Source of the DNA: Candidatus Sulfomarinibacteraceae bacterium
GTDB taxonomy: Bacteria > Acidobacteriota > Thermoanaerobaculia > Thermoanaerobaculales > Sulfomarinibacteraceae
Direction of reading: 5' to 3'
Assembly (NCBI GenBank): GCA_963796455.1
Contig: CAWCLO010000001.1
Location: 704,001 to 768,000 of the forward strand
Length of the DNA: 64,000 nt
Below, piece after piece: positions 1 to 64,000 of this stretch; the first letter of the stretch is position 1; the number at the start of each line of letters is the position of its first letter. The notes under the pieces were generated by a model. The model saw only the letters and a list, made by a program, of their open reading frames with translations. It was not told where the DNA came from and did no database searches. Made by a program: the position numbers and the translations under genes.

Positions 1-11
1 GATAAGAAGCG

Positions 12-51
12 CCGAACTCCGAACTCCGAACTCCGAACTCCGAACTCCGAA
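12..51. repeat. Heptamer tandem repeat (CCGAACT)x5 plus a partial unit
   Basis: Five perfect CCGAACT units at 12-46, then CCGAA; related units occur at 7.7 kb and 61.1 kb. Confidence 0.95.
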
Positions 52-67
52 TCAACTCCTTTATGCG

Positions 68-1435
68 CTAGCTACTCGCCCACTCCAGCGCCCTTGCCGG
101 GTCCTCGGCGAGCAGATCCACAAGATCGTCGGTCGGCATCCGGCCGTTGGCCGTAAAGTGCTGGAGGTAGGCCTCGGTCGCCGCCAGTGCTTCGTCACCG
201 ATAAAGTCCGGCGGCATTCTCCGGGCCCCATCGAGTCCGATTTGCCACAACCGACACGCCAGATCCCGTATCTCGAGATCACGGACGCCATCAATCGCCG
301 CCCGCCGCCAGAGATCAGGCAGGCCGATTCGCTGGGGCCCGAGCAGGTCGAGAGCCTCGGATCGGGCACGGTCATCGTAGAAAAGTGCCGCCATCAGCAT
401 CACGGGCGCCTGGCGCCAGCGGTCGGGCAGCGCCTCGCCGGCACGGAGTTCGAGAAAGCCCCGGGGGCGAACCTCGAAGAAAAGGGTGGTCAGGTGGTAG
501 AGAAGATCGTCTCGGGTCGGCCATCCCCACCTCGGATGCCCGTCTTCGATCCACTTGATGAAACTGCAACCCGTGCAACCGGGTTCAAATTGGCCGTCTC
601 CGGTCCGGTAGATCATCACATCGGCTTCGAGGGCCGCCTGGCCCCATTCCAACCTCGGGTCATCGCCCCGGCCCTCGGTCAGCAGCCGAGGAAACCCACT
701 CCGGGTCGGGTCGAGCTCCTGCCACGCACGCGCCCGGCTGCAGACTGCGCCGAGCCCGGGACTGCAGGCAAAGGTCGCGGTCATCATCGGGCTCGCGAGA
801 TTGGCCAGCAACCACCGTTGCTGCCATACGTCTTCAGGGCCGAGGTCGAGGTTGATCTGAAGGCTCGCGGTATGGCGCATCATGATCGCGCCCCAATGCC
901 CCCGCTGCCGATAATAGGCCGCCTGAGCCGTATAACGGCCGGCGCGGAGCTGCTGCGGAACGGTTTCGACATCGTGCCACACATCAATCCCGATCGCCGC
1001 CAGCGCTACCTGGTGGCTCGCGAAGGCCGCACGCAGCCGGCTGAGGATCGTGTCGAGATCGACGAAAGCGCTCCGGACGCTTGGGTAGACAGGAGTCGAA
1101 TACTCCACCTGGGCCCCGGGTTCGAAGGTGATCCGTCCGCCACCCTCGACCGGAAATTCCAGTGGGCCCTTCGAGGGGTCGGAAGGCGCCCCAAAATGCC
1201 GGTCGGACGCAGCCAACTGGTCGACGATCTCGAGAACACCGAATCCTCCGGGCTGGGTCAACGTCAGCCGCGCCTCAGGACGACGCTTCGGTCCGTATTT
1301 GATGGGGAAAAATTCCGGCTCGAGACCGATCCCCCCGACGAGAGGGCCGGGGCCTGGTGTGGGAAAGGCGTTGCAGCCCGCCAGTTCCCTGGCTTCATCC
1401 ACCGAAATTGCGGTTGATCGATCCTTCGTCGGCAT
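68..1435 (-). CDS. Glutamate-cysteine ligase family 2 (GCS2, EgtA-like)
   Basis: GIGLEPEFF, ITFEPGAQVEYST, MMRHTASLQINLD and HLTTLFFEVRPRGFLELR motifs. Confidence 0.85.
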   Translation of the reverse strand: MPTKDRSTAISVDEARELAGCNAFPTPGPGPLVGGIGLEPEFFPIKYGPKRRPEARLTLTQPGGFGVLEIVDQLAASDRHFGAPSDPSKGPLEFPVEGGGRITFEPGAQVEYSTPVYPSVRSAFVDLDTILSRLRAAFASHQVALAAIGIDVWHDVETVPQQLRAGRYTAQAAYYRQRGHWGAIMMRHTASLQINLDLGPEDVWQQRWLLANLASPMMTATFACSPGLGAVCSRARAWQELDPTRSGFPRLLTEGRGDDPRLEWGQAALEADVMIYRTGDGQFEPGCTGCSFIKWIEDGHPRWGWPTRDDLLYHLTTLFFEVRPRGFLELRAGEALPDRWRQAPVMLMAALFYDDRARSEALDLLGPQRIGLPDLWRRAAIDGVRDLEIRDLACRLWQIGLDGARRMPPDFIGDEALAATEAYLQHFTANGRMPTDDLVDLLAEDPARALEWASS

Positions 1436-1488
1436 GGTCCTGCACGATACACGGAGATGGGCCTGATGCCAATACCCACCGGAACAAC

Positions 1489-1636
1489 GGCTATGAGGAA
1501 AATGGGGCTATGAGGGGTGGGGCTAAAAAACGACCCCCTGCGGCAATAATTCCAAATAGCCGTATAGCCAGGGAGCGGAGCGGCTGATCATCGCCTCACA
1601 GCCAGGCCGCGATGCGGCCGATCACGCCCTCATAGC
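1489..1636. repeat. Degenerate inverted short-unit repeat (GGCTATGAG ... CTCATAGC)
   Basis: GGCTATGAG twice plus GGCTA on the left; TAGCC, TATAGCC, CTCACAGCC and CTCATAGC on the right. Confidence 0.45.
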
Positions 1637-1637
1637 G

Positions 1638-1665
1638 AAAAAAACGCGGCCGAAGCCGCGTTTTT
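1638..1665. terminator. Intrinsic terminator hairpin, potentially bidirectional
   Basis: A-run, CGCGGC-CGAA-GCCGCG stem-loop and T-run just downstream of the cytochrome gene. Confidence 0.8.
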
Positions 1666-1682
1666 GTAAAGAGCTGTCGAGC

Positions 1683-2153
1683 TTATTCGCCCGGCGGATT
1701 CTTGAATTCGTGAATGGCCTTTTTGTTGTTCAGGTTGTCCGCCAGGACAACCTTGCTGGCGTGGTCGTCACCCGTGTGGCAACCATCGCAGGTGGCCTGA
1801 GTCGGAATCTCGAGACCATTGGCCATCGCCGTCTCACGGTCCTTCATAATGCTCATCTTCTTGTAGTCGCCACCGGCTCCGTGACAGGCTTCGCACTGGA
1901 CACCAGCGGTTTCCTCACTGGCATTGGTGGCATGGCACTTGAGGCAGTCAGCCGAGAACTCACGATCGGGTGAGGCCTTGGCCACCTCGGTGGCTTTGGC
2001 GTGAGAGGTGGCCTCCCACGAGGCGAACTGTACCTTATGGCACATTTTACATTTTGCGGCACCCGCAAAGGCATGATCCTGCGCCGAGGCGTTGGTCGCA
2101 ACCAAAGCAATTGTCGCTACCGCGAGGACCAACCAAAGATTCTTGTTTCGCAT
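1683..2153 (-). CDS. Periplasmic tetraheme cytochrome c (c554-like)
   Basis: Signal peptide MRNKNLWLVL; four CxxCH motifs (CKMCH, CLKCH, CEACH, CDGCH); GGAGG RBS. Confidence 0.9.
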   Translation of the reverse strand: MRNKNLWLVLAVATIALVATNASAQDHAFAGAAKCKMCHKVQFASWEATSHAKATEVAKASPDREFSADCLKCHATNASEETAGVQCEACHGAGGDYKKMSIMKDRETAMANGLEIPTQATCDGCHTGDDHASKVVLADNLNNKKAIHEFKNPPGE

Positions 2154-2364
2154 CACTATCCTCCGTTTCTTCCGTGCGTTTTGAACGCCCGACGAGCCTA
2201 ACATTGTCGCAACTGGTGTTCAACAACGACACTGTTGTGACATACGAAAAACCAATCAATTCTATTCCGCGAACCACGCCATGACAAGACTGTCCGGCCA
2301 CCATATCAACGACTAAGTTATTGAAAAAATAATTACTTGAACGAGAAAAAGACGATACACGCGG

Positions 2365-5000
2365 TTACCAACGGTCCGGATCGAGGCCCTCGAAGACCTG
2401 CAGACCGCTGAGCGTGGTCCTTCGGTTGAAAATCAGCTCGCCGGTCTGCGGGCTGACGGTCAGCGGTAGGTGTTCCAGATGTGAACTCGGCGGCCTCCCG
2501 AGATCGAGCACCGCGCGAAGCCTCCACTGCCAGATTCCCGGTTCCGCCTCCCACAGTTCGAGATCCTGAATGTTTCGTCGGAGCTGCCACAATCGTGAAC
2601 CGTCGGCACTCCACACCATGCGGGTCGGCTCGAGCCCGATCTTGATCGGTGTCCCACCCTGTGCCGGAACCACCCACGCACCCTGATCGGGATCCGACTT
2701 CTGAGTCCACACCGAATAGGCTATCCACGCACCATCAGGGCTCCAGCGCGGATAATCGCCGCCGCCGGGAGTCAGTAAAGAGGGCTCACCTCCCGCCGAG
2801 GACACGACCCAGATCTTTATCGGCGATCCAGCCGCATAGGTCAGAAAACGGCCATCCGGCGACCAACTGGGAAATTCTGAGGCTTCCACGTCGCTGGCGA
2901 GGGTTACCGCCTGGCCTCCCGACCGCGAAATCACTCTGAGCATCGTGCCGCCCTCCGCCGACTGAGCCAGATAGGCAACCCGTCCGCTATCTGGGGAGAT
3001 CGATGGGCAGGATGCATCTTCCGTCGGCTGGCTGATCGCCTCCTCGACGCCGGACGCCTCGCGCAGGAAGATCGTGGCAGAGCCGGCGACATAACGGCGA
3101 TAGGCGACGATGCCCTGGCGATCTGTGCTCCCCCAGCCGCTGTCCTGAACGCCACACATGAGACAATTCCAGCCCTGGCCATCAGGATCAACGGCAACAA
3201 GGTCATTCGTGGTGTTGCGGCGAACCACCGCAAGGCGTTCACCATCCGCTGACAAGGCGGGATGCCACAAACGATCCAGCCTCGGGATCAAGGGCGATGC
3301 CCGACCTTTAGCTACCCACATCAATTGTCCGTCGACCGAAGCCAATAGAGATTTCCCAGAGGGAGCCCACCCGATGCCATAGACCTGTTTCCCCGGATTC
3401 AACCAGGAAACCACCTGATCATCGAGCTCTCGAACCACAAAAATGCTGTCTGGGACCCCGGCCGGTCCAGCAAGCAACGCGAAGCCGCCTCCCGGTCGGG
3501 GTATGGCTCGATACCACGAGCGATCGGCTTCGGACTCCCGCATGCGGGTCGTCTCATGAAGAGCCAGGGAGTATCTGAAGAGGCTGAAGCCGCCCTCGGG
3601 GCCTTCCCGGGAAAAAGAAACGAATCGGAATCGAGCCACGCACCACCCCCCGCATTGATGATCTCGGCAGTGGCCTGGCCGCCCACCGAAGGAATCACCC
3701 GCAACGACGATTCGCCCGCGGTCACGACCTCCACGAGCAATCCTTTGCCATCGGGAGAAAACTGAGGCAGGCTGAAGGCTTCCATCCCCGAACCTTCGAT
3801 CAGACTTCGCACAGCGCCGGTCGCGCCGTCGACGATCACCACATCGCTGCTCCCGATCCGGTTCCGCGCCACCGCCAACTCATCGCTGGCAGGGTGCCAA
3901 CTGGGATCCGAGAGGGTGCCGACGGTCTCGAGGAGCGTGCGAACCCGCCAATTGCCGGGATCGGGTCGGATCGGCTCGGTGCCCCAACGACCAAACAAAA
4001 GTCCGGCAGCCAACCCACCGATCAAGGCGGCTCCGGCCAGCAGCCCTACCCGGACCGCGAGCTGCCGCCGCCGTTTGACCACTGCCAGGATCTTGGCCGA
4101 ACTGACGGCCATCGTCGGGGCTTCCGCCAGGCTGACCGCATCGGTGCCTTGAAAAACCGACAGATCGGCGGCGAGATCGAGGCTCGATCGGTAGCGGCGT
4201 TTGGGCTCTCGCGCCATACACCTTTCGACCACCGCAATCAGTTCGGGCGGCGTCTCGGGCGCCACGTCCGCCAGCGGTCGATAGTCCGTGCGAACGACGG
4301 ATTGCAGGACCTGCATCGGTGTCGGGCCGTCAAACGCACGCCGCCCGGACAAGGTCTCATAGAGCACAGCACCGAGAGAGAATATGTCCGAGGCAAAGGA
4401 CACTCCCTTGCCGAGGGCCTGCTCAGGAGCCATGTAGGGGCACGAGCCGAGGACCATTCCCGGCGAGGTCAGCGATTCAACCGGGGTCTCACCATCCATC
4501 TGGGCGAGTCGAGCGAGACCGAAATCGAGCACGGTGACGTGGCCGCCGTCTCCGACCATCACATTCGAAGGTTTGAGATCACGGTGGATCACGCCGACCT
4601 CGTGGGCGGCGGCGAGGGCGAGTGCAACCTGTTCCACGATCCGGGCCGCCAGCCTCGGAGGAAGCGGGCCGTCCTGAACCATCTCATTGAGTGAGCGTCC
4701 ATTGACCAGTTCCATCACCAGATAGGGCAGGTCTTCACCGACTCCTGGATCAAAGGTTCCGACGTCGTGGATGCCGACCACATTCGGGTGGTGGAGCCGC
4801 GCCATTGCCCGTGCTTCGCGCTCGAAGCGGCGTGCCGCAGAGGGTTCATTGACCAGGATGTGCGGCAGGAGTTTGAGCGCCACTTCGCGGTCGAGACGCT
4901 CGTCCCACGCCGCCCACACCGTGCCCATGCCGCCACGGGCGAGCCGCCTGTCGAGGCGGAATCGCCAGATCCGCATACCGGGCTTGAGTTCGGTGACCAT
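2365..5000 (-). pseudogene. Ser/Thr protein kinase with TM helix and TolB-like beta-propeller, split by a 1-nt frameshift near 3612
   Basis: Kinase motifs (GGMGTV, HRDLKPSN, DFG, YMAPE) in ORF 3399-5003. PD40-like SPDG repeats continue in ORF 2365-3639. Adding one T to a T5 run fuses the frames (FLF-SREG). May be a sequencing error. Confidence 0.8.
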
Positions 5001-5047
5001 CAAAAACCATCATACGACGGTCGCGGGCCCGTTACATGAGGCGTCAC

Positions 5048-7054
5048 TCAGCTATTGCGCTCGACGAGCAGCAGAGTTAGGTCATCGGCCAGGGGTGTGC
5101 CGCCGGTATGAGAGGCGAAAGCCTTCTGGATCAGCGCGGTGATCCCGATCCCGGATAGGGCGCCGATTCCATCCAGAATTCCGGCCAGGCGCTCGTACCC
5201 AAAGGGCTCGCCGTCCTCCGACAGCGCCTCGACCAGGCCGTCCGAATACAACAGCAGATGGGAAGCCACCGGGAACGGTCTTACGATGGTTTTCGAACCG
5301 CAGAGGCGGGTTCCCAAAGGCAGGGATCCAGCCATGAGCTCCTCAGATCTGCCGTCGGGATCGATCAAAAAGGCTGGCGGGTGACCCGCGTTCGTTATGG
5401 AGACCCGATCGGCAGCCAGATCGAAATCAATCACCGACAGGGTTACCATGGTCCGTTCGGGTCGATTTTCGGTTAGAACGAGATTGACCTTTTGGATCAA
5501 CTCGGCTCCGCCGTAACCTTCCCGAACCAGCGCTGCCACCGACGATTTGAGGCTCGCCATCAGCAGACCGGTGGCAAGGCCATGACCGGCCACGTCACCG
5601 ATGGTGACGATCATTCGGTCGCCGGAAAGCGAAAAGATATCAAAATAGTCGCCGCCGACTTCGGCCGCGGGTTGGAAGGTCGCCCGCACCGTCAACCCTC
5701 CGACTTCGAGGTGGCGGGCGGGCAGCAGGCTCTCCTGGATCTCCCGCGCCAGCTCCAACTCATTCGCAAGTCTTTCTTTTTCGGCCACATCGGCGATCAT
5801 CGATTGAACCGAATCGGTCATCTGGTTGAAGGACACCGCCAGGTCGCCGAGTTGATCACGGCGCTTGACCGGGACGCGGTAATCGAGATTGCCGAGTTCG
5901 ACTTCCCTGGCACCCCTGGAAAGCCGGGCCGTCGATCGGGCAATCGACATGATGACCGTTGCCGCTGCAACAAGCACCATGCCGTAACCGAGGAGAAACA
6001 GGGCCCCGAGACCGGCGAGCACACCCCACAGCTCGGTGCGGAGTTCATACTCCGAGAGCGTGAAATCGTCCCAGACGTTTTTTGGCGAGGTCCGCAGGAG
6101 CGCAAAGGACCGGCCGTCGCCAATCGCTTCTCCGGTTTCGAGATCGACGAGATTCGATACCATCCGAAACCAGACCACATAAGGCTTGGAAAACAGACCG
6201 TCTTCGCCGTCGGTCCACGGTTGCCAGAGCTTTTCATCGCCAATCGTCGTGCCGTCGACCGTGAACCGCACCGCACCCTCACCTTCGTCAACGACCTGAG
6301 GACCACCGATAGCCGGTTCTTGCTCTTCCTCCACGATCGATTCGAATTCTGCGTCACTCACACCGTCATCGATGAAGGCGATGTCGAACCACCATTGGGA
6401 ACTCAGATCGGCGGCCGTCACATCGTCAAAGGGGATCATGGCCGCCACCCAGTCGCCGTTGGCCGCTCGGTTGGCGGTGATGCCGAATATCTCGGTCTGA
6501 TGATGGGCAACCCAGAACGAAGTGCCTTCGGGGAGCCATTCCAGCTCGGGGCGAAAGTCTTCATCGGTGAGCGCGATATCGCGATCTCCGAGGTGGGCCC
6601 GCCACAACACACGGGTCAAAGGATCGGGCGGATCTGAATGGAACTTTTCGAGGTCCGTCACAGCAGCCTCGATGCCCTCCGATCGAGCGGCTGTCAGCAC
6701 GATCGCACCCTCGCCACCGAGGGTCCAATAGAATCGATCGAATTCGGAACCGACCCTCACCGAGGTGTACTGGCCCATCATGATGTAGAGGCCGATGGCG
6801 GCAAACGCGGCCGCAAAGAGTACCGGCAAAACGCCGACCAACAAAAAGGTCATGGCGAGACGCACTCCGACGCGGTAGGTCATCCATCGCCACAACCACC
6901 ACACGAGAACGGCGCCGCTTGCCAGCAGCCAGAGCACCGAAAAGATTGACAGCACTTCAGTGAGTTGGGCCGCCCGGGCGACGACAGACACCAGCGCAGT
7001 CGTCACGAGGAGGATCGCGCCGCCGATCCACCACCAGCGACGGCGGATATTCAT
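5048..7054 (-). CDS. Membrane PP2C/SpoIIE-family phosphatase with HAMP domain
   Basis: TM helices, HAMP ([15 protein letters not shown]), GGDYFD, DVAGHG, LYSDGL and DDLT motifs. Confidence 0.9.
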
Positions 7055-7674
7055 TGCCTCTCCGAGTCCGAATCTTCAACTGGGGGAATCAGCCACGGTT
7101 CGCTCGCCGGCGGTGCGCCATCGGGCTCGTGGCAGCGCCGGCACCGGGCCTCGTAGGCCCCCGTGGCGCCCACCACAACCAATTCGTCGGATTCGATCAA
7201 GCGCTGGGTATAGGCAGCCGGTGAACCACAAGAGGTACAGATCGCGTGGATCTTGTGGACCTCTTCGGCGATCGCGAGAAGCTTCGGCATCGGGCCAAAC
7301 GGGACTCCCCGGTAGTCCATGTCGAGACCCGCGGCGATCACTCTTTTTCCAAGGTTGGCAAGATGACTCAACACCGCCGGCAGCCCGTCGTCGAAGAACT
7401 GCGCCTCGTCGATTCCGACGACCTCGGTCCGGGGATCGAGGCGGGGTCTGATCTCATCGCTGCGCTCGACCAACTCGCACGGGACCCTCATCTGCGAGTG
7501 CGACACGACATCGCCTTCGGAATAACGGTTATCGAGCCGTGGCTTGAAGACCTGCACACGCTGTCGTGCAATCGCCGATCGTTTGAGGAGCCGGATCAGC
7601 TCCTCGGACTTGCCCGAAAACATGGGTCCGGCGATGACCTCGATCCACCCGGCACCGGGACGCGTGGGATTCAT
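7051..7674 (-). CDS. tdk: Thymidine kinase
   Basis: [12 protein letters not shown]-loop, IDEAQF, zinc-binding Cys motifs, YEARCRRC. Confidence 0.97.
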
Positions 7675-7714
7675 CGATGCGCTCCCTTCGAGGAAGATAG
7701 AGTATCAAGGTTTT

Positions 7715-7816
7715 AATTCGAATTTGGGATTTGGAAATTGGGATTTTCACCCGCAAATTGGCATCGTACAACGACGGCGGACAAAAATCCGAAATCCGAA
7801 ATCCGAATTTCAAAAT
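7715..7816. repeat. Inverted pair of heptamer arrays (ATTTGGG-like / CCGAAAT)
   Basis: Left arm 7715-7747 and right arm 7784-7816 flank a short spacer between lpdA and tdk. Confidence 0.8.
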
Positions 7817-7830
7817 CAGCGCCGGAGGCG

Positions 7831-9246
7831 CTACTTGTTCACCATATGCACCGCCTGGCCGAGGGCGGCTTCGATGGCTTCCTGGAAAGCCTCGGACATG
7901 GTCGGGTGCGGGTGGATGGTGAGGGCCACGTCCTCGAGAAAGGCGCCCATCTCCAGAGCCAGGGTGGCCTCGCCGATGAACTCGCTGACACCTCGTCCGA
8001 CCGCCACCACTCCGAGAAGTTGCTTGGTCTCGGCGTCGGCAATGGCCTTGACGAACCCGTCGGTGCTGTCGAGGGACATGGCGCGGCCCGAGGCCTTGAA
8101 CTGGAAGGTTCCGGTGACGACGTCATAACCCTTGGACTTCGCCTCTTCCTCACCCAAACCGGCCCAAGCCACCTCGGGATCGGTGTAGATCACGGCCGGT
8201 ATGATGCTGTCAAAGGCCGCCGGTTCGCCGCAAATCACCTCGGCAGCCACCTTGGCTTCTTGATAAGCCTTGTGGGCGAGCAAGGCTCCACCAACCACGT
8301 CGCCGATGGCATAGATCCCCGGAGCCGAGGTCTGCATCTTGTCGTTGGCGATGATGAAGCCCTTTTCATCGGTGGCAACACCCGCCGCCTCGAGACCGAG
8401 ATTCTCGGTATTTGGCACCCGTCCGACGCTCATCATTACGACATCCGCTTCGAGCCGCACCTCGTCGTCCTTGGGACCACGGACGACCACCGTCGATGGA
8501 TCTCCCGGCTCGAAGGACTCGGCGCGATGGTTCACCAACAATTTCACTTTGAGCTTCTTGAGCTGACGGGTCAGGGCCTTGCCGACCTCGGCGTCGAGGT
8601 TCGGGACAATGGCCGGAAGGAACTCTACAACCGTTACCTTGGTTCCGAGTTTGGCGTAGACACTGCCGAGCTCGAGACCGATATAGCCGCCGCCGATCAC
8701 CACCATCCGATCCGGCACCGCGTTGAGAGACAGGGCTTCGGTTGAACCGATGATCTTCACGCCATCATGAGGAAAGCTCTCGAGCTGCATCGGCCGCGAA
8801 CCGGTGGCGATCACCGCCTGCTCGAACTCGATCTCGAGTGGTCCATCCTCGGCGGCGACAGTCAATTTCCGATCCGAGAGAAACTCGGCCGCGCCGTGCA
8901 CAACCTCGACGCCGTTCTTTTCACACAAAAAGGCGACGCCGGAGGTCAGACGTTCGACGATGCCGTCTTTCCACGACACCATTTTCGTCATATCGACATG
9001 CAGGCCCTCGACCGAAACACCCATGTTTTCGGCGTGCTTCGCCTCGTGAGCGAGATCCGAGGCGTGGATCATTGCCTTGGAGGGGATGCAACCGACGTTG
9101 AGACAAACGCCGCCGAGAGACGACGCTCTTTCAACCAGGATGACGTCCTTGCCGAGCTGCGCGAGCCTGATCGCGGCCACATAGCCGCCCGGACCGGCAC
9201 CGATCACTACAACCTGACACCCACGGGATACGGAACCAACAACCAT
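7831..9246 (-). CDS. lpdA: Dihydrolipoyl dehydrogenase (E3)
   Basis: GAGPGGY, GGVCLNVGCIPSK and HPHPTMSE motifs. Confidence 0.97.
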   Translation of the reverse strand: MVVGSVSRGCQVVVIGAGPGGYVAAIRLAQLGKDVILVERASSLGGVCLNVGCIPSKAMIHASDLAHEAKHAENMGVSVEGLHVDMTKMVSWKDGIVERLTSGVAFLCEKNGVEVVHGAAEFLSDRKLTVAAEDGPLEIEFEQAVIATGSRPMQLESFPHDGVKIIGSTEALSLNAVPDRMVVIGGGYIGLELGSVYAKLGTKVTVVEFLPAIVPNLDAEVGKALTRQLKKLKVKLLVNHRAESFEPGDPSTVVVRGPKDDEVRLEADVVMMSVGRVPNTENLGLEAAGVATDEKGFIIANDKMQTSAPGIYAIGDVVGGALLAHKAYQEAKVAAEVICGEPAAFDSIIPAVIYTDPEVAWAGLGEEEAKSKGYDVVTGTFQFKASGRAMSLDSTDGFVKAIADAETKQLLGVVAVGRGVSEFIGEATLALEMGAFLEDVALTIHPHPTMSEAFQEAIEAALGQAVHMVNK

Positions 9247-10481
9247 TACAACCTCGCCATCAAAAGCATCGGATCGGAAATCAGCCCGGTCATATCGCTC
9301 ATGAACCGGGCGGCCTCCGCACCATCGACATACCGGTGATCAAAAGAAATGCTGAGATACATCATCTTGCGGATCGCGATCTCGCCGTCCACAACCTCCG
9401 GTCTCTCCTTGATCGCGTGCAGACCGACAATCGCGAGTTCGGGCTGATTGATGATCGGAGTTGCAAAGACCCCACCGAGGGGCCCGATATTGGTGATCGT
9501 GCAGCTCCCGCCCTTGAGCTCGTCGAGACCGAGTTGACGCGAGCGGGCCCGCTCGGCCTTATCCGCCACTTCAGCCGCGATTTCGACCATGTCCTTGGAA
9601 TCCGCATCCCGGATCACAGGCACGATCAAACCCTCCGGCGTATCGACCGCCACGCCGATGTTGTAGTACTTCTTGAGCAGAATCTCACCCCGTTCCTCAT
9701 CGACCGAAGCATTGAAGATCGGATACTTTTTGAGGGTCACCACGAGGGCCTTGATAAAAAACGGCAACAAGGTGAAGCGTGTCCCGGTGCGCTCCTCGAT
9801 CACGGGCTTGGATCGTTTGTAGTGCGCCACCAGATCCGTGACATCCGCCTCGTCGACGTGGGTCACGTGCGCCGACACCTGCTTGGACTGACGCATGGCA
9901 TTGGCGATGATCTTGCGCAGGTGGGTGATCGGCACCCGTTCGACCTCACCGTCAGCAGTGACCTGGGCATTGCCCACCACTGGAGCAGGCCCGGTTGAAA
10001 CGGTGGCTCCACCCTTGGCGGCACGCTCCACATCCTCATCACTGATCCGGCCATTCGAACCGCTGCCTTGGACCCGCTCGAGATCGACGCCGAGTTTGCG
10101 GGCCAGGGCGCGGGTCTTGGGGGTCGCCAGCGGACGGCGGCCGTCGGTCGGTTGAGCAGGTGCGGGAGTGGCCTCTTGCGGCGGGGCAGCGGGCGCGGTC
10201 TCGAGGCCCGCGGTCGGCGCCTCCTCAGCCCCAAGGTCTTCACCGACCTCGCCGATGGTCACCAACGCATCGCCGACCAGGATGTCCGCCTCAGCCGCCG
10301 CGTGGAGCTTGAGCACGGTTCCTTCGTGGGGCGATGGAAGCTCGACCACCGCCTTGTCGGTTTCGACCTTGACCAGTGCCTGATCCTCGGCGACCGTGTC
10401 ACCCTCGGACACCAGCCATTCCACAATCCGCCCCTCGTGGATTCCTTCTCCCACATCGGGGAATTTGAAAACGAACGCCAT
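9246..10481 (-). CDS. 2-oxoacid dehydrogenase E2 (dihydrolipoamide acyltransferase)
   Basis: Lipoyl domain ETDKAVVE, E3-binding domain, catalytic FDHRYVDG. Confidence 0.95.
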   Translation of the reverse strand: MAFVFKFPDVGEGIHEGRIVEWLVSEGDTVAEDQALVKVETDKAVVELPSPHEGTVLKLHAAAEADILVGDALVTIGEVGEDLGAEEAPTAGLETAPAAPPQEATPAPAQPTDGRRPLATPKTRALARKLGVDLERVQGSGSNGRISDEDVERAAKGGATVSTGPAPVVGNAQVTADGEVERVPITHLRKIIANAMRQSKQVSAHVTHVDEADVTDLVAHYKRSKPVIEERTGTRFTLLPFFIKALVVTLKKYPIFNASVDEERGEILLKKYYNIGVAVDTPEGLIVPVIRDADSKDMVEIAAEVADKAERARSRQLGLDELKGGSCTITNIGPLGGVFATPIINQPELAIVGLHAIKERPEVVDGEIAIRKMMYLSISFDHRYVDGAEAARFMSDMTGLISDPMLLMARL

Positions 10482-10550
10482 CTTCAGCCCCTCTTCGTCG
10501 TCGTGATTGTCGCGCCAAGATCACATGGTAATGGATCGGCCGCGATCGGA

Positions 10551-11573
10551 TTAGAAATTCATGACCTTTTCAACCGCCGCGACGATTCGCGCGCGCGAGG
10601 GCAGGTAGTGCTTCTCGTTCTGGGCGAGCGGGAAAATGGTGTCATAACCCGCCACCCGCTGCACCGGGGCCTCGAGTTGCAGCAGTGCATGCTCCATGAT
10701 CTGAGCCGATATTTCCGCACCAAAACCGGCAGTCCTCGGTGCCTCGTGCACCACTACGGCGCGACCCGTCTTGACCACGCTGGCCAGCAGGGTGTCGCGA
10801 TCGAGTGGATTGAGGGTTCGCAGGTCTACGACCTCGGCGCTGATATCTGCCCGTGCCAGAACTTCTGATGCATCGAGACACACGCGAACCATGGCACCCC
10901 ACGCGATCAGAGTGACATCGGTGCCCTCGCGCGGCACCGCCGCCTCGCCGATCGGCACCGTGTAGCTTTCCGCCGGGACCGCCTCCCGAAATGCCCGGTA
11001 GATACGCTTTGGCTCCATGAAGAGCACCGGATCCTCGTCCCGAATCGCCGAGGTCAAAAGCCCCTTGGCGTCGTAGGGGTTTGACGGCACCACGACCTTG
11101 AAACCAGGGGTGTTCAGAAAAAGCGCTTCGTAGCTCTCCGAGTGGTGCTCGGGCGGGTGAATACCGCCGCCATAGGGCATTCGAACCACCATAGGGCAGG
11201 TGAGGCGACCGCGGGTCCGGTTTCGCATCCGTGCCGCGTGGCCGAAAAGTTGGTTGATGGCCGGGTAGACAAAACCCATGAACTGGATCTCGGCCACCGG
11301 CCGGAACCCGGTTGCGGCGAGACCCACCGACATGCCGATGATCGAGCTCTCCGCGAGCGGTGTATCGATCACCCGCTCGGACCCGAAGGCCTCGATCAGA
11401 CCATCGGTGGCACGGAAGACGCCGCCGTCGACACCCACGTCCTCTCCCAGGACCAGCACCGTCTCGTCGCGTTCCATTTCCTGCATCATGGCGTCGCGCA
11501 CCGCGTTGGCGATGGTCTGTTTCTCGGTGGCGACTTCAGGGACCGCGTGAAGCTGTCGTTCCCGGGTGCTCAT
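10551..11573 (-). CDS. pdhB: 2-oxoacid (pyruvate or branched-chain) dehydrogenase E1 beta
   Basis: GEDVGVDGGVFRAT, DTPLAES and EHHSES motifs; operon context. Confidence 0.9.
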   Translation of the reverse strand: MSTRERQLHAVPEVATEKQTIANAVRDAMMQEMERDETVLVLGEDVGVDGGVFRATDGLIEAFGSERVIDTPLAESSIIGMSVGLAATGFRPVAEIQFMGFVYPAINQLFGHAARMRNRTRGRLTCPMVVRMPYGGGIHPPEHHSESYEALFLNTPGFKVVVPSNPYDAKGLLTSAIRDEDPVLFMEPKRIYRAFREAVPAESYTVPIGEAAVPREGTDVTLIAWGAMVRVCLDASEVLARADISAEVVDLRTLNPLDRDTLLASVVKTGRAVVVHEAPRTAGFGAEISAQIMEHALLQLEAPVQRVAGYDTIFPLAQNEKHYLPSRARIVAAVEKVMNF

Positions 11574-12643
11574 GAGCCCACCTCGTCCTGCAGCTCCTGC
11601 ATCTGTTCCAGCAGGTGCGGCGGCAGCTCGGCATACATCGATTTGAAAATTGCATCCGGATCCTGCGGCGTCATTTCTTCGAGCGCCTTGACCTGGGTGT
11701 CCACCCAGTTGTGGGCCTCCTCGAGCAGCACCGTTTCCTGGTCGTCATCCCACAGTTCCTGTTTTTCGAGATAACGCCGCAAGCGCAGGATCGGATCGCG
11801 CGCTTCCCACTTTTTGAGCTCTTCTTCGCCACGGTAACGGCTCGCGTCATCGGCGGTGGTGTGATCGCCAAGGCGATAGGTCACCGCTTCGATCAAACTC
11901 GGTCCGCCGCCTGATCGGGCCCACGCAATCGCCTCGGTGGCGGCCTGATAAACAGCAAAAACGTCGTTGCCGTCGACCTGGACCCCCGGCAATCCGTAGG
12001 CGTGGGCTTTTTGCGCGAGGGTCTCGGCTGCAGTCTGCTGGTGCAGCGGCACCGAGATGGCCCATTGGTTGTTCTGAATTACAAAAACCGTGCTTGCACC
12101 AAAAACAGCCGCCGCATTGACGGCCTCGTGAAAATCACCTTCCGAGGTCGAACCGTCGCCCCCAAAGGCGACCGCAACCGCGTCGTCTTTGCGAAGTTTG
12201 AGGGACAGCCCGACTCCGGTGCCGTGCTGCCACTGGCTGCCGACGGGCACCGCGACAGGGAAACAACGGACATCTTCCGGATAACACGAACCGCGCTCGT
12301 CCCCGGCCCAGTAGGCATAGACCAGATGCAGCGGTACCCCGCGCAGAACCATGATGCCGTGCTCGCGAAAGGCGGGAATCAACCAATCATGTTCGCCCAT
12401 CGCCAGCGCGACTCCGGCCTGGACCGCCTCCTGACCCTTGATCGGCGGCCAGGTTCCCATCCGGCCCTGGCGCTGGAGCTTGAGGGCCTTGTCGTCAAAG
12501 GTCCGCATCATGACCATGTCGCGATAAAGATCACGGACGACACTGGGATCGATCTCGGGCATCATCGACTCATCGACATTGCCGTCGACATCGAGGATCT
12601 CGATCCGTTCCGTCACCGCTTCATACACCCGCGTTCGAGGCAT
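11570..12643 (-). CDS. pdhA: 2-oxoacid (pyruvate or branched-chain) dehydrogenase E1 alpha
   Basis: TPP-binding GDGSTSEGDFHE...NNQWAIS and HTTADD motifs. Confidence 0.9.
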   Translation of the reverse strand: MPRTRVYEAVTERIEILDVDGNVDESMMPEIDPSVVRDLYRDMVMMRTFDDKALKLQRQGRMGTWPPIKGQEAVQAGVALAMGEHDWLIPAFREHGIMVLRGVPLHLVYAYWAGDERGSCYPEDVRCFPVAVPVGSQWQHGTGVGLSLKLRKDDAVAVAFGGDGSTSEGDFHEAVNAAAVFGASTVFVIQNNQWAISVPLHQQTAAETLAQKAHAYGLPGVQVDGNDVFAVYQAATEAIAWARSGGGPSLIEAVTYRLGDHTTADDASRYRGEEELKKWEARDPILRLRRYLEKQELWDDDQETVLLEEAHNWVDTQVKALEEMTPQDPDAIFKSMYAELPPHLLEQMQELQDEVGS

Positions 12644-12706
12644 ACGCTCTCCTTCTCCGCCCAATCTCTGTTCGACCTATGGCAACAACCGAGGATAGCA
12701 GGGTAT

Positions 12707-12736
12707 TTCGGCTTGGGGTTTGGGGCTTGAGGCGTT
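12707..12736. repeat. Degenerate heptamer array (TGRGGCK-type)
   Basis: TTCGGCT TGGGGTT TGGGGCT TGAGGCG; similar to the array at 34163-34197. Confidence 0.55.
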
Positions 12737-12854
12737 CTGAAAAAAGCGCTTGTCAACCGAAAACGCAAGGTGCCAGTGTTCGCATTGTCTGGTTTCCGTC
12801 TTGCAGACAATTTTTCGGTCGAGGCTGGCAATGCGAAAGACAGCAACAGATGCT

Positions 12855-13613
12855 TTATCGCACCGGCGTCCATTTCTCGGTGGTGTACGGCGTCAAATAC
12901 CGTTCCGGCACCGGCTCGGGATCGAGTCGCCGGACTTCCACACCCAACGCCCCCGCCATCTGATCCGCGATCGCCCCCCCTGCCACTCGCCAGTCGCCGC
13001 CTCCGAGAGCCGGGGCGAGACCCGCCTCGACCTCGGCGGCGGGGATTCCGAAGGCCCTCGAATACAACCCCGGGTCCAGCCCCAGCAGAACGGCGGCGTG
13101 CACGACCACCGCGCCGCGGCGGCGGGTCTGGGCGCAACCGACCGCCTTGCGGCCGTCGACCACCAAAGTGTCGGCCAGTTGATCGAGGAAACAGATCGGT
13201 GACCGGACCCGGCTTGCACGGGGAGCGTCCTCGATCCGTTCGACATTGGATCCCACCGATCGCAGTGCCGGTTGCAAAACGGAGAGAAAGCGCTCATAGA
13301 GGCCGACGATTTCACCGGCCCAGGGATGAGAGATCGGCAGCGCCAGTCCGACCCCGAGATCGCCGCGGTGCACCACCCCGGTGCCGCCGGTCAGGCGTCG
13401 CAGGACGGGGATCCCCTCGGACCGGCACCATTCGAGGTCGACCTCTTTCGTTTTCTGGGCATAACCGAGGACCACTACCGGGCCTCTCCACGAGGTGAGA
13501 AAAAGGCTGACTTCGCCCTCTGCGGCGCGTTCCAACAGCCACGCTTCCCGCGCCAGATCCTCCACAGGGGGGCCCATCGAAACCACGACATCGAGAAATT
13601 CTGCTGCGCTCAC
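12855..13613 (-). CDS. Lipoate-protein ligase family protein
   Basis: RRLTGGTGVVH and GRKAVGCAQ motifs; upstream of the dehydrogenase operon; GTG start is inferred. Confidence 0.85.
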   Translation of the reverse strand: MSAAEFLDVVVSMGPPVEDLAREAWLLERAAEGEVSLFLTSWRGPVVVLGYAQKTKEVDLEWCRSEGIPVLRRLTGGTGVVHRGDLGVGLALPISHPWAGEIVGLYERFLSVLQPALRSVGSNVERIEDAPRASRVRSPICFLDQLADTLVVDGRKAVGCAQTRRRGAVVVHAAVLLGLDPGLYSRAFGIPAAEVEAGLAPALGGGDWRVAGGAIADQMAGALGVEVRRLDPEPVPERYLTPYTTEKWTPVR

Positions 13614-13689
13614 GGCCCTGATTGAACCACAGCTTCGGGAATGCGTGGACGTTGATCGCGGAGCAATAGATAATCCTTTCAGGGGGACT

Positions 13690-14157
13690 ATGGAAATGTA
13701 CTGTACCAACAAGGACTGTCCGGACTTTGCTGCGACCGGTGTTCACGGCGAATACCGCGAAGGCATTTTCGAGTGCCCCTACTGTGGGAAATTCCTCGAG
13801 GAGAAGCTGCCCGAAACTCATATTCGCGACGATGGGCCCCTCCCGGACGTTCCGCAAGCCAAGACGTGGGGAGAGCACGAACCGCCCACCGCCGACGGGG
13901 CTCACCAGGATCTGGAACCGGTTTTCGAGACCTCGGACCCGAGCGAAGTGCCCGTGGTGAGGTCCTTTCTCGATGCCCACGGTGTGCCCCACGTCGTTGT
14001 CGGTGGCGAGAGCTTCGATGCATTTCGCGGCAGCCTGTCGCCCTTCAGATTCAACCCGAAGGCCGGCGTCATCGGTTTTCTGGTGCCGACCAAATATGCC
14101 GAAATCGCCCGCGATCTGCTGGCCGAGATCGAAGAAGACCCCGGCAACGAGGGTTGA
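13690..14157 (+). CDS. Zinc-ribbon plus DUF2007-like putative signal-transducing protein
   Basis: YC..C...GEYREGIFECPYCG, then VVRSFLDAHGVP...AEIARDLL. Confidence 0.7.
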   Translation: MEMYCTNKDCPDFAATGVHGEYREGIFECPYCGKFLEEKLPETHIRDDGPLPDVPQAKTWGEHEPPTADGAHQDLEPVFETSDPSEVPVVRSFLDAHGVPHVVVGGESFDAFRGSLSPFRFNPKAGVIGFLVPTKYAEIARDLLAEIEEDPGNEG

Positions 14158-14217
14158 TCCCGTTCCGGCGCGAATACCTCTGTGGTAGGAGTACACTTCG
14201 TCCCAGGGGGAGGAACC

Positions 14218-16425
14218 ATGCGCCGATTCTTCGTCTTTTTCTGTTGTGCCCTGCTTGCGACCCTGGCGGCCGCCGAAGAGCCGCTCAAACGATTGAGCCT
14301 CGAGGCCCTCTTCGAGGACAACGCCCTCGCTATCGAGAGCCTGAGTGGGGTCACATGGCTGCCCGACGGCAATCAGTTCATCTACACGACGTCCAAGGGC
14401 AAAAACCAGACGCTGTGGCGCGCCGGTACCGAGGGAGGCGAGGCGGTTGTTGTGGCGGATTGGGCGGCAGTCTTGAAAGGCCTCGCCGATCAGCGGCCGA
14501 ACTACGAAAAGCCTTCGATGAGCGATCCCAACAGTTCGGCCTCGAAACGAACGGCAGCGGTGCTTTCGCCCGACGGGTCGGCGCTGGTCGGTGGTCACGC
14601 CGGTGATCTCTACCTCTTCGACCTGAAAAAGGGTGAGGCCCGTTTCCTGACCGGAGACCGGGAGCAGGAGATCTTCCCCGCCTTCAGCCCCGATGGATCC
14701 GAGATCGCATTCGTCAAGAAAGGCGATATCTATCGTCTGAGCCTGGCCGACGGTGTGGTCCAACGGGTCACCGACCGCGGACACAACCGCTATCTGCTCA
14801 ATGGCGTCGCCGACTGGGTCTATGAAGAGGAACTCGCCGTCGAACGCTCCTTCTGGTGGTCACCCGATGGTCAGAGCATCGCCTTTCTCCAGACCAACGA
14901 AGAACCGGTCGGCATCGTGCCCATCACCGGCGATTCGATGCCCTACCCCGAACTGGAAAAACAGTGGTACCCGAAAGCCGGAACCGCCAACCCCATCGTC
15001 CGGATCGGTGTGGTGAGCCGCGACGGCGGAGAACCGGTCTGGCTCGCCACCGGTAAGGGTGACTTCTATCTCGCCCGGGCCGGTTGGACGCCCAAGGGAG
15101 AAGTCTGGGTGCAACGGCTCAATCGTGATCAGAATGTGCACGATTTGATGTTTGGTGATCCAGAGACCGGCAAAGTCCGGACGATCCTGACCGACAAGGA
15201 TCCTGCGTGGATCAACATCACCGACGACCTCCACTTTCTCTCGGACGGGAGCTTTCTCTGGACCTCCGAGCGCAAGGGCTGGCGGCACCTCTACCACTAC
15301 GCCGCGGATGGTTCGGACCATCGCCCGCTGACATCGGGGCGGTGGCAGATCGAAAAGCTTTTCGGCGTCGACGCAGATGAGAAGACCGCTTTTATCAAGG
15401 CAAACGCCGAGGACCACCGCCAGCGCCACCTCTATCGAGTCGACCTTGAAAATGGCGAGATCACTCTGCTTGGCGAAGGCGGGGGCGGTTCACACGACGG
15501 GACTCTCTCCCCCACCGGCGACTACCTCGTCGACCATTGGTCGACCCTCGACACACCGCCCCGGGCGGATCTGTTGAAGGCCGACGGGACGGTCGCACGC
15601 CGACTCTGGCAATCGGGGACCGAACTCGAAGGGTGGGACCTGTTGCCCATCGAGCGCGGCTCCATCACTGCGAGCGACGGAACCGAGCTCTATACCCTGA
15701 TGATCAAACCGCGGGATTTTGATCCCTCGAAAAAGTACCCGGTCCTGCAGTACGTCTACGGAGGCCCCCACTCGCAGCTCACCCAGGATTCGTGGCGAGC
15801 CGAGGTTCACAATACCTACCGACTGATTGCCGACCATGGCATCGCCGTCTTTCTCCTCGACAATCGCGGCACATGGGCCCGCGGCAAGGCTTTCGAAACC
15901 GCCGTCTATCGCCGTCTCGGCCAGATGGAAGTAGCCGACCAGGTCGACGGCGCGAAATGGCTGGCCGAGCAGCCGTGGGTCGACGCCAACCGTATCGGCG
16001 TCTACGGCGGCAGTTATGGCGGCTATATGACCCTGCTCTGTCTGCTGAAAGCGCCAGAGTACTTCTCGGCCGGGATCGCCTATGCTCCCGTCACCGATTG
16101 GGCCCTCTATGACACGATCTACACCGAACGCTATATGGACACGCCTCAGGACAACCCCGAAGGTTATGCCGAGGGCGCACCCCTCACCCATGCCGAAAAC
16201 CTGGAGGGCGCATTGCTCCTGGGCCACGGCACCATGGACAACAACGTGCACTTCCAGAACTCGCTGCAGATGATCGCTCGACTGGCGGCAGCCAACAAGG
16301 ATTACGATCTGGTGATCTATCCACGCACCCGCCACGGGATCCGACGCTCGGCATATGCCCTCCATTTTCATCGCGAAAAGATGGAGTTCTTGATCAAAAA
16401 TCTATTGGAAAAGGATGAAGATTAA
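14218..16425 (+). CDS. Dipeptidyl peptidase IV-like S9B peptidase
   Basis: Signal peptide; DWVYEEE, GGSYGG and DNNVH motifs. Confidence 0.95.
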   Translation: MRRFFVFFCCALLATLAAAEEPLKRLSLEALFEDNALAIESLSGVTWLPDGNQFIYTTSKGKNQTLWRAGTEGGEAVVVADWAAVLKGLADQRPNYEKPSMSDPNSSASKRTAAVLSPDGSALVGGHAGDLYLFDLKKGEARFLTGDREQEIFPAFSPDGSEIAFVKKGDIYRLSLADGVVQRVTDRGHNRYLLNGVADWVYEEELAVERSFWWSPDGQSIAFLQTNEEPVGIVPITGDSMPYPELEKQWYPKAGTANPIVRIGVVSRDGGEPVWLATGKGDFYLARAGWTPKGEVWVQRLNRDQNVHDLMFGDPETGKVRTILTDKDPAWINITDDLHFLSDGSFLWTSERKGWRHLYHYAADGSDHRPLTSGRWQIEKLFGVDADEKTAFIKANAEDHRQRHLYRVDLENGEITLLGEGGGGSHDGTLSPTGDYLVDHWSTLDTPPRADLLKADGTVARRLWQSGTELEGWDLLPIERGSITASDGTELYTLMIKPRDFDPSKKYPVLQYVYGGPHSQLTQDSWRAEVHNTYRLIADHGIAVFLLDNRGTWARGKAFETAVYRRLGQMEVADQVDGAKWLAEQPWVDANRIGVYGGSYGGYMTLLCLLKAPEYFSAGIAYAPVTDWALYDTIYTERYMDTPQDNPEGYAEGAPLTHAENLEGALLLGHGTMDNNVHFQNSLQMIARLAAANKDYDLVIYPRTRHGIRRSAYALHFHREKMEFLIKNLLEKDED

Positions 16426-16428
16426 TCG

Positions 16429-17208
16429 ATGATTCTTTATTTTGCAGTCCAATCATTCACCGACGAAATTTTTCACGGTAATCCGGCCGGAGTCTGCCCA
16501 CTGGACGAATGGATAGATGACGATTTGATGCAGAAAATTGCCGCAGAAAACCGTCTCTCGGAGACCGCATTTTTTGTGCCCGAAGATGACGGATATCGGC
16601 TTCGATGGTTTACTCCGAATTCGGAGGTTGATCTCTGTGGCCACGCAACTTTGGCCACAGCCTACGTGCTTTTCGAACACCTCGGCTACGAGCACGACAC
16701 GATCCTTTTCAAGACTTTGAGCGGCGAACTTTCTGTCAAAAAGATCGGCAACTCGATGGTCATGAATTTTCCATCGAGGATCGCGAAGGAATGTGAAGCA
16801 CCGGAGGCCCTTGCGGCTGGGTTGAAATGTTCCATGAACGAAGTTTACAAGGCTCGTGATTACATGGTCGTGCTCAAAAATGAAAAAGAAGTCCGCGCGA
16901 TCGAACCGGATTTTGAGGAGCTCAGAAAACTTGATTGCACCGGCATCATCGTGACCGCACCCGGGCATGATGTGCATTTCGTTTCTCGCTTCTTTGCACC
17001 CAAGGTCGGTGTCGATGAAGATCCGGTCACGGGATCCGCCCACTGCACCCTGGCGCCCTACTGGGCCGAACAACTGGAGGTCACCGATCTGTCCGCGCGC
17101 CAGGTTTCCGAACGAAGTGGAGAACTGGCCTGCAAACTGGTGGAAGACCGGGTTCACATCGCCGGGCGAGCCGTTCTCTATCTCAAGGGCTTTCTCGATA
17201 TCGGTTGA
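16429..17208 (+). CDS. PhzF-family isomerase
   Basis: [23 protein letters not shown] and EDPVTGSAH motifs. Confidence 0.95.
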
Positions 17209-17216
17209 GATTGACG

Positions 17217-18002
17217 ATGGGAGACGATATTCGACGCCTCAACCGCGCCGCCTGGAACGCCCAGGTCGATGCAAACAACCGGTGGACTGTGCCGGTCCAG
17301 TCTTTTGTGATCGACGCGGCACGGCGCGGCGAGTGGGAGATCGTTCTGACGCCCTTGCTTCCGGTACCACGATCGTGGTTCGGCCGGATCGAAAATTCCG
17401 ATGTGCTGTGCCTGGCATCCGGTGGCGGGCAACAAGGCCCCGTGCTCGCCGCCGCCGGTGCGCGGGTGACGGTCTTCGACAACTCACCACGGCAGCTCGA
17501 ACAGGATCGCATGGTGGCTTTACGGGACGGGCTCGAGATCGAGTGCGTCGAGGGGGACATGGCCGATCTCGGCACTTTCGGCGATGCGGCTTTTGATCTC
17601 ATCGTTCACCCGGTGTCCAACGCTTTCGTTCCCGACCTCTGGCCGGTGTGGAACGAGTGCCACCGAGTGCTTCGGTCGGGGGGCAACCTGCTCGCCGGCT
17701 TCGTCAACCCGGTACGCTATCTCTTCAACGACGAAATCGAAGAGACCAAGGAGCCCCTTCAGGTGGTCAATTCCATCCCCTACTCAGATCTCGAATCATT
17801 GAGTCGGCAACAGAAGAAGCGCTTTGCGTCCGCCGGGGAACCATTCGAATTCGGCCACTCGCTCGACGACCAGATCGGGGGGCAGTTGGCGGCGGGATTC
17901 GTCATCACCGGTATGTATGAAGACCGAAATGTTCCTGAGGAGGACCCTCTTTCGAAATTCATCGCGTCCTTCATGGCGACCCGGGCACGCAAAGATCGAT
18001 GA
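17217..18002 (+). CDS. Class I SAM-dependent methyltransferase
   Basis: [11 protein letters not shown] motif I; RVLRSGG. Confidence 0.85.
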
Positions 18003-18475
18003 TGAGACGCAGAGACAAAGAGATTTCGAGCCGCGCCGAAATCGACGCTGTCATTTCGTCGGCAGTGGTTTGTCGTCTGGCCTTTGCCAGGGACAACGAG
18101 CCTTATGTGGTGCCGATCTCTTTTGGTTATGACGGCGAAGCAATATTCATCCACACCGCCGGCAAGGGCCGCAAAATCGATTTCATACAGGCCAACAACC
18201 GGGTGTGTTTCGAGTTCGAAGCCGGCGTGGAATTGCGCACCGATGATGACGAAGCCTGCGCGTGGACATTCAACTTTCAGAGCGTGATCGGTTATGGATC
18301 CGTAACGGAAATCGAAGACCCCGCCGACAAAACCAGAGGCCTCAATCACATCATGCGCCACTACTCCGGGCGCGAGTGGAATATCGAACTCCCCGCCGTC
18401 ACCACCACGCGGGTATGGCGGATCGACATAGAATCGGTCACCGGCAAACGATCGACAGAATCATCAAAAGGATGA
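17999..18475 (+). CDS. Pyridoxamine 5'-phosphate oxidase-like (NimA-type) flavin-binding protein
   Basis: [28 protein letters not shown] and TGKR motifs. Confidence 0.9.
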
Positions 18476-18496
18476 TTTTCTCGTCCGATGCTGGAT

Positions 18497-18901
18497 ACCT
18501 GTTGCCCAAAACAGATCGTCAATTGAAGTTGCCCGCCTGACAACACGAGGTTTATAGGATTTCGGCATTTCCGGTTCGTGGTTGGCCCGCGTCCGCGCCC
18601 GTATTGCAGCGGCAGCGACAGGGACAGTCATCAGCGATCAGTGTTCAGAGGCAGAGATCAGGGGCAGTGACAGCGTGGTCACCTCCGGGTCATTCAACAG
18701 AAGGAACAGCCGTGGTGGTGGAGGCGTCTCGCCTGCACGCCGTGCGGCCGAGACGGCCGCATCACAAAGGACGGAGCCCCGAAGAAGTGACTACTGTTCG
18801 CTGTCCCGGCCGCTGAACACTGACGCTGACTACTGTTTGCCGTCGCTGAATTCTGTCGCTGTCCCTGCACGCTATCCGAGACTCTGTCTTGGACAAGAGC
18901 G
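18497..18901 (+). mobile_element. MITE-like element copy A (gene-less, central REP doublet)
   Basis: Degenerate left end ACCTGTTGCCCAAAACAGA; right end TCTGTCTTGGACAAGAGCG; colinear with copies B-E; flanks ATGCTGGAT / ATGCTCGAT. Confidence 0.85.
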
Positions 18902-18931
18902 ATGCTCGATACAGGATCCGCGCGAGCGCGC

Positions 18932-19020
18932 CCATCTCACAACCGCAGATAGCGCAGATAAACGCAGATTGTCGGGCCTGAGAATATCTGCGTTCATCCG
19001 CGTGATCTGCGGTTTCTCCG
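18932..19020 (+). repeat. Gene-less 9-mer tandem-inverted element (CGCAGATnn type)
   Basis: AACCGCAGATAGCGCAGATAAACGCAGAT ... ATCTGCGTTCATCCGCGTGATCTGCGGTT; shares its ends with the copies at 47571 and 54046. Confidence 0.9.
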
Positions 19021-19034
19021 GGCGCAGGTGCTCA

Positions 19035-21188
19035 CTAGAACCGATACCGCAGCGTCGCCCTCAGGTTTCGTCCCGGCTCGGGCCGGTTGTTATAGGGCTC
19101 GTTGTAGAGCTTGTCGGTGATGTTCTCCAGCGCGATCAGAACCCCCAGACCGAATTTGAAATCGTAGCCTCCCCGCAGATCGTAGACCGTGAAACCGGTG
19201 GTCCCGGTCTCGAAGAAGGGATCGTCCTCCGGCAGACGGGTCTGGCGGTCGACGAAGCGGAGATTGGCCTCGCTCCACCAATTGGTTTTCTGGTAGCGCA
19301 CACCGAGCACGATCTTGAACGGCGGGATCGAAGGCAGCGGTTCGCTGGTGAGGTTGTTTTCGCCTTCGATGTAGGCGATCGAGCCAAAGGCCGTCCACCA
19401 GGTGGCGAAAATTGTCTCGAGATCGAGTTCGATGCCCCAGATCCGCGCTTTTTCAATGTTTTGAAGCTGCGCCAACTCGATCCCCAGGTCGGGGTCGATT
19501 TCGCCGAGGAACTCGAGGGTGATGAAGTCCGTGAGATCGTTGTAGAAAACGTGCAGCCCGCCGCTGTACCGGTCATAACGAACCTTGGTTCCGATTTCGT
19601 AGTTCCAAGATCGTTCGGAATCGAGGTCCGGGTTCTGCAAAATGAACGCCTCGCCGTTGGTGGCGATCCCGGTGAAGGATCGCTCCTGAAGGTTCGGCGT
19701 GCGGAAACCGCGAGCCACCGACCCCGAGAGGTTGACGTGGTCGGTCACGCTCCAGACCACACCGACGTTGCCGGAGACCGCCGAGTCGTTGACATCGAAG
19801 GGCTCTCCCGGGTAGTTCAGATCGTTTTTGTCGCTGTCAAAGCTGAAGGAGTCGCCACGCAGCCCGAGCTGGAGGGTGACCACATCGCTGACCGCCCAGC
19901 CATCCTGGATATACAGACCAATGCCGACCTGCTCACTCTTGGGCACCGCCACCTCAGTGCTCGGCGGAAGACAGAAGGGCCCGAAGCAGGTATTCGAGAG
20001 GGCTTTGTCTTCGACATTATCGTCATAGACGTCCAAGCCGAAGGTCAGGTGGTGTTGCCCGACATCGGCGATCGACTGGGCGTTGAAACCGATTGAATCG
20101 ATACTCGACTGGGTGAAACTATCGGAGAAGAACCCCGGAAAATCGAAGACGCTCGCACTCTCCTTGTTGATGGCCTGGTAATAGGTGCTGAGCGAAATGT
20201 CGGAAAGGCCCCACACCGGGCCCGAGCTCCACGACACGCCGATCTTGTCGCGATCGAAGTTCGGGAAGCTGAACTCGATCCCCGAGGTCTCCAGATCGAA
20301 TCCCGGGAAACCGACGTCCTGAGTGCGCACGACCTCGGCGTCGATCCGCAGCACACCTTGCTGACCGGTCAAAAACTTGACGCCGCCATTGAAGTTGGTC
20401 TGCTCCATCCCGCTATTGGGGACGGTGTTGTCATCAAGTACGTAATTCTCGTATCGCTCGTCGTTTTTGGCCCCGCTAGCGGCCTTGTAGTCGTCAACCT
20501 GCTCGTAGGATCCACCGACGTAGAAAGAAAAACCTGTCCCCGTCCCGGTGACCGACACCCGCCCGGCCTGCGAATCGGAAATCGTGCCGTACTCGATGGC
20601 CGCATCTCCCGTCACCTTGAAATCCTGAGCGCCGAGGTTCGGCTGCCGGGTGATGATGTTGACCACACCACCGATGGCATCCGATCCGTATTGCACCGCC
20701 GCCGGCCCGCGCAGGACCTCGATCCGTTCGACCTCGGCGAGATTCACAAGCGCCGGTTGGATACCGGCAAAGCTGGTGGATTCGCGAGCGTTGTTGAGCC
20801 GCTGGCCGTCGACCAGAATCAGAACCCGGTTGGAGCTCAGGCCGCGAATGACCGGGATGCCGCGAAAGGGCCCCTCACCTTCAATCTCCACACCGGGGAT
20901 CGTCTTGAAGAGATCGGCCATTTTCTCCGGTTGGATCTTCTCGATGGTCTCGCGATCGAAGACCGTGATCGGCGCCGGCGCATCACCCGATGCCTGTTCC
21001 TGGCGGGCGGCCGTGACCACGATCCGGTCCTTGAAGACCCGCCCTTCTTCCTCGTCTTTCTTGTTTGGTTCCTCCTGAGCGGCGGGATCGGCCGGGCTTT
21101 CGGGCTCGGCCTCCTGCGCCCAGACCGGAATCGAAATCAGCGAACAAACAATCATCACGATCATCAAACGAAAAGAGATTCGCCACAT
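19035..21188 (-). CDS. TonB-dependent receptor (heme-receptor-like)
   Basis: Signal peptide, plug motif IEVLRGPAAVQYGSDAIGGVVNIIT, FRTP and NPDL motifs, C-terminal YRF. Confidence 0.93.
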   Translation of the reverse strand: MWRISFRLMIVMIVCSLISIPVWAQEAEPESPADPAAQEEPNKKDEEEGRVFKDRIVVTAARQEQASGDAPAPITVFDRETIEKIQPEKMADLFKTIPGVEIEGEGPFRGIPVIRGLSSNRVLILVDGQRLNNARESTSFAGIQPALVNLAEVERIEVLRGPAAVQYGSDAIGGVVNIITRQPNLGAQDFKVTGDAAIEYGTISDSQAGRVSVTGTGTGFSFYVGGSYEQVDDYKAASGAKNDERYENYVLDDNTVPNSGMEQTNFNGGVKFLTGQQGVLRIDAEVVRTQDVGFPGFDLETSGIEFSFPNFDRDKIGVSWSSGPVWGLSDISLSTYYQAINKESASVFDFPGFFSDSFTQSSIDSIGFNAQSIADVGQHHLTFGLDVYDDNVEDKALSNTCFGPFCLPPSTEVAVPKSEQVGIGLYIQDGWAVSDVVTLQLGLRGDSFSFDSDKNDLNYPGEPFDVNDSAVSGNVGVVWSVTDHVNLSGSVARGFRTPNLQERSFTGIATNGEAFILQNPDLDSERSWNYEIGTKVRYDRYSGGLHVFYNDLTDFITLEFLGEIDPDLGIELAQLQNIEKARIWGIELDLETIFATWWTAFGSIAYIEGENNLTSEPLPSIPPFKIVLGVRYQKTNWWSEANLRFVDRQTRLPEDDPFFETGTTGFTVYDLRGGYDFKFGLGVLIALENITDKLYNEPYNNRPEPGRNLRATLRYRF

Positions 21189-21335
21189 GGCGTGTCCTCC
21201 AAAAAACTTGAATCGCGTCGCGGTCAGCGACGACGTGGGGAGGATGGTACGCACAAAATCGTCGGTTGTGTCGCTGAAATCAAAGGTTTTACGGGCAGGT
21301 GACAAAACCACCCGATCGGATGCAGGATGCAGGAT

Positions 21336-21815
21336 CACTCTTGTCCAAGACAGAGCCTCAGACGGATTTCAGGAACAGCGACAGGGACGGCAAGCAGGGA
21401 CAGTTGACAGTAGGCAGCGTCAGTGTTCAGTCATCAGCGACAGGAATCAGCGGCCGGGACAGTGGACAGTAGTCACTTCTTCGGGGCTCAGGCCTTTGTG
21501 GTGCGGCCGTCTCGGCCGCACGGTGTGCAGGCGAGACGCCTACACCACAACGGCCGTTCCTTCCGTTGAACGACCCGGAGGTGGCCACGCCGTCGCTGCA
21601 CCTGATCGCTGCTCACGGCCGCTGATCACTGATCACTGTCGCTGTCCCTGTTCGCTGTTACCTGTCACTGACGCTGGACACTGTCGCTGCCGCTGAAACT
21701 CGGGATCGGGAACGAGTACGTGCCAACCGCGAACCGGATATTCCAAGAACCAACCTGTAAACCACTTGTTGTCAGGTGAGTAACGTCACGTGACAATCTG
21801 TTTTGGACAGCGGTG
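21336..21815 (-). mobile_element. MITE-like element copy B (gene-less, central REP doublet)
   Basis: Ends CACTCTTGTCCAAGACAGAG and TCTGTTTTGGACAGCGGTG; direct repeat ATGCAGGAT on both sides. Confidence 0.9.
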
Positions 21816-21898
21816 ATGCAGGATGCAGCTAGATCGTTGATTCACCTTACGGCTTGTCAAGGGTCGTGTGCGGTGAATCCTGAAACCGTTCGTGCGGG

Positions 21899-23134
21899 TC
21901 AGCGCTTCATGATCTCATCGAGGGTCTTGAACCTGAGCGGCCAACCTTCCGGCAGCAGAGCGCGATAGGCTTGCGAAGCAAACCACTCCTCGTCACCGCG
22001 ATAGGTGGGAACCACCAAGCGGGGGAATCGGTTCAGGATCTCGCGATCCGGCACCGTTCGCATGGACTGCAACTCCAGGTTGCGTTCCTGGGTCTCCGGC
22101 AGTCCAGCCACAAACCCCTGCGCGGCTCGCAGCTGCATCAGCAGAAAACCCTCTTCGATCACCGGCCGACCCGCCCGTCCGCCAAGGAGCATGCGCGCCA
22201 TCAGATGACGTACGGCGCCGGCCACGCCCCGCTCGCTCAGTCTGCGGCGCCAACGTTCGCCTCGACTCGGAGGCATGGCCTCTGCACCAAAAGGGTCATC
22301 AATGATTGCTTCCAGCTCGGGTCGTTCCTTGGCAAAGGCCGTCATCCGATGCAAAAAGGTCGTATGGATGGCCGCCGCGAAGGCCGAGCGACACTCGTCG
22401 TCGGCACAGGCATGGAAGGTGCGCAGCGCATTTCTTTCAAAAAGCACACCACGGCGAAAATCCCCGAGTCCGGCGGAGGTCGCAGCGCCCCGGTGACGAG
22501 CCACCGCGTCCGGCGCTGCAACGGTCTCGCGGCCCGTTGCCCACAACCTCCAACCTAATTCAACGTCCTCGAAATATGCAAAGAGCTCGGGGTCGAAACC
22601 GCCGATCTTTTCCCAATCCGCGCGGCGCACGGCCATGTTGCCTCCGCAAGCGAATGGCAGCGCCTCTCCCCGTTTCGGCGGATCCATTTCCGACAGCGGA
22701 TAACCCTGGCCAATTTGAAAGGCGTGACAGTCGAATGTTACGGCGCCGCGGTTGAAGTCATGTCTGGTGCCGTCCCAACTGAGGAGGCGGCCGCCGCTCA
22801 CCGCGGCATGCGGATTGTCGGCGAGGGTGTCGAGATGGGCCTCGACAAATCCCTCTTCAGCGGCAGCATCGTCGTTGAGCAGGACGAGAACCTCGCCGCA
22901 AGCGGCTTCTGCACCAAGTCGAACGCCACCAGCAAAACCGAGATTACGTTCCGACCGGACGACAAGAGCCCACGGGTAACGGCGAGACGCCACGGCTTCG
23001 CACCCGTCGACCGAGGCGTTGTCGACGATCACGACCTCGAAAGCGCCCCGCTCGGCGTCAGCCGCCAACGAAGCGATACTGTCCTCGAGGTGATGGGCAC
23101 CGGCGTGGACGACAACGATGACCGAAGCTTTCAC
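21899..23134 (-). CDS. Glycosyltransferase family 2
   Basis: VDNASVDG, NLGFAGG, LLNDDA and GGFDPELFAYFEDVE motifs. Confidence 0.92.
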   Translation of the reverse strand: MKASVIVVVHAGAHHLEDSIASLAADAERGAFEVVIVDNASVDGCEAVASRRYPWALVVRSERNLGFAGGVRLGAEAACGEVLVLLNDDAAAEEGFVEAHLDTLADNPHAAVSGGRLLSWDGTRHDFNRGAVTFDCHAFQIGQGYPLSEMDPPKRGEALPFACGGNMAVRRADWEKIGGFDPELFAYFEDVELGWRLWATGRETVAAPDAVARHRGAATSAGLGDFRRGVLFERNALRTFHACADDECRSAFAAAIHTTFLHRMTAFAKERPELEAIIDDPFGAEAMPPSRGERWRRRLSERGVAGAVRHLMARMLLGGRAGRPVIEEGFLLMQLRAAQGFVAGLPETQERNLELQSMRTVPDREILNRFPRLVVPTYRGDEEWFASQAYRALLPEGWPLRFKTLDEIMKR

Positions 23135-24411
23135 CCGCCGCTCCTCTTGCGCCGGATCACACGTTGGATGCGGCGCAGCAAGGGCTCATCCCCGGCGACC
23201 GGACCCGGAGCCAATTCTTCGAATCGTTCGCGGTTCGGGTCGCGGCGCGGATTTGCGGCAAAATCGACGAGCGGTTGCGCTACAGCCTTCCAGCTTCGCG
23301 TGGCCGCCCAACGTCGAGCCGCGACGGCGGCACGCTCGAGCTGATCAGGATCATCGAGAAGTTCCACGACCGCGGCACCCAACAAGGCCGGATCTCCGGG
23401 CGGAACCACCGAGCCGGCCTTGTTCTCGCTCACAATGCGCGCCATGGTTCCGCCGGCGGTCACGACCGCCGGCAGACCCAACCACATCAGATCGACGAGT
23501 CGGGTCCGAAGGCTGAGATCGGTCTCGAATCCCGGCTGATGGGTGACGACGGCGAGATCACACACCTGTGGTACTTCGAAACGCCGTTCATAGGGGCGCC
23601 AGCTTTCGAAACGCACCGCACTTCCGAGCCACCCTTTGCTTTCGGCAAGCTCTTTGGTTCGTCTCGCCACCTTCAACGGAGTGAGCTCCGGGTGGGGGTG
23701 CTCGACAAAAACGATCACAGTACGAGGGTCCCGTTCGAGGAGGAGAGGCAGGGCCTCCAGCACCACGGTCGGATCGTACCAGTCATAAATCCCGCCGAAA
23801 TAGATCACCGGGGCATCGTCGGCAACGTCGATCAGAACCTCGCTCCGCGCTCGTGCCGGCGGTGGCTCCTCCTCCGGTGTTCCAAATGGGAGTTCGACGA
23901 TCAGTTTGTCGAGGTTTGGATCATCCTCGAGAGTCAAGGGGTTGAGCCGGCCGAGGGCGGTCAGCCAACCGAGATAATAGAGTCGCTGTTCCTCCGACGA
24001 ACACAGAAACAGATCTCCACGAGTCATCTGGAGGCGCCAGGTGGCGTGATCGGAACGGAAGGGCTCGAAGCCGAGCTCGCGGTGATAGTGAAGATTTTCT
24101 ACCAGAAAGGGGTCGTAGAGATCGACCACGACCGGGAGATCGTCTCGCTGGCCGAGGTAGTAATTGCCGAGATGGGCGTGCAACAGCACCCAGTCGTGCC
24201 CGTCAGCCTGTGCTCCGAGCCGATCCGGTTCGGCACCGATCGCGCGCACACCATTGCCTTTGACCGGCACCTCATCCGGGTCGTTGGGAACCGCCAGGGT
24301 CACCTCGTGGCCGGCATCGGCCAGAACCCTCGCCAGGGTCAGAAAGCGGGTCCCGACCCCGGCGGTGATCGCTCTCACCGGCTCCGGGCAGATGAGAAAT
24401 GCTCGGCTCAT
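23131..24411 (-). CDS. Glycosyltransferase (GT-B, family 4-like)
   Basis: GGIYDWYDP, RTRLVDLMWLGLP and GSVVPPGDP motifs; overlaps the GT2 gene. Confidence 0.8.
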   Translation of the reverse strand: MSRAFLICPEPVRAITAGVGTRFLTLARVLADAGHEVTLAVPNDPDEVPVKGNGVRAIGAEPDRLGAQADGHDWVLLHAHLGNYYLGQRDDLPVVVDLYDPFLVENLHYHRELGFEPFRSDHATWRLQMTRGDLFLCSSEEQRLYYLGWLTALGRLNPLTLEDDPNLDKLIVELPFGTPEEEPPPARARSEVLIDVADDAPVIYFGGIYDWYDPTVVLEALPLLLERDPRTVIVFVEHPHPELTPLKVARRTKELAESKGWLGSAVRFESWRPYERRFEVPQVCDLAVVTHQPGFETDLSLRTRLVDLMWLGLPAVVTAGGTMARIVSENKAGSVVPPGDPALLGAAVVELLDDPDQLERAAVAARRWAATRSWKAVAQPLVDFAANPRRDPNRERFEELAPGPVAGDEPLLRRIQRVIRRKRSGG

Positions 24412-24509
24412 GACCACCCTTTCGGCAATTGCTGCAGAGATATGACGACATCCTTCACAGCTGGAATGGTATCAGCACGGTGATATCATCGGGCAAGAGG
24501 GATACCAAG

Positions 24510-26288
24510 GTGCATCGCGACATCATGCCGCCAGGCACGACCACCGATATCACGGCCGCTTCCGCGTTGGTCATCGCCCCCCATTTTGATGACGACGTGC
24601 TCGGCTGCGGTGGTTTGATTGCCAAGCTCGCGGCAGAAGGCGCCGCGATCTGCGTGCTCTTTCTGACCGATGGATCAGGGGGTGTCGAGGCGATCGACAA
24701 CCGCAAGGCCTATGCCGAGCGTCGACACGCCGAAGCGCGCGAGGGCCTGGAGATTCTCGGGGTCACGGACATCGAGTTCGCAGATCTCCTGGACGGCTCC
24801 TTGACTACCCACATCGATGAAGCGGCCGAGGCCATTCGAAAAACCCTGATCGACCGCCGGCCCGAGCTGCTGCTGACTATTTCACCGCTCGAGATCAGCC
24901 CCGATCACCGCGCCACTTTTGCCGCTGTTCACAAGGTCCTGTCGCCCCTCCGCGGAGGCACCGACCTCGATGAAGCCGTGGCGAACACCGAGATCCTGCT
25001 CTACGAGGCCAATCACCCCGCATTTCCCGACGTCCTGGTGGATGTCAGTGATCAGATCGATCTCATTCGCCAGGCGATCGAGGCCCACGAAAGCCAGCTC
25101 GAGCTCCACAACTATCGCGAAATGACCCTCGGGCTGCGCAGCTTGCGAACCGCATCCCTGGCCCCTGAGATCACGGCTGCCGAGGGCTTTCGCCGGCTGA
25201 CCCTGAACGACTTCGTCAGCAACAGCCGCGCGGGACTGATCCGGAGCCTGGGCGGCGTACCCGAACTCCATGAGATCCTCGACGGCCCGCGCATCAGCGT
25301 GGTTGTTCGAACAAAGGATCGTCCCGAGCTCTTGGCTCAGGCACTGGAAAGCCTCGCGCAGAGCACCTATCGAAGGGTCGAAGTGGTGCTGGTCAACGAT
25401 GGCGGCGATGACCCGACGCCGCCAAGAGATTTTCCTTTCAAAATCGTAGCGGTCAACCTCGCCGAGAATCGCGGCCGCGCCGCGGCTGCCAACGCAGGAA
25501 TCGCCGCCGCTACCGGGGAGTGGGTCGCGTTCCTCGACGACGACGACCTGGCCGAACCGGAGCACCTGGCGACCCTGGCCGGTCTCACCGTCGCTGCCGG
25601 CACCAAGGTCGTCTATACGGATGCGGCGGTCGGAGTTTATGAACTCGACCCCCAACAGGGCTGGCGCGAGGTCGATCGGCGGCTGCCATACAGTCGTGAT
25701 TTCGATCCCGATCTTCTGCTCTTCGACAACTACATCCCGTTCAATACCTTGTTGATCGAACGCGGAGTCCTGGAGGCCGCCGGACCGCTCGACACCGATC
25801 TGCCCTTCTTCGAGGACTGGGACCTTCTCATCCGACTGGCGGCCCTCACGCCCTTTCACCACCTGCCGGCCGTCACCGCCGAATATCGCCATTTCCGCGG
25901 CGGGAGCCACCATATTTTCGGCGAACGACCCGCCGAGCGCGCCGACTTTCTGACCATGAAGTCGAAGATCATTAACCGCTATGGTGACCGCCAGAGCCCG
26001 GATTCGATCGCCCGGGTGGTGGATCTGCTGCGAGGCGAAACGGTCTCAGCGCTGGAGGCGGTATCGGCACGTGCGGCCGAGACCGAAGAAATCCGTCATC
26101 AATTCGCTGCTGAACGCACCGGATTGCTCGGCCAGATCGAGCAACTCCGCGCGGCGGCCCAGGACCAGGACGAAAACGTCCAGAATCTCTTCCTCGAGAT
26201 TCAGCGGCTCAGCGCGCTGATCGAAGAGATGGAAGGCACCAAGGCATGGAAGCTCCACCGCACCGCTGAAAAGCTCCGCGGCCGGTAG
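24510..26288 (+). CDS. PIG-L deacetylase / GT2 glycosyltransferase fusion with C-terminal coiled coil
   Basis: APHFDDDVLGCGG and PDH motifs, then ISVVVRT, FLDDDD and EDWD motifs; start is uncertain. Confidence 0.85.
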   Translation: MHRDIMPPGTTTDITAASALVIAPHFDDDVLGCGGLIAKLAAEGAAICVLFLTDGSGGVEAIDNRKAYAERRHAEAREGLEILGVTDIEFADLLDGSLTTHIDEAAEAIRKTLIDRRPELLLTISPLEISPDHRATFAAVHKVLSPLRGGTDLDEAVANTEILLYEANHPAFPDVLVDVSDQIDLIRQAIEAHESQLELHNYREMTLGLRSLRTASLAPEITAAEGFRRLTLNDFVSNSRAGLIRSLGGVPELHEILDGPRISVVVRTKDRPELLAQALESLAQSTYRRVEVVLVNDGGDDPTPPRDFPFKIVAVNLAENRGRAAAANAGIAAATGEWVAFLDDDDLAEPEHLATLAGLTVAAGTKVVYTDAAVGVYELDPQQGWREVDRRLPYSRDFDPDLLLFDNYIPFNTLLIERGVLEAAGPLDTDLPFFEDWDLLIRLAALTPFHHLPAVTAEYRHFRGGSHHIFGERPAERADFLTMKSKIINRYGDRQSPDSIARVVDLLRGETVSALEAVSARAAETEEIRHQFAAERTGLLGQIEQLRAAAQDQDENVQNLFLEIQRLSALIEEMEGTKAWKLHRTAEKLRGR

Positions 26289-26539
26289 CACCGGCCACAC
26301 AGCAGATACTGGATGCTGGATCCTGGATCACTGCTGTCTAAAACAGATTGTCATGAAGTTACCCACCTGACAACACGTGGTTTACGGGTTGGTTTTTGGC
26401 ATATACGGTTCGCGGTTGGCACGTACCCGATCCCGATCCCGAATTGCAGCGGCAGCGACAGTGTCCAGCGACAGCGACAGGCAACAGCGATCAGGGTTCA
26501 GTGATCGGCGGCAGCGGTCAGGAGTACAGGCGACGAAGT

Positions 26540-26675
26540 GGCCACCACCGGGTCGTTCAACAGAATGGGCAGCCGGTGGGCGGCCGATGTCAAGGACAGG
26601 CAGGGTGCAGGGCATCCTTGACATCGGCCGCCACACCGGCTTGTGGCAAAGGGCATGAACGACCCGGAGGTGACC
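26540..26675 (+). promoter_or_regulatory. Long two-tier inverted repeat overlapping the four-helix-bundle start
   Basis: 26540-26559 pairs with 26656-26675 (18/20); 26571-26596 pairs with 26615-26641 (one bulge). Confidence 0.8.
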
Positions 26676-27029
26676 GTGTCCAACGCCGCCACGAACACCA
26701 ACCTCGTTGCCCACTCGAAAGCCCTCGAAGCAGCAGGAATCGCGATCAAACTCGTGATGAGGGTTCCAGCTCCGCTGAAGCCTATTGCCGATCAGGTCAT
26801 CCGGTCGGCAAGTTCGGTCCCTGCGAACCTGGCAGAAGGGCACGGCCGAGTTGGTAGAGACCGATTGAACCACTGGAGAATCGCCTACGCCTCGGCCAAA
26901 GAGGTCGACAGCCACTTGCAACTCCTCGCCCACGCCGGGGCGATCAGCCCGAACGCAGCCAGTGAAGTGATGAACGCCTTCGATCAAGTCCGTGCGATGA
27001 CGTGGCGGCTGCTGAACCCGAAGAAGTGA
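26655..27029 (+). CDS. Four-helix-bundle protein (23S rRNA IVS protein / Avd-like family)
   Basis: ADQVIRSASSVPANLAEGHGR ... IAYASAKEV signature; 124 aa. Confidence 0.92.
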   Translation: MNDPEVTVSNAATNTNLVAHSKALEAAGIAIKLVMRVPAPLKPIADQVIRSASSVPANLAEGHGRVGRDRLNHWRIAYASAKEVDSHLQLLAHAGAISPNAASEVMNAFDQVRAMTWRLLNPKK

Positions 27030-27202
27030 GTGCTGTTCGCTGTCACTGCCCCTGCCGCTGATCGCTGACGTCTGCCGCTGACCACTGTTCGCTGACGCTG
27101 TCCCTGATCGCTGTCCGCTGATCCCCGTCCCTGTCCCCGATCGCTGTCTGAGACTCTGTCTTGGACAAGAGTGATCGAGTATCCAGCATCGAGTATTCAA
27201 CG

Positions 27203-27234
27203 AAAAACCCCCGCTCAAACGAGCGGGGGCGTTT
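27203..27234. terminator. Intrinsic terminator hairpin
   Basis: AAAAA-CCCCCGCTC-AAAC-GAGCGGGGG-CGTTT between convergent genes. Confidence 0.8.
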
Positions 27235-27250
27235 CTGATTCCTAATTCAG

Positions 27251-29173
27251 CTAGGCACCGTACTGCTTGATCGCTGCATCCAGTCTGGGCAGCAGGACAT
27301 AGATGAATCCCGCCACGCCAAGGATCGCGACCGCGAGCACCACGAACATCATGGTCGAGGGCTCGAGACCGCTGATAAAGCCGGATAGCTTGTTGCCGAT
27401 CGATGTCGACAGGAACCACCCGCCCATCATCAGACCGACCAGCCGTTTGGGCGCCAGTTTGGTCACCAATGACAGACCCATCGGCGACAAACAGAGCTCG
27501 CCGACCGTGATCACCAGGTAATAGATCACCAGCCACATCATCGCCGTCTTGATGGCACCATCCTGTCCGACCCAGGCGCCAAACGCCATCACCAGGAGAG
27601 AAAGCGAAGTAATCACCATGCCGTAGAAGATCTTGCGCGCAGTCGAGATCGGCCGGCCGCGAGTGGCCAACCAGGCGAAGAACCACACGACGAGCGGCGT
27701 CATGGCGACAACAAAGACCGGGTTCAGCAGGGCAGTCAGCATCTCGGCATTGACCAGCTTGAGATAACCCCCCGGCGCGAGCTCCGGCGTATCAGAACCC
27801 GCTTTGGCAAAGACTGCGTCAAAGGTCGGTTGCGAAACCAGGAGAACCGGGACCGTCTTGCCATCAATCGTCCGACCGAGAAGCACCCGGCGAAGTTCTG
27901 CAGCATTCTCCGGGCTGACCTTGACGCTCGTGGTCGTCACTCCGTGGGAATCTTTGCCGGTGACGATCTGGACATTGTCATCGTTGAAGACGCCGCAGGC
28001 CAGAAATCTTTCGTCAGCCGCGAAGGCCGTGGGATCCATGACTTGGATGTCCAGACCCGGGTTGGCCTCGAATTCATCGACCAGGCTCTTGCTCAGAATC
28101 CTCGACCCGAACATTGCCTCAGCAGCTGAATCGACCAACCCAAGGGTCCGCGGGTCGGGTCGGGGATCGTTCGGGCCCGCATTCGAAAAGTAGGTTGGCA
28201 TCGCCTTTTGCGCATAGACATTGGCGGCATTGGGAATCCACTCGGCGCGGCGGTCGGTATCGTTCTCCGCAAAGACCGTCATCAAACCACCACTCAGGTG
28301 GAGGACCATGAAGAAGGTACCGCCGGCGATAAACACCGGGATGAGGGCCGCCAGGCCTGGTTTCTCTTCGGGCGACGCCTTCTTCACGAGAATCACAAAG
28401 TAGGCAGCGATCGGAAGCATGCCGACGAGGAAGGCAAAGGTCACAGGTCCAATGGTGTTGACGACAAACGGCAGATACTGGCCGACAAAATAGCCGCCGA
28501 TACCAAATACCGCTGCAGGCAGAAGGATCGTCATCACGATCTGCTTCATGCTGACATCATCCGGGCTCGGCGCCGTCCGCGGTGGATCGGCCGCCGCGAG
28601 GGCTTTCCATTGAACAGACAAGATCACAACTGAAACAAGCAAACCGACCCCGGCGGCGGTGAAGGCGAGATTGAAGCTCCACAAATTCCTCAGCGGCGCC
28701 GACAACAAGGCCGAGGCGGCGGCTCCGATGTTGATGCCCATATAAAAGATATTGAAACCGGCATCGCGCTTTGGATCGCCGGGCTCGTAGAGGTTTCCGA
28801 CCATTGCCGAGATATTCGGCTTGAAGAGGCCGTTCCCGAGGCACAGGAGAATCAGCCCACCGTAGAAGGTCGGCATGCTCCGGATCCCGAGGCCGAAATA
28901 GCCGAGGGCCATCAGGAGACCGCCGATGAACACCGACTTGCGGAAGCCGAGGTAGCGGTCGGCGATCATACCTCCGAGGAACGGAGTGAAGTACACGAAC
29001 GCCAGATAGGTGCCGTAGATTTCGCCGGCGGTGGCGTTGGAGAGGCCCAACCCGCCGCGCTCGGTGTCGATGATGTAGAGGTACAAGATACCGACCATCA
29101 GATAGAAGCCCAACCGCTCCCACATCTCGGTGAAGAACAGAGACTTCAGGCCTTTCGGGTGACCAGCCAACAT
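27251..29173 (-). CDS. POT/PTR-family peptide:H+ symporter (MFS) with a large loop insertion
   Basis: GHPKGL, EMWER, GNGLFKPNIS, FYMGINIG and GELCLSP motifs. Confidence 0.93.
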   Translation of the reverse strand: MLAGHPKGLKSLFFTEMWERLGFYLMVGILYLYIIDTERGGLGLSNATAGEIYGTYLAFVYFTPFLGGMIADRYLGFRKSVFIGGLLMALGYFGLGIRSMPTFYGGLILLCLGNGLFKPNISAMVGNLYEPGDPKRDAGFNIFYMGINIGAAASALLSAPLRNLWSFNLAFTAAGVGLLVSVVILSVQWKALAAADPPRTAPSPDDVSMKQIVMTILLPAAVFGIGGYFVGQYLPFVVNTIGPVTFAFLVGMLPIAAYFVILVKKASPEEKPGLAALIPVFIAGGTFFMVLHLSGGLMTVFAENDTDRRAEWIPNAANVYAQKAMPTYFSNAGPNDPRPDPRTLGLVDSAAEAMFGSRILSKSLVDEFEANPGLDIQVMDPTAFAADERFLACGVFNDDNVQIVTGKDSHGVTTTSVKVSPENAAELRRVLLGRTIDGKTVPVLLVSQPTFDAVFAKAGSDTPELAPGGYLKLVNAEMLTALLNPVFVVAMTPLVVWFFAWLATRGRPISTARKIFYGMVITSLSLLVMAFGAWVGQDGAIKTAMMWLVIYYLVITVGELCLSPMGLSLVTKLAPKRLVGLMMGGWFLSTSIGNKLSGFISGLEPSTMMFVVLAVAILGVAGFIYVLLPRLDAAIKQYGA

Positions 29174-29318
29174 GTATTCACTCCCTTGGATTTGATCGAT
29201 CTGCCGTGCTGCGGCTCGATTCGAGCCAGCGATATCGTACAGTAACCGGCCACAGCAACCTATTTTTTTTCCGAGACCTCCATCGCTGCTGTACAGCGGC
29301 TGAGGTATGAAAAAGACT

Positions 29319-29412
29319 GGGCGAAAGGGGGAAAGCGAGAAAGGGTGACCCGTCCTCGAACCTATCGCGCCAATGCTCGGGCTCCCCTGCTCCCTTGCTC
29401 CCTTGCTCCCTT
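29319..29412. repeat. Two octamer tandem arrays (GGSGAAAG-like x3; GCTCCCYT x4)
   Basis: Directly visible between the AbgT and POT genes. Confidence 0.75.
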
Positions 29413-29448
29413 CCCTACGTCCGAATCCGAGATCATCGAGGGGCCGGA

Positions 29449-30993
29449 TCAAGGCTGGAGATAGAGCTCCGCGCCCGGGCCCAGCGGCAGACCGAGTAAC
29501 AGCCAGCCCACCAGCAGGATCATCCAGACAATCAAGAAGGCAATGGAGTACGGCAGCATGGTGGCGATCACCGTGCCGATGCCGCCCTTGGGCTCATAAC
29601 GCTGGAAGAAGGCCACGATCAGGGCGAAGAAGGACATCATCGGCGAGATGATGTTCGTGGCGCTGTCGCCGATGCGGTACACGCCCTGCACGAGTTCCGG
29701 CGAATAGCCGAGCAGCATGAACATCGGGATGAAGACCGGCGCCATGAACGCCCATTTTGCCGAGGCGCTGCCCATGCAGAGGTTGATGAGCGCCGCGAGC
29801 AGGATGAAGGAAAGCATCAATGGTATGGGCCCCAGACCCGAGGCCTTGAGGACCTCAGCACCCTTGATCGCGGAGATCATCCCGAGATTGGTGTACTTGA
29901 AATAGGCAACGAACTGCGCGGCGAAGAAAACCAGAACCATGTACAGGCCGAGCGACTCCATTGACTCCTTCATGCCCTTGATCACATCTGAATCGCTCTT
30001 GAATGTCCCGGCTGCAAAACCATACGCGAGCCCCGCCAACAGACCGCCGAGAAAGATGAATGTGACGATGCCATGCATGAATGGCGAGTACAGGACGCTC
30101 CCCGTTTCGGAATTGCGCAGAATCCCGTTCTCCGGCACCAGCCCGATCAGGACCAGCACCAGCAGGACGAGGCTGACCGCCAATGCCGACCAAAGGCCCC
30201 TTTTCTCGGCCGCGGTCATGTCGCGCAATTCTTCGCCCTCGGCCACCGCCTCACCGTGGTATTCGCCGAGACGGGGTTCGACGATCTTTTCGGTCACCCA
30301 GGTGCCGACCGCCGAAACCAAAAATGTCGAAACCACCATGAAGTAATAGTTGCAGGCAGGCGTGACTGTGTACGAGGGATCGACGATGCGGGCCGCCTCC
30401 TGGCTGATGCCCGCCAACAATGGGTCGATTGTGCCGAGAAGCAGGTTGGCGCTGAAACCGCCCGAGACCCCGGCAAAGGCCGCCGCAAGACCCGCCAGGG
30501 GGTGGCGCCCGACCGAGAGGAAAATGATGGCGCCCAGCGGCACCAGCAGCACATAGCCGACATCGCTGGCCATATTCGACATTACCCCGGCAAAAACCAG
30601 GGCAAAGGTCATCAGCCGGCGCGGGGCCGAGTGCACCAACAGGCGGATTGCTGAAGCGATGAGGCCGCTTTTTTCGGCCACACCGATACCGAGCATGGCC
30701 ACCAGAACGGTCCCCAACGGTGCAAAGCCGGTAAAATTGTCGATCGTGTGTTCGAGGATCCAGTGCAGGCCGTCACGAGAGATGAGATTGATCGGCAGAA
30801 CCGCCACCCCGTCCCTCGGGTTGATGGCGGACAGCCCGAGCTTGGCAAAAAACCATGACAGCCCGACCAGTACTGCGGCGAAGATCGCGAAAAGGGTCGC
30901 TGGGTGCGGCAGGGCGTTGCCGATTTTTTCAACGGCAGTCAGAAAACGAGAAGTCAGCGAGTGCCGCGCGCCTTTTACGGTTTTTTTACCCAT
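29449..30993 (-). CDS. AbgT-family transporter
   Basis: [25 protein letters not shown] and [13 protein letters not shown] motifs. Confidence 0.95.
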
Positions 30994-31114
30994 AAACTAT
31001 TGCCCCCCACTATTGGTTGGTCGATTCTACATGGGAGATTGCCGTTGGTTTTTGGAATCTTGGAACGGTACTTACCTGTTATCATCACCAGCGAACTTTT
31101 TAAAGGAGACCGAC

Positions 31115-31834
31115 ATGAAACAGAAAACTTCCCGAACCGGCGTCTTTGTTGTCGCGGCCGCCATGACGATTTGCTTCATTCTGACCGCCGTTCCGGCCCC
31201 CGCAGAGGAAAAGGCGCCGGCGAACAAGATGGTCCCCCGCGGCGAGTACGTCCGCCAGGGCTACAACGACGAGGCGACATTGGTTGTCGGATATAAGACT
31301 GCAAATCTCTCGGTCGGCAAGGAGTGGATGCTACTCGAGCTGGCATTTACCGTCTTCCCGGGCAACAACCAGTCCGTCAAGAGAGAGCAATTTGCCCTCG
31401 AAACTCCCGACGGAACAATGATCCAGATGGCCACACAGACCGAAGCTCAGGCTGAGACTTCAACCTTGAAGGCCCTGAACGCACGGGCCGACATCCAGCG
31501 TGAGCCGGTCAACTACCTGCCGAAACAGGCCCAGGTCGCCACCCCGATGTCATTTTTCGCCAACCCAGGCACACCGGGTGACCTCCCCTTCGATGTTTTT
31601 GGCGCCAGCGCTGAACAGGGCCGCTACGGCCGCATCTTCTTCAAAGTCCCCGGCGGCATCAAGTACGGCAGGTATTTCCTCCACCTCAAGCTCGCCAAGA
31701 GCCAGTTGACGGTTCCGTTGTACATCATGACCAAGGACCAATTGAAGGAAGCGAAAGCAAAATACAAAGAGTACGTGAAGGAACAAAAGAAGATCGCCAA
31801 GGAAGAAAAGAAAAAGGCCCAGGGCGGAAGCTGA
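31115..31834 (+). CDS. Secreted hypothetical protein with Lys-rich C-terminus
   Basis: AAGGAG RBS, signal peptide, terminator downstream. Confidence 0.8.
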   Translation: MKQKTSRTGVFVVAAAMTICFILTAVPAPAEEKAPANKMVPRGEYVRQGYNDEATLVVGYKTANLSVGKEWMLLELAFTVFPGNNQSVKREQFALETPDGTMIQMATQTEAQAETSTLKALNARADIQREPVNYLPKQAQVATPMSFFANPGTPGDLPFDVFGASAEQGRYGRIFFKVPGGIKYGRYFLHLKLAKSQLTVPLYIMTKDQLKEAKAKYKEYVKEQKKIAKEEKKKAQGGS

Positions 31835-31854
31835 GTCGTTCACCGATCATTTTC

Positions 31855-31886
31855 AAAGAGCCCGGAACTCCGGGCTCTTTTTTTTT
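31855..31886 (+). terminator. Intrinsic terminator
   Basis: AAAGAGCCCGGA-AC-TCCGGGCTCTTT followed by a T-run. Confidence 0.9.
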
Positions 31887-32028
31887 CTCTCAAATCTCTG
31901 CACGCAATCCTCGAAAGATCCGCCTTGACCTCCCCGCGAATCCGCTTTAGCGTTTTGGCAGCAACCTTTGATGAGATACGTGACGGGGGAACGAATTCGG
32001 CGCATGCCGGCGATACGAGGGGGGAACC

Positions 32029-32817
32029 ATGACTGAAGGAACGTGGCTCGATGAAGCGAAAAAGAACTCTGGATTGCTGATTTTTCTCGGTGTCCTGACG
32101 GTGATCCTGGGGGTGCTCGCCATCGGCACGCCGTTCATTGCCGGCGTCGCCGTCTCGGTCTGGGTCGGCATTCTGGTCGGGGCGGCCGGAGTGTTGCGGA
32201 TCGTCCACGCCGTCAAATCCGGTCAGTGGGGCGTCGGCATCTGGGGAACCATCGTCGGTGTTTTGATGGTCTTTGCCGGAATCATCCTCTTTGCGCGCCC
32301 GGCAGTCGGTGTGATGAGCCTGACGATTTTGCTCGCCATCTATCTCGTGGTCGAAGGTCTCTCGGAGATCTTTGTCGCATTCAAAATGAAGCCCGACCGC
32401 GGTTGGGGCTGGATGCTCTTTGGTGGTTTCATCGCCTTCATTCTCGGCGTCATGATCTGGCGTCAATTCCCGATGTCAGGCGCATGGGCCATCGGCACGC
32501 TCTTCGGCATTCACGTCATGATCACCGGGTGGGAGATGATCATCATCGGCGGTGGCGCGCGATCGATCGCTGGAACGATCGAGGACGCGGTCGAAGACAG
32601 CGTCGACTATGCCGATGGAGCGGTTGACAGGGCGGGCGACATGGCGGGGGACGCCGTGGACAAGGTGAAGGACCTCGCCGATGACGCGGTTGAAGTTGCC
32701 GGTGACGCGGTCGATAAGGCGAAGGACTTTGCCGGAGATGTGGTCGACAAGGCCGAGGACGTTGTCGAAGGAGCCGTCGACAAAGCCAAGGACGCATTCG
32801 ACGGCGACAAGAAATAG
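32029..32817 (+). CDS. HdeD/DUF308 membrane protein with an acidic 11-residue-repeat tail
   Basis: Six TM helices with HdeD-like motifs; AGDAVDKAKDF-type repeats. Confidence 0.85.
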   Translation: MTEGTWLDEAKKNSGLLIFLGVLTVILGVLAIGTPFIAGVAVSVWVGILVGAAGVLRIVHAVKSGQWGVGIWGTIVGVLMVFAGIILFARPAVGVMSLTILLAIYLVVEGLSEIFVAFKMKPDRGWGWMLFGGFIAFILGVMIWRQFPMSGAWAIGTLFGIHVMITGWEMIIIGGGARSIAGTIEDAVEDSVDYADGAVDRAGDMAGDAVDKVKDLADDAVEVAGDAVDKAKDFAGDVVDKAEDVVEGAVDKAKDAFDGDKK

Positions 32818-32830
32818 CCGAGACCGCGCT

Positions 32831-32900
32831 GTGCTGCGGGCGTCCCGCCCGCGCACCTGATCCGCCTTGTGGTGCGGCCGAGACGGCCGCGCCACAAAGG
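32831..32900. repeat. Stand-alone REP doublet (REPIN-like)
   Basis: GTGCTGCGGGCGTCCCGCCCGC ... GTGCGGCCGAGACGGCCGCGCCACAAAGG; same family as the cores of copies A, B, D and E. Confidence 0.8.
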
Positions 32901-33037
32901 CGCACAGAGATGTAACAGCGACAATTGAACCCGTCGATGGCGTGTGGAAGATCTCCTCTCTCGAGCTGATCGAGGAGCAGAGGCTCTCAGCACTTCAACG
33001 ATTTAACCCGAATCTCAATCGAGTACAATGCAGAAAC

Positions 33038-34165
33038 GTGGCAAAGATCCTATCGATTCAGGTCACCGTGGTGATCGTATCGCTCGTCCTGGCGACCCCT
33101 GTGGCAGCGCAACAGAACGCTCTTTTCGAGGACGAGGTGGAGCTTCTCGAGGAGCTGGACGACGAGAATAAGAACGAGTTGGTTGTCGCACCGATTCCGG
33201 TCATCAACCCCACCATTGGAGCTGGACTGGCGGTGGCGGCCATCTACTTCTACCAGCTCGACGAAGGCTCACAACCCTCCTTCACCGCTGTCGGCGGCGT
33301 CTTCACCGATTCGAAAAGCTGGGGATACGGTGTTGTGCAGACGGCCTATTTCAAAGACGACGCCTGGAAGCTCACAGCCGGCGCCGGCACCTTCGATCTC
33401 AACCTGCGTTTCTACGGTGTCGGCAGGCTCGGTGGCGATCGAGGCCTCTCGATCCCGCTCAACCAGGACGGTTGGGGGGCCGGCATCCGCGGCCTGCGCC
33501 GGATCAAGGGCCACTGGTACGGTGGTCTGCAATATTACTTCGCCCGAGTGACCTCCACCTTCGACCGTTCCGGTATTGACGGTCCGATCGATTTACCGCC
33601 GTTAATCGAACTCGACAGCCAGATCGCGGGGCTCGGTCTGATGGTCGAGTACGACAGCCGCGACAACCGCTTCAACTCCACCGAGGGGTCATTGTTCGAT
33701 GTGACGTGGAGCAACTCGAACGAAAGTTTCGGCAGCGATTTCGATTTCTCCTCGACCAAGATCGAGTACAACATCTATCGCAAGATTGCAGAACAAAAGG
33801 TCATCGCCGGGCGTGCGACCACCTGTGCCACGCCCGGAGATGCCCCGTTTTACGCCCTGTGCAAATTCGGGCAGGGCGTGGATCTGCGCGGCTATGTGGG
33901 CGGTCGTTTCCGTGACGAACGCATGGCAACGGTCCAGGCCGAGTTCCGTTGGCGGTTTTACAAACGATGGGGTCTGGTGGCGTTTGCTGGGTTCGGCGAG
34001 GTGGGCGAGTCGTGGAGCGATTTCAACTTCGACGACGTCCTCCCCAGCGCCGGTGTCGGGCTGCGTTTCAAGATCTCCAAGACGACCGGCCTCAACCTCA
34101 GCGTCGACTATGCCGTCGGCAAGGACTCGGATGCCTGGTACTTTTATGTCGGGGAGTCATTCTAG
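33038..34165 (+). CDS. Omp85/BamA-TamA-family outer-membrane beta-barrel (no POTRA domain)
   Basis: YDSRDNRF, LRGY..GRFRD, GVGLRF and terminal VGESF motifs. Confidence 0.85.
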   Translation: MAKILSIQVTVVIVSLVLATPVAAQQNALFEDEVELLEELDDENKNELVVAPIPVINPTIGAGLAVAAIYFYQLDEGSQPSFTAVGGVFTDSKSWGYGVVQTAYFKDDAWKLTAGAGTFDLNLRFYGVGRLGGDRGLSIPLNQDGWGAGIRGLRRIKGHWYGGLQYYFARVTSTFDRSGIDGPIDLPPLIELDSQIAGLGLMVEYDSRDNRFNSTEGSLFDVTWSNSNESFGSDFDFSSTKIEYNIYRKIAEQKVIAGRATTCATPGDAPFYALCKFGQGVDLRGYVGGRFRDERMATVQAEFRWRFYKRWGLVAFAGFGEVGESWSDFNFDDVLPSAGVGLRFKISKTTGLNLSVDYAVGKDSDAWYFYVGESF

Positions 34166-34197
34166 GGCTTGAGGCGTGAGGCCCGGGGCGTGAGACT
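34163..34197. repeat. Degenerate heptamer array (TGAGGCG-type x5)
   Basis: TAGGGCT TGAGGCG TGAGGCC CGGGGCG TGAGACT. Confidence 0.65.
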
Positions 34198-34241
34198 ATG
34201 GATTTTCGGTCTCGTCTGGCTTCCGCTAGAATCCTCCCACT

Positions 34242-35918
34242 ATGAACAACCGAATCATCTTCTGCGTTGTCGTTGTCGCTGTCATCTTCACACTCTCACC
34301 CCAGATCCTTTGGGCTCAGACCACTGATCGCGACGCCCTCCGCCAACGCGTCGAATGGCTGAAGTCAACCCCGAACGCCACCATCGACGGCGCTCCGATC
34401 GCTGCAAGATCACTGATCCCGGCGCTCTACGAACGCCGTGGGTATGAGCCCGCCTGGACCCCGGAGATGGTGAAACAGCTCTTCGAGCAGGTTCTTCGTT
34501 CGGTGGAGCACGGTCTCAACCCCGATGACTACCACGCTGCACTTCTCGGTGCGCGCCTCGATCCGGGTTCGCGCGCCAGCGACCCGATCTTTCGAGCCGA
34601 TACCGAAATCCTCTGCACCGAGGCCCTGGCCCGTCTCGCTGTCACACTCAAGTTTGGAAAACTGAACCCGGCGGACCTCGACTCGGCGTGGAATTTCAGT
34701 CGCAAAATCGAAAACAGGGACCCGGTGCAGGTCTTGAACGACGCCCTCGAGAGCGGGAATATCGCCGCGGCCCTCGACAACCAGGCCCCGGATCTCAGAG
34801 CCTACAATCTGCTTCGCAACTCTCTGATCCGATATCGCGGCATCCTGGCCCAGGGTGGTTGGCCGGCGGTTCCCGCCGGACCGGTTCTCAAACCGGAGAT
34901 GACAAGCCCCCGGGTGGCAACCCTGCGCCAACGGCTCCTGATTTCAGGTGATCTCGAGGCATCCGGATCCGGCGACCCGGCGGCCTTCACGGAGGTTTTC
35001 GACGAAAGGCTGGAAGCGGCGGTCAAACGGTTCCAGATCCGCCACGGCCTCGATGCCGACGGCAAGGTCGGCCCGCGGAGCATTGAAGAACTCAACGTCC
35101 CGGTGGAGACCCGAATCGGCCAGATCAGGGCCACTCTCGAGCGGGTACGGTGGGTCTTTCGCGACGTTCCGGAGGATTTTCTGATCGCCGACATCGCCGG
35201 TTTTGAACTCTTTCTCTATCGGCAGAAAGAGATTGTCTGGAGGACCCGTATCCAGGTCGGCAAGCCCTACCACGCGACCCCGGTGTTCAAGGACATGGTT
35301 CAGTACCTGGATTTCAACCCGACCTGGACTATTCCGCCGGGGATTCTCCGCAAGGAAACCCTTCCCGCGATTCGGCGTGACCCGAACTATCTCAGCCGTA
35401 ACAACATGAGCGTGGTCACGATGTCGGGCACGATCGTCGATCCGGCGACCATCGATTGGGCCGCCACCGCCAACAAAGGATTTCCCTACATGATCCGCCA
35501 GGAGCCGGGGCCCCACAATGCCCTCGGCCGGGTCAAGTTCATGTTCCCCAACCAGTACATGGTCTATCTCCATGACACGCCGAGCAAAGGGCTGTTCGCA
35601 CGAGCAGAGAGAGCCTTCAGCCACGGATGCATCCGGACCCAGAACCCCTTCGATCTGGCCGAACTTCTGCTCGCCGACCAGGGTTGGGATCGCGCCCGGA
35701 TCGACAAGGTGGTGGCCTCGAAAAAGAACACCAGGGTCAATCTCGAGAACCCGATACCAGTGATGCTGCTCTACTGGACCGCTCAGGCCGACGCCGAAGG
35801 AACCGTCTTTTTCCGCAAGGACGTCTACAACCGGGATGCCCCGATTGTCGAGGGACTCGATGAGCCTTTTCTGGTCAGCCTCCCGGCAGGGCTCGAGGAA
35901 GCGATCGAGGGGCGTTGA
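34242..35918 (+). CDS. L,D-transpeptidase, YcbB/LdtD-like
   Basis: PG-binding AVKRFQIRHGL; NALGRVKFMFPN, YLHDTP and SHGCIR motifs. Confidence 0.93.
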   Translation: MNNRIIFCVVVVAVIFTLSPQILWAQTTDRDALRQRVEWLKSTPNATIDGAPIAARSLIPALYERRGYEPAWTPEMVKQLFEQVLRSVEHGLNPDDYHAALLGARLDPGSRASDPIFRADTEILCTEALARLAVTLKFGKLNPADLDSAWNFSRKIENRDPVQVLNDALESGNIAAALDNQAPDLRAYNLLRNSLIRYRGILAQGGWPAVPAGPVLKPEMTSPRVATLRQRLLISGDLEASGSGDPAAFTEVFDERLEAAVKRFQIRHGLDADGKVGPRSIEELNVPVETRIGQIRATLERVRWVFRDVPEDFLIADIAGFELFLYRQKEIVWRTRIQVGKPYHATPVFKDMVQYLDFNPTWTIPPGILRKETLPAIRRDPNYLSRNNMSVVTMSGTIVDPATIDWAATANKGFPYMIRQEPGPHNALGRVKFMFPNQYMVYLHDTPSKGLFARAERAFSHGCIRTQNPFDLAELLLADQGWDRARIDKVVASKKNTRVNLENPIPVMLLYWTAQADAEGTVFFRKDVYNRDAPIVEGLDEPFLVSLPAGLEEAIEGR

Positions 35919-35919
35919 A

Positions 35920-36576
35920 TCACTCCTCGTCGAGGAACTCGGATTCCTCGAGCCACTCGTCGTGCGGATAATAGATCCACAAAACCGAACCACCCTTGAT
36001 GGCGTCGATCAGCTGTTTTGAAATCCCCGGTCGAACCGCCGGACAGCCCCAGCTACGGCCAACCAGGCGGTCGTCGGCGCGGTCGCGGGTCACGTACTCC
36101 GCTCCGTGCATCACGATCAGCCGCTCGCGGGCGTTGTCGTTGACGCCTTCTTCCAGGCCGTCAAGCTTGAGTGAGTATCCGTGGCGGCCAAAATAGGTCT
36201 CGGCGCTGATGAAGAGCCCGAGGCTCGATTTGAGCGTGCCCTGATCGTTTGAGAAGCTGAGCGCCTCCTCCATCGAACCGCCCGACCCGCGAGGCCGGCC
36301 CATACCGTGGGCCACCCACTCCTGGTAGAGCAATTGTCCGCTCTCCATATCGATCACCCACAGCCGTTGCTGAAAGGAGGACTGCTCGTAGTCGATGATC
36401 GTCAGCACCGGCCGACGCACATGCCCTTCGGCATCGGCCTGAGCATAGGCCTCGAGCGCCAGTTCCAGCACCAAGGGCCGCAGATTGATCGTCTGCTCGA
36501 GGATGGTCTCCGGCTCGACGGCGGCAGCAAAACCGCATGCAAACAGAATCATGACGATGGGAGCGACGATCTTCAC
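35920..36576 (-). CDS. Murein L,D-transpeptidase catalytic-domain protein (YkuD_2)
   Basis: VAHG, SSLG, NDNARERLIVMHGA and GRSWGCPA motifs; GTG start is inferred. Confidence 0.9.
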   Translation of the reverse strand: MKIVAPIVMILFACGFAAAVEPETILEQTINLRPLVLELALEAYAQADAEGHVRRPVLTIIDYEQSSFQQRLWVIDMESGQLLYQEWVAHGMGRPRGSGGSMEEALSFSNDQGTLKSSLGLFISAETYFGRHGYSLKLDGLEEGVNDNARERLIVMHGAEYVTRDRADDRLVGRSWGCPAVRPGISKQLIDAIKGGSVLWIYYPHDEWLEESEFLDEE

Positions 36577-36585
36577 AGGAGAATT

Positions 36586-36610
36586 GTAGGCGGGCCCTTC
36601 AGGGTCCGCC
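36586..36610 (+). repeat. GTAG-type REP at the 3' end of the RAYT gene
   Basis: GTAG-GCGGGCCC-TTCA-GGGTCCGCC; contains the RAYT stop codon. Confidence 0.85.
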
Positions 36611-37123
36611 ACCGAGAAGCTCACGCCAGAGAATATCTTCCGGCGAAGCGAAGGTGAAGAAATCAGGTCCGACCTCACCGACCAGAGGTGCGCCAAGCCA
36701 CTCAAAATCCCACCAGTCCTCAACCAATCCCGCCCGGACCGGATTGAGCAGAATATATTTCAGAGTCGCGTGGAGTCCGTCCTCCTTCCGAACAATATGA
36801 TCCCAATAGCCGGAATGCCACACATCGAGGCCAGGTGTCATCAATCGAACGCGACGTGAGGTACGACCCTTGAATCTGTTCATGATCGTGCTGAGTGGGC
36901 GACCCGCGTTGCACAACAAAAGGTGGATGTGGTCCGGCATCATGCAAAATCCCAAAACCGGATGGTCGCCGTGCAGCTTCAGGATTTCGTCACGGGCGGT
37001 TTCGGCGTGCTCCCGGTTCGCCAACCACCGTCCTCGCTTCGCCGTACAAACGGTCACCGAAACGACGTGGTATTGGCCGTCGAATACTTCATCCGGCAGG
37101 TGGTGTTTCTTTCGCCGTTGCAC
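36599..37123 (-). mobile_element. REP-associated tyrosine transposase (RAYT, HUH/Y1 family)
   Basis: VTVCT, MPDHIHLL (HUH), W..GYWDH..R and YILLNPVRAGL motifs; flanked by REPs. Confidence 0.92.
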
Positions 37124-37166
37124 GGGGAGATCGTACCCTCTTCGAATCCAAAGAAGCACGGATCGA

Positions 37167-37244
37167 CCCGTGGGCGGGCCCTAAAGGACCCGCTTACACA
37201 GGATTTGACGTTTGTACGCGGGTCCTTTAGGGCCCGCCCACGGG
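37167..37244. repeat. Back-to-back REP pair forming a perfect 27-bp inverted repeat
   Basis: CCCGTGGGCGGGCCCTAAAGGACCCGC (37167-37193) and its reverse complement (37218-37244), with GTAA/GTAC tags. Confidence 0.92.
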
Positions 37245-37302
37245 AGTTTCGCACCCCGGCGTTTTGATCGCGACACTATTTTTCAGCATCGTGCCCGGGG
37301 CA

Positions 37303-37678
37303 TCAGCCGCGACTTGTGAGAAGTCGCCATGCGGCGAGGGCCCAGCCGACAATGAGGGCGACGCCGCCGAATGGGGTGATCGCGCCGAGCCACGACGTAT
37401 CGGTGAGAACCAGAAGATAGAGGCTCCCCGAGAAGATCACGGTACCGGCAATCAAGAAAACGGCGGCCGGCGTCAACCATCGCTCGGGCCAGCGGCCGAT
37501 CGCCCACGCCAGAGCCAGCAAGCCGAGGGCGTGATACATCTGGTAACGCACCCCGGTTTCGAAAACGGCCAACCGCTCCGATACTGACGGCGGCCTTCAA
37601 GCTGTGTGCTCCAAAGGCGCCCAAAGCAACTGCCAGTGCGGCGAAAATCGACCCGACTGCAAATATCCTACGTTCCAT
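37303..37678 (-). pseudogene. DUF423 (YgdD-like) membrane protein, frameshift near 37583
   Basis: ALGAFGAH in one frame; FETGVRYQMYHA, FSGSLY and GAITPFGG in another. Confidence 0.85.
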
Positions 37679-37812
37679 GTGTTCTCCCAACCAGCCCGAG
37701 TCTATAATCAACCATTCTCCGACCCGGGAATTTCATCTTGTTCAAGCCGTTGTATTAAACTGAAATGCTACGAATCCCCAAACAATACAAACGTACATCT
37801 AGGAGATCCTCA

Positions 37813-39360
37813 ATGCGCATCAAAACCGTCCTGATCCTAACCTTGGCCCTGGCAGCCTCCGGCATCGCTTCGGCCCAGGACCAACCCAATATCCTGGTCG
37901 TCTGGGGTGACGACATCGGTCGTTCCAACATCAGCGCCTACACCATGGGCATGATGGGCTACGAGACCCCCAATATCGATCGGATCGCCAACGAAGGCAT
38001 GATCTTCACCGACTACTACGGCGAGCAGAGCTGCACCGCCGGACGATCGTCCTTCATCACCGGTCAAAGTGTCTTCCGCACCGGTCTTTCCAAGGTCGGT
38101 CTGCCCGGCGCCGATCTCGGTCTGCGGGTCGAGGATCCGACCATCGCGGGTCTGCTCAAAGCTCAAGGCTATGCCACCGGACAGTTCGGCAAGAACCACC
38201 TCGGCGACAAGGACGAGTTCCTGCCCACCAACCACGGTTTTGACGAGTTCCTCGGCAACCTCTACCACCTCAACGCCGAGGAGGAGCCCGAGAACGAGGA
38301 CTATCCCGGCGACATGGTGCTCGCAGACGGTTCCACCTTCCAACAGAAATTCGGTCCGCGAGGAGTGATCCACAGCTTTGCCGACGGCCGCATCGAGGAC
38401 ACCGGCCCGCTGACCAAGAAACGCATGGAGACCATCGACGACGAGACGGTGGCCGCCGCGATCGATTTCATCGAGCGTCAGAACAAGGCAGGCAAACCGT
38501 GGTTTGTCTGGTGGAGCGGCACCCGGATGCATTTCCGCACCCACGTCAAGGAAGAGCTCCGCGGCATCTCCGGTCAAGATGAGTACTCCGACGGAATGGT
38601 CGAACATGATATGCACATCGGCGAGTTCCTCAAGGCGTTGGATGAACTGGGTATCGCCGACAATACCGTCGTCTTCTATTCCACCGACAACGGCCCCCAC
38701 TACAACACCTGGCCCGATGCCGCCTCGACTCCCTTCCGTGGTGAAAAGAACACCAACTGGGAAGGTGGTTGGCGGGTACCGGCGATGATCCGTTGGCCTG
38801 GAAAGATCAAAGCCGGAAGCCATACCAACGAGATCGTCCACCACATGGATTGGCTGCCGACGTTTGTCGCAATGGCCGGTGACACCAACATCAAGGCCAA
38901 CCTCGAAAAGGGCGGGGTCCAGGCGATCGGACGCACGTACAACGTGCATCTCGACGGTTACGACATCACGCCGTTGCTGACAGGCAAGGCCGAGAAGAGC
39001 CCCCGCCACGAGATTTTCTACTTCTCCGACGACGGCGACCTGACCGCTCTGCGCTACGACGACTGGAAGCTGATCTTTATGGAGCAGAAGACCCAGGGTG
39101 GTTTCCGTGTCTGGATGGAGCCCTTCGTTCCGCTGCGGGTACCATTGATCTTCAACCTGCGCCGCGATCCCTACGAGCGCGCCGAGATCACCTCCAACAC
39201 CTACTACGATTGGCTGCTCGACCGAGCGTATCTGCTGGTACCGGCCCAGACCTATGTCGGGAACTTCCTGGCGACATTCAAAAAATTCCCGCCGCGCCAG
39301 AAGGCTGCCAGTTTCTCCCTCGACCAGGTGATGGAGAAGCTCAACCCGGCGTCTCACTGA
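37813..39360 (+). CDS. Arylsulfatase (Cys-type, formylglycine-dependent)
   Basis: PNILVVWGDDIG, SCTAGR, GKNHLG and STDNG motifs; signal peptide. Confidence 0.95.
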   Translation: MRIKTVLILTLALAASGIASAQDQPNILVVWGDDIGRSNISAYTMGMMGYETPNIDRIANEGMIFTDYYGEQSCTAGRSSFITGQSVFRTGLSKVGLPGADLGLRVEDPTIAGLLKAQGYATGQFGKNHLGDKDEFLPTNHGFDEFLGNLYHLNAEEEPENEDYPGDMVLADGSTFQQKFGPRGVIHSFADGRIEDTGPLTKKRMETIDDETVAAAIDFIERQNKAGKPWFVWWSGTRMHFRTHVKEELRGISGQDEYSDGMVEHDMHIGEFLKALDELGIADNTVVFYSTDNGPHYNTWPDAASTPFRGEKNTNWEGGWRVPAMIRWPGKIKAGSHTNEIVHHMDWLPTFVAMAGDTNIKANLEKGGVQAIGRTYNVHLDGYDITPLLTGKAEKSPRHEIFYFSDDGDLTALRYDDWKLIFMEQKTQGGFRVWMEPFVPLRVPLIFNLRRDPYERAEITSNTYYDWLLDRAYLLVPAQTYVGNFLATFKKFPPRQKAASFSLDQVMEKLNPASH

Positions 39361-39380
39361 CCCGACAACCGATCTCTAAC

Positions 39381-39406
39381 GGCGGGCCTGCGGGCCCGCC
39401 TTTTTT
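39381..39406 (+). terminator. Intrinsic terminator-like hairpin
   Basis: GGCGGGCC-TGCG-GGCCCGCC-TTTTTT. Confidence 0.8.
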
Positions 39407-39420
39407 CAAAAGGAACTGAC

Positions 39421-40425
39421 ATGAAGATCACGCGCACGATCCTCGCCGTTCTCACGCTGTCCATTCTTGCGTCCTGCAGCCAACCCACCGAACACGCTCA
39501 GACAACCGCGGCGGTCGATCCTCTGCCCTCCTGGAACGAGGGAGAATCCAAGCAATCGATCCTCGATTTCGTCGACCGGGTCACCGATCCGGCAAGCCCC
39601 GATTTCGTGCCCAGAGCTGAACGCATCGCCACCTTCGATAACGACGGCAATCTGTGGGCCGAAAAACCACTCTATTTCCAGCTCATCTTTGCAATGGATC
39701 GGGTCAAGGCCATGGCGCCGGAACATCCCGAGTGGGCGAGAACACAGCCGTTCCAGGCGGTGCTCGAGGACGACCACGAGGCACTCGTCGCGAGCGGTGA
39801 GCACGGACTCATCGAACTGGTCATGGCGACCCATACCGGGATGACCACCGACGAGTTCGAGACCGTCGTCACGGACTGGCTCGCCACCGCCCGTCACCCG
39901 AGCACCGGCCGGCCCTACACCGAGATGGTCTATCAGCCGATGCTCGAGGTTCTCGAGTTCTTCCGAGCCAACGGTTTCAAGACCTTTATCGTCTCCGGCG
40001 GCGGGATCGAGTTCATGCGGCCGTGGACCGAAAAGGTCTACGGCATCCCGCCTGAGCAGGTGGTGGGCTCGAGCATCAAAACGGTTTACGAGGTCCGCGA
40101 CGGCGAACCGGCCCTGGTGCGTCTCCCCGAGATGAACTTCATCGACGACAAAGCCGGCAAACCGATCGGCATCAACTCACATATCGGCCGCCGGCCCATC
40201 GCCGCCTTCGGCAACTCCGATGGCGATTTCCAGATGCTCGACTGGACAACCTCGGGTGACGGTGCCCGGCTCGGCGTTCTCATTCACCATACCGACGCCG
40301 AGCGCGAGTGGGCCTACGATCGCGAGTCTCATATCGGACGCCTGGACAGGGGTTTGGACGAAGCCGAATCCCGCGGTTGGACCGTGGTCAATATGCGGGA
40401 TGACTGGCTGACGATTTTCCCGTAG
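39421..40425 (+). CDS. HAD-family hydrolase / acid phosphatase lipoprotein
   Basis: Lipobox LASC; FDNDGNLW, IVSGG and GNSDGD motifs. Confidence 0.9.
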   Translation: MKITRTILAVLTLSILASCSQPTEHAQTTAAVDPLPSWNEGESKQSILDFVDRVTDPASPDFVPRAERIATFDNDGNLWAEKPLYFQLIFAMDRVKAMAPEHPEWARTQPFQAVLEDDHEALVASGEHGLIELVMATHTGMTTDEFETVVTDWLATARHPSTGRPYTEMVYQPMLEVLEFFRANGFKTFIVSGGGIEFMRPWTEKVYGIPPEQVVGSSIKTVYEVRDGEPALVRLPEMNFIDDKAGKPIGINSHIGRRPIAAFGNSDGDFQMLDWTTSGDGARLGVLIHHTDAEREWAYDRESHIGRLDRGLDEAESRGWTVVNMRDDWLTIFP

Positions 40426-40452
40426 GGTGACCGTCACTCGACAGGGTGGCGC

Positions 40453-42705
40453 CTAGAACCGATCCCCGATGGCAAAGTAGAAGCGATCGCGATTGCCGTC
40501 GGCCCGGCCGTAGGAGAATATGATCGGCCCAAGAAAGGTCTCGCCGCCGACGAAAACGCTGCCGCCTTTGATCATGCTGCCCCACGAAGTGCTTTCGTCG
40601 AGGAAGTAGGTGTTGCCCGCTTCCAGGCTGAACCCGGCGAAGAACCTGACAGTCGCCCCGGCCATATCGAGGCTGAAAAGATTTCGATAGGCGGCAAGCC
40701 TCGCAAAGGCCAACTTTTCGCCGAAAAGCTCATTCGTTCCAAGCCCCGAGAGCCGCCCCAGACCGCCGAGAAAAAAGGCGTCGAAAAAAGACTCGATCGA
40801 CTTCAGGTTTTCGCCATACTCGAGATGCGGTTGCACGGTGTTCTTGCCGAAGGTCCAGGCATAGGTCGCCTCGGCCCAGATCCGTTCGAAATCGGTTTCG
40901 GCACCGAGAGCTTCGGATGACCTGCTGTAGACCAAATTGACCAAAGCGCCATGCTGCGGAAAGGCCACCGAATCCTCGGTGTCGATCGAGAAACTCGCTT
41001 TTCCACCACCGGTCTTCTCGCTGACGGACCCAAACTCCGGCAGGCCGATCCGCGGCGACCCGCGGTTGCTACCTGTAAATGCCGCAACCCGCAATTCGCC
41101 CCACTTTCCGAGGACCCGGCCAGCGGCAACCCGAAGATCGAGAGACTGAAACTCATATTCGGCGAAGGCCTGTCCATCCAACCAGATTTCCTGAGTTCCC
41201 CGGTTGTAGCTGAACGAGGGCTCGACAAACCACTGCATGCCCCAATCGAGAGGCTGGTAGAACTCGGTCGCGAATTCTGCAACAGTCCCGAATTGAATCA
41301 CGGTTTCCCATTCGCCTCCGCGCCGGTTCGCGGGAAGATACTGGTGGCGCGCGATCAAGTGATAGCCCGCACCGCCATTGAAATCGTCGATGACGCCGAG
41401 ACCGAACTGGAGCGATCCACGTCCGGTCTGTGGAGGCGGTAGCTGGATGACAAGCTCCTTGACCTCGGGTTCGATCTCTTCGAGCTTGAAACCGATGACA
41501 CCGAAGTAGCGGGTGTTGTACAAACCCAGCAGATCACCGATGAAAGAGGCATGATCGAGGTTCTCGGGTGGATCGAATTTCAGCGCCTTGCGCACCAATC
41601 GGTCATCCACCAGAGTCTCGTTTTCGAGTCGAATTCGATCCACTTCGACGGGCTCGCCCGGGTTGGCCCGAGGACGTTGAGTGAAGGTCTTCCAACGCTG
41701 CGGACCGGCTGCATCGCTCCGAAGCTCGTCGATCTGGAGACGGGCAGCCGCCTCTCCGATTGCGATTGCATCTTCCGCCCGGTCGAAGCTGACAAAGGAA
41801 ATATCGCCGAGATCGGGCACGATCAAAACGTCCCGCGGGCCCAGGAGATCCGTATCGCGGTCAACGTTTCCGGCCGTCAACAGGGAATTCAGTTGGGACA
41901 GAACACCCATGAAATTTTTGTTCGCCGCCTCGTCCTCGTCGACGAGCGGGCTCGAAATGTCGACGGCGATGATCTTTCCGGCCCCAAGACTTCGGGCGAT
42001 ACCGACCGGCAGATTCGCGGCAATGCCGCCGTCGACAAGATTGAGGCCGTCGATCTCGACCGGCGGGAGCGCTCCGGGGACCGACATGCTCGCCCGAATC
42101 GCGGTTGCGAGGCTGCCGGAATCGAGGACCACGGCGCCTCCGGTCGCGATATCGGCTGCCACCGCACGGAACGGAATCGGCAGATCGTCAAAATTCTCGG
42201 TCGCGGGCGATAGGGCTTCGATAAGGTGCAACAACAGCTCCAACCGCTGGCCCTCGACGACCCCCGAGGGGAGCACCGGTTTCAGGCCTTCAAAATGCAA
42301 ACGGGCCTGAATGACGATCGGTCGATCATCCTGTTTGCGTCGAAACGACCGATCTTGACGATCGAGACGATCGGTGAAGATCGTTTCCCAATCGATCTCG
42401 TGGACCAGGGCCTCGATCTCGTCTGGCGACCACCCAGCTGCATAGAGCCCACCGACAACCGAGCCCATGCTGGTCCCGACGATGAGGTCGGGGGCAATCT
42501 CCAGCTCCTCGATCACCCGAAGCACCCCGATGTGGGCGAAACCGCGTGCGCCGCCTCCCGACAAAACCAGCACGAGCTCGGGTTTATCGACCACCTTCTC
42601 CTGCCCGGCGACAGGCAGCGCCAGCAAAAGAAAAAGACCTACAACGACGGCATACCCGAATCGGCTGGATCTCACGACGCCTCCCCAATGGAACTCTCTA
42701 TTCAA
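40453..42705 (-). CDS. Patatin-like phospholipase fused to POTRA/Omp85 barrel (PlpD-like)
   Basis: GGGARG, GTSMG and DGG motifs; C-terminal barrel ending IGDRF. Confidence 0.9.
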   Translation of the reverse strand: MNREFHWGGVVRSSRFGYAVVVGLFLLLALPVAGQEKVVDKPELVLVLSGGGARGFAHIGVLRVIEELEIAPDLIVGTSMGSVVGGLYAAGWSPDEIEALVHEIDWETIFTDRLDRQDRSFRRKQDDRPIVIQARLHFEGLKPVLPSGVVEGQRLELLLHLIEALSPATENFDDLPIPFRAVAADIATGGAVVLDSGSLATAIRASMSVPGALPPVEIDGLNLVDGGIAANLPVGIARSLGAGKIIAVDISSPLVDEDEAANKNFMGVLSQLNSLLTAGNVDRDTDLLGPRDVLIVPDLGDISFVSFDRAEDAIAIGEAAARLQIDELRSDAAGPQRWKTFTQRPRANPGEPVEVDRIRLENETLVDDRLVRKALKFDPPENLDHASFIGDLLGLYNTRYFGVIGFKLEEIEPEVKELVIQLPPPQTGRGSLQFGLGVIDDFNGGAGYHLIARHQYLPANRRGGEWETVIQFGTVAEFATEFYQPLDWGMQWFVEPSFSYNRGTQEIWLDGQAFAEYEFQSLDLRVAAGRVLGKWGELRVAAFTGSNRGSPRIGLPEFGSVSEKTGGGKASFSIDTEDSVAFPQHGALVNLVYSRSSEALGAETDFERIWAEATYAWTFGKNTVQPHLEYGENLKSIESFFDAFFLGGLGRLSGLGTNELFGEKLAFARLAAYRNLFSLDMAGATVRFFAGFSLEAGNTYFLDESTSWGSMIKGGSVFVGGETFLGPIIFSYGRADGNRDRFYFAIGDRF

Positions 42706-42877
42706 TCTGGTTGAGATTCTATAGGAGAATCGAGAGGCCGAATGAAATTAAGCGTCACCGTGATGGCAAGAAAAAATGAAACACATTCGCGTCAACCTGA
42801 ACGGCAAGGGCGCCATCAACAACTTCGCGCCCGGTTGCGGGATCCCGCTCGAACCGCACGACGCCCTCGAGCTCTTT

Positions 42878-43432
42878 TTATTGCCCCGTCAGAAGCTCGA
42901 TGACCTCGGAGTGTCCGTTCTGCCGGGCAAAGCTCAAAGCAGTGTCGCCGTCCTTGTCTTCGAGATCCTTGTCCGCGCCGTGTTCGAGAAGGACGCGCAC
43001 CACATCGACCTGACCCTCCGCGGCCGCGGTCATCAAAGCGGTGAAGCCCTCGAGCGTGCCCTGAATATCGACTTCGGCGCCATTCTTCAGCAGATAGTCC
43101 ACGGTCCCCGGGAAGGGACCGCTCGAGGCGTACAACAATGGGGTTCTCCCGTTGATGTCCTTGGTGTTTATTACCGCACCGTGCTCATGGAGGAAGGCAA
43201 CCACTGCGCTGTGGCCGTTGAAGGCCGCAAACATCACCGGTGTGCGGTAGTCGCTATCAGCTACGTCGACATCCACTCCCGCAGCCACAATTCGTTCGAC
43301 CTCGTCCAGCTGCCCGTCGTGGGCCGCCTGCATCAGGGCCAGCTCCTCGGGGGCAAGTTTCAAGGGGGTCTGCGCAGACAGAGAGAATGCCGCCAGCATG
43401 ATCAGAACGATTGGAACCACAGGTGATTTCAT
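42878..43432 (-). CDS. Secreted ankyrin-repeat protein
   Basis: Repeated GxTPL/TAL..AA..G motifs after a signal peptide. Confidence 0.9.
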   Translation of the reverse strand: MKSPVVPIVLIMLAAFSLSAQTPLKLAPEELALMQAAHDGQLDEVERIVAAGVDVDVADSDYRTPVMFAAFNGHSAVVAFLHEHGAVINTKDINGRTPLLYASSGPFPGTVDYLLKNGAEVDIQGTLEGFTALMTAAAEGQVDVVRVLLEHGADKDLEDKDGDTALSFARQNGHSEVIELLTGQ

Positions 43433-43619
43433 GGCCACACTGTAGCGGAGTTTGATTGACCCGGGTTGCCCAACGGCAACGAAATCGAGTGAATTCAGGA
43501 AGTCTCCTCTCCGCAACGAGGACGACACCCATGGTCTGATCCTCGCCACCGACCGGCCTGTCGCCTTCAGACCGGGGCCGTTTTTTCGTTGGTGTCGTTG
43601 CTACAATGCGCGGTTCAAG

Positions 43620-44375
43620 ATGATCACGATTTCCGATCTGTGCTTCCGCTACCCCGAGGGTGAATTCGAACTCAACGTCCCTTCGCTGGAAATCCATGCC
43701 GGCGAGAAGGTCGCGGTGATCGGTCCATCCGGTTCGGGCAAGACCACCCTCCTCCACCTGATGGCAGGGGTCCGGCTGCCGCAGGAGGGTTCGGTGGTAA
43801 CCGATGAGGTCGAGGTCACCGCCCTTCCCGATGGTGAGCGGCGCGACTTCCGGATTCGGCGGATCGGGATGGTCTTCCAGGAGTTCGAGTTGCTCGAGTA
43901 TCTGACCGTGCTCGACAACATCATCCTCCCCTACCGGATCAACGGCTCGTTGAAGCTCGATCGCTCAGTGCGGGACCGGGCGGCGGCGCTTGCCGATCAG
44001 GTGGGGATCGCCGACAAGCTGAATCGGCTTTCGACCCGGTTGTCGCATGGCGAGAAGCAGCGGGTCGCGGTCTGCAGGGCTCTGGTCGCCGAACCGGTTC
44101 TTCTGCTTGCCGACGAACCCACCGGCAATCTCGATCCGACCAACACGACGAGGGTGCTCGACATCCTGCTCGACGCTGCCGAAGCCACCGGCGCGACCTT
44201 GGTAACGGTCACCCACGACCACGACCTCCTCCCCCGCTTCGACCGCAACCTCGACGTCATGGATCTCATAAGCGTTTCGGAGGAGTCGGACACCTACCCT
44301 TCACCGGCCGCACAAAACGCATATAGCCCGCAGATCACGCAGATTGACGCAGATAGAGGAAAGAAAAATGATTGA
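43620..44375 (+). CDS. ABC transporter ATP-binding protein (LolD-like)
   Basis: GPSGSGKT, LSHGEKQR, DEPTGNLD and VTHD motifs; the C-terminus runs through the downstream repeat. Confidence 0.93.
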   Translation: MITISDLCFRYPEGEFELNVPSLEIHAGEKVAVIGPSGSGKTTLLHLMAGVRLPQEGSVVTDEVEVTALPDGERRDFRIRRIGMVFQEFELLEYLTVLDNIILPYRINGSLKLDRSVRDRAAALADQVGIADKLNRLSTRLSHGEKQRVAVCRALVAEPVLLLADEPTGNLDPTNTTRVLDILLDAAEATGATLVTVTHDHDLLPRFDRNLDVMDLISVSEESDTYPSPAAQNAYSPQITQIDADRGKKND

Positions 44376-44794
44376 CGACTTTCCTCTCAAGGAAGAGACG
44401 TATCAGATTTTGGGCGCATGCTTCGAGGTTTATAACGAAATGGGTTGTGGGTTTCTTGAACCTGTATACCAAGAGTGTCTGGAAATCGAGTTGCGGACGC
44501 AGGGAATCCCTTTCGCCAGCCAGGTTGTTCTGGAGGTCGATACAAAGGTCGAACGCTGAACAAAAAGTACCAGCCCGATCTCATTTGTTTCGAATCCGTC
44601 ATTGTTGAATTGAAGTCCGTATCAGCTCTCGCTATGGAACATGAGGCCCAGCTCCTCAACTACATGAACGCAGGCTGTTTTGAGGTGGGTTTGCTCGTTA
44701 ATTTCGGTCACTACCCAAAGCTCGAGTACACCAGGCTCGTAAACCAAAATAAAAAACATCTGCGTCAATCTGCGTCATCTGCGGGCAATATGCG
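44318..44794 (+). mobile_element. GxxExxY cassette 1 bounded by a 37-bp inverted repeat of CGCAGATnA 9-mers
   Basis: 44318-44354 vs 44758-44794 are 35/37 complementary. Confidence 0.85.
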
Positions 44795-44798
44795 ATGA
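44368..44798 (+). pseudogene. GxxExxY protein (PD-(D/E)XK-like), 1-nt frameshift near 44540
   Basis: GCGFLEPVYQECL in one frame; YKG..PDLICFESVIVELK..AQLLNY..GLLVNFG in the next. Confidence 0.9.
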
Positions 44799-45976
44799 GG
44801 GATGTCCTCTTTCTCGCGTGGCGGTATTTGGCGCATAACCGGGTGAAGACGGCGGTGCTGGTGGGGTCGATCATGTTGATCGTCTATCTGCCGGTGGCGC
44901 TGCGGGTGCTGGTGCAGCAGTCGGCCGAGCAGTTGACATCGCGAGCCGAGGCGACGCCTTTGTTGGTCGGGGCCAAGGGCAGTCCGCTGGAGCTTGCACT
45001 TTCATCCCTCTACTTCGAGTCCGACACCCCCGAACTCACGACCTACGCCGATGCCGGACGCATCGCCGCCACCGGTCTGGCCGACGCCATCCCACTCTAC
45101 GTCCGTTTCAGGGTCCGGCAGCAACCCATCGTCGGCACCTCGCTCGAGTATTTCGACTTCCGCGGCCTGACCTTTGCAGATGGTCGCAAAATGGCGATGT
45201 TGGGAGAGTGCGTGCTCGGTGCCCGAGCCGCCGAGGTGCTCGAGGTGGGCGTCGGCGACACCGTGATCTCGTCGCCCGAAAGCGTCTTCGACATCGCAGG
45301 TGTCTATCCGCTCAAGATGAAGGTGGTCGGTGTGCTCGATCGCACCTACACCGCCGATGATGCGGCGGTCTTTGTAGACCTCAAGACCGCCTGGATCATC
45401 CAGGGGCTGGTCCACGGGCACCAGGACATGGCCGCACCTGAGGCGGCCACCGGCGTACTCTCCCGGGAAGGTGACAAGATCGTCGCCAACGCCTCGGTCA
45501 TCCAGTACACCGAGATCACCGAAGACAATATCGACAGCTTCCACTTCCACGGTTCGACCGCCGGCTATCCGATCTCGGCGGTTATCGCCGTGCCTCACGA
45601 TCAAAAGAGCGGCACCATTCTCATGGGCCGGTTCGAGGCACCCGATGAACCGGCCCAGATTCTCAAACCCACGTCGGTGATCGACGAACTGCTCGGCACC
45701 ATCTTCACGGTGCAGAACTTTGTCGTCGCGGGAATGCTGCTGGTGGGCCTGGCTGCGCTCGCGACCGCTGTTCTGGTTTTCGTTCTTTCGCTGCGTTTGC
45801 GAAAACGCGAGATCGAAACCATGGCCAGGATCGGCGGATCAAAGGCGCGGGTCGCGGGCGTGCTGGTCACGGAAGTGGCGGTCGTGGTTTTGATGAGCGT
45901 GGTCCTCGCAGGGATCCTGACCTTGCTGACAGCAAGGTTCGCACCCGCCGCCGTCCGACTCTTTTTGTTGCAGTGA
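44795..45976 (+). CDS. ABC transporter permease (FtsX/MacB-like)
   Basis: LAWRYL N-terminus, large periplasmic loop, RKREIETMARIGGS motif, C-terminal TM helices. Confidence 0.88.
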   Translation: MRDVLFLAWRYLAHNRVKTAVLVGSIMLIVYLPVALRVLVQQSAEQLTSRAEATPLLVGAKGSPLELALSSLYFESDTPELTTYADAGRIAATGLADAIPLYVRFRVRQQPIVGTSLEYFDFRGLTFADGRKMAMLGECVLGARAAEVLEVGVGDTVISSPESVFDIAGVYPLKMKVVGVLDRTYTADDAAVFVDLKTAWIIQGLVHGHQDMAAPEAATGVLSREGDKIVANASVIQYTEITEDNIDSFHFHGSTAGYPISAVIAVPHDQKSGTILMGRFEAPDEPAQILKPTSVIDELLGTIFTVQNFVVAGMLLVGLAALATAVLVFVLSLRLRKREIETMARIGGSKARVAGVLVTEVAVVVLMSVVLAGILTLLTARFAPAAVRLFLLQ

Positions 45977-46077
45977 AGGAGGTGACGTAGAGTGCTGAAG
46001 GGAATGACGATTTCGGATTCGCTCCCCTCGTCGGGTAGACCTTCACAAAAGGTGATGGTCTGTTGAGCGCAACATTA

Positions 46078-46535
46078 TTGAACCGCAAAGAACGCAAAGA
46101 CCGCGAAGAAGGTTTTTAAGGTTGGATATCGAAGACATTGGCGAGCGCGTCGTTGATTCGGCACTCAAAATTCATCGAGCTTTGGGACCCGGCCTTTTGG
46201 AGTCTGCCTACCAGAAGTGTCTTGAATACGAACTTCGAAAGGCCGGATTCCGGGTTCAGTGCGAGGTCGTAATACCCATCGACTACGAAGACATCAAGAT
46301 CGACGCAGGGTACCGAATAGACATGCTGGTTGAGGATTTGGTCCTGATCGAAAACAAAACTGTTGACCAACTCCTGGCAATCCACACGGCTCAAATATTG
46401 ACCTATCTCAAGATGAAAGACCTTCGGCTCGGCTTTCTGATCAACTGGAACGTCAAACTCATCAAAGATGGCATCCACAGGTTCGTCAATAACTTATGAA
46501 AAATCTTTGCGTTCTTTGCGTTCTTTGCGGTTCAA
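46078..46535 (+). mobile_element. GxxExxY cassette 2 bounded by a 32-bp inverted repeat of CGCAAAGAA 9-mers
   Basis: 46078-46109 vs 46504-46535 are 30/32 complementary. Confidence 0.85.
46122..46499 (+). CDS. GxxExxY protein (PD-(D/E)XK-like nuclease family)
   Basis: LGPGLLESAYQKCL, YRIDMLVEDLVLIENK, AQILTYLK and GFLINWNV motifs. Confidence 0.95.
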   Translation: MDIEDIGERVVDSALKIHRALGPGLLESAYQKCLEYELRKAGFRVQCEVVIPIDYEDIKIDAGYRIDMLVEDLVLIENKTVDQLLAIHTAQILTYLKMKDLRLGFLINWNVKLIKDGIHRFVNNL

Positions 46536-46603
46536 AAGAAAATCCCCGGACCATTCAGAATGTTGGTCACAGCAGTGAACGCGCCAAATCGAGGAGGCAC
46601 CGG

Positions 46604-47530
46604 ATGCGCATGTTTTCAGCACTCGTCGTAACAATCGTCATAGGTCTAGTTGGGTGCGGTGGCGGGGGACCGGCGGCGGATCAGCCGACCGAAGCCCCTG
46701 AACCAGTCGACAAACTGATTGTCTACACGGTCAATTATCCACTGGCGTATTTTGCGGAGCGGGTCGGGGGCGATCTGGTGGAGGTTCATTTCCCGGCGCC
46801 CTCGGAGGGAGACCCTGCGATGTGGTCGCCCGACGCGGACACGATCGCCACCTACCAGGTTGCCGATCTGATCCTGGTCAATGGTGCCGGGTACGCCAAA
46901 TGGGTGGAGCGCGCCACTCTGCCGTCGGCGAAGTTGGTCGACACTACGGCTGGTGCTGCGGATCGGCTCCTCGAACTCGAAAGCCAGGTCACCCACAGCC
47001 ATGGGCCCGAGGGGGAGCACGAGCACGCCGGCTGGGCCTTCACCACCTGGATGGACCCGACGATCGCAGTTGAACAGGCCCGCGCAGTTGCCGATGCCAT
47101 CGCCTCGCGTCGTCCCGATCAGGCGTCGGAAATCATGCAACGCTTTGCTGAGCTCGAGAACGACCTGCTCGATCTCGACCGTCGTCTCGAGGCCGCCGCT
47201 CAGTCGATCGGCGACTCGCCACTCGTTTTCTCCCATCCGGTCTACCAGTACCTCATCGCCCGCTACGGTCTCAAAGGTGAAGAGATCCACTGGGAACCCG
47301 ACGTCGTGCCCACCGGTCACGATTGGGAGCATCTCGATGAGCTGCTGGCCGGCCATCCCGCCCAATGGATGGTCTGGGAGGCCGAACCGCTGGACGACTC
47401 TGTGGCCGCTCTCCACGAAAGGGCCATCGACAGCATCGTCTTCGATCCCTGCGGCAACCGACCCGATAACGGCGATTTCATGAGCGTGATGACGGAAAAT
47501 GCCGAAGCGTTGGAGCGCATCGCACAGTAG
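46604..47530 (+). CDS. Metal ABC transporter substrate-binding lipoprotein (ZnuA-like)
   Basis: Lipobox LVGC, His-rich loop HSHGPEGEHEH, GAGGAGG RBS. Confidence 0.88.
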   Translation: MRMFSALVVTIVIGLVGCGGGGPAADQPTEAPEPVDKLIVYTVNYPLAYFAERVGGDLVEVHFPAPSEGDPAMWSPDADTIATYQVADLILVNGAGYAKWVERATLPSAKLVDTTAGAADRLLELESQVTHSHGPEGEHEHAGWAFTTWMDPTIAVEQARAVADAIASRRPDQASEIMQRFAELENDLLDLDRRLEAAAQSIGDSPLVFSHPVYQYLIARYGLKGEEIHWEPDVVPTGHDWEHLDELLAGHPAQWMVWEAEPLDDSVAALHERAIDSIVFDPCGNRPDNGDFMSVMTENAEALERIAQ

Positions 47531-47570
47531 AGGGAGCAGGTTGGCTTCAGCAGACCCGTACGCTCATCCT

Positions 47571-47658
47571 CCATCTCAAAACCGCAGATAGCGCAGAGGG
47601 ACGCTGATAATCAAGGGCCCGCTATCCGCGTTTATCCGCGTGATCTGCGGTTTCTCCG
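47571..47658 (+). repeat. Gene-less 9-mer tandem-inverted element (CGCAGAT type)
   Basis: CCATCTCAAAACCGCAGATAGCGCAGA ... ATCCGCGTGATCTGCGGTTTCTCCG; near-identical ends to 18932-19020. Confidence 0.9.
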
Positions 47659-47678
47659 ACAGTGGGTTTTCAGGCAGC

Positions 47679-48755
47679 CTACACCCAACGATAGATGATC
47701 GAATTCACATTCATCCCGGCGCCGACGGAGGCGATGATGACGGTGTCTCCAGGCTCGACATTTTGACCGTCCATCTCGCCGCGCGACACCAGATCGATCA
47801 AGGTCGGCACGGTGGCGACCGATGAGTTGCCGAGCCACGAAATGGTCATCGGCATGATCCCGTCGGGGATCTCGCTGACTCCGTAGAGTTTGAAAAGACG
47901 CTTCAAAATAGCTTCGTCCATCTTGGCATTGGCCTGATGAATGAAGAGCTTTTTGACGTGTTCGAGACCGACTCCGGCTTTGTCGAGACTCTTCTTGACG
48001 ACACCCGGCACGTTGGTCAACGCATAGTTGTACAGTTTTCGGCCGAACATCTTGAGGTACAGGGACTCGTCGCTCGACCCCTCTTCGTATGTCTGGCCCA
48101 TCCACATCAGGCTGGCATGCTCGATCGTGTCCGACCGCGCTGCGTGGGACAGGATCCCGATCTCCTCGTCAGTCTCGCGCCCTTCGAGAATGGTAGCGCC
48201 GGCGCCGTCGGAGTAGATCATGCTGTCACGATCGTGGGGGTCGGAGATTCGCGAGAGGGTCTCGCCACCGATGACCAAGGCCCTCTTCGCATCACCTGAG
48301 CGGAGATAATAATCAGCCTGGATCACGCCCTGGACCCAACCGGGGCAACCAAAGGGCAAGTCATACGCGATGCACTCGGGATTCTCGATCTTCAGATTCT
48401 GTTTGACCCTTGCAGCAAGAGTGGGGCAAAAATCGCTGCGACGATTCCCGGCGACCACATCGCCAAAGTTGTGGGCGAAGATGACGTAGTCGAGGCTTTC
48501 GCCGTCAATGCCTGCGGTTTCGATCGCATTCTGAGCGGCGATCGTCCCCAGATCAGAAGCCACCTGGTCGTCCTCGGCGTATCGCCTCTCGCCGATTTCG
48601 GTAATCTCCTGAAACTTGCTGACGGTTTTCTCGTTGTCAGCAAGATCGATGGGTTGTCCGTAATCCATGAAGAACCGGTTTTTCAAGAAATCGCCGGTAG
48701 CGACCTTCTGGGTCGGAATGCATCTTCCTGTTCCGATGATGACGCTGCGTCGCAT
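47679..48755 (-). CDS. 3-oxoacyl-ACP synthase III (FabH-like)
   Basis: FGCPG, HQAN, GNSS and SVGAG motifs. Confidence 0.92.
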   Translation of the reverse strand: MRRSVIIGTGRCIPTQKVATGDFLKNRFFMDYGQPIDLADNEKTVSKFQEITEIGERRYAEDDQVASDLGTIAAQNAIETAGIDGESLDYVIFAHNFGDVVAGNRRSDFCPTLAARVKQNLKIENPECIAYDLPFGCPGWVQGVIQADYYLRSGDAKRALVIGGETLSRISDPHDRDSMIYSDGAGATILEGRETDEEIGILSHAARSDTIEHASLMWMGQTYEEGSSDESLYLKMFGRKLYNYALTNVPGVVKKSLDKAGVGLEHVKKLFIHQANAKMDEAILKRLFKLYGVSEIPDGIMPMTISWLGNSSVATVPTLIDLVSRGEMDGQNVEPGDTVIIASVGAGMNVNSIIYRWV

Positions 48756-48906
48756 CACTCCTCCTCGCAAAGACCACCCCATTCGAAAATTTCAACGCCG
48801 GGGCAAGCCGACAGGGTACACCTTCCAGGGCCTGCGTCAACGATCGAGGCGCCAGACTCGCGGTGAAAGCAGGTCAAAACCAGCTTCGCTGCGCTAGGAT
48901 GCATCG

Positions 48907-50643
48907 ATGACACGGCATCGCAAAACACTCCCCGGCCCGGTATGGCCCTTTCGGATTGTGGCGGTCGGCTTCTTCATTGCTCAGATCGTTGTCCTCGAGG
49001 GAGCGGCCAGCGCTTTCCGGCAGCCAAAAGAGGCGGTGGTCCTGGCGGCATTCTGTCTCGCAATAGCCCTGGCGGTGGTTGGCGCGGCCCGGAATCGCTG
49101 CATCATGTTGCCTCGGGGACGCCTCGCCGTTGTCCTCCTCGTCTATCCGGCGCTTCTGGCAGCGAGCGCTTTGTGGAGCGCCAATCCCATTCGGGCTTTC
49201 GTTTCGGCAGCGTTGAGCGCTATCTGGATCGTGGCCATTCTGTGGATCTCGACCCTTCATCCCGACCGGAGACGTCAAATGGCCTTGATCACCGCCATCG
49301 GCGCGGTCATTTCGGTCTCCGTCATGCTGCTCCAGGTCTTTGGCGTCGCCGTGTTCCAGTTCACCGGCCAGTTCGCCATCGGCCGGTTTCGACTCTCGGG
49401 TCTGGCCGGAAATCCTGCAGACCTGGCGATGGCATCCGTCTTTCTGCTGCCCCTGTTGCTCACCTACGCAGAAGATCGCCGGTACCGAAAGCTGTGTGGT
49501 GCGCTGGCGATCGTTCTTTCGCTGGCTGTCCTGATCACCCAGACTCTTACCGGAATCGCAGCACTTGCTGCCGTGGCCGGCGTGTGGCTCATCCAGCACC
49601 GATCAAGGAAGGTCTGGGTCGGAACTCTCGGAGTCGCCCTCGTCATCATCGTCATTGCTCTCGCGGCCGGGCTGGATGAGCGGGTCGCCCGCGAAACCGA
49701 TCGCATCAGACAGGGAAACTGGTATCAGCTGTTCTCGGCTCGTGGGGACGGCTGGACGGCAGCTGCCGAAATGGTCCGATCACGTCCCATCCGCGGAGTC
49801 GGTGCCGCCAACTACACCCACCTCTATTACCCGAGCCGGGTCGAATTCCTGGCGCGCACGGGGGGCACCGGACGCCGGAACGAAGTTTCTTCGCACTTTG
49901 ATTGGGCGCACAACGATCCATTCCAACTGGTGGCCGAGATCGGGGTACTCGGCATCATCTGGGCCTTGTGTCTGGTATGGGCCATCGCCGGCACTTGGCG
50001 ACGAGCGGGGCCCCTCTTGCCGTTGGCAGCCGCGAGCTGGGTACCATTTGCACTGCTCCACTACCCCACCCACCTCGCGGTGGGATTGATACCAACGGCC
50101 CTCGTCCTCGGCCACCTCATTGCGTCGGATCACGATTCCAGGGAATTGACGTGGTCAACCGCACGCGTGCCCGTGGCCATAGTCGTCGTGGTTATCGCTT
50201 GCATCGGGGTGTACTGGCAGCTCCAGCGAACCGCGGCCAATTTGTGGATGGGCGCCCTCGAGATGCGCCTCATGCAAGCCGCGCAATCAGCACCCGAGAC
50301 AGCGGCCCGCCAGGCGGCTGCCGTCGAGGCGCAGATCCTGCAGCGCATCGAGGGCCTCCCCTACCAGGCGCCCGTTCTCTGGCGTACTGTGGGACGCTCC
50401 CGAATCGTCCGCTCCGACTGGCCGGGGGCGGAGCAAGCCCTCCGAAACGCCCACAAACTCTGGCCGCACGAAGAATCGGCCCTCTATCTCGGAATCAGCC
50501 TGGCGGCCCAGGGCCGTCGCAGCGAAGGCCTCCAGTTCCTCGGCCAGGTCTGCCGGACCAACCCCGAGCTCGTCACGCTGATCTCCGACCCAAACCTCCG
50601 CCGCACCGTAGAGGACATGCTGGAGGCCTATAGGCTTCGTTGA
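48907..50643 (+). CDS. O-antigen ligase family membrane protein with TPR-like C-terminus
   Basis: Many TM helices; GLAGNP, PIRGVG and AHNDPFQLVAEIG motifs. Confidence 0.85.
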   Translation: MTRHRKTLPGPVWPFRIVAVGFFIAQIVVLEGAASAFRQPKEAVVLAAFCLAIALAVVGAARNRCIMLPRGRLAVVLLVYPALLAASALWSANPIRAFVSAALSAIWIVAILWISTLHPDRRRQMALITAIGAVISVSVMLLQVFGVAVFQFTGQFAIGRFRLSGLAGNPADLAMASVFLLPLLLTYAEDRRYRKLCGALAIVLSLAVLITQTLTGIAALAAVAGVWLIQHRSRKVWVGTLGVALVIIVIALAAGLDERVARETDRIRQGNWYQLFSARGDGWTAAAEMVRSRPIRGVGAANYTHLYYPSRVEFLARTGGTGRRNEVSSHFDWAHNDPFQLVAEIGVLGIIWALCLVWAIAGTWRRAGPLLPLAAASWVPFALLHYPTHLAVGLIPTALVLGHLIASDHDSRELTWSTARVPVAIVVVVIACIGVYWQLQRTAANLWMGALEMRLMQAAQSAPETAARQAAAVEAQILQRIEGLPYQAPVLWRTVGRSRIVRSDWPGAEQALRNAHKLWPHEESALYLGISLAAQGRRSEGLQFLGQVCRTNPELVTLISDPNLRRTVEDMLEAYRLR

Positions 50644-50685
50644 CACGGGGACGGCCTCGTCGACGCAGGAACCAGGATGCGGGAT

Positions 50686-51148
50686 CACTCTTTTCCAAGA
50701 CGGAGTCTCGGACAGATTTCAGGAACAGCGACAGGGACGGCAAGCAGGGACAGTAGTCAGCATCAGCGTTCAGTCATCGGCGTCAGCGATCAACGGCCGG
50801 GACAGCGAACAGCACTCACTTCATCGGGGCTCCGGCCTTTGTGGTGCGGCCGTCTCGGCCGCACAGTGTGCAGGCGAGACGCCTACACCACAACGGCCGT
50901 TCCTTCCGGTGAACGACCAGGAGGTTGCCACTTCGCCGCATGGACTCCTGACCGCTGCCGCTGAACACTGACCGCTGTCCCTGTTCGCTGTTGCCTGTCG
51001 CTGACGCTGGACACTGTCGCTGCCGCTGCAATTCGGGATCGGGAACGGGTACGTGCCAACCGCGAACCGGATATGCCAAAAACCAACCCGTAAACCGCGT
51101 GTTGTCAGGTGGGTAACTTCAGGTGACGATCTGTTTTGGACAGCAGTG
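50686..51148 (-). mobile_element. MITE-like element copy D (gene-less, central REP doublet)
   Basis: Ends CACTCTTTTCCAAGACGGAG and TCTGTTTTGGACAGCAGTG; closely colinear with copy B. Confidence 0.9.
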
Positions 51149-51181
51149 ATCCAGCATCTAGCATCGAGCATCGAGCTTCCG

Positions 51182-51250
51182 AAAAAACGAGGCCCCTCGG
51201 AGGGGGGATCCGAGGGGCCAAGCGGAAGGAAGGAGGAGCTTCCGCACTCA
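51182..51250 (-). ncRNA. Candidate two-hairpin sRNA or 3' structure with CU-rich loops, ending in a terminator
   Basis: Minus strand: GCGGAAG-CUCCUCCUUC-CUUCCGC, then GGCCCCUCGGA-UCCCCCC-UCCGAGGGGCC, then a U6 tract. Confidence 0.45.
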
Positions 51251-51332
51251 TCCGTGATATGCCCGTGGCTACGACGGGGTTACACGACGGAATTCGCGGC
51301 AGAAGCTGATCTGGTCGATGGCGAGAAGTGGG

Positions 51333-52169
51333 CTAGCGAGACCCTTTGGCGGCCATGTGCTGTTCCTCGCAACGATTCCGACCGGCGTAGTTGTCGGGAT
51401 ATTCGAAACGGCAGTTGTTCCGAATCGTGTTGAAGGTCGCCGAGTCGAGACGGTAATCGGGACTGGTGCGCATGGTGATCGCGGTGATCGCCGTCTTTTG
51501 ACTTTCGACACAGTCAGAAAAATTACCGGATCCAGCGCCGTAGCGCTGGCCGCACAGAGTATTGATCGATTGGTCGGCCTTGATGGGATCAATTGGTGGC
51601 GCGGGTTCCGAGGCCAGCTCCGCGCGGTGGTCGGCCCGTAGTTGCGCATATGCCAGTTCAAGCGTCCGCTCCACATCCAGTAGTTCCTTCTTTGGAGTGG
51701 TATAGAGGGGTTGATTGATTTCGAAGGTGTTCAGCAAAGCGGCGACGGCGGATTCCGCGAGTTCGACAGCCGATTCCATTCGATCAAAGGACTGGTTGTA
51801 GCGTGGGTCGGGATCGATCATCAAAAAATCGCTCTCGGCAAGCCTGAATCTGTTGGCGCTGTCCTCGACCCGGCGCCGCCAATCCTCATCGAAGAAAACA
51901 TCCCCGGTGGCGGTTTCAGTCAGCACGATATTCAACTCTTTGACCGACTCGACGCATTCGGCGGCGGTGTCGAGAATCCAGTTTCCTGCGGTGGCAACAC
52001 GGGTCGTCCTCGAGGCCTTGGTCAGACTCGAATTGTCGATGACCATTCCCTTGGTTTCGGAACGCTCGGACCCGATCGGTCGCGTGGAATCGGCCAGACC
52101 TTGCGCCACAACCGGCGCCGCACCGACCGCGAACAAAACAATCAGGATCGCGAATGATCTGAGCTTCAT
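51333..52169 (-). CDS. Secreted hypothetical protein with Cys-rich C-terminal domain
   Basis: GGAGG RBS, signal peptide MKLRSFAIL, four C-terminal cysteines. Confidence 0.75.
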   Translation of the reverse strand: MKLRSFAILIVLFAVGAAPVVAQGLADSTRPIGSERSETKGMVIDNSSLTKASRTTRVATAGNWILDTAAECVESVKELNIVLTETATGDVFFDEDWRRRVEDSANRFRLAESDFLMIDPDPRYNQSFDRMESAVELAESAVAALLNTFEINQPLYTTPKKELLDVERTLELAYAQLRADHRAELASEPAPPIDPIKADQSINTLCGQRYGAGSGNFSDCVESQKTAITAITMRTSPDYRLDSATFNTIRNNCRFEYPDNYAGRNRCEEQHMAAKGSR

Positions 52170-52209
52170 TTCGTGCCTCCAACTGACGGATCGGATCCAT
52201 GCGCATTGG

Positions 52210-53574
52210 TCATGCTTCGATTCTATCAACAATGTCTTCAGGGAGTTGCCTGGCAGGAGGTTTCTTTCCATAAAAGAGGTCATCAAACCACAACATGGCG
52301 CGCCGGGCGGCTGCGGATCTCTTGATCGCGAATCGAACGAGGTTGTGGGCGGCATTGTCCGGGTGGGAATAAGGACAGACCCGCATACAGGAGGCGCAAT
52401 CGGTGCCGACGAGATTCCAATAACGAAAACAACTCTCCGAATCGATCGACCAGCGAAGACCGCCATCGATGGGTTTTCGGTCGCCGCTCGGAATGGCCGC
52501 AACCGGGCAGTTGGTGGCACACTTGCGACAGATGTTGCAGAAATCGATGACCGTCGGATCATCGCCGGGAGCGTCGGCCACGAGCGGTAGATCGGTGGTC
52601 ACGACGCCGAGGCGCACCCGCGGGCCGAGCCGGGGAGTCATCAGGATCCCCATTCGGCCGATCTCCCCCAACCCGGCGTCGCGCGCAACCAACGGCGCGA
52701 TGACCCGGTAGTTACCGTCAGTGTGGGCACGCGCCGGATAGCCCAGGCGTCGGATCCAGTTCGCGAGAGTGATCGCGATCTTTGCTCCTTCGACGTATTG
52801 CCGGGCTGATTCTTCAACCACCGGGCCTGCCGGAGCGTAGGAAACCCTCCCGTGGTCCATCTCCACAGTGAAAGCGAGCGCCCATCGATGTCGGAGATCG
52901 ATCGGATCACCATAGGCTCCGGTGCCGCGGCCAATGTGCGAGTACACGTGATAGGGCTGCAGTTCCGCGATACCGGCGTCCACCGCGCCGTAAGAAAGGG
53001 CCAGATCTTTCAATGTCGCCGACCAGTGCTCCGGCGACCGCACGACCTGTTGCTCGGCGATCTCGCCATCGACCTGGTCGCGAAGAGCTTCGGTGACATC
53101 GAAGCTGGCCTTTGCCGCAGCGAATGAAAGAGGTTCGGCCAACTCTGCCTCGGATGACAGCAAACCGGGCAACTCGCGGGTCCGGTCGTCACCGAGGCGG
53201 TTCTCGGGATGGGCGGCGTAATACATCACGTACTCGGGTGTGCCCTCGCGGAGTCGACCGCGAGCGAACATGATGTCGCGTTCGTCGACCTGTCGAGACG
53301 GGTTGCCTCCCGGCGCCGGCTCTTGCACCAGTCCGACAAAACACAGAGCCAAGGCCAGCAGGAGCAGAGTTGCGACGACTCCCACAACGACTGCTGGCAC
53401 GGGAGGCGGCAAATACGCCGCAGCAATACAAGGGAATGCGATCAGCGCAACGAGAATCAACGACACCCGCAAGGCACGTCCCTCGCCCTCTCTGAGAGAC
53501 ACCACGGCAAACGCGACCAATCCGATCGTCACGAGTGCGGCTACGGCAACCAGGATCCAGGACGCAGGCTCCAT
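52210..53574 (-). CDS. Reductive dehalogenase-like cobalamin / 2x[4Fe-4S] protein with N-terminal TM helices
   Basis: DERD, IRRLGYPARAH, AGLGEIGRMG..GPRVRL..VTTDLPL, FCNICRKCATNCP and C..C..C...CP motifs. Confidence 0.8.
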   Translation of the reverse strand: MEPASWILVAVAALVTIGLVAFAVVSLREGEGRALRVSLILVALIAFPCIAAAYLPPPVPAVVVGVVATLLLLALALCFVGLVQEPAPGGNPSRQVDERDIMFARGRLREGTPEYVMYYAAHPENRLGDDRTRELPGLLSSEAELAEPLSFAAAKASFDVTEALRDQVDGEIAEQQVVRSPEHWSATLKDLALSYGAVDAGIAELQPYHVYSHIGRGTGAYGDPIDLRHRWALAFTVEMDHGRVSYAPAGPVVEESARQYVEGAKIAITLANWIRRLGYPARAHTDGNYRVIAPLVARDAGLGEIGRMGILMTPRLGPRVRLGVVTTDLPLVADAPGDDPTVIDFCNICRKCATNCPVAAIPSGDRKPIDGGLRWSIDSESCFRYWNLVGTDCASCMRVCPYSHPDNAAHNLVRFAIKRSAAARRAMLWFDDLFYGKKPPARQLPEDIVDRIEA

Positions 53575-53634
53575 TTGCAGTCAACAGTAGCAAAGACCCG
53601 GAGGGGAGGAATTAATCGAACGGTTGCAACGAAC

Positions 53635-53895
53635 TCAGCCGGCGCCGGCCGGCGTATTGAGCCGGGGTGCCGGCAGTTTTTCGGCGAAACCGAGTTGGAT
53701 CGGCTGGTAGCGAATGCCGTTGTCCCCGGGGAATGGCTCACAGTGGTCGTGCTCGTTGAACAGGATTTCCACAGGAATACCCCGCGGATATGCCTTACAA
53801 CGGGTCCCATCCGGGCTGCGGTGGGAGCAGAAAGTGCATTGGCTGACTCTGAGATCAGCTGGATTACCGACGATTTTGAATTGTACTGGGGCCAT
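53635..53895 (-). CDS. Small Cys/His-rich hypothetical protein
   Basis: CTFCSH..CKAYPRGIP..DH..PFPGDNGIRY pattern; GAGGTG RBS. Confidence 0.7.
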   Translation of the reverse strand: MAPVQFKIVGNPADLRVSQCTFCSHRSPDGTRCKAYPRGIPVEILFNEHDHCEPFPGDNGIRYQPIQLGFAEKLPAPRLNTPAGAG

Positions 53896-54002
53896 TGATC
53901 ACCTCGTCAGTATTACCTAGAGCAATTTCGATGCCGGGTTTGACTTAACGTTGACACTCGTGTCACGGATGACCATCGTCGCGTTTCGACACAACATCTC
54001 AC

Positions 54003-54018
54003 TGTGATACATGTCACA
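54003..54018. promoter_or_regulatory. CRP/FNR-family operator-like palindrome
   Basis: TGTGA-TACATG-TCACA is an exact TGTGA-N6-TCACA match in an intergenic region. Confidence 0.6.
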
Positions 54019-54045
54019 GGCGGGCGGCTCTTGAGCTTCGTCCAA

Positions 54046-54088
54046 CGGAGAAACCGCGCTCATCTGCGTGATCTGCGGTTTGTGATGG
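54046..54088 (-). repeat. Collapsed copy of the CGCAGAT 9-mer element
   Basis: Reverse complement reads CCATCACAAACCGCAGATCACGCAGATGAGCGCGGTTTCTCCG, with the same ends as the 18932 and 47571 copies. Confidence 0.8.
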
Positions 54089-54099
54089 AAACGCCGATG

Positions 54100-55839
54100 C
54101 TACCGGAACGCCTCCGGGTGGCGAAGGTGGAAACCCGTTGCCAGCTGGTAGGCATGCGCCAACGCCAGAATCTCCGATTCGCCAAAAAGGCGGCCGTTGA
54201 AGGTGATGCTGGTCGGTGTGCCATCGGAGCGGAACCCGTTCGGCACCACGACCGACGGGTGGCCCGTGAGATTGGTCACCAGGAGGTTGTCACCGCCAAA
54301 GGAGGGCGCGATCCAGGCATCGAGACCCTCGATCATCATTTCCATCTCGCGCATCAGGAGCGTGCGCGCCCGATTCGCCTGGATGTACTCCACTGCCGGG
54401 ATGGTCCGTGCCTGGCGAAAGACGTTGGGCCAAGCATTCTCGATCTGTCGCACCAACAGATCATCCTGCCCCGTTCGGGTCAGATCATCGAATGCCGCGG
54501 CCGCCTCGGCCGAGAGAATAAAGGACATCGCTTCGGCCGGAAGATCGGGCAGCTCGATCGGCACCAACTCGAGACCCAACGAACGCATGACCTCGAGGCT
54601 CTCGAGATCCATCCTCTTCCACTCCCGTGCTCCGTTTTTGACCGCCTCTTCGGTCTGATCATCAAAATCCAATTCGCGCTCGAAGTCCGATTTGAGATAA
54701 CCGACTCTGAGAGATCGGATATCCAGAGCTGAGTCCCACACGAAATCGTGCCCGACGGCAGTCGGATCGAGCCCGTCCGCGCCGTGGATCGCATCAAAGA
54801 CGAGGGCACAGTCGTTGACGTCACGACACATGGGACCGAGTTTGTCCATGCTCCACGACAGGGCCATGGCACCGTGCCGGCTGACCCGCCCAAAGGTTGG
54901 TCGCAAACCAGTCACTCCACAGCGTGTCGAGGGCGAGACGATGGAGCCCCAGGTCTCCGATCCGATGGCAAAGCCCACAAGACCCGCCGATGTGGCCGAG
55001 CCCGGGCCCGCGGAAGATCCGCTCGAACCCTGCTCGGTGTTCCAGGGATTTCGGGTCATCTCGCCAAACCACACATCGCCCCAGGCGAGAGCGCCCAGAG
55101 TCAGTTTGGCCACCAGGATCGCACCGGCCTCGTCGAGCCGCTCAACGACGGTGGCGTCGTAGTCGAAAGTCTGACCCTCGAAAGGCTTCGCCCCCCAGGT
55201 CGTGGGGTAGCCCCGAACTGCCAACAGATCTTTGGCCCCCCAGGGTATCCCGTGCAAAGGTCCACGCCACAAGCCCCTCTCGAGCTCGCCGTCGGCCCGC
55301 CTCGCCATTTCCATTGCCCGTTCTTCGGTGAGGGTGATGACACAATGCAGATCCGAATCAAAACGGCGCAGCCGATCGAGGTAGATTTTTGTCAGCTCCA
55401 CCGAAGAGATCTTCCGCCTCCGGAGGAGGTTGCCCAATTCGCCCACCGGGAGGAAGGCCAACTCCGCATCATCATCGGGTCTGTCGGTCCTCTGCGGCCC
55501 GGGCGCCCTGGCCGTCAATGGCCGGCAGGAGCTTTCCATCCCGGGAAGCAACGGATCGAATTGCAGCGCCGGGGCAACCGAATTGTCGATCGCAAGCCCG
55601 CGCAGGGTCTCGTAATCCTTCCGCAGACCCTCGAGCCCGCTCAACATCAGCTCGCGCTCCTCATCGGTGAAATCGAGTCCGGCCATCCGTTCCGCGCCCC
55701 TCAGGGCATCGAGACTGATCGCTCCCTGCTCCGCAACCTCCGCCCAGAGAAGCCCGGGCAACACCGATCCCGCAAGACCGAAGCCGCCAAAAAAGGCCAT
55801 GAACCGTCGCCGATCAATTCCGCGGTCGCCGTCTCTCAT
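54100..55839 (-). CDS. Amidase-signature family enzyme with Tat-like signal
   Basis: DRRRFM; GPLHGIPWGAKD, GSSGSSAG and GSETWGSI motifs. Confidence 0.92.
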   Translation of the reverse strand: MRDGDRGIDRRRFMAFFGGFGLAGSVLPGLLWAEVAEQGAISLDALRGAERMAGLDFTDEERELMLSGLEGLRKDYETLRGLAIDNSVAPALQFDPLLPGMESSCRPLTARAPGPQRTDRPDDDAELAFLPVGELGNLLRRRKISSVELTKIYLDRLRRFDSDLHCVITLTEERAMEMARRADGELERGLWRGPLHGIPWGAKDLLAVRGYPTTWGAKPFEGQTFDYDATVVERLDEAGAILVAKLTLGALAWGDVWFGEMTRNPWNTEQGSSGSSAGPGSATSAGLVGFAIGSETWGSIVSPSTRCGVTGLRPTFGRVSRHGAMALSWSMDKLGPMCRDVNDCALVFDAIHGADGLDPTAVGHDFVWDSALDIRSLRVGYLKSDFERELDFDDQTEEAVKNGAREWKRMDLESLEVMRSLGLELVPIELPDLPAEAMSFILSAEAAAAFDDLTRTGQDDLLVRQIENAWPNVFRQARTIPAVEYIQANRARTLLMREMEMMIEGLDAWIAPSFGGDNLLVTNLTGHPSVVVPNGFRSDGTPTSITFNGRLFGESEILALAHAYQLATGFHLRHPEAFR

Positions 55840-55936
55840 GAGTCCTCCCTCGATTTCGCCCTCTTACAGAATTCTCAAAAAAAATGCGAGCTGCGGATAG
55901 CAGTCTACCGAAGTACAATTACCGCGGAGGGGCGCT

Positions 55937-57610
55937 ATGGATATCATCACATCGATCATCCGGGGTCGGCGGGCGACGCGTGGGGGGGTCGCCGCCGCGT
56001 TGTTCACTTTCCTGCCAGTTATCGGATCGGCTGCAGAATCCTTGCCGGTCGGGATCACGGCAGAATCGACCTTGCTCACCACCGTGCTGCGGATCGTGGC
56101 AGTTGTCTGGGGCGCCACCCTCCTTTTATTCGGCGCGCAGATCCCACGGTTCACCCTGATGAGCTTCTTCTTCGGCATCGCGGTGCCCGTGGGTCTGATG
56201 GCTTTCGGTGACTCCGGCTATTTTCTTGCCCTCGTGGTGATGTTGACCGTTATGGCGGTGGCGGCCGCGATTGTGGTCTGGCCTCGCCGTCTCGCGGTGG
56301 CGATGGCGTGTATCTGGCCCTTGCCTGCGCTTTATGTGGCACATCTCTTTTTCTCCGGATCGTTTGAACGCAACATGCCGCTCTTGTTCGGATTGGCAGC
56401 GGTGGGAGTGGTCCTGGGTGCGGTCCTACCAAAGATCGGCACGGCGCTCACGGCGGCCTCGCTCGGCACAGCCCTGGTGGTCACAGCCCTATCGGTGAAG
56501 ATCACCTTTTGGCTTATTGTAATTGTCGCCGCCGGGTCTTTCATCGGCCAACTATTGGTTCTTTTCAGATTGAAACGAGCCGAAGACAGTCTTGAATGGG
56601 TGGCCCATCGGCGCGAACGCCGCCGGCCGCGGCTTTTCACCCATACCTTCAACGCGAGCGCCACCGCACTGGTGTTTCTGGTTCTGATCGTGATGCTGCT
56701 GGCGCCCCAGTATGGCCCCGGCATCGGTCCGCACGGCGACCGCATCCAACGGCTGCTCGACAGCGGTGGTCTGCAACGACCGGGGCTGGTGATTTCGGCG
56801 GGCAACAACCTCTATCTCTCGGGACACGCGACGCCGGTGGCGATCGTCGCGCCGAATCCCGGTTTTTTCAGCCGCCTCGCGTTGCCATTCATCGGCAGGG
56901 CGCCCGGTGAAGAAATGCGATACCTGCGGGCGGTCAAGGAAAACCGCGAGTTGGAGAAGATGCGGCGGGCGGCCGCGATCACCTCGCAGGCCTTTGGAGA
57001 TATCGCACCCATGATTCGACCGGGAGTCAACGAATCCGAAATCGAGCAGGCGATTGTCGCGAGCTTTCGCCGCAACGGGGCCAACGGAGTGGCCTTCGAT
57101 TCAATCGTCGGTTCGGGGGCCAACGCGGTCTTGCCCCACTATGGCAAAAACAACGCCGAGATGACGGACGGGATGGTGGTGATCGATATCGGGTGCAGCG
57201 TCGACGGTTACGCGAGCGACATGACGCGGTCCTTCCCCGTCAACGGCACCATGAATCCCCGTCAACAGGAACTCGTCGATACAGTCAACGCTGCCGGTGA
57301 TGCCGCTCGGGCGATGCTGCGCGCGGGTGTCACCATGCGCGAACTCAACCGGGTAGCGCGCGAGGTCATCGAAGAGGCTGGCTTCGGGCCCTACTACCTC
57401 CATGGCCTCGGCCACCATGTCGGTCTGGATGTCCACGACCCACATGTCGACGAACTTCAGGCCGGTATGGTCATCACCATCGAACCCGGGATTTATATTT
57501 CGGAAGGATCGGACATCGACGCGGGGTATTGGGACCAGGGCGTGCGCATCGAAGACAGCTACATCGTCACCGAAGACGGGTATGAGGAGATCACCTCGTA
57601 CCCGAGGTAA
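55937..57610 (+). CDS. M24 (Xaa-Pro) peptidase fused to an N-terminal multi-TM domain
   Basis: About 8 hydrophobic segments, then DIG, SDMTRS, HGLGHHVGLDVHD, TIEPG and GVRIED motifs. Confidence 0.85.
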   Translation: MDIITSIIRGRRATRGGVAAALFTFLPVIGSAAESLPVGITAESTLLTTVLRIVAVVWGATLLLFGAQIPRFTLMSFFFGIAVPVGLMAFGDSGYFLALVVMLTVMAVAAAIVVWPRRLAVAMACIWPLPALYVAHLFFSGSFERNMPLLFGLAAVGVVLGAVLPKIGTALTAASLGTALVVTALSVKITFWLIVIVAAGSFIGQLLVLFRLKRAEDSLEWVAHRRERRRPRLFTHTFNASATALVFLVLIVMLLAPQYGPGIGPHGDRIQRLLDSGGLQRPGLVISAGNNLYLSGHATPVAIVAPNPGFFSRLALPFIGRAPGEEMRYLRAVKENRELEKMRRAAAITSQAFGDIAPMIRPGVNESEIEQAIVASFRRNGANGVAFDSIVGSGANAVLPHYGKNNAEMTDGMVVIDIGCSVDGYASDMTRSFPVNGTMNPRQQELVDTVNAAGDAARAMLRAGVTMRELNRVAREVIEEAGFGPYYLHGLGHHVGLDVHDPHVDELQAGMVITIEPGIYISEGSDIDAGYWDQGVRIEDSYIVTEDGYEEITSYPR

Positions 57611-57670
57611 CGTCGCCGAAATGGCGTTTCCGCGTGTTTGGCGACGGATGCTGGATGCTGGATGCTGGAT

Positions 57671-58113
57671 CATACTTGTCCAAGACAGAGTCTCGGATAG
57701 CGTTCAGGAACAGGCCTGAAGGTGGGCCAAGGCCCACCTTCAGAGTTGTGTCCTACTCCCTGGATCACTCGGCCCAAGTGAGAAGTGCCGCACAGCGATC
57801 AGGGACAGCGCCGGGGACCGGCGGACAGCGTCAGCCAACAGGAGTCGGCGTCAGCGATCAGCGGCCGGGACAGTGAACAGTACCCTCCGGCCTTTTTGGT
57901 GCGGCCATCTCGGCCGCACGATGTGCAGGCGAGACGCCTACACCACCACGGGTGATCCTTCTGTTGAACGACCCGGAGGTGATCACGCCGTCACTGCACC
58001 TGATCGCTGACCCTGAACACTGATTGTGCCCCGCCGCTGTTCGCCGTCGCTGCCGCTGCCGCTGCAATTCGGACACGGACGCGGACGCGGGCACACCAAC
58101 TACCGCGAACCCG
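57671..58113 (-). mobile_element. MITE-like element copy E (one end truncated, extra REP-like insertion)
   Basis: Starts CATACTTGTCCAAGACAGAG after (GATGCTG)x3; has the central REP doublet; similarity fades into the end of the MscS gene. Confidence 0.8.
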
Positions 58114-59161
58114 GCATCTCCTTGATATACACATCCTGCTTGGAGTACGGAATCTCGATTCCGGCAGCATTGAGGGCCTTGTACACGTTCCCGTTCAGGG
58201 TGTGGAGCACGCGACCTCGAAAGACCGGTTCCTCGATCCACGCCAGCAATTCAAAGACCAGACCGGAGGCGCCGAACTCGCGGAATCTGACCCGGGGCTT
58301 TGGTTCGGCGGAGAGATGTCCGACGCCCTCGATACACCCAAGAAGAACCTCTTCGACCTGATCGATATCCGATCCGTAGGCCGCTTCGACCTTGACTCGA
58401 ACCCGCATTTTTTCGTGCGGCCCGCCGGTCTGATTGACGATCTGGGCGTTGGCGATCACCGCATTCGGCACGGTGACTTCGACGTCATCCCGCGTCAAGA
58501 GCCGCGTCGATCGCATCCCGATCTCCAACACTTGACCGCGAATACTGTTGTCGAGCACGACGAAGTCCCCAACCTGGTACGGGGTGTCCGCCACAATGAA
58601 GATCCCTGAGAAGAGATTCGACAAGGTGTCTTTCGCGGCAAAACCAACGGCGATACCGAGCACTCCGGCCGATGCCAGCCACGAGGTGAGTGGGATCTCC
58701 CACGCAATACAAACGAAATACAAAAAACCGCCGGCCACCACGATCTTGAGGATCATCTCGAAAAGGGGCAGGGTCTTGGGTTCGATGAACTTCAGGCGAT
58801 CGACATTTCTGCTCACCACGAGCAAGAGGATTTTGCCGACGCGGAGCGCGGCCAGCGTCCACAGGAAGGCCAGGGCCGTCTTCACCACGCCGAGCACGAC
58901 GTAATCGATCTGCTCCGGTATATCGAACTCGAGATATGCCAGCATGACTCCGGTGAGCAGGATGGTCCAAATCAGGGGCTTTCGAACCTCCGCAGCAATC
59001 TTGTTGTCGACATCGGTGGTCGTCTTTTTTGTCACGATCTTGACCACCGTTCCGAAGAACAGCCGCACCAACAGGGACAGAAGGACCGTGACACCGAGAA
59101 TCACCACCTGTCTGACTCGAGGGTCATCGCCGAACGCCGACATGTATTGATCGAGACTCAT
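58100..59161 (-). CDS. MscS-family mechanosensitive channel
   Basis: GFAAKDTLSNLFSG, PYQVGD, IGMRST and GIEIPY motifs. Confidence 0.93.
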   Translation of the reverse strand: MSLDQYMSAFGDDPRVRQVVILGVTVLLSLLVRLFFGTVVKIVTKKTTTDVDNKIAAEVRKPLIWTILLTGVMLAYLEFDIPEQIDYVVLGVVKTALAFLWTLAALRVGKILLLVVSRNVDRLKFIEPKTLPLFEMILKIVVAGGFLYFVCIAWEIPLTSWLASAGVLGIAVGFAAKDTLSNLFSGIFIVADTPYQVGDFVVLDNSIRGQVLEIGMRSTRLLTRDDVEVTVPNAVIANAQIVNQTGGPHEKMRVRVKVEAAYGSDIDQVEEVLLGCIEGVGHLSAEPKPRVRFREFGASGLVFELLAWIEEPVFRGRVLHTLNGNVYKALNAAGIEIPYSKQDVYIKEMPGSR

Positions 59162-59315
59162 CACAACTCCTTCGCGGCTGATCCTGTTGAATTGGTGCCG
59201 CTCTTGAATCAATAGAGGCGAGCAGTATATCGCGCCGAACTGCCGCCACAGCGTCGCCCTCTGCTAGACTTTCGAACGCGATTCCGAAAGCACCAAACGC
59301 TCCGGGGGAACCACC

Positions 59316-61109
59316 ATGGAATTTACGGATTTCAAGAATGTGCACGAAATGCTCACCGCCACCGTCAACCGCTTCGGTCCAAGACCCGCCTATCGAAGCA
59401 TCACCGAAAGCGGCGATCTGAGTTCCATCTCGTGGATCGAGTTTTACGACGAGGTCCGGCGGACGGCCAAGAGTTTGATCGCCCTCGGGATCTCAAAAGG
59501 CGACAAGGCCGATATCCTGAGTTATTCGAACTACCGCTGGGTACTGACGGATATCGCACTGGCAACAATCGGCTCCTGCGCGGTTGGTATTTATCACTCG
59601 CTTCTGGCAAAGGATGTCGGGCACATCGTCAATCATTCTGATGCCGTCCTGATCTTTGCAGAGGACGAAGATCAGCTTGCCAAACTGCTGTCCATCCGCA
59701 ACGATCTGCCCGAAGTCCGCAAGGTCATCCTCTTCAAGGGCACGCCGCCGGACGATCCGTGGGTCATCGGTTTCGAAGACTTTCTCGACCTCGGCGCCGA
59801 CATCAAAGATGACGATCTGGACGCCCGGATAAAAGACGTCTCGGCAAGCGACGTCGCCACCATCGTCTATACCTCCGGAACAACTGGTGTTCCCAAAGGG
59901 GCGGTCCTCACCCACGACAACCTCACATTTACCGCTCAGACGGTGTACCACTCGTTCGAATCCGCTGACGGCGATGTGACGCTGCTCTTTTTGCCACTTG
60001 CACACGTCTTTGCCCGCACCTGCGTCTATACCGCTCTCTACATGGGGGCGACCACGGTGTTCGCGCGAGGAATCGAGAGCATCAGCGAAGATTTCAAGAT
60101 CGCACAGCCGCATTGGTTTCCCAGTGTGCCGCGGGTGTATGAGAAGGTCCATACCAAGATCATCTCCGGCGCCCAGGCGAAGGGAGGATTGGCGCTCAAG
60201 ATTTTCAACTGGGCCCTTTCGGTCGGCAATCAGGTCAGCGATCTCAAGCTCGCCAAAAGGCCGATCCCACCGCTTCTCGGCATCAAATACGGTCTCGCGA
60301 CCAAGCTGGTCTTTTCCAAGGTTCAGGATGCGCTCGGAGGCCGGGTCCGCTGGTGCATCTCGGGCGCCGCGCCCATCAACCCGGAGATCGCGAAGTTCTT
60401 TCACGCCGCTGGGGTGCTGGTTCTCGAAGGAATCGGCATGACCGAGAACACCTCCTTCACCAACATCAACCGATACGACAACTACCGCTTTGGCTGGGTT
60501 GGGCCCACCGGGCCCGGGATCGAGCAGAAAACCGGAGACGACGGTGAAGTCCTCTACCGCGGTCGAAACATCATGCGCGAGTACTACAAGATGCCCGCCG
60601 AAACCGCAGAGACCCTGACCGAGGACGGCTGGCAGCACACCGGTGACCTCGGCGAGATCGACGACGAGGGCTTCTTGAAGATCACCGGTCGGAAGAAGGA
60701 TCTGATCATCACCGCCGGCGGCAAGAACGTCGCCCCCTCGGCCATCGAAGGTCTCATTGCCACCTCGAAGTACATCAGCCAGGTGTGCGTGGTCGGTGAC
60801 CGGCAGAAATACCTGACCGCCCTGATCACCGTCGATGCGGACAACATCAGGGCCTGGGCAAAGGAACAGGGGATCGCCGACGACAAGCTCGAGGTCCTGT
60901 TGGCGGACGAGAGAACCAACGACCACATTCGGTTGATCGTCGAAGACATGAACAAAAACTTCGCCTCCTTCGAGACCATCAAGGATTTCCGTCTGCTGGA
61001 AGAGTTTTCCATCGAGAACGGGCTCTTGACCCCGACCCTGAAGGTGAAGCGAAACGTGGCGATGGAACGGTTCTCGGATGTGATCGAGGAGATGTATCGC
61101 GAAGGGTAG
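59316..61109 (+). CDS. Long-chain fatty acid-CoA ligase
   Basis: YTSGTTGVPKG, HTGDLG, GRKKD and LTPTLK motifs. Confidence 0.93.
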   Translation: MEFTDFKNVHEMLTATVNRFGPRPAYRSITESGDLSSISWIEFYDEVRRTAKSLIALGISKGDKADILSYSNYRWVLTDIALATIGSCAVGIYHSLLAKDVGHIVNHSDAVLIFAEDEDQLAKLLSIRNDLPEVRKVILFKGTPPDDPWVIGFEDFLDLGADIKDDDLDARIKDVSASDVATIVYTSGTTGVPKGAVLTHDNLTFTAQTVYHSFESADGDVTLLFLPLAHVFARTCVYTALYMGATTVFARGIESISEDFKIAQPHWFPSVPRVYEKVHTKIISGAQAKGGLALKIFNWALSVGNQVSDLKLAKRPIPPLLGIKYGLATKLVFSKVQDALGGRVRWCISGAAPINPEIAKFFHAAGVLVLEGIGMTENTSFTNINRYDNYRFGWVGPTGPGIEQKTGDDGEVLYRGRNIMREYYKMPAETAETLTEDGWQHTGDLGEIDDEGFLKITGRKKDLIITAGGKNVAPSAIEGLIATSKYISQVCVVGDRQKYLTALITVDADNIRAWAKEQGIADDKLEVLLADERTNDHIRLIVEDMNKNFASFETIKDFRLLEEFSIENGLLTPTLKVKRNVAMERFSDVIEEMYREG

Positions 61110-61169
61110 ATTCGCAAGTTCGGAGTTCGGAATTCGGAATTCTGAGTTTGCGGTTTGGGGTTTGGAATT
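61110..61169. repeat. Heptamer array (AGTTCGG-type, degenerating rightward)
   Basis: Reverse complement of the CCGAACT / CCGAAAT units seen at 12-51 and 7784-7816. Confidence 0.8.
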
Positions 61170-61220
61170 GTCGGCCGTTGTCCGACGGTTGTTCCTTGGG
61201 AGATCAAACAGGAGGCCACC

Positions 61221-61862
61221 ATGTCCGGCAAACCGCAGGAGTACGCAGGCGAAAAAATTACCATTCGATTTGACGGATCGAAGTGCATCCACTCGCGGAA
61301 CTGCGTGCTGGGTCTGCCGAATGTCTTTGTTGCCAACGCCACGGGGCCCTGGATCCAGCCCGACAACGGCACCGTCGAGGAACTGACAGCGGTCGCTCGG
61401 AGCTGTCCCTCCGGAGCTATCACCTACGAACGGCACGACGGCGGCGAGGCGGAACGGGCTCCCGACGTCAACGTCATCCGGGTGCTGGAAAACGGGCCGC
61501 TGGCGATCACCGCGGAGCTCGCGATTGAGGGGCAAGAACCGGCCACCAGGGCCACCCTCTGTCGTTGCGGCGCCTCCAAGAACAAACCCTACTGCGACGG
61601 CAGGCACAAGGAGGCCGGTTTTACCGCCACCGGCGAGCCGACCACCGAGGAATCCGAAGCTCTGGATGTGCGCAACGGATTGCTCGAGATCACCCCATTT
61701 CCGGACGGTCCGCTCGGTCTCTCGGGCAACGTCGAGATCTGCGCAGGGACCGGACGGACCCTCAACCGGGTGACCAAGACAGCGCTCTGCCGCTGCGGGG
61801 CCTCTGAGAACAAACCCTATTGTGACGGATCGCACCGGAAGGTGGGCTTCACCTCAAAGTGA
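61221..61862 (+). CDS. CDGSH iron-sulfur protein with N-terminal divergent 4Fe-4S domain
   Basis: CIHSRNC..CPSGA plus two LCRCGAS.NKPYCDG.H motifs. Confidence 0.93.
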   Translation: MSGKPQEYAGEKITIRFDGSKCIHSRNCVLGLPNVFVANATGPWIQPDNGTVEELTAVARSCPSGAITYERHDGGEAERAPDVNVIRVLENGPLAITAELAIEGQEPATRATLCRCGASKNKPYCDGRHKEAGFTATGEPTTEESEALDVRNGLLEITPFPDGPLGLSGNVEICAGTGRTLNRVTKTALCRCGASENKPYCDGSHRKVGFTSK

Positions 61863-61906
61863 CCGTGGCCTCGGAAGGGGCACATCCCGAAATCAAGGAG
61901 AGTGAC

Positions 61907-62881
61907 ATGGGACTTCTCGTCGACGGCGAGTGGAAAGATCAGTGGTATGACACCGGGAAAACCGGCGGGCGTTTTGTTCGCAAAACACCGCAGTTCCGAA
62001 ATCGGGTGAGCGCCGATGGTTCGTCCGGTTTCAGAGCCGAGTCGGGGCGCTATCACCTCTACGTGAGCTATGCCTGCCCGTGGGCACACCGGACCCTGAT
62101 ATACCGAAGCCTCAAAGGACTCGAAAAGCACATCTCGGTGTCGGTGGTCAATCCCATCATGCTCGAGAACGGTTGGACCTTCGCCCCAGCGCCCGGGGTG
62201 GTTCCCGATCCGATTCTGGGTGCGGAATTCCTCCACCAGATCTACACGGCCGCCGACCCCCACTACACCGGGCGGGTGACGGTTCCAATCCTCTGGGACC
62301 GGGAGACCGCAACCATCGTCAACAACGAATCGTCGGAAATCATCCGTTTTTTCGACTCCGAGTTCAATGACGCCGGAGCCTCCGGACCCGTCTACTGCCC
62401 GCCGGAGCTGCTCTCTGAAATCGACGACCTCAACGCGTTCGTCTACAAAAGCGTCAACAACGGCGTTTACAAATCTGGCTTTGCAACCACCCAGGAAGCT
62501 TATGAAGAGCCGGTCAACGCCCTGTTCGCAGCGCTCGATCAGCTCGAACTCAGGCTCCACGGCAACCGATATCTCCTCGGCGAGCAATTGACCGAGGCCG
62601 ATTGGCGCCTCTTCACCACTCTCCTCCGTTTCGACCCGGTGTATGTCGGCCACTTCAAATGCAACATCCGGCGCCTCGTCGACTACCCGAATCTCTGGGG
62701 CTACACCCGTGAGCTTTACCAGTATCCCGGTGTGGCCGAGACCGTGCACATGGACCACATCAAGGACCACTACTATCGCAGCCACCCGACCATCAACCCC
62801 ACCGGAGTGGTTCCAGCGGGACCTCACATTGATTTTCTAGAACCACATTTGCGGGAGGCAATCGGCGCAAACCCCAGATAA
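61907..62881 (+). CDS. Glutathionyl-hydroquinone reductase (YqjG-like GST)
   Basis: GRYHLYVSYACPWAHR, VTVPILWD and NNESSEI motifs. Confidence 0.93.
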   Translation: MGLLVDGEWKDQWYDTGKTGGRFVRKTPQFRNRVSADGSSGFRAESGRYHLYVSYACPWAHRTLIYRSLKGLEKHISVSVVNPIMLENGWTFAPAPGVVPDPILGAEFLHQIYTAADPHYTGRVTVPILWDRETATIVNNESSEIIRFFDSEFNDAGASGPVYCPPELLSEIDDLNAFVYKSVNNGVYKSGFATTQEAYEEPVNALFAALDQLELRLHGNRYLLGEQLTEADWRLFTTLLRFDPVYVGHFKCNIRRLVDYPNLWGYTRELYQYPGVAETVHMDHIKDHYYRSHPTINPTGVVPAGPHIDFLEPHLREAIGANPR

Positions 62882-62996
62882 CGCGATGGACCCTCTCCCT
62901 TTCCCCCGTTCACCAATCCGGGTACGAAAAACCCATCCGAACAGCCGGCCGCTCACTCCCGAGAGATCGGACATCTTGAATCGGCCTCCGCCACGG

Positions 62997-63028
62997 AAAA
63001 GATGGGCCGGCGTTACACCGGCCCATCT
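62997..63028 (-). terminator. Intrinsic terminator hairpin
   Basis: AGATGGGCCGG-CGTTACA-CCGGCCCATCT with an A-run on the left. Confidence 0.7.
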
Positions 63029-63070
63029 CGTTGTCGGTTGTTCCTGAGGTCACCACCTCAGATCAAAACC

Positions 63071-64000
63071 CTATGGTTCGAGACTCGTCGAGTCGTACAA
63101 CGGCCCTTGATCGACACAGGTGCCCTTGACACTGTGCGGCACACAGACCTGGACCGTCGCGCTGCACAGACCGCCGCGACCGTCATCCGCGGTAAAGGTC
63201 AGGTGGTAGACGCGACCGTCGCCGGGAACCTTCTTGGTGCCGGAGCGTTCGGCTCGCACATCGGCCGATTCCGTCCCGACACCCATCCCATCCGGCTCGA
63301 AGGAGCCGTCGCCGGCGGTCTCCACCGGCTCGTCCTGGAAGATGGAATCGATGGTGATCGCAAGAACATCTCCGTCTGGGTCCGAGACATCCATGATCGC
63401 AACCGGCACGAATTTGTGATTGGGCGGCCACACGCGATCGGGACCTGCGGAAGCACCACTGCAATCTGGAGGCTGATTCGGAGTATACGTGGCGGTGTCA
63501 GCAGCCTCACAGCTCAGCCCGCCGTCGCAGTACTCGACCGCAGCCCAGAAGGTGAGGTCTTCCGGATCCGTGCACGCGAGACCCGGATTGGTGACCGTGA
63601 CCACGTTGTCCGGGTCGATCGACACACCAAGGCACGTGTTGCCCTCGAAGGACCAGACCACGTTCCCGGGATCCACCACCAGATAGGCGTCAAGATCAAA
63701 AGTATCAAAGGGATAGACCTGGTCTTCGATCCCAGAGACCTCGGGCGTCTGCTGAACGGTGATCGTCGCCGCATCGTCCGCTTCACCAGGGGTTCCCCCG
63801 CCGACGGGAACCACCTCGAGTACGGCCTCCCACTCGTGTAAACCGACCGAATCCGAAACCACAGTCCATGTGAAGGTATCGCTACCGGTGAAATCGTTCA
63901 GATTCAGTGTGTAGACCAACCCACCGTCGTTGTAAAAGGTGAGCGTCCCATCAACACTGAACCTCTCCACGGTGTAGTCGACGACCACGTCGTATGAATC
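63071..64000 (-). CDS. 3' part of an acidic extracellular protein with a WPPNHK C-terminal domain (5' end outside the window)
   Basis: Frame is open to the window edge; WPPNHKFVPV ... RAERSG..GDGRVY pattern. Confidence 0.8.
   Translation of the reverse strand, partial: DSYDVVVDYTVERFSVDGTLTFYNDGGLVYTLNLNDFTGSDTFTWTVVSDSVGLHEWEAVLEVVPVGGGTPGEADDAATITVQQTPEVSGIEDQVYPFDTFDLDAYLVVDPGNVVWSFEGNTCLGVSIDPDNVVTVTNPGLACTDPEDLTFWAAVEYCDGGLSCEAADTATYTPNQPPDCSGASAGPDRVWPPNHKFVPVAIMDVSDPDGDVLAITIDSIFQDEPVETAGDGSFEPDGMGVGTESADVRAERSGTKKVPGDGRVYHLTFTADDGRGGLCSATVQVCVPHSVKGTCVDQGPLYDSTSLEP

Follow-up and report, generated by a model that had tools for sequence, protein, structure and literature searches.

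The locus studied here raises the question of how a gene for a small four-helix-bundle protein came to lie between nested inverted repeats, and of what moves it. It sits in a 64,000-nucleotide stretch of a Candidatus Sulfomarinibacteraceae genome (the window, to which all positions below refer unless another locus is named), in the intergenic space between a glycosyltransferase gene on one side and a POT-transporter gene on the other. We think it likely, with a probability of roughly 0.8, that positions 26329-27173 are a non-autonomous mobile insertion cassette on IS4-family ends, one that is likely moved in trans and whose array-flanked cargo was captured. The ends, the 9-bp target duplication, the target consensus ATSCWGSAT, the 230 loci, the empty sites and an insertion sequence with matching ends can all be read directly from the genomes compared. 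We propose that an IS4-type transposase supplied in trans would cut at the cassette's CACTG termini, that the excised cassette would be pasted into a 9-bp staggered target, and that an array-targeting insertion sequence would have picked up the module of arms, hairpin and gene as cargo.

The cassette proper measures 845 bp, running from CACTG at 26329 to a CAGTG-type AGAGTG at 27173, and family-wide the 9-bp target duplication lies outside these termini. Its inverted ends are of the IS4 type (CACTG...CAGTG). They form part of a 48-nt terminal inverted repeat (26306-26353 and 27149-27196) that is 81% complementary, and the imperfect repeats that had been predicted, with family consensus ends matching at 16 of 19 positions, do differ at 3 of 19. 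On the forward strand, the parts follow one another as the left terminal inverted repeat CACTGCTGTCTAAAACAGATTGTCA (26329-26353), a conserved left subterminal region that is common to the gene-less copies and 97% identical to 50979-51121 (26354-26445), a left inner arm of tandem 6-7-nt CAGCGAN-type units whose number varies among copies (26446-26524), a conserved compound hairpin (26538-26678), the four-helix-bundle gene (26676-27029), a right inner arm of tandem NTCGCTG-type units complementary to the left arm (27030-27148), and the right terminal inverted repeat ...TGAGACTCTGTCTTGGACAAGAGTG (27149-27173). The inner CAGCGA-type arrays (about 26447-26521) do face TCGCTG-type arrays (about 27037-27148), as had been predicted. 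A 20-nt end motif occurs three times within the window and in none of 100 shuffles. A metagenome contig (run X3, record 26) spans the left junction at 26235-26385 with 0 differences, but it possibly comes from the source sample and so lends the junction no independent support. Even the best sequencing runs contain at most 0.38 of the sampled words and their contigs are fragments; in the runs searched, no contig joins across the whole element. A promoter scan of 26250-27300, left subterminal region included, returned 0 promoter-like sites.

Outside the ends lie the heptamer arrays, which the original prediction had taken for the outermost layer of a repeat-guided element. That description does not hold, as the arrays belong to the host's target DNA and include the 9-mer that the transposase prefers. 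The left-flank array (GATACTG GATGCTG GATCCTG GAT, 26305-26328) closes with the 9 nt ATCCTGGAT at the position of the left target duplication, and the right-flank array (ATCGAGTAT CCAGCATC GAGTATT, 27174-27197) is inverted relative to it; of the 9 nt next to the element on this side only 6 agree with their counterparts on the left, which counts against the cassette reading for the window's own copy. Just beyond it is a bidirectional terminator hairpin of the host (27202-27235), which is kept at the empty sites of relatives. Of 80 paired copies in the family, 21 have a perfect 9-bp duplication exactly at the CACTG/CAGTG boundary and 40 match there at 8 or more of 9 positions, against 2.9 and 9.0 in a control with shuffled partners; among lengths of 4 to 12, those other than 9 give at most 2 each. 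Duplications are also found in non-repeat targets (TCTTTGCGT, GATAAAGAT/A and TGCCCAGGT/TGCTCAGGT), which contradicts an artefact of array periodicity. The target consensus ATSCWGSAT is palindromic and is found again in each unit of the GGATGCW heptamer arrays of the host, which explains the cassette's position within them. GGATNNN arrays adjoin an element end in 23 of 59 cases. Among 28 copies anchored by eye at both ends, 19 have arrays that are readable on both sides; these arrays are direct, as in a single interrupted array, in 16 of the 19 and inverted in the other 3, the window copy being one. Much of the seeming association of this element with heptamer arrays can be put down to the sequence preference of a transposon; the arms of the cargo itself are another question.

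In the 5.02-Mb genome, BLASTN with the cassette locates the family at 230 loci; the whole gene is present at 65 of these (the genome has 76 PF05635 matches), and the family falls into size classes of about 300-580 bp and 780-895 bp. Four gene-less relatives had been proposed within the same 64 kb and all are present: a 405-bp copy on the forward strand at 18497-18901, with the target duplication ATGCTGGAT/ATGCTCGAT (8/9); and, on the reverse strand, a 480-bp copy at 21336-21815 with a perfect duplication ATGCAGGAT, a 463-bp copy at 50686-51148 whose flanks match at 6/9, and a copy at about 57648-58072 that has one degenerate end and an additional insert near its right end. All four have one internal junction in common. 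The gene-less copies look like MITEs in being short, non-coding and numerous and in carrying the inverted ends and the duplication of their parent; the 47 paired MITE-like copies measure 303-684 bp. The nearest gene copies differ by a pS of 0.14, which means that most insertions in this genome are not recent.

If these elements are mobile, relatives should offer sites without them, and the original prediction would have fallen had orthologous loci always been occupied. Empty orthologous sites exist at the glycosyltransferase/POT-transporter junction of three genomes of the same genus (G021, G012 and G001), where only an inverted heptamer hairpin and a terminator are found, so mobility is not refuted. 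In a fourth (G008) the site holds a different, gene-less member with the same family of ends and a perfect duplication ATCCTGGAT. The same comparison bears on whether the family could be a domesticated host element of the REP/BIME kind, which would serve mRNA stability or termination at 3' ends and would have spread by recombination. Such a role would suit the intergenic placement of all 80 paired copies (0/80 lie within a called gene, and the median distance to neighbouring genes is about 100 nt), as well as the hairpins that empty sites already have beside their terminators. Yet the defined ends with target duplications occur in non-repeat DNA too, the same ends bound an insertion sequence, and presence or absence at orthologous sites varies between species, all of which makes a host element hardly credible here.

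The insertion sequence in question lies in another genome of the genus, G017, at positions 1016-2426 of locus L020. It is an intact 1411-bp IS4-family element with ends CACTGCTGT and a 402-aa transposase that scores 251.4 bits against NF033592, 'IS4 family transposase' (cut-off 115), and that also matches PF01609 (1.3e-25) and DUF4372. Its IRR is the counterpart of the cassette's left end (17 of 18 nt identical) and its IRL that of the right end (20 of 25 nt). The subterminal regions are weakly similar as well, with an alignment score of 6 against -11.8 +/- 4.5 for shuffles, above all 500 of them (maximum 3). The L020 copy has no matching 9 bp in its flanks; in its distant relatives, whose transposases are 67% (L056) or 41-42% (L069, L071 and L087) identical to its own, each of the 4 clear-ended copies that were read combines CACTG termini with a perfect 9-bp duplication. 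Table 1 of PMC2266710 gives the IS4Sa subgroup CA------T ends, a duplication of 8-10 bp and a size of 1150-1750 bp, and as far as that table goes the L020-type element fits in its end pattern, its 9-bp duplication (taken from the distant relatives) and its 1411 bp. It counts against the cassette reading that the matching insertion sequence was seen in a single genome: of 20 PF01609 loci from 25 genomes of the genus, only L020 is bounded by ends of this kind left and right, and in a draw of 10 genomes of the genus one had a match to its transposase. The single IS4-type end in G017 is the L020 element's own, and the four-helix-bundle modules sampled from that genome lie between ISL3-type ends.

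No transposase is encoded inside the cassette, where the PF05635 gene is the sole ORF with a family match, and tblastn at E<=1e-3 found none of the L020 type in this assembly (10 contigs, 90.5% complete). We also considered whether a transposase might lie between paired ends elsewhere in the genome. Ten pairs are 1-6 kb apart, and in the four shortest (2.0-2.2 kb), which were inspected, the long frames read from their translations as ordinary genes, one a hydrolase. The genome has a single PF01609 match, terminal on contig C7, which shows no end motif even when 6 mismatches are allowed and is therefore unrelated to the cassette. The frame adjoining that match reads, from its translation, as an IS110-type transposase. 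The prediction of a mobile insertion cassette moved in trans thus gains support from the inverted ends, the 9-bp duplication, the 230 loci, the empty sites, the lack of an internal transposase and the IS4-family element with matching ends in G017.

Turning to the cargo, the predicted four-helix-bundle ORF is real, with matches to PF05635 (5.5e-15; 55.9 bits, cut-off 33.8) and TIGR02436 (3.2e-16; 59.5 bits, cut-off 24) that both exceed their cut-offs. Its length, first put at 124 aa, is corrected to 117 aa plus stop, with a likely GTG start at 26676, 5 nt past GGAGG; of 58 intact copies, 56 have ATG at this position, and the alternative in-frame starts are ATG at 26655 (124 aa) and GTG at 26643 (128 aa). 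The ORF is intact in 58 of 65 copies. The cargo gene is under purifying selection: pN/pS is 0.19 over all pairs and also in 9 reciprocal nearest pairs (pS 0.14), and differences from the cargo consensus number 945, 277 and 223 at codon positions 3, 1 and 2. An AlphaFold model of the protein (pLDDT 93.8) has four helices, and the structures that match it best are 2GSC and 2RLD (TM about 0.82). The family, known as S23p, 23S rRNA IVS protein or Avd-like, is very large, and we know of no established function for it outside DGRs. We predict that the cargo product is a nucleic-acid-binding oligomer of the Avd/S23p kind, which may act on its own hairpin or arms. In RNA library X20, contigs on the ORF are 90-95% alike to it and represent other copies or relatives; since DNA can be present in a library such as this, they are not evidence of transcription.

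The hairpin on which the protein might act is conserved. The outer helix of the hairpin (26540-26559 with 26656-26675) buries the ribosome-binding site GGAGG (26666-26670), the inner helix pairs 26579-26596 with 26615-26632, and in the family structure the outer helix runs into the start codon as far as its second base. Assessed across 27 sequences of the genus, the hairpin has 49 pairs with 95% of cells paired, and 17 of the 49 pairs show compensatory change, a level reached by 0 of 500 shuffles. The 163-nt leader is 93.8% identical among copies and is more conserved than synonymous sites (pS 0.28). Translation of the cargo would be gated by the opening or cleavage of this hairpin. The arms are complementary too, with 1456 of 1831 aligned columns Watson-Crick in 22 copies, and the whole element folds at -383 kcal/mol against -329 +/- 7 for shuffles (z = -7.4), so that an IVS-like stem in the transcript, as originally suggested, is thermodynamically possible. 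An Rfam search gave sub-threshold matches only, of generic hairpins to miRNA models.

The strength of this fold and the compensatory changes in the hairpin are what one might expect if the element worked at the RNA level, with the arms forming a stem from which RNase III excises the ORF loop, and the whole architecture serving processing; there is precedent in Coxiella, where the abstract of PMC4990558 describes an S23p-bearing IVS that RNase III excises. As an account of the cassette itself we find this very doubtful. It leaves the 9-bp duplications, the empty sites and the 230 loci unexplained, and mismatches of the G:U type are not in excess over those of the A:C type (arms, 79 v 82; hairpin, 20 v 25), so nothing favours a sense RNA over a DNA palindrome. 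We looked for copy-specific co-evolution of the arms and found none: the two arms of one copy pair no more strongly than a left and a right arm taken from different copies (-112.4 v -110.9 kcal/mol; values as low arose in 256 of 2000 permutations). Gene orientation relative to the neighbours is random (14 of 29 co-oriented), which means that read-through transcription cannot be the general route. The one 23S rRNA gene of the genome is 3011 nt long against a model of 2925 positions and so has no ORF-sized insert. An IVS-like reading at the RNA level may still describe the role of the cargo once a cassette moved by its IS4-type ends has inserted.

The module of CAGCGA/TCGCTG arms, RBS-burying hairpin and 117-aa gene is self-contained. 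Among 28 module loci in relatives, IS4-type cores flank both sides in 2, both of them in G006; GGYTCATCCGGAA ends flank both sides in 5 and one side in 5; and 16 have neither end type at the thresholds used, three of these loci being incomplete. The GGYTCATCCGGAA-type ends also bound an ISL3-family element in G017 (PF01610, 2.6e-69) with an 8-bp NAACGTTN duplication. The cargo module is older than the IS4-type vehicle, and array-targeting insertion sequences appear to have captured it, array flanks included, at least twice. The presence of the same cargo on two unrelated vehicles in one genus implies either repeated capture or some property of the cargo that favours capture.

Could the four-helix-bundle module then itself be the mobile agent, moving by a mechanism of its own, for example into the apex of array hairpins or long inverted repeats, with the IS4-type ends secondary? 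With neither end type at 16 of 28 loci, the vehicle does not explain the spread of the module everywhere, and these modules are multi-copy in their genomes all the same. The use of two unrelated vehicles and the purifying selection on dozens of copies would fit as well. So would the other four-helix-bundle genes of this genome, which the original prediction had expected to share both the arrays and the ends of the cassette: all 4, which are divergent, lie within inverted tandem arrays of their own, directly past stop codons, but none has these or other IS ends. Against this, every boundary that can be defined in this genome is an IS4-type end with a 9-bp duplication, the gene-less derivatives retain the IS4-type ends and also spread, and no boundary, duplication or empty site has been defined for a 'naked' module; some of the copies with neither end may have decayed or unrecognised ends, and capture by array-targeting insertion sequences is a sufficient explanation. 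We therefore regard a module that moves itself, with secondary ends, as unlikely. A broader speculation, which we rate as improbable though a little less so, is that the arms-hairpin-gene module is mobile or self-perpetuating with no known recombinase, that its protein recognises hairpins of short tandem arrays, and that array-targeting elements of two or more families, IS4 and ISL3 among them, have repeatedly taken it up. If that were true, the heptamer arrays still unexplained in many bacterial genomes would form one half of a system of which the 'IVS protein' family is the other.

For the cassette moved in trans by IS4-type ends, the closest known relations are the mobile insertion cassettes (MICs), such as MIC231 with its IS231/IS4-family ends, reportedly from Bacillus cereus. 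As in MICs, there are IS4-family ends, a passenger gene, no transposase inside, presumed mobilisation in trans, a target duplication of the length used by the parent family, and gene-less MITE-like derivatives alongside; the cassette has the IS-like ends, the passenger without transposase, the parent-length duplication and the presence/absence polymorphism expected of the class. MICs are mentioned once in PMC2266710. Unlike MICs, the cassette carries an S23p/Avd-type four-helix-bundle gene with its own inverted tandem arms and RBS-burying hairpin, has 230 family loci in one 5-Mb genome, targets a palindromic 9-mer that lies within the heptamer arrays of the host, and has a cargo that rides ISL3-type ends in sister species and a partner transposase that is absent from the assembly.

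ORF-bearing 23S rRNA IVSs, of which Leptospira provides another example, have long been suspected to be selfish and horizontally moved. The cassette resembles them in its PF05635/TIGR02436 protein and in having its ORF within complementary flanks. It differs in lying outside rRNA, between glycosyltransferase and transporter genes, so that it is not itself a 23S rRNA intervening sequence, and in having IS ends that explain mobility at the DNA level. For the S23p of the Coxiella burnetii IVS, the abstract of PMC4990558 describes reductive evolution and a protein that is not synthesised in vivo, whereas the cassette ORF is under purifying selection. Avd (4DWL; 8UB7) shares the four-helix-bundle fold, with a TM of 0.76-0.79 to our model (4DWL 0.76), but its sequence identity to the cargo protein is 7-11%, and the cassette has no template/variable repeat pair. 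A search for reverse transcriptases (PF00078) gave 0 matches in this genome, and membership of a DGR is rejected because the genome is without one. The heptameric repeat pairs of Xanthomonas and Nostoc are likewise intergenic 7-nt arrays, often in convergent inverted pairs with potential stem-loops, and their function is given as unknown in Rehm et al. 2015 (PMC4692102), where S23p, four-helix-bundle and IVS proteins have 0 occurrences; here, unlike there, arrays are the insertion target and, with another type of unit, the arms of the cargo. In the literature on 23S rRNA IVSs, PF05635, TIGR02436 and four-helix-bundle proteins we found no description of such a cassette, and PMC10910872 goes no further than naming '23S rRNA IVP' with other CRISPR-linked domains in the legend of a figure.

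The cargo is no junk sequence: purifying selection has retained 58 paralogues of it in a single genome, behind a hairpin that hides the RBS. To our knowledge, how S23p/IVS-protein genes spread has been an open question ever since rRNA intervening sequences were first described. The cassette offers a concrete route for a gene of this family at the DNA level: its ends are of the IS4 type, its target is defined and duplicated over 9 bp, and there is a candidate transposase.

All the layers described in the original prediction are present at this locus (window 704001-768000 of contig C1, in a 5.02-Mb genome of 10 contigs), between a PIG-L/GT2 gene on the + strand, with its stop codon at 26288, and a POT/MFS transporter gene on the - strand, with its 3' end at 27251. 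A terminal inverted repeat of 48 nt (81% complementarity) surrounds CAGCGA-type inner arrays opposite TCGCTG-type arrays, a 20-bp hairpin with a perfect 18-bp one inside it, and an ORF with matches to PF05635 (5.5e-15) and TIGR02436 (3.2e-16), both above cut-offs; a bidirectional terminator hairpin (27202-27235) follows directly. The genome holds 76 PF05635 matches and, by BLASTN, 230 loci with the element, of which 65 have the gene in full. When these 65 are aligned with their flanks, similarity runs from 5'-CACTGCTGTCCAAAACAG... to ...CTGTCTTGGACAAGAGTG-3', and the element proper is 26329-27173. Of 80 paired copies, 21 have identical 9-base flanks beyond the two ends and 40 agree at 8 or more positions (shuffled partners: 2.9 and 9.0), with at most 2 for each other duplication length from 4 to 12. 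Array periodicity does not explain this duplication, because it is also seen in non-repetitive targets such as TCTTTGCGT, GATAAAGAT/A and TGCCCAGGT/TGCTCAGGT; in the window's own copy only 6 of 9 flank bases match. The duplicated 9-mers have a palindromic consensus, ATSCWGSAT, which is present in each unit of a GGATGCW array. Given these exact ends and the duplication, the nested layers proposed originally hold except for the outermost: the outer heptamer arrays are host target DNA, not part of the element. Arrays adjoining an element end account for 23 of the 59 GGATNNN arrays in the genome, and where arrays could be read by eye on both sides (19 of 28 copies anchored at both ends) the two sides share an orientation, like halves of a single interrupted array, in 16, and are inverted in 3, the window's copy included.

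Many genomes of the genus also have the two flanking genes side by side, with a nucleotide identity of about 70%. In G021, G012 and G001 the gap between them holds only an inverted heptamer array pair and the conserved terminator, with GGATGTT (L005), GGATWCA (L016) and GGATCTT (L013) as the respective units, and the element is absent from G024 and G016 as well. The site is thus not always filled in relatives, in line with the mobility originally proposed, and insertion at the window's site is specific to this lineage. The heptamer hairpin between stop codon and terminator is kept in the first three species with a different unit sequence in each; its structure persists while its sequence turns over. 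At the G008 site, the right arm of the hairpin is occupied by another, gene-less element of this end family, with a perfect ATCCTGGAT duplication. This locus (L008, on G008:C27) has the same IS4-type ends around a different interior, built on a GGTGGGCCAAGGCCCACC palindrome that recurs as an added insert in the fourth of the window's gene-less copies (about 57640-58090).

The original prediction was of a transposase-less unit moved in trans, and we find no transposase between paired ends in the window's genome, where frames were read in the four shortest of ten pairs lying 1-6 kb apart; the sole PF01609 match of that genome is unrelated to the element. Among 20 PF01609 loci in 25 genus genomes, one, a 1411-bp element in G017 (L020), has ends of this kind on both sides. 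Its 402-aa product scores 251 bits on the NCBIfam model 'IS4 family transposase' (cut-off 115). The cassette's left end equals the right end of L020 at 17 of 18 nt and its right end equals the left end at 20 of 25, and the subterminal 80 nt are also similar (score 6 vs -11.8 +/- 4.5 for shuffles). The L020 copy itself lacks matching flanks, and G017 has no further IS4-type end. All 4 clear-ended copies among more distant relatives of L020, from other phyla, carry CACTG at their termini, next to a perfect 9-bp duplication (transposase identity 67% for L056 and 41-42% for L069, L071 and L087), features that fit subgroup IS4Sa as given in Table 1 of PMC2266710. An L020-type element is seen in this one genus genome and is missing from the window's genome assembly. 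We conclude that the element at 26329-27173 is genuine: a clearly delimited mobile insertion cassette that descends from IS4.

The cargo remains the interesting part of the cassette. Intact ORFs of 117 aa are found in 58 of 65 copies, 56 of them starting with ATG, 5 nt after GGAGG. Mean identity between gene copies is 89%, and pN/pS is 0.19 both overall and for the 9 pairs of reciprocally nearest copies (pS 0.14). Selection has therefore acted along the lineages that lead to present copies, and recent insertions are a minority. At 93.8%, the 163-nt leader is more conserved than synonymous sites, and across 27 genus sequences its structure of 49 pairs shows 95% pairing, 17 of the pairs having compensatory change; none of 500 shuffles scored as high, and slid controls gave 2-7 pairs. 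GGAGG lies in the outer helix, as do bases 1 and 2 of the start codon. The protein is modelled confidently as a four-helix bundle, closest to 2GSC and 2RLD (chains A-E each among the matches) and then to DGR Avd; the window's genome has no reverse transcriptase. Judged from sequence, the cargo is probably functional, and it appears to be older than its IS4-type vehicle.

It was also proposed that the transcript folds into an IVS-like stem. The whole element does fold well as RNA (z = -7.4). Neither the arms (79 v 82) nor the hairpin (20 v 25) shows an excess of G:U-type over A:C-type mismatches, the arms show no copy-by-copy co-evolution, only 14 of 29 gene-bearing copies have the gene in the same orientation as its upstream neighbour, and we recognised no promoter at the element and no Rfam family match. 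An IVS-like stem is therefore possible, but none of these tests supports it.

The gene-less copies at 18497-18901, 21336-21815 and 50686-51148 are not simple deletions. A common 65-nt hairpin (GGCGTCTCGCC...GGCCGAGACGGCC) replaces the upstream hairpin and ORF, and all three still carry the final 13 nt of the ORF, which means that the gene-less form has itself been propagated.

In relatives, the module of inner arms, hairpin and gene is found mostly without IS4-type ends. Among 28 loci, IS4-type cores lie on both sides in 2 (both in G006), GGYTCATCCGGAA on both sides in 5 and on one side in 5, and neither in 16, three of which are truncated. Ends of the GGYTCATCCGGAA kind bound a 1303-bp ISL3-family element in G017 (PF01610, 2.6e-69; L125 948-2250, on G017:C613), with ends GGCTCATCCGG; its 8-bp duplication, NAACGTTN, falls within GAACGTT arrays. 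Derivatives of it that lack the transposase and contain the same four-helix-bundle module are seen at L095, L102, L104, L114 and L120. A genome tends to have one kind of end almost to the exclusion of the other: IS4-type ends number 161 in the window's genome, 77 in G006 and 68 in G021, all three with no ISL3-type ends, which number 44 in G020, 38 in G017 and 34 in G008. Each of the four other, divergent four-helix-bundle genes in the window's genome is enclosed by inverted tandem arrays of its own and has no IS ends. We read the array-armed module as the basic unit, and infer that insertion sequences targeting arrays captured it on at least two occasions.

Two more cassettes in the window (44318-44794 and 46078-46535) are closed by inverted tandem arrays, with GCAGAT-type and GCAAAGAAC-type units, among genes that read as ABC-transporter from their frames alone. 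The small gene at 44344-44798 appears split into two overlapping frames, and 46122-46499 encodes a GxxExxY protein (TIGR04256, 133 bits), so array-armed cassettes here carry at least two kinds of cargo. Short inverted GCAGAT-type array pairs of about 90 nt, with no gene inside, lie at 18932-19020 and 47571-47658, one directly adjoining the gene-less element 18497-18901.

Our literature searches found no paper describing a cassette of this type. Heptamer array pairs are described in PMC4692102, whose accessible text draws no link to this protein family, and PMC4990558 reports, for the Coxiella IVS, excision by RNase III and a decaying ORF.
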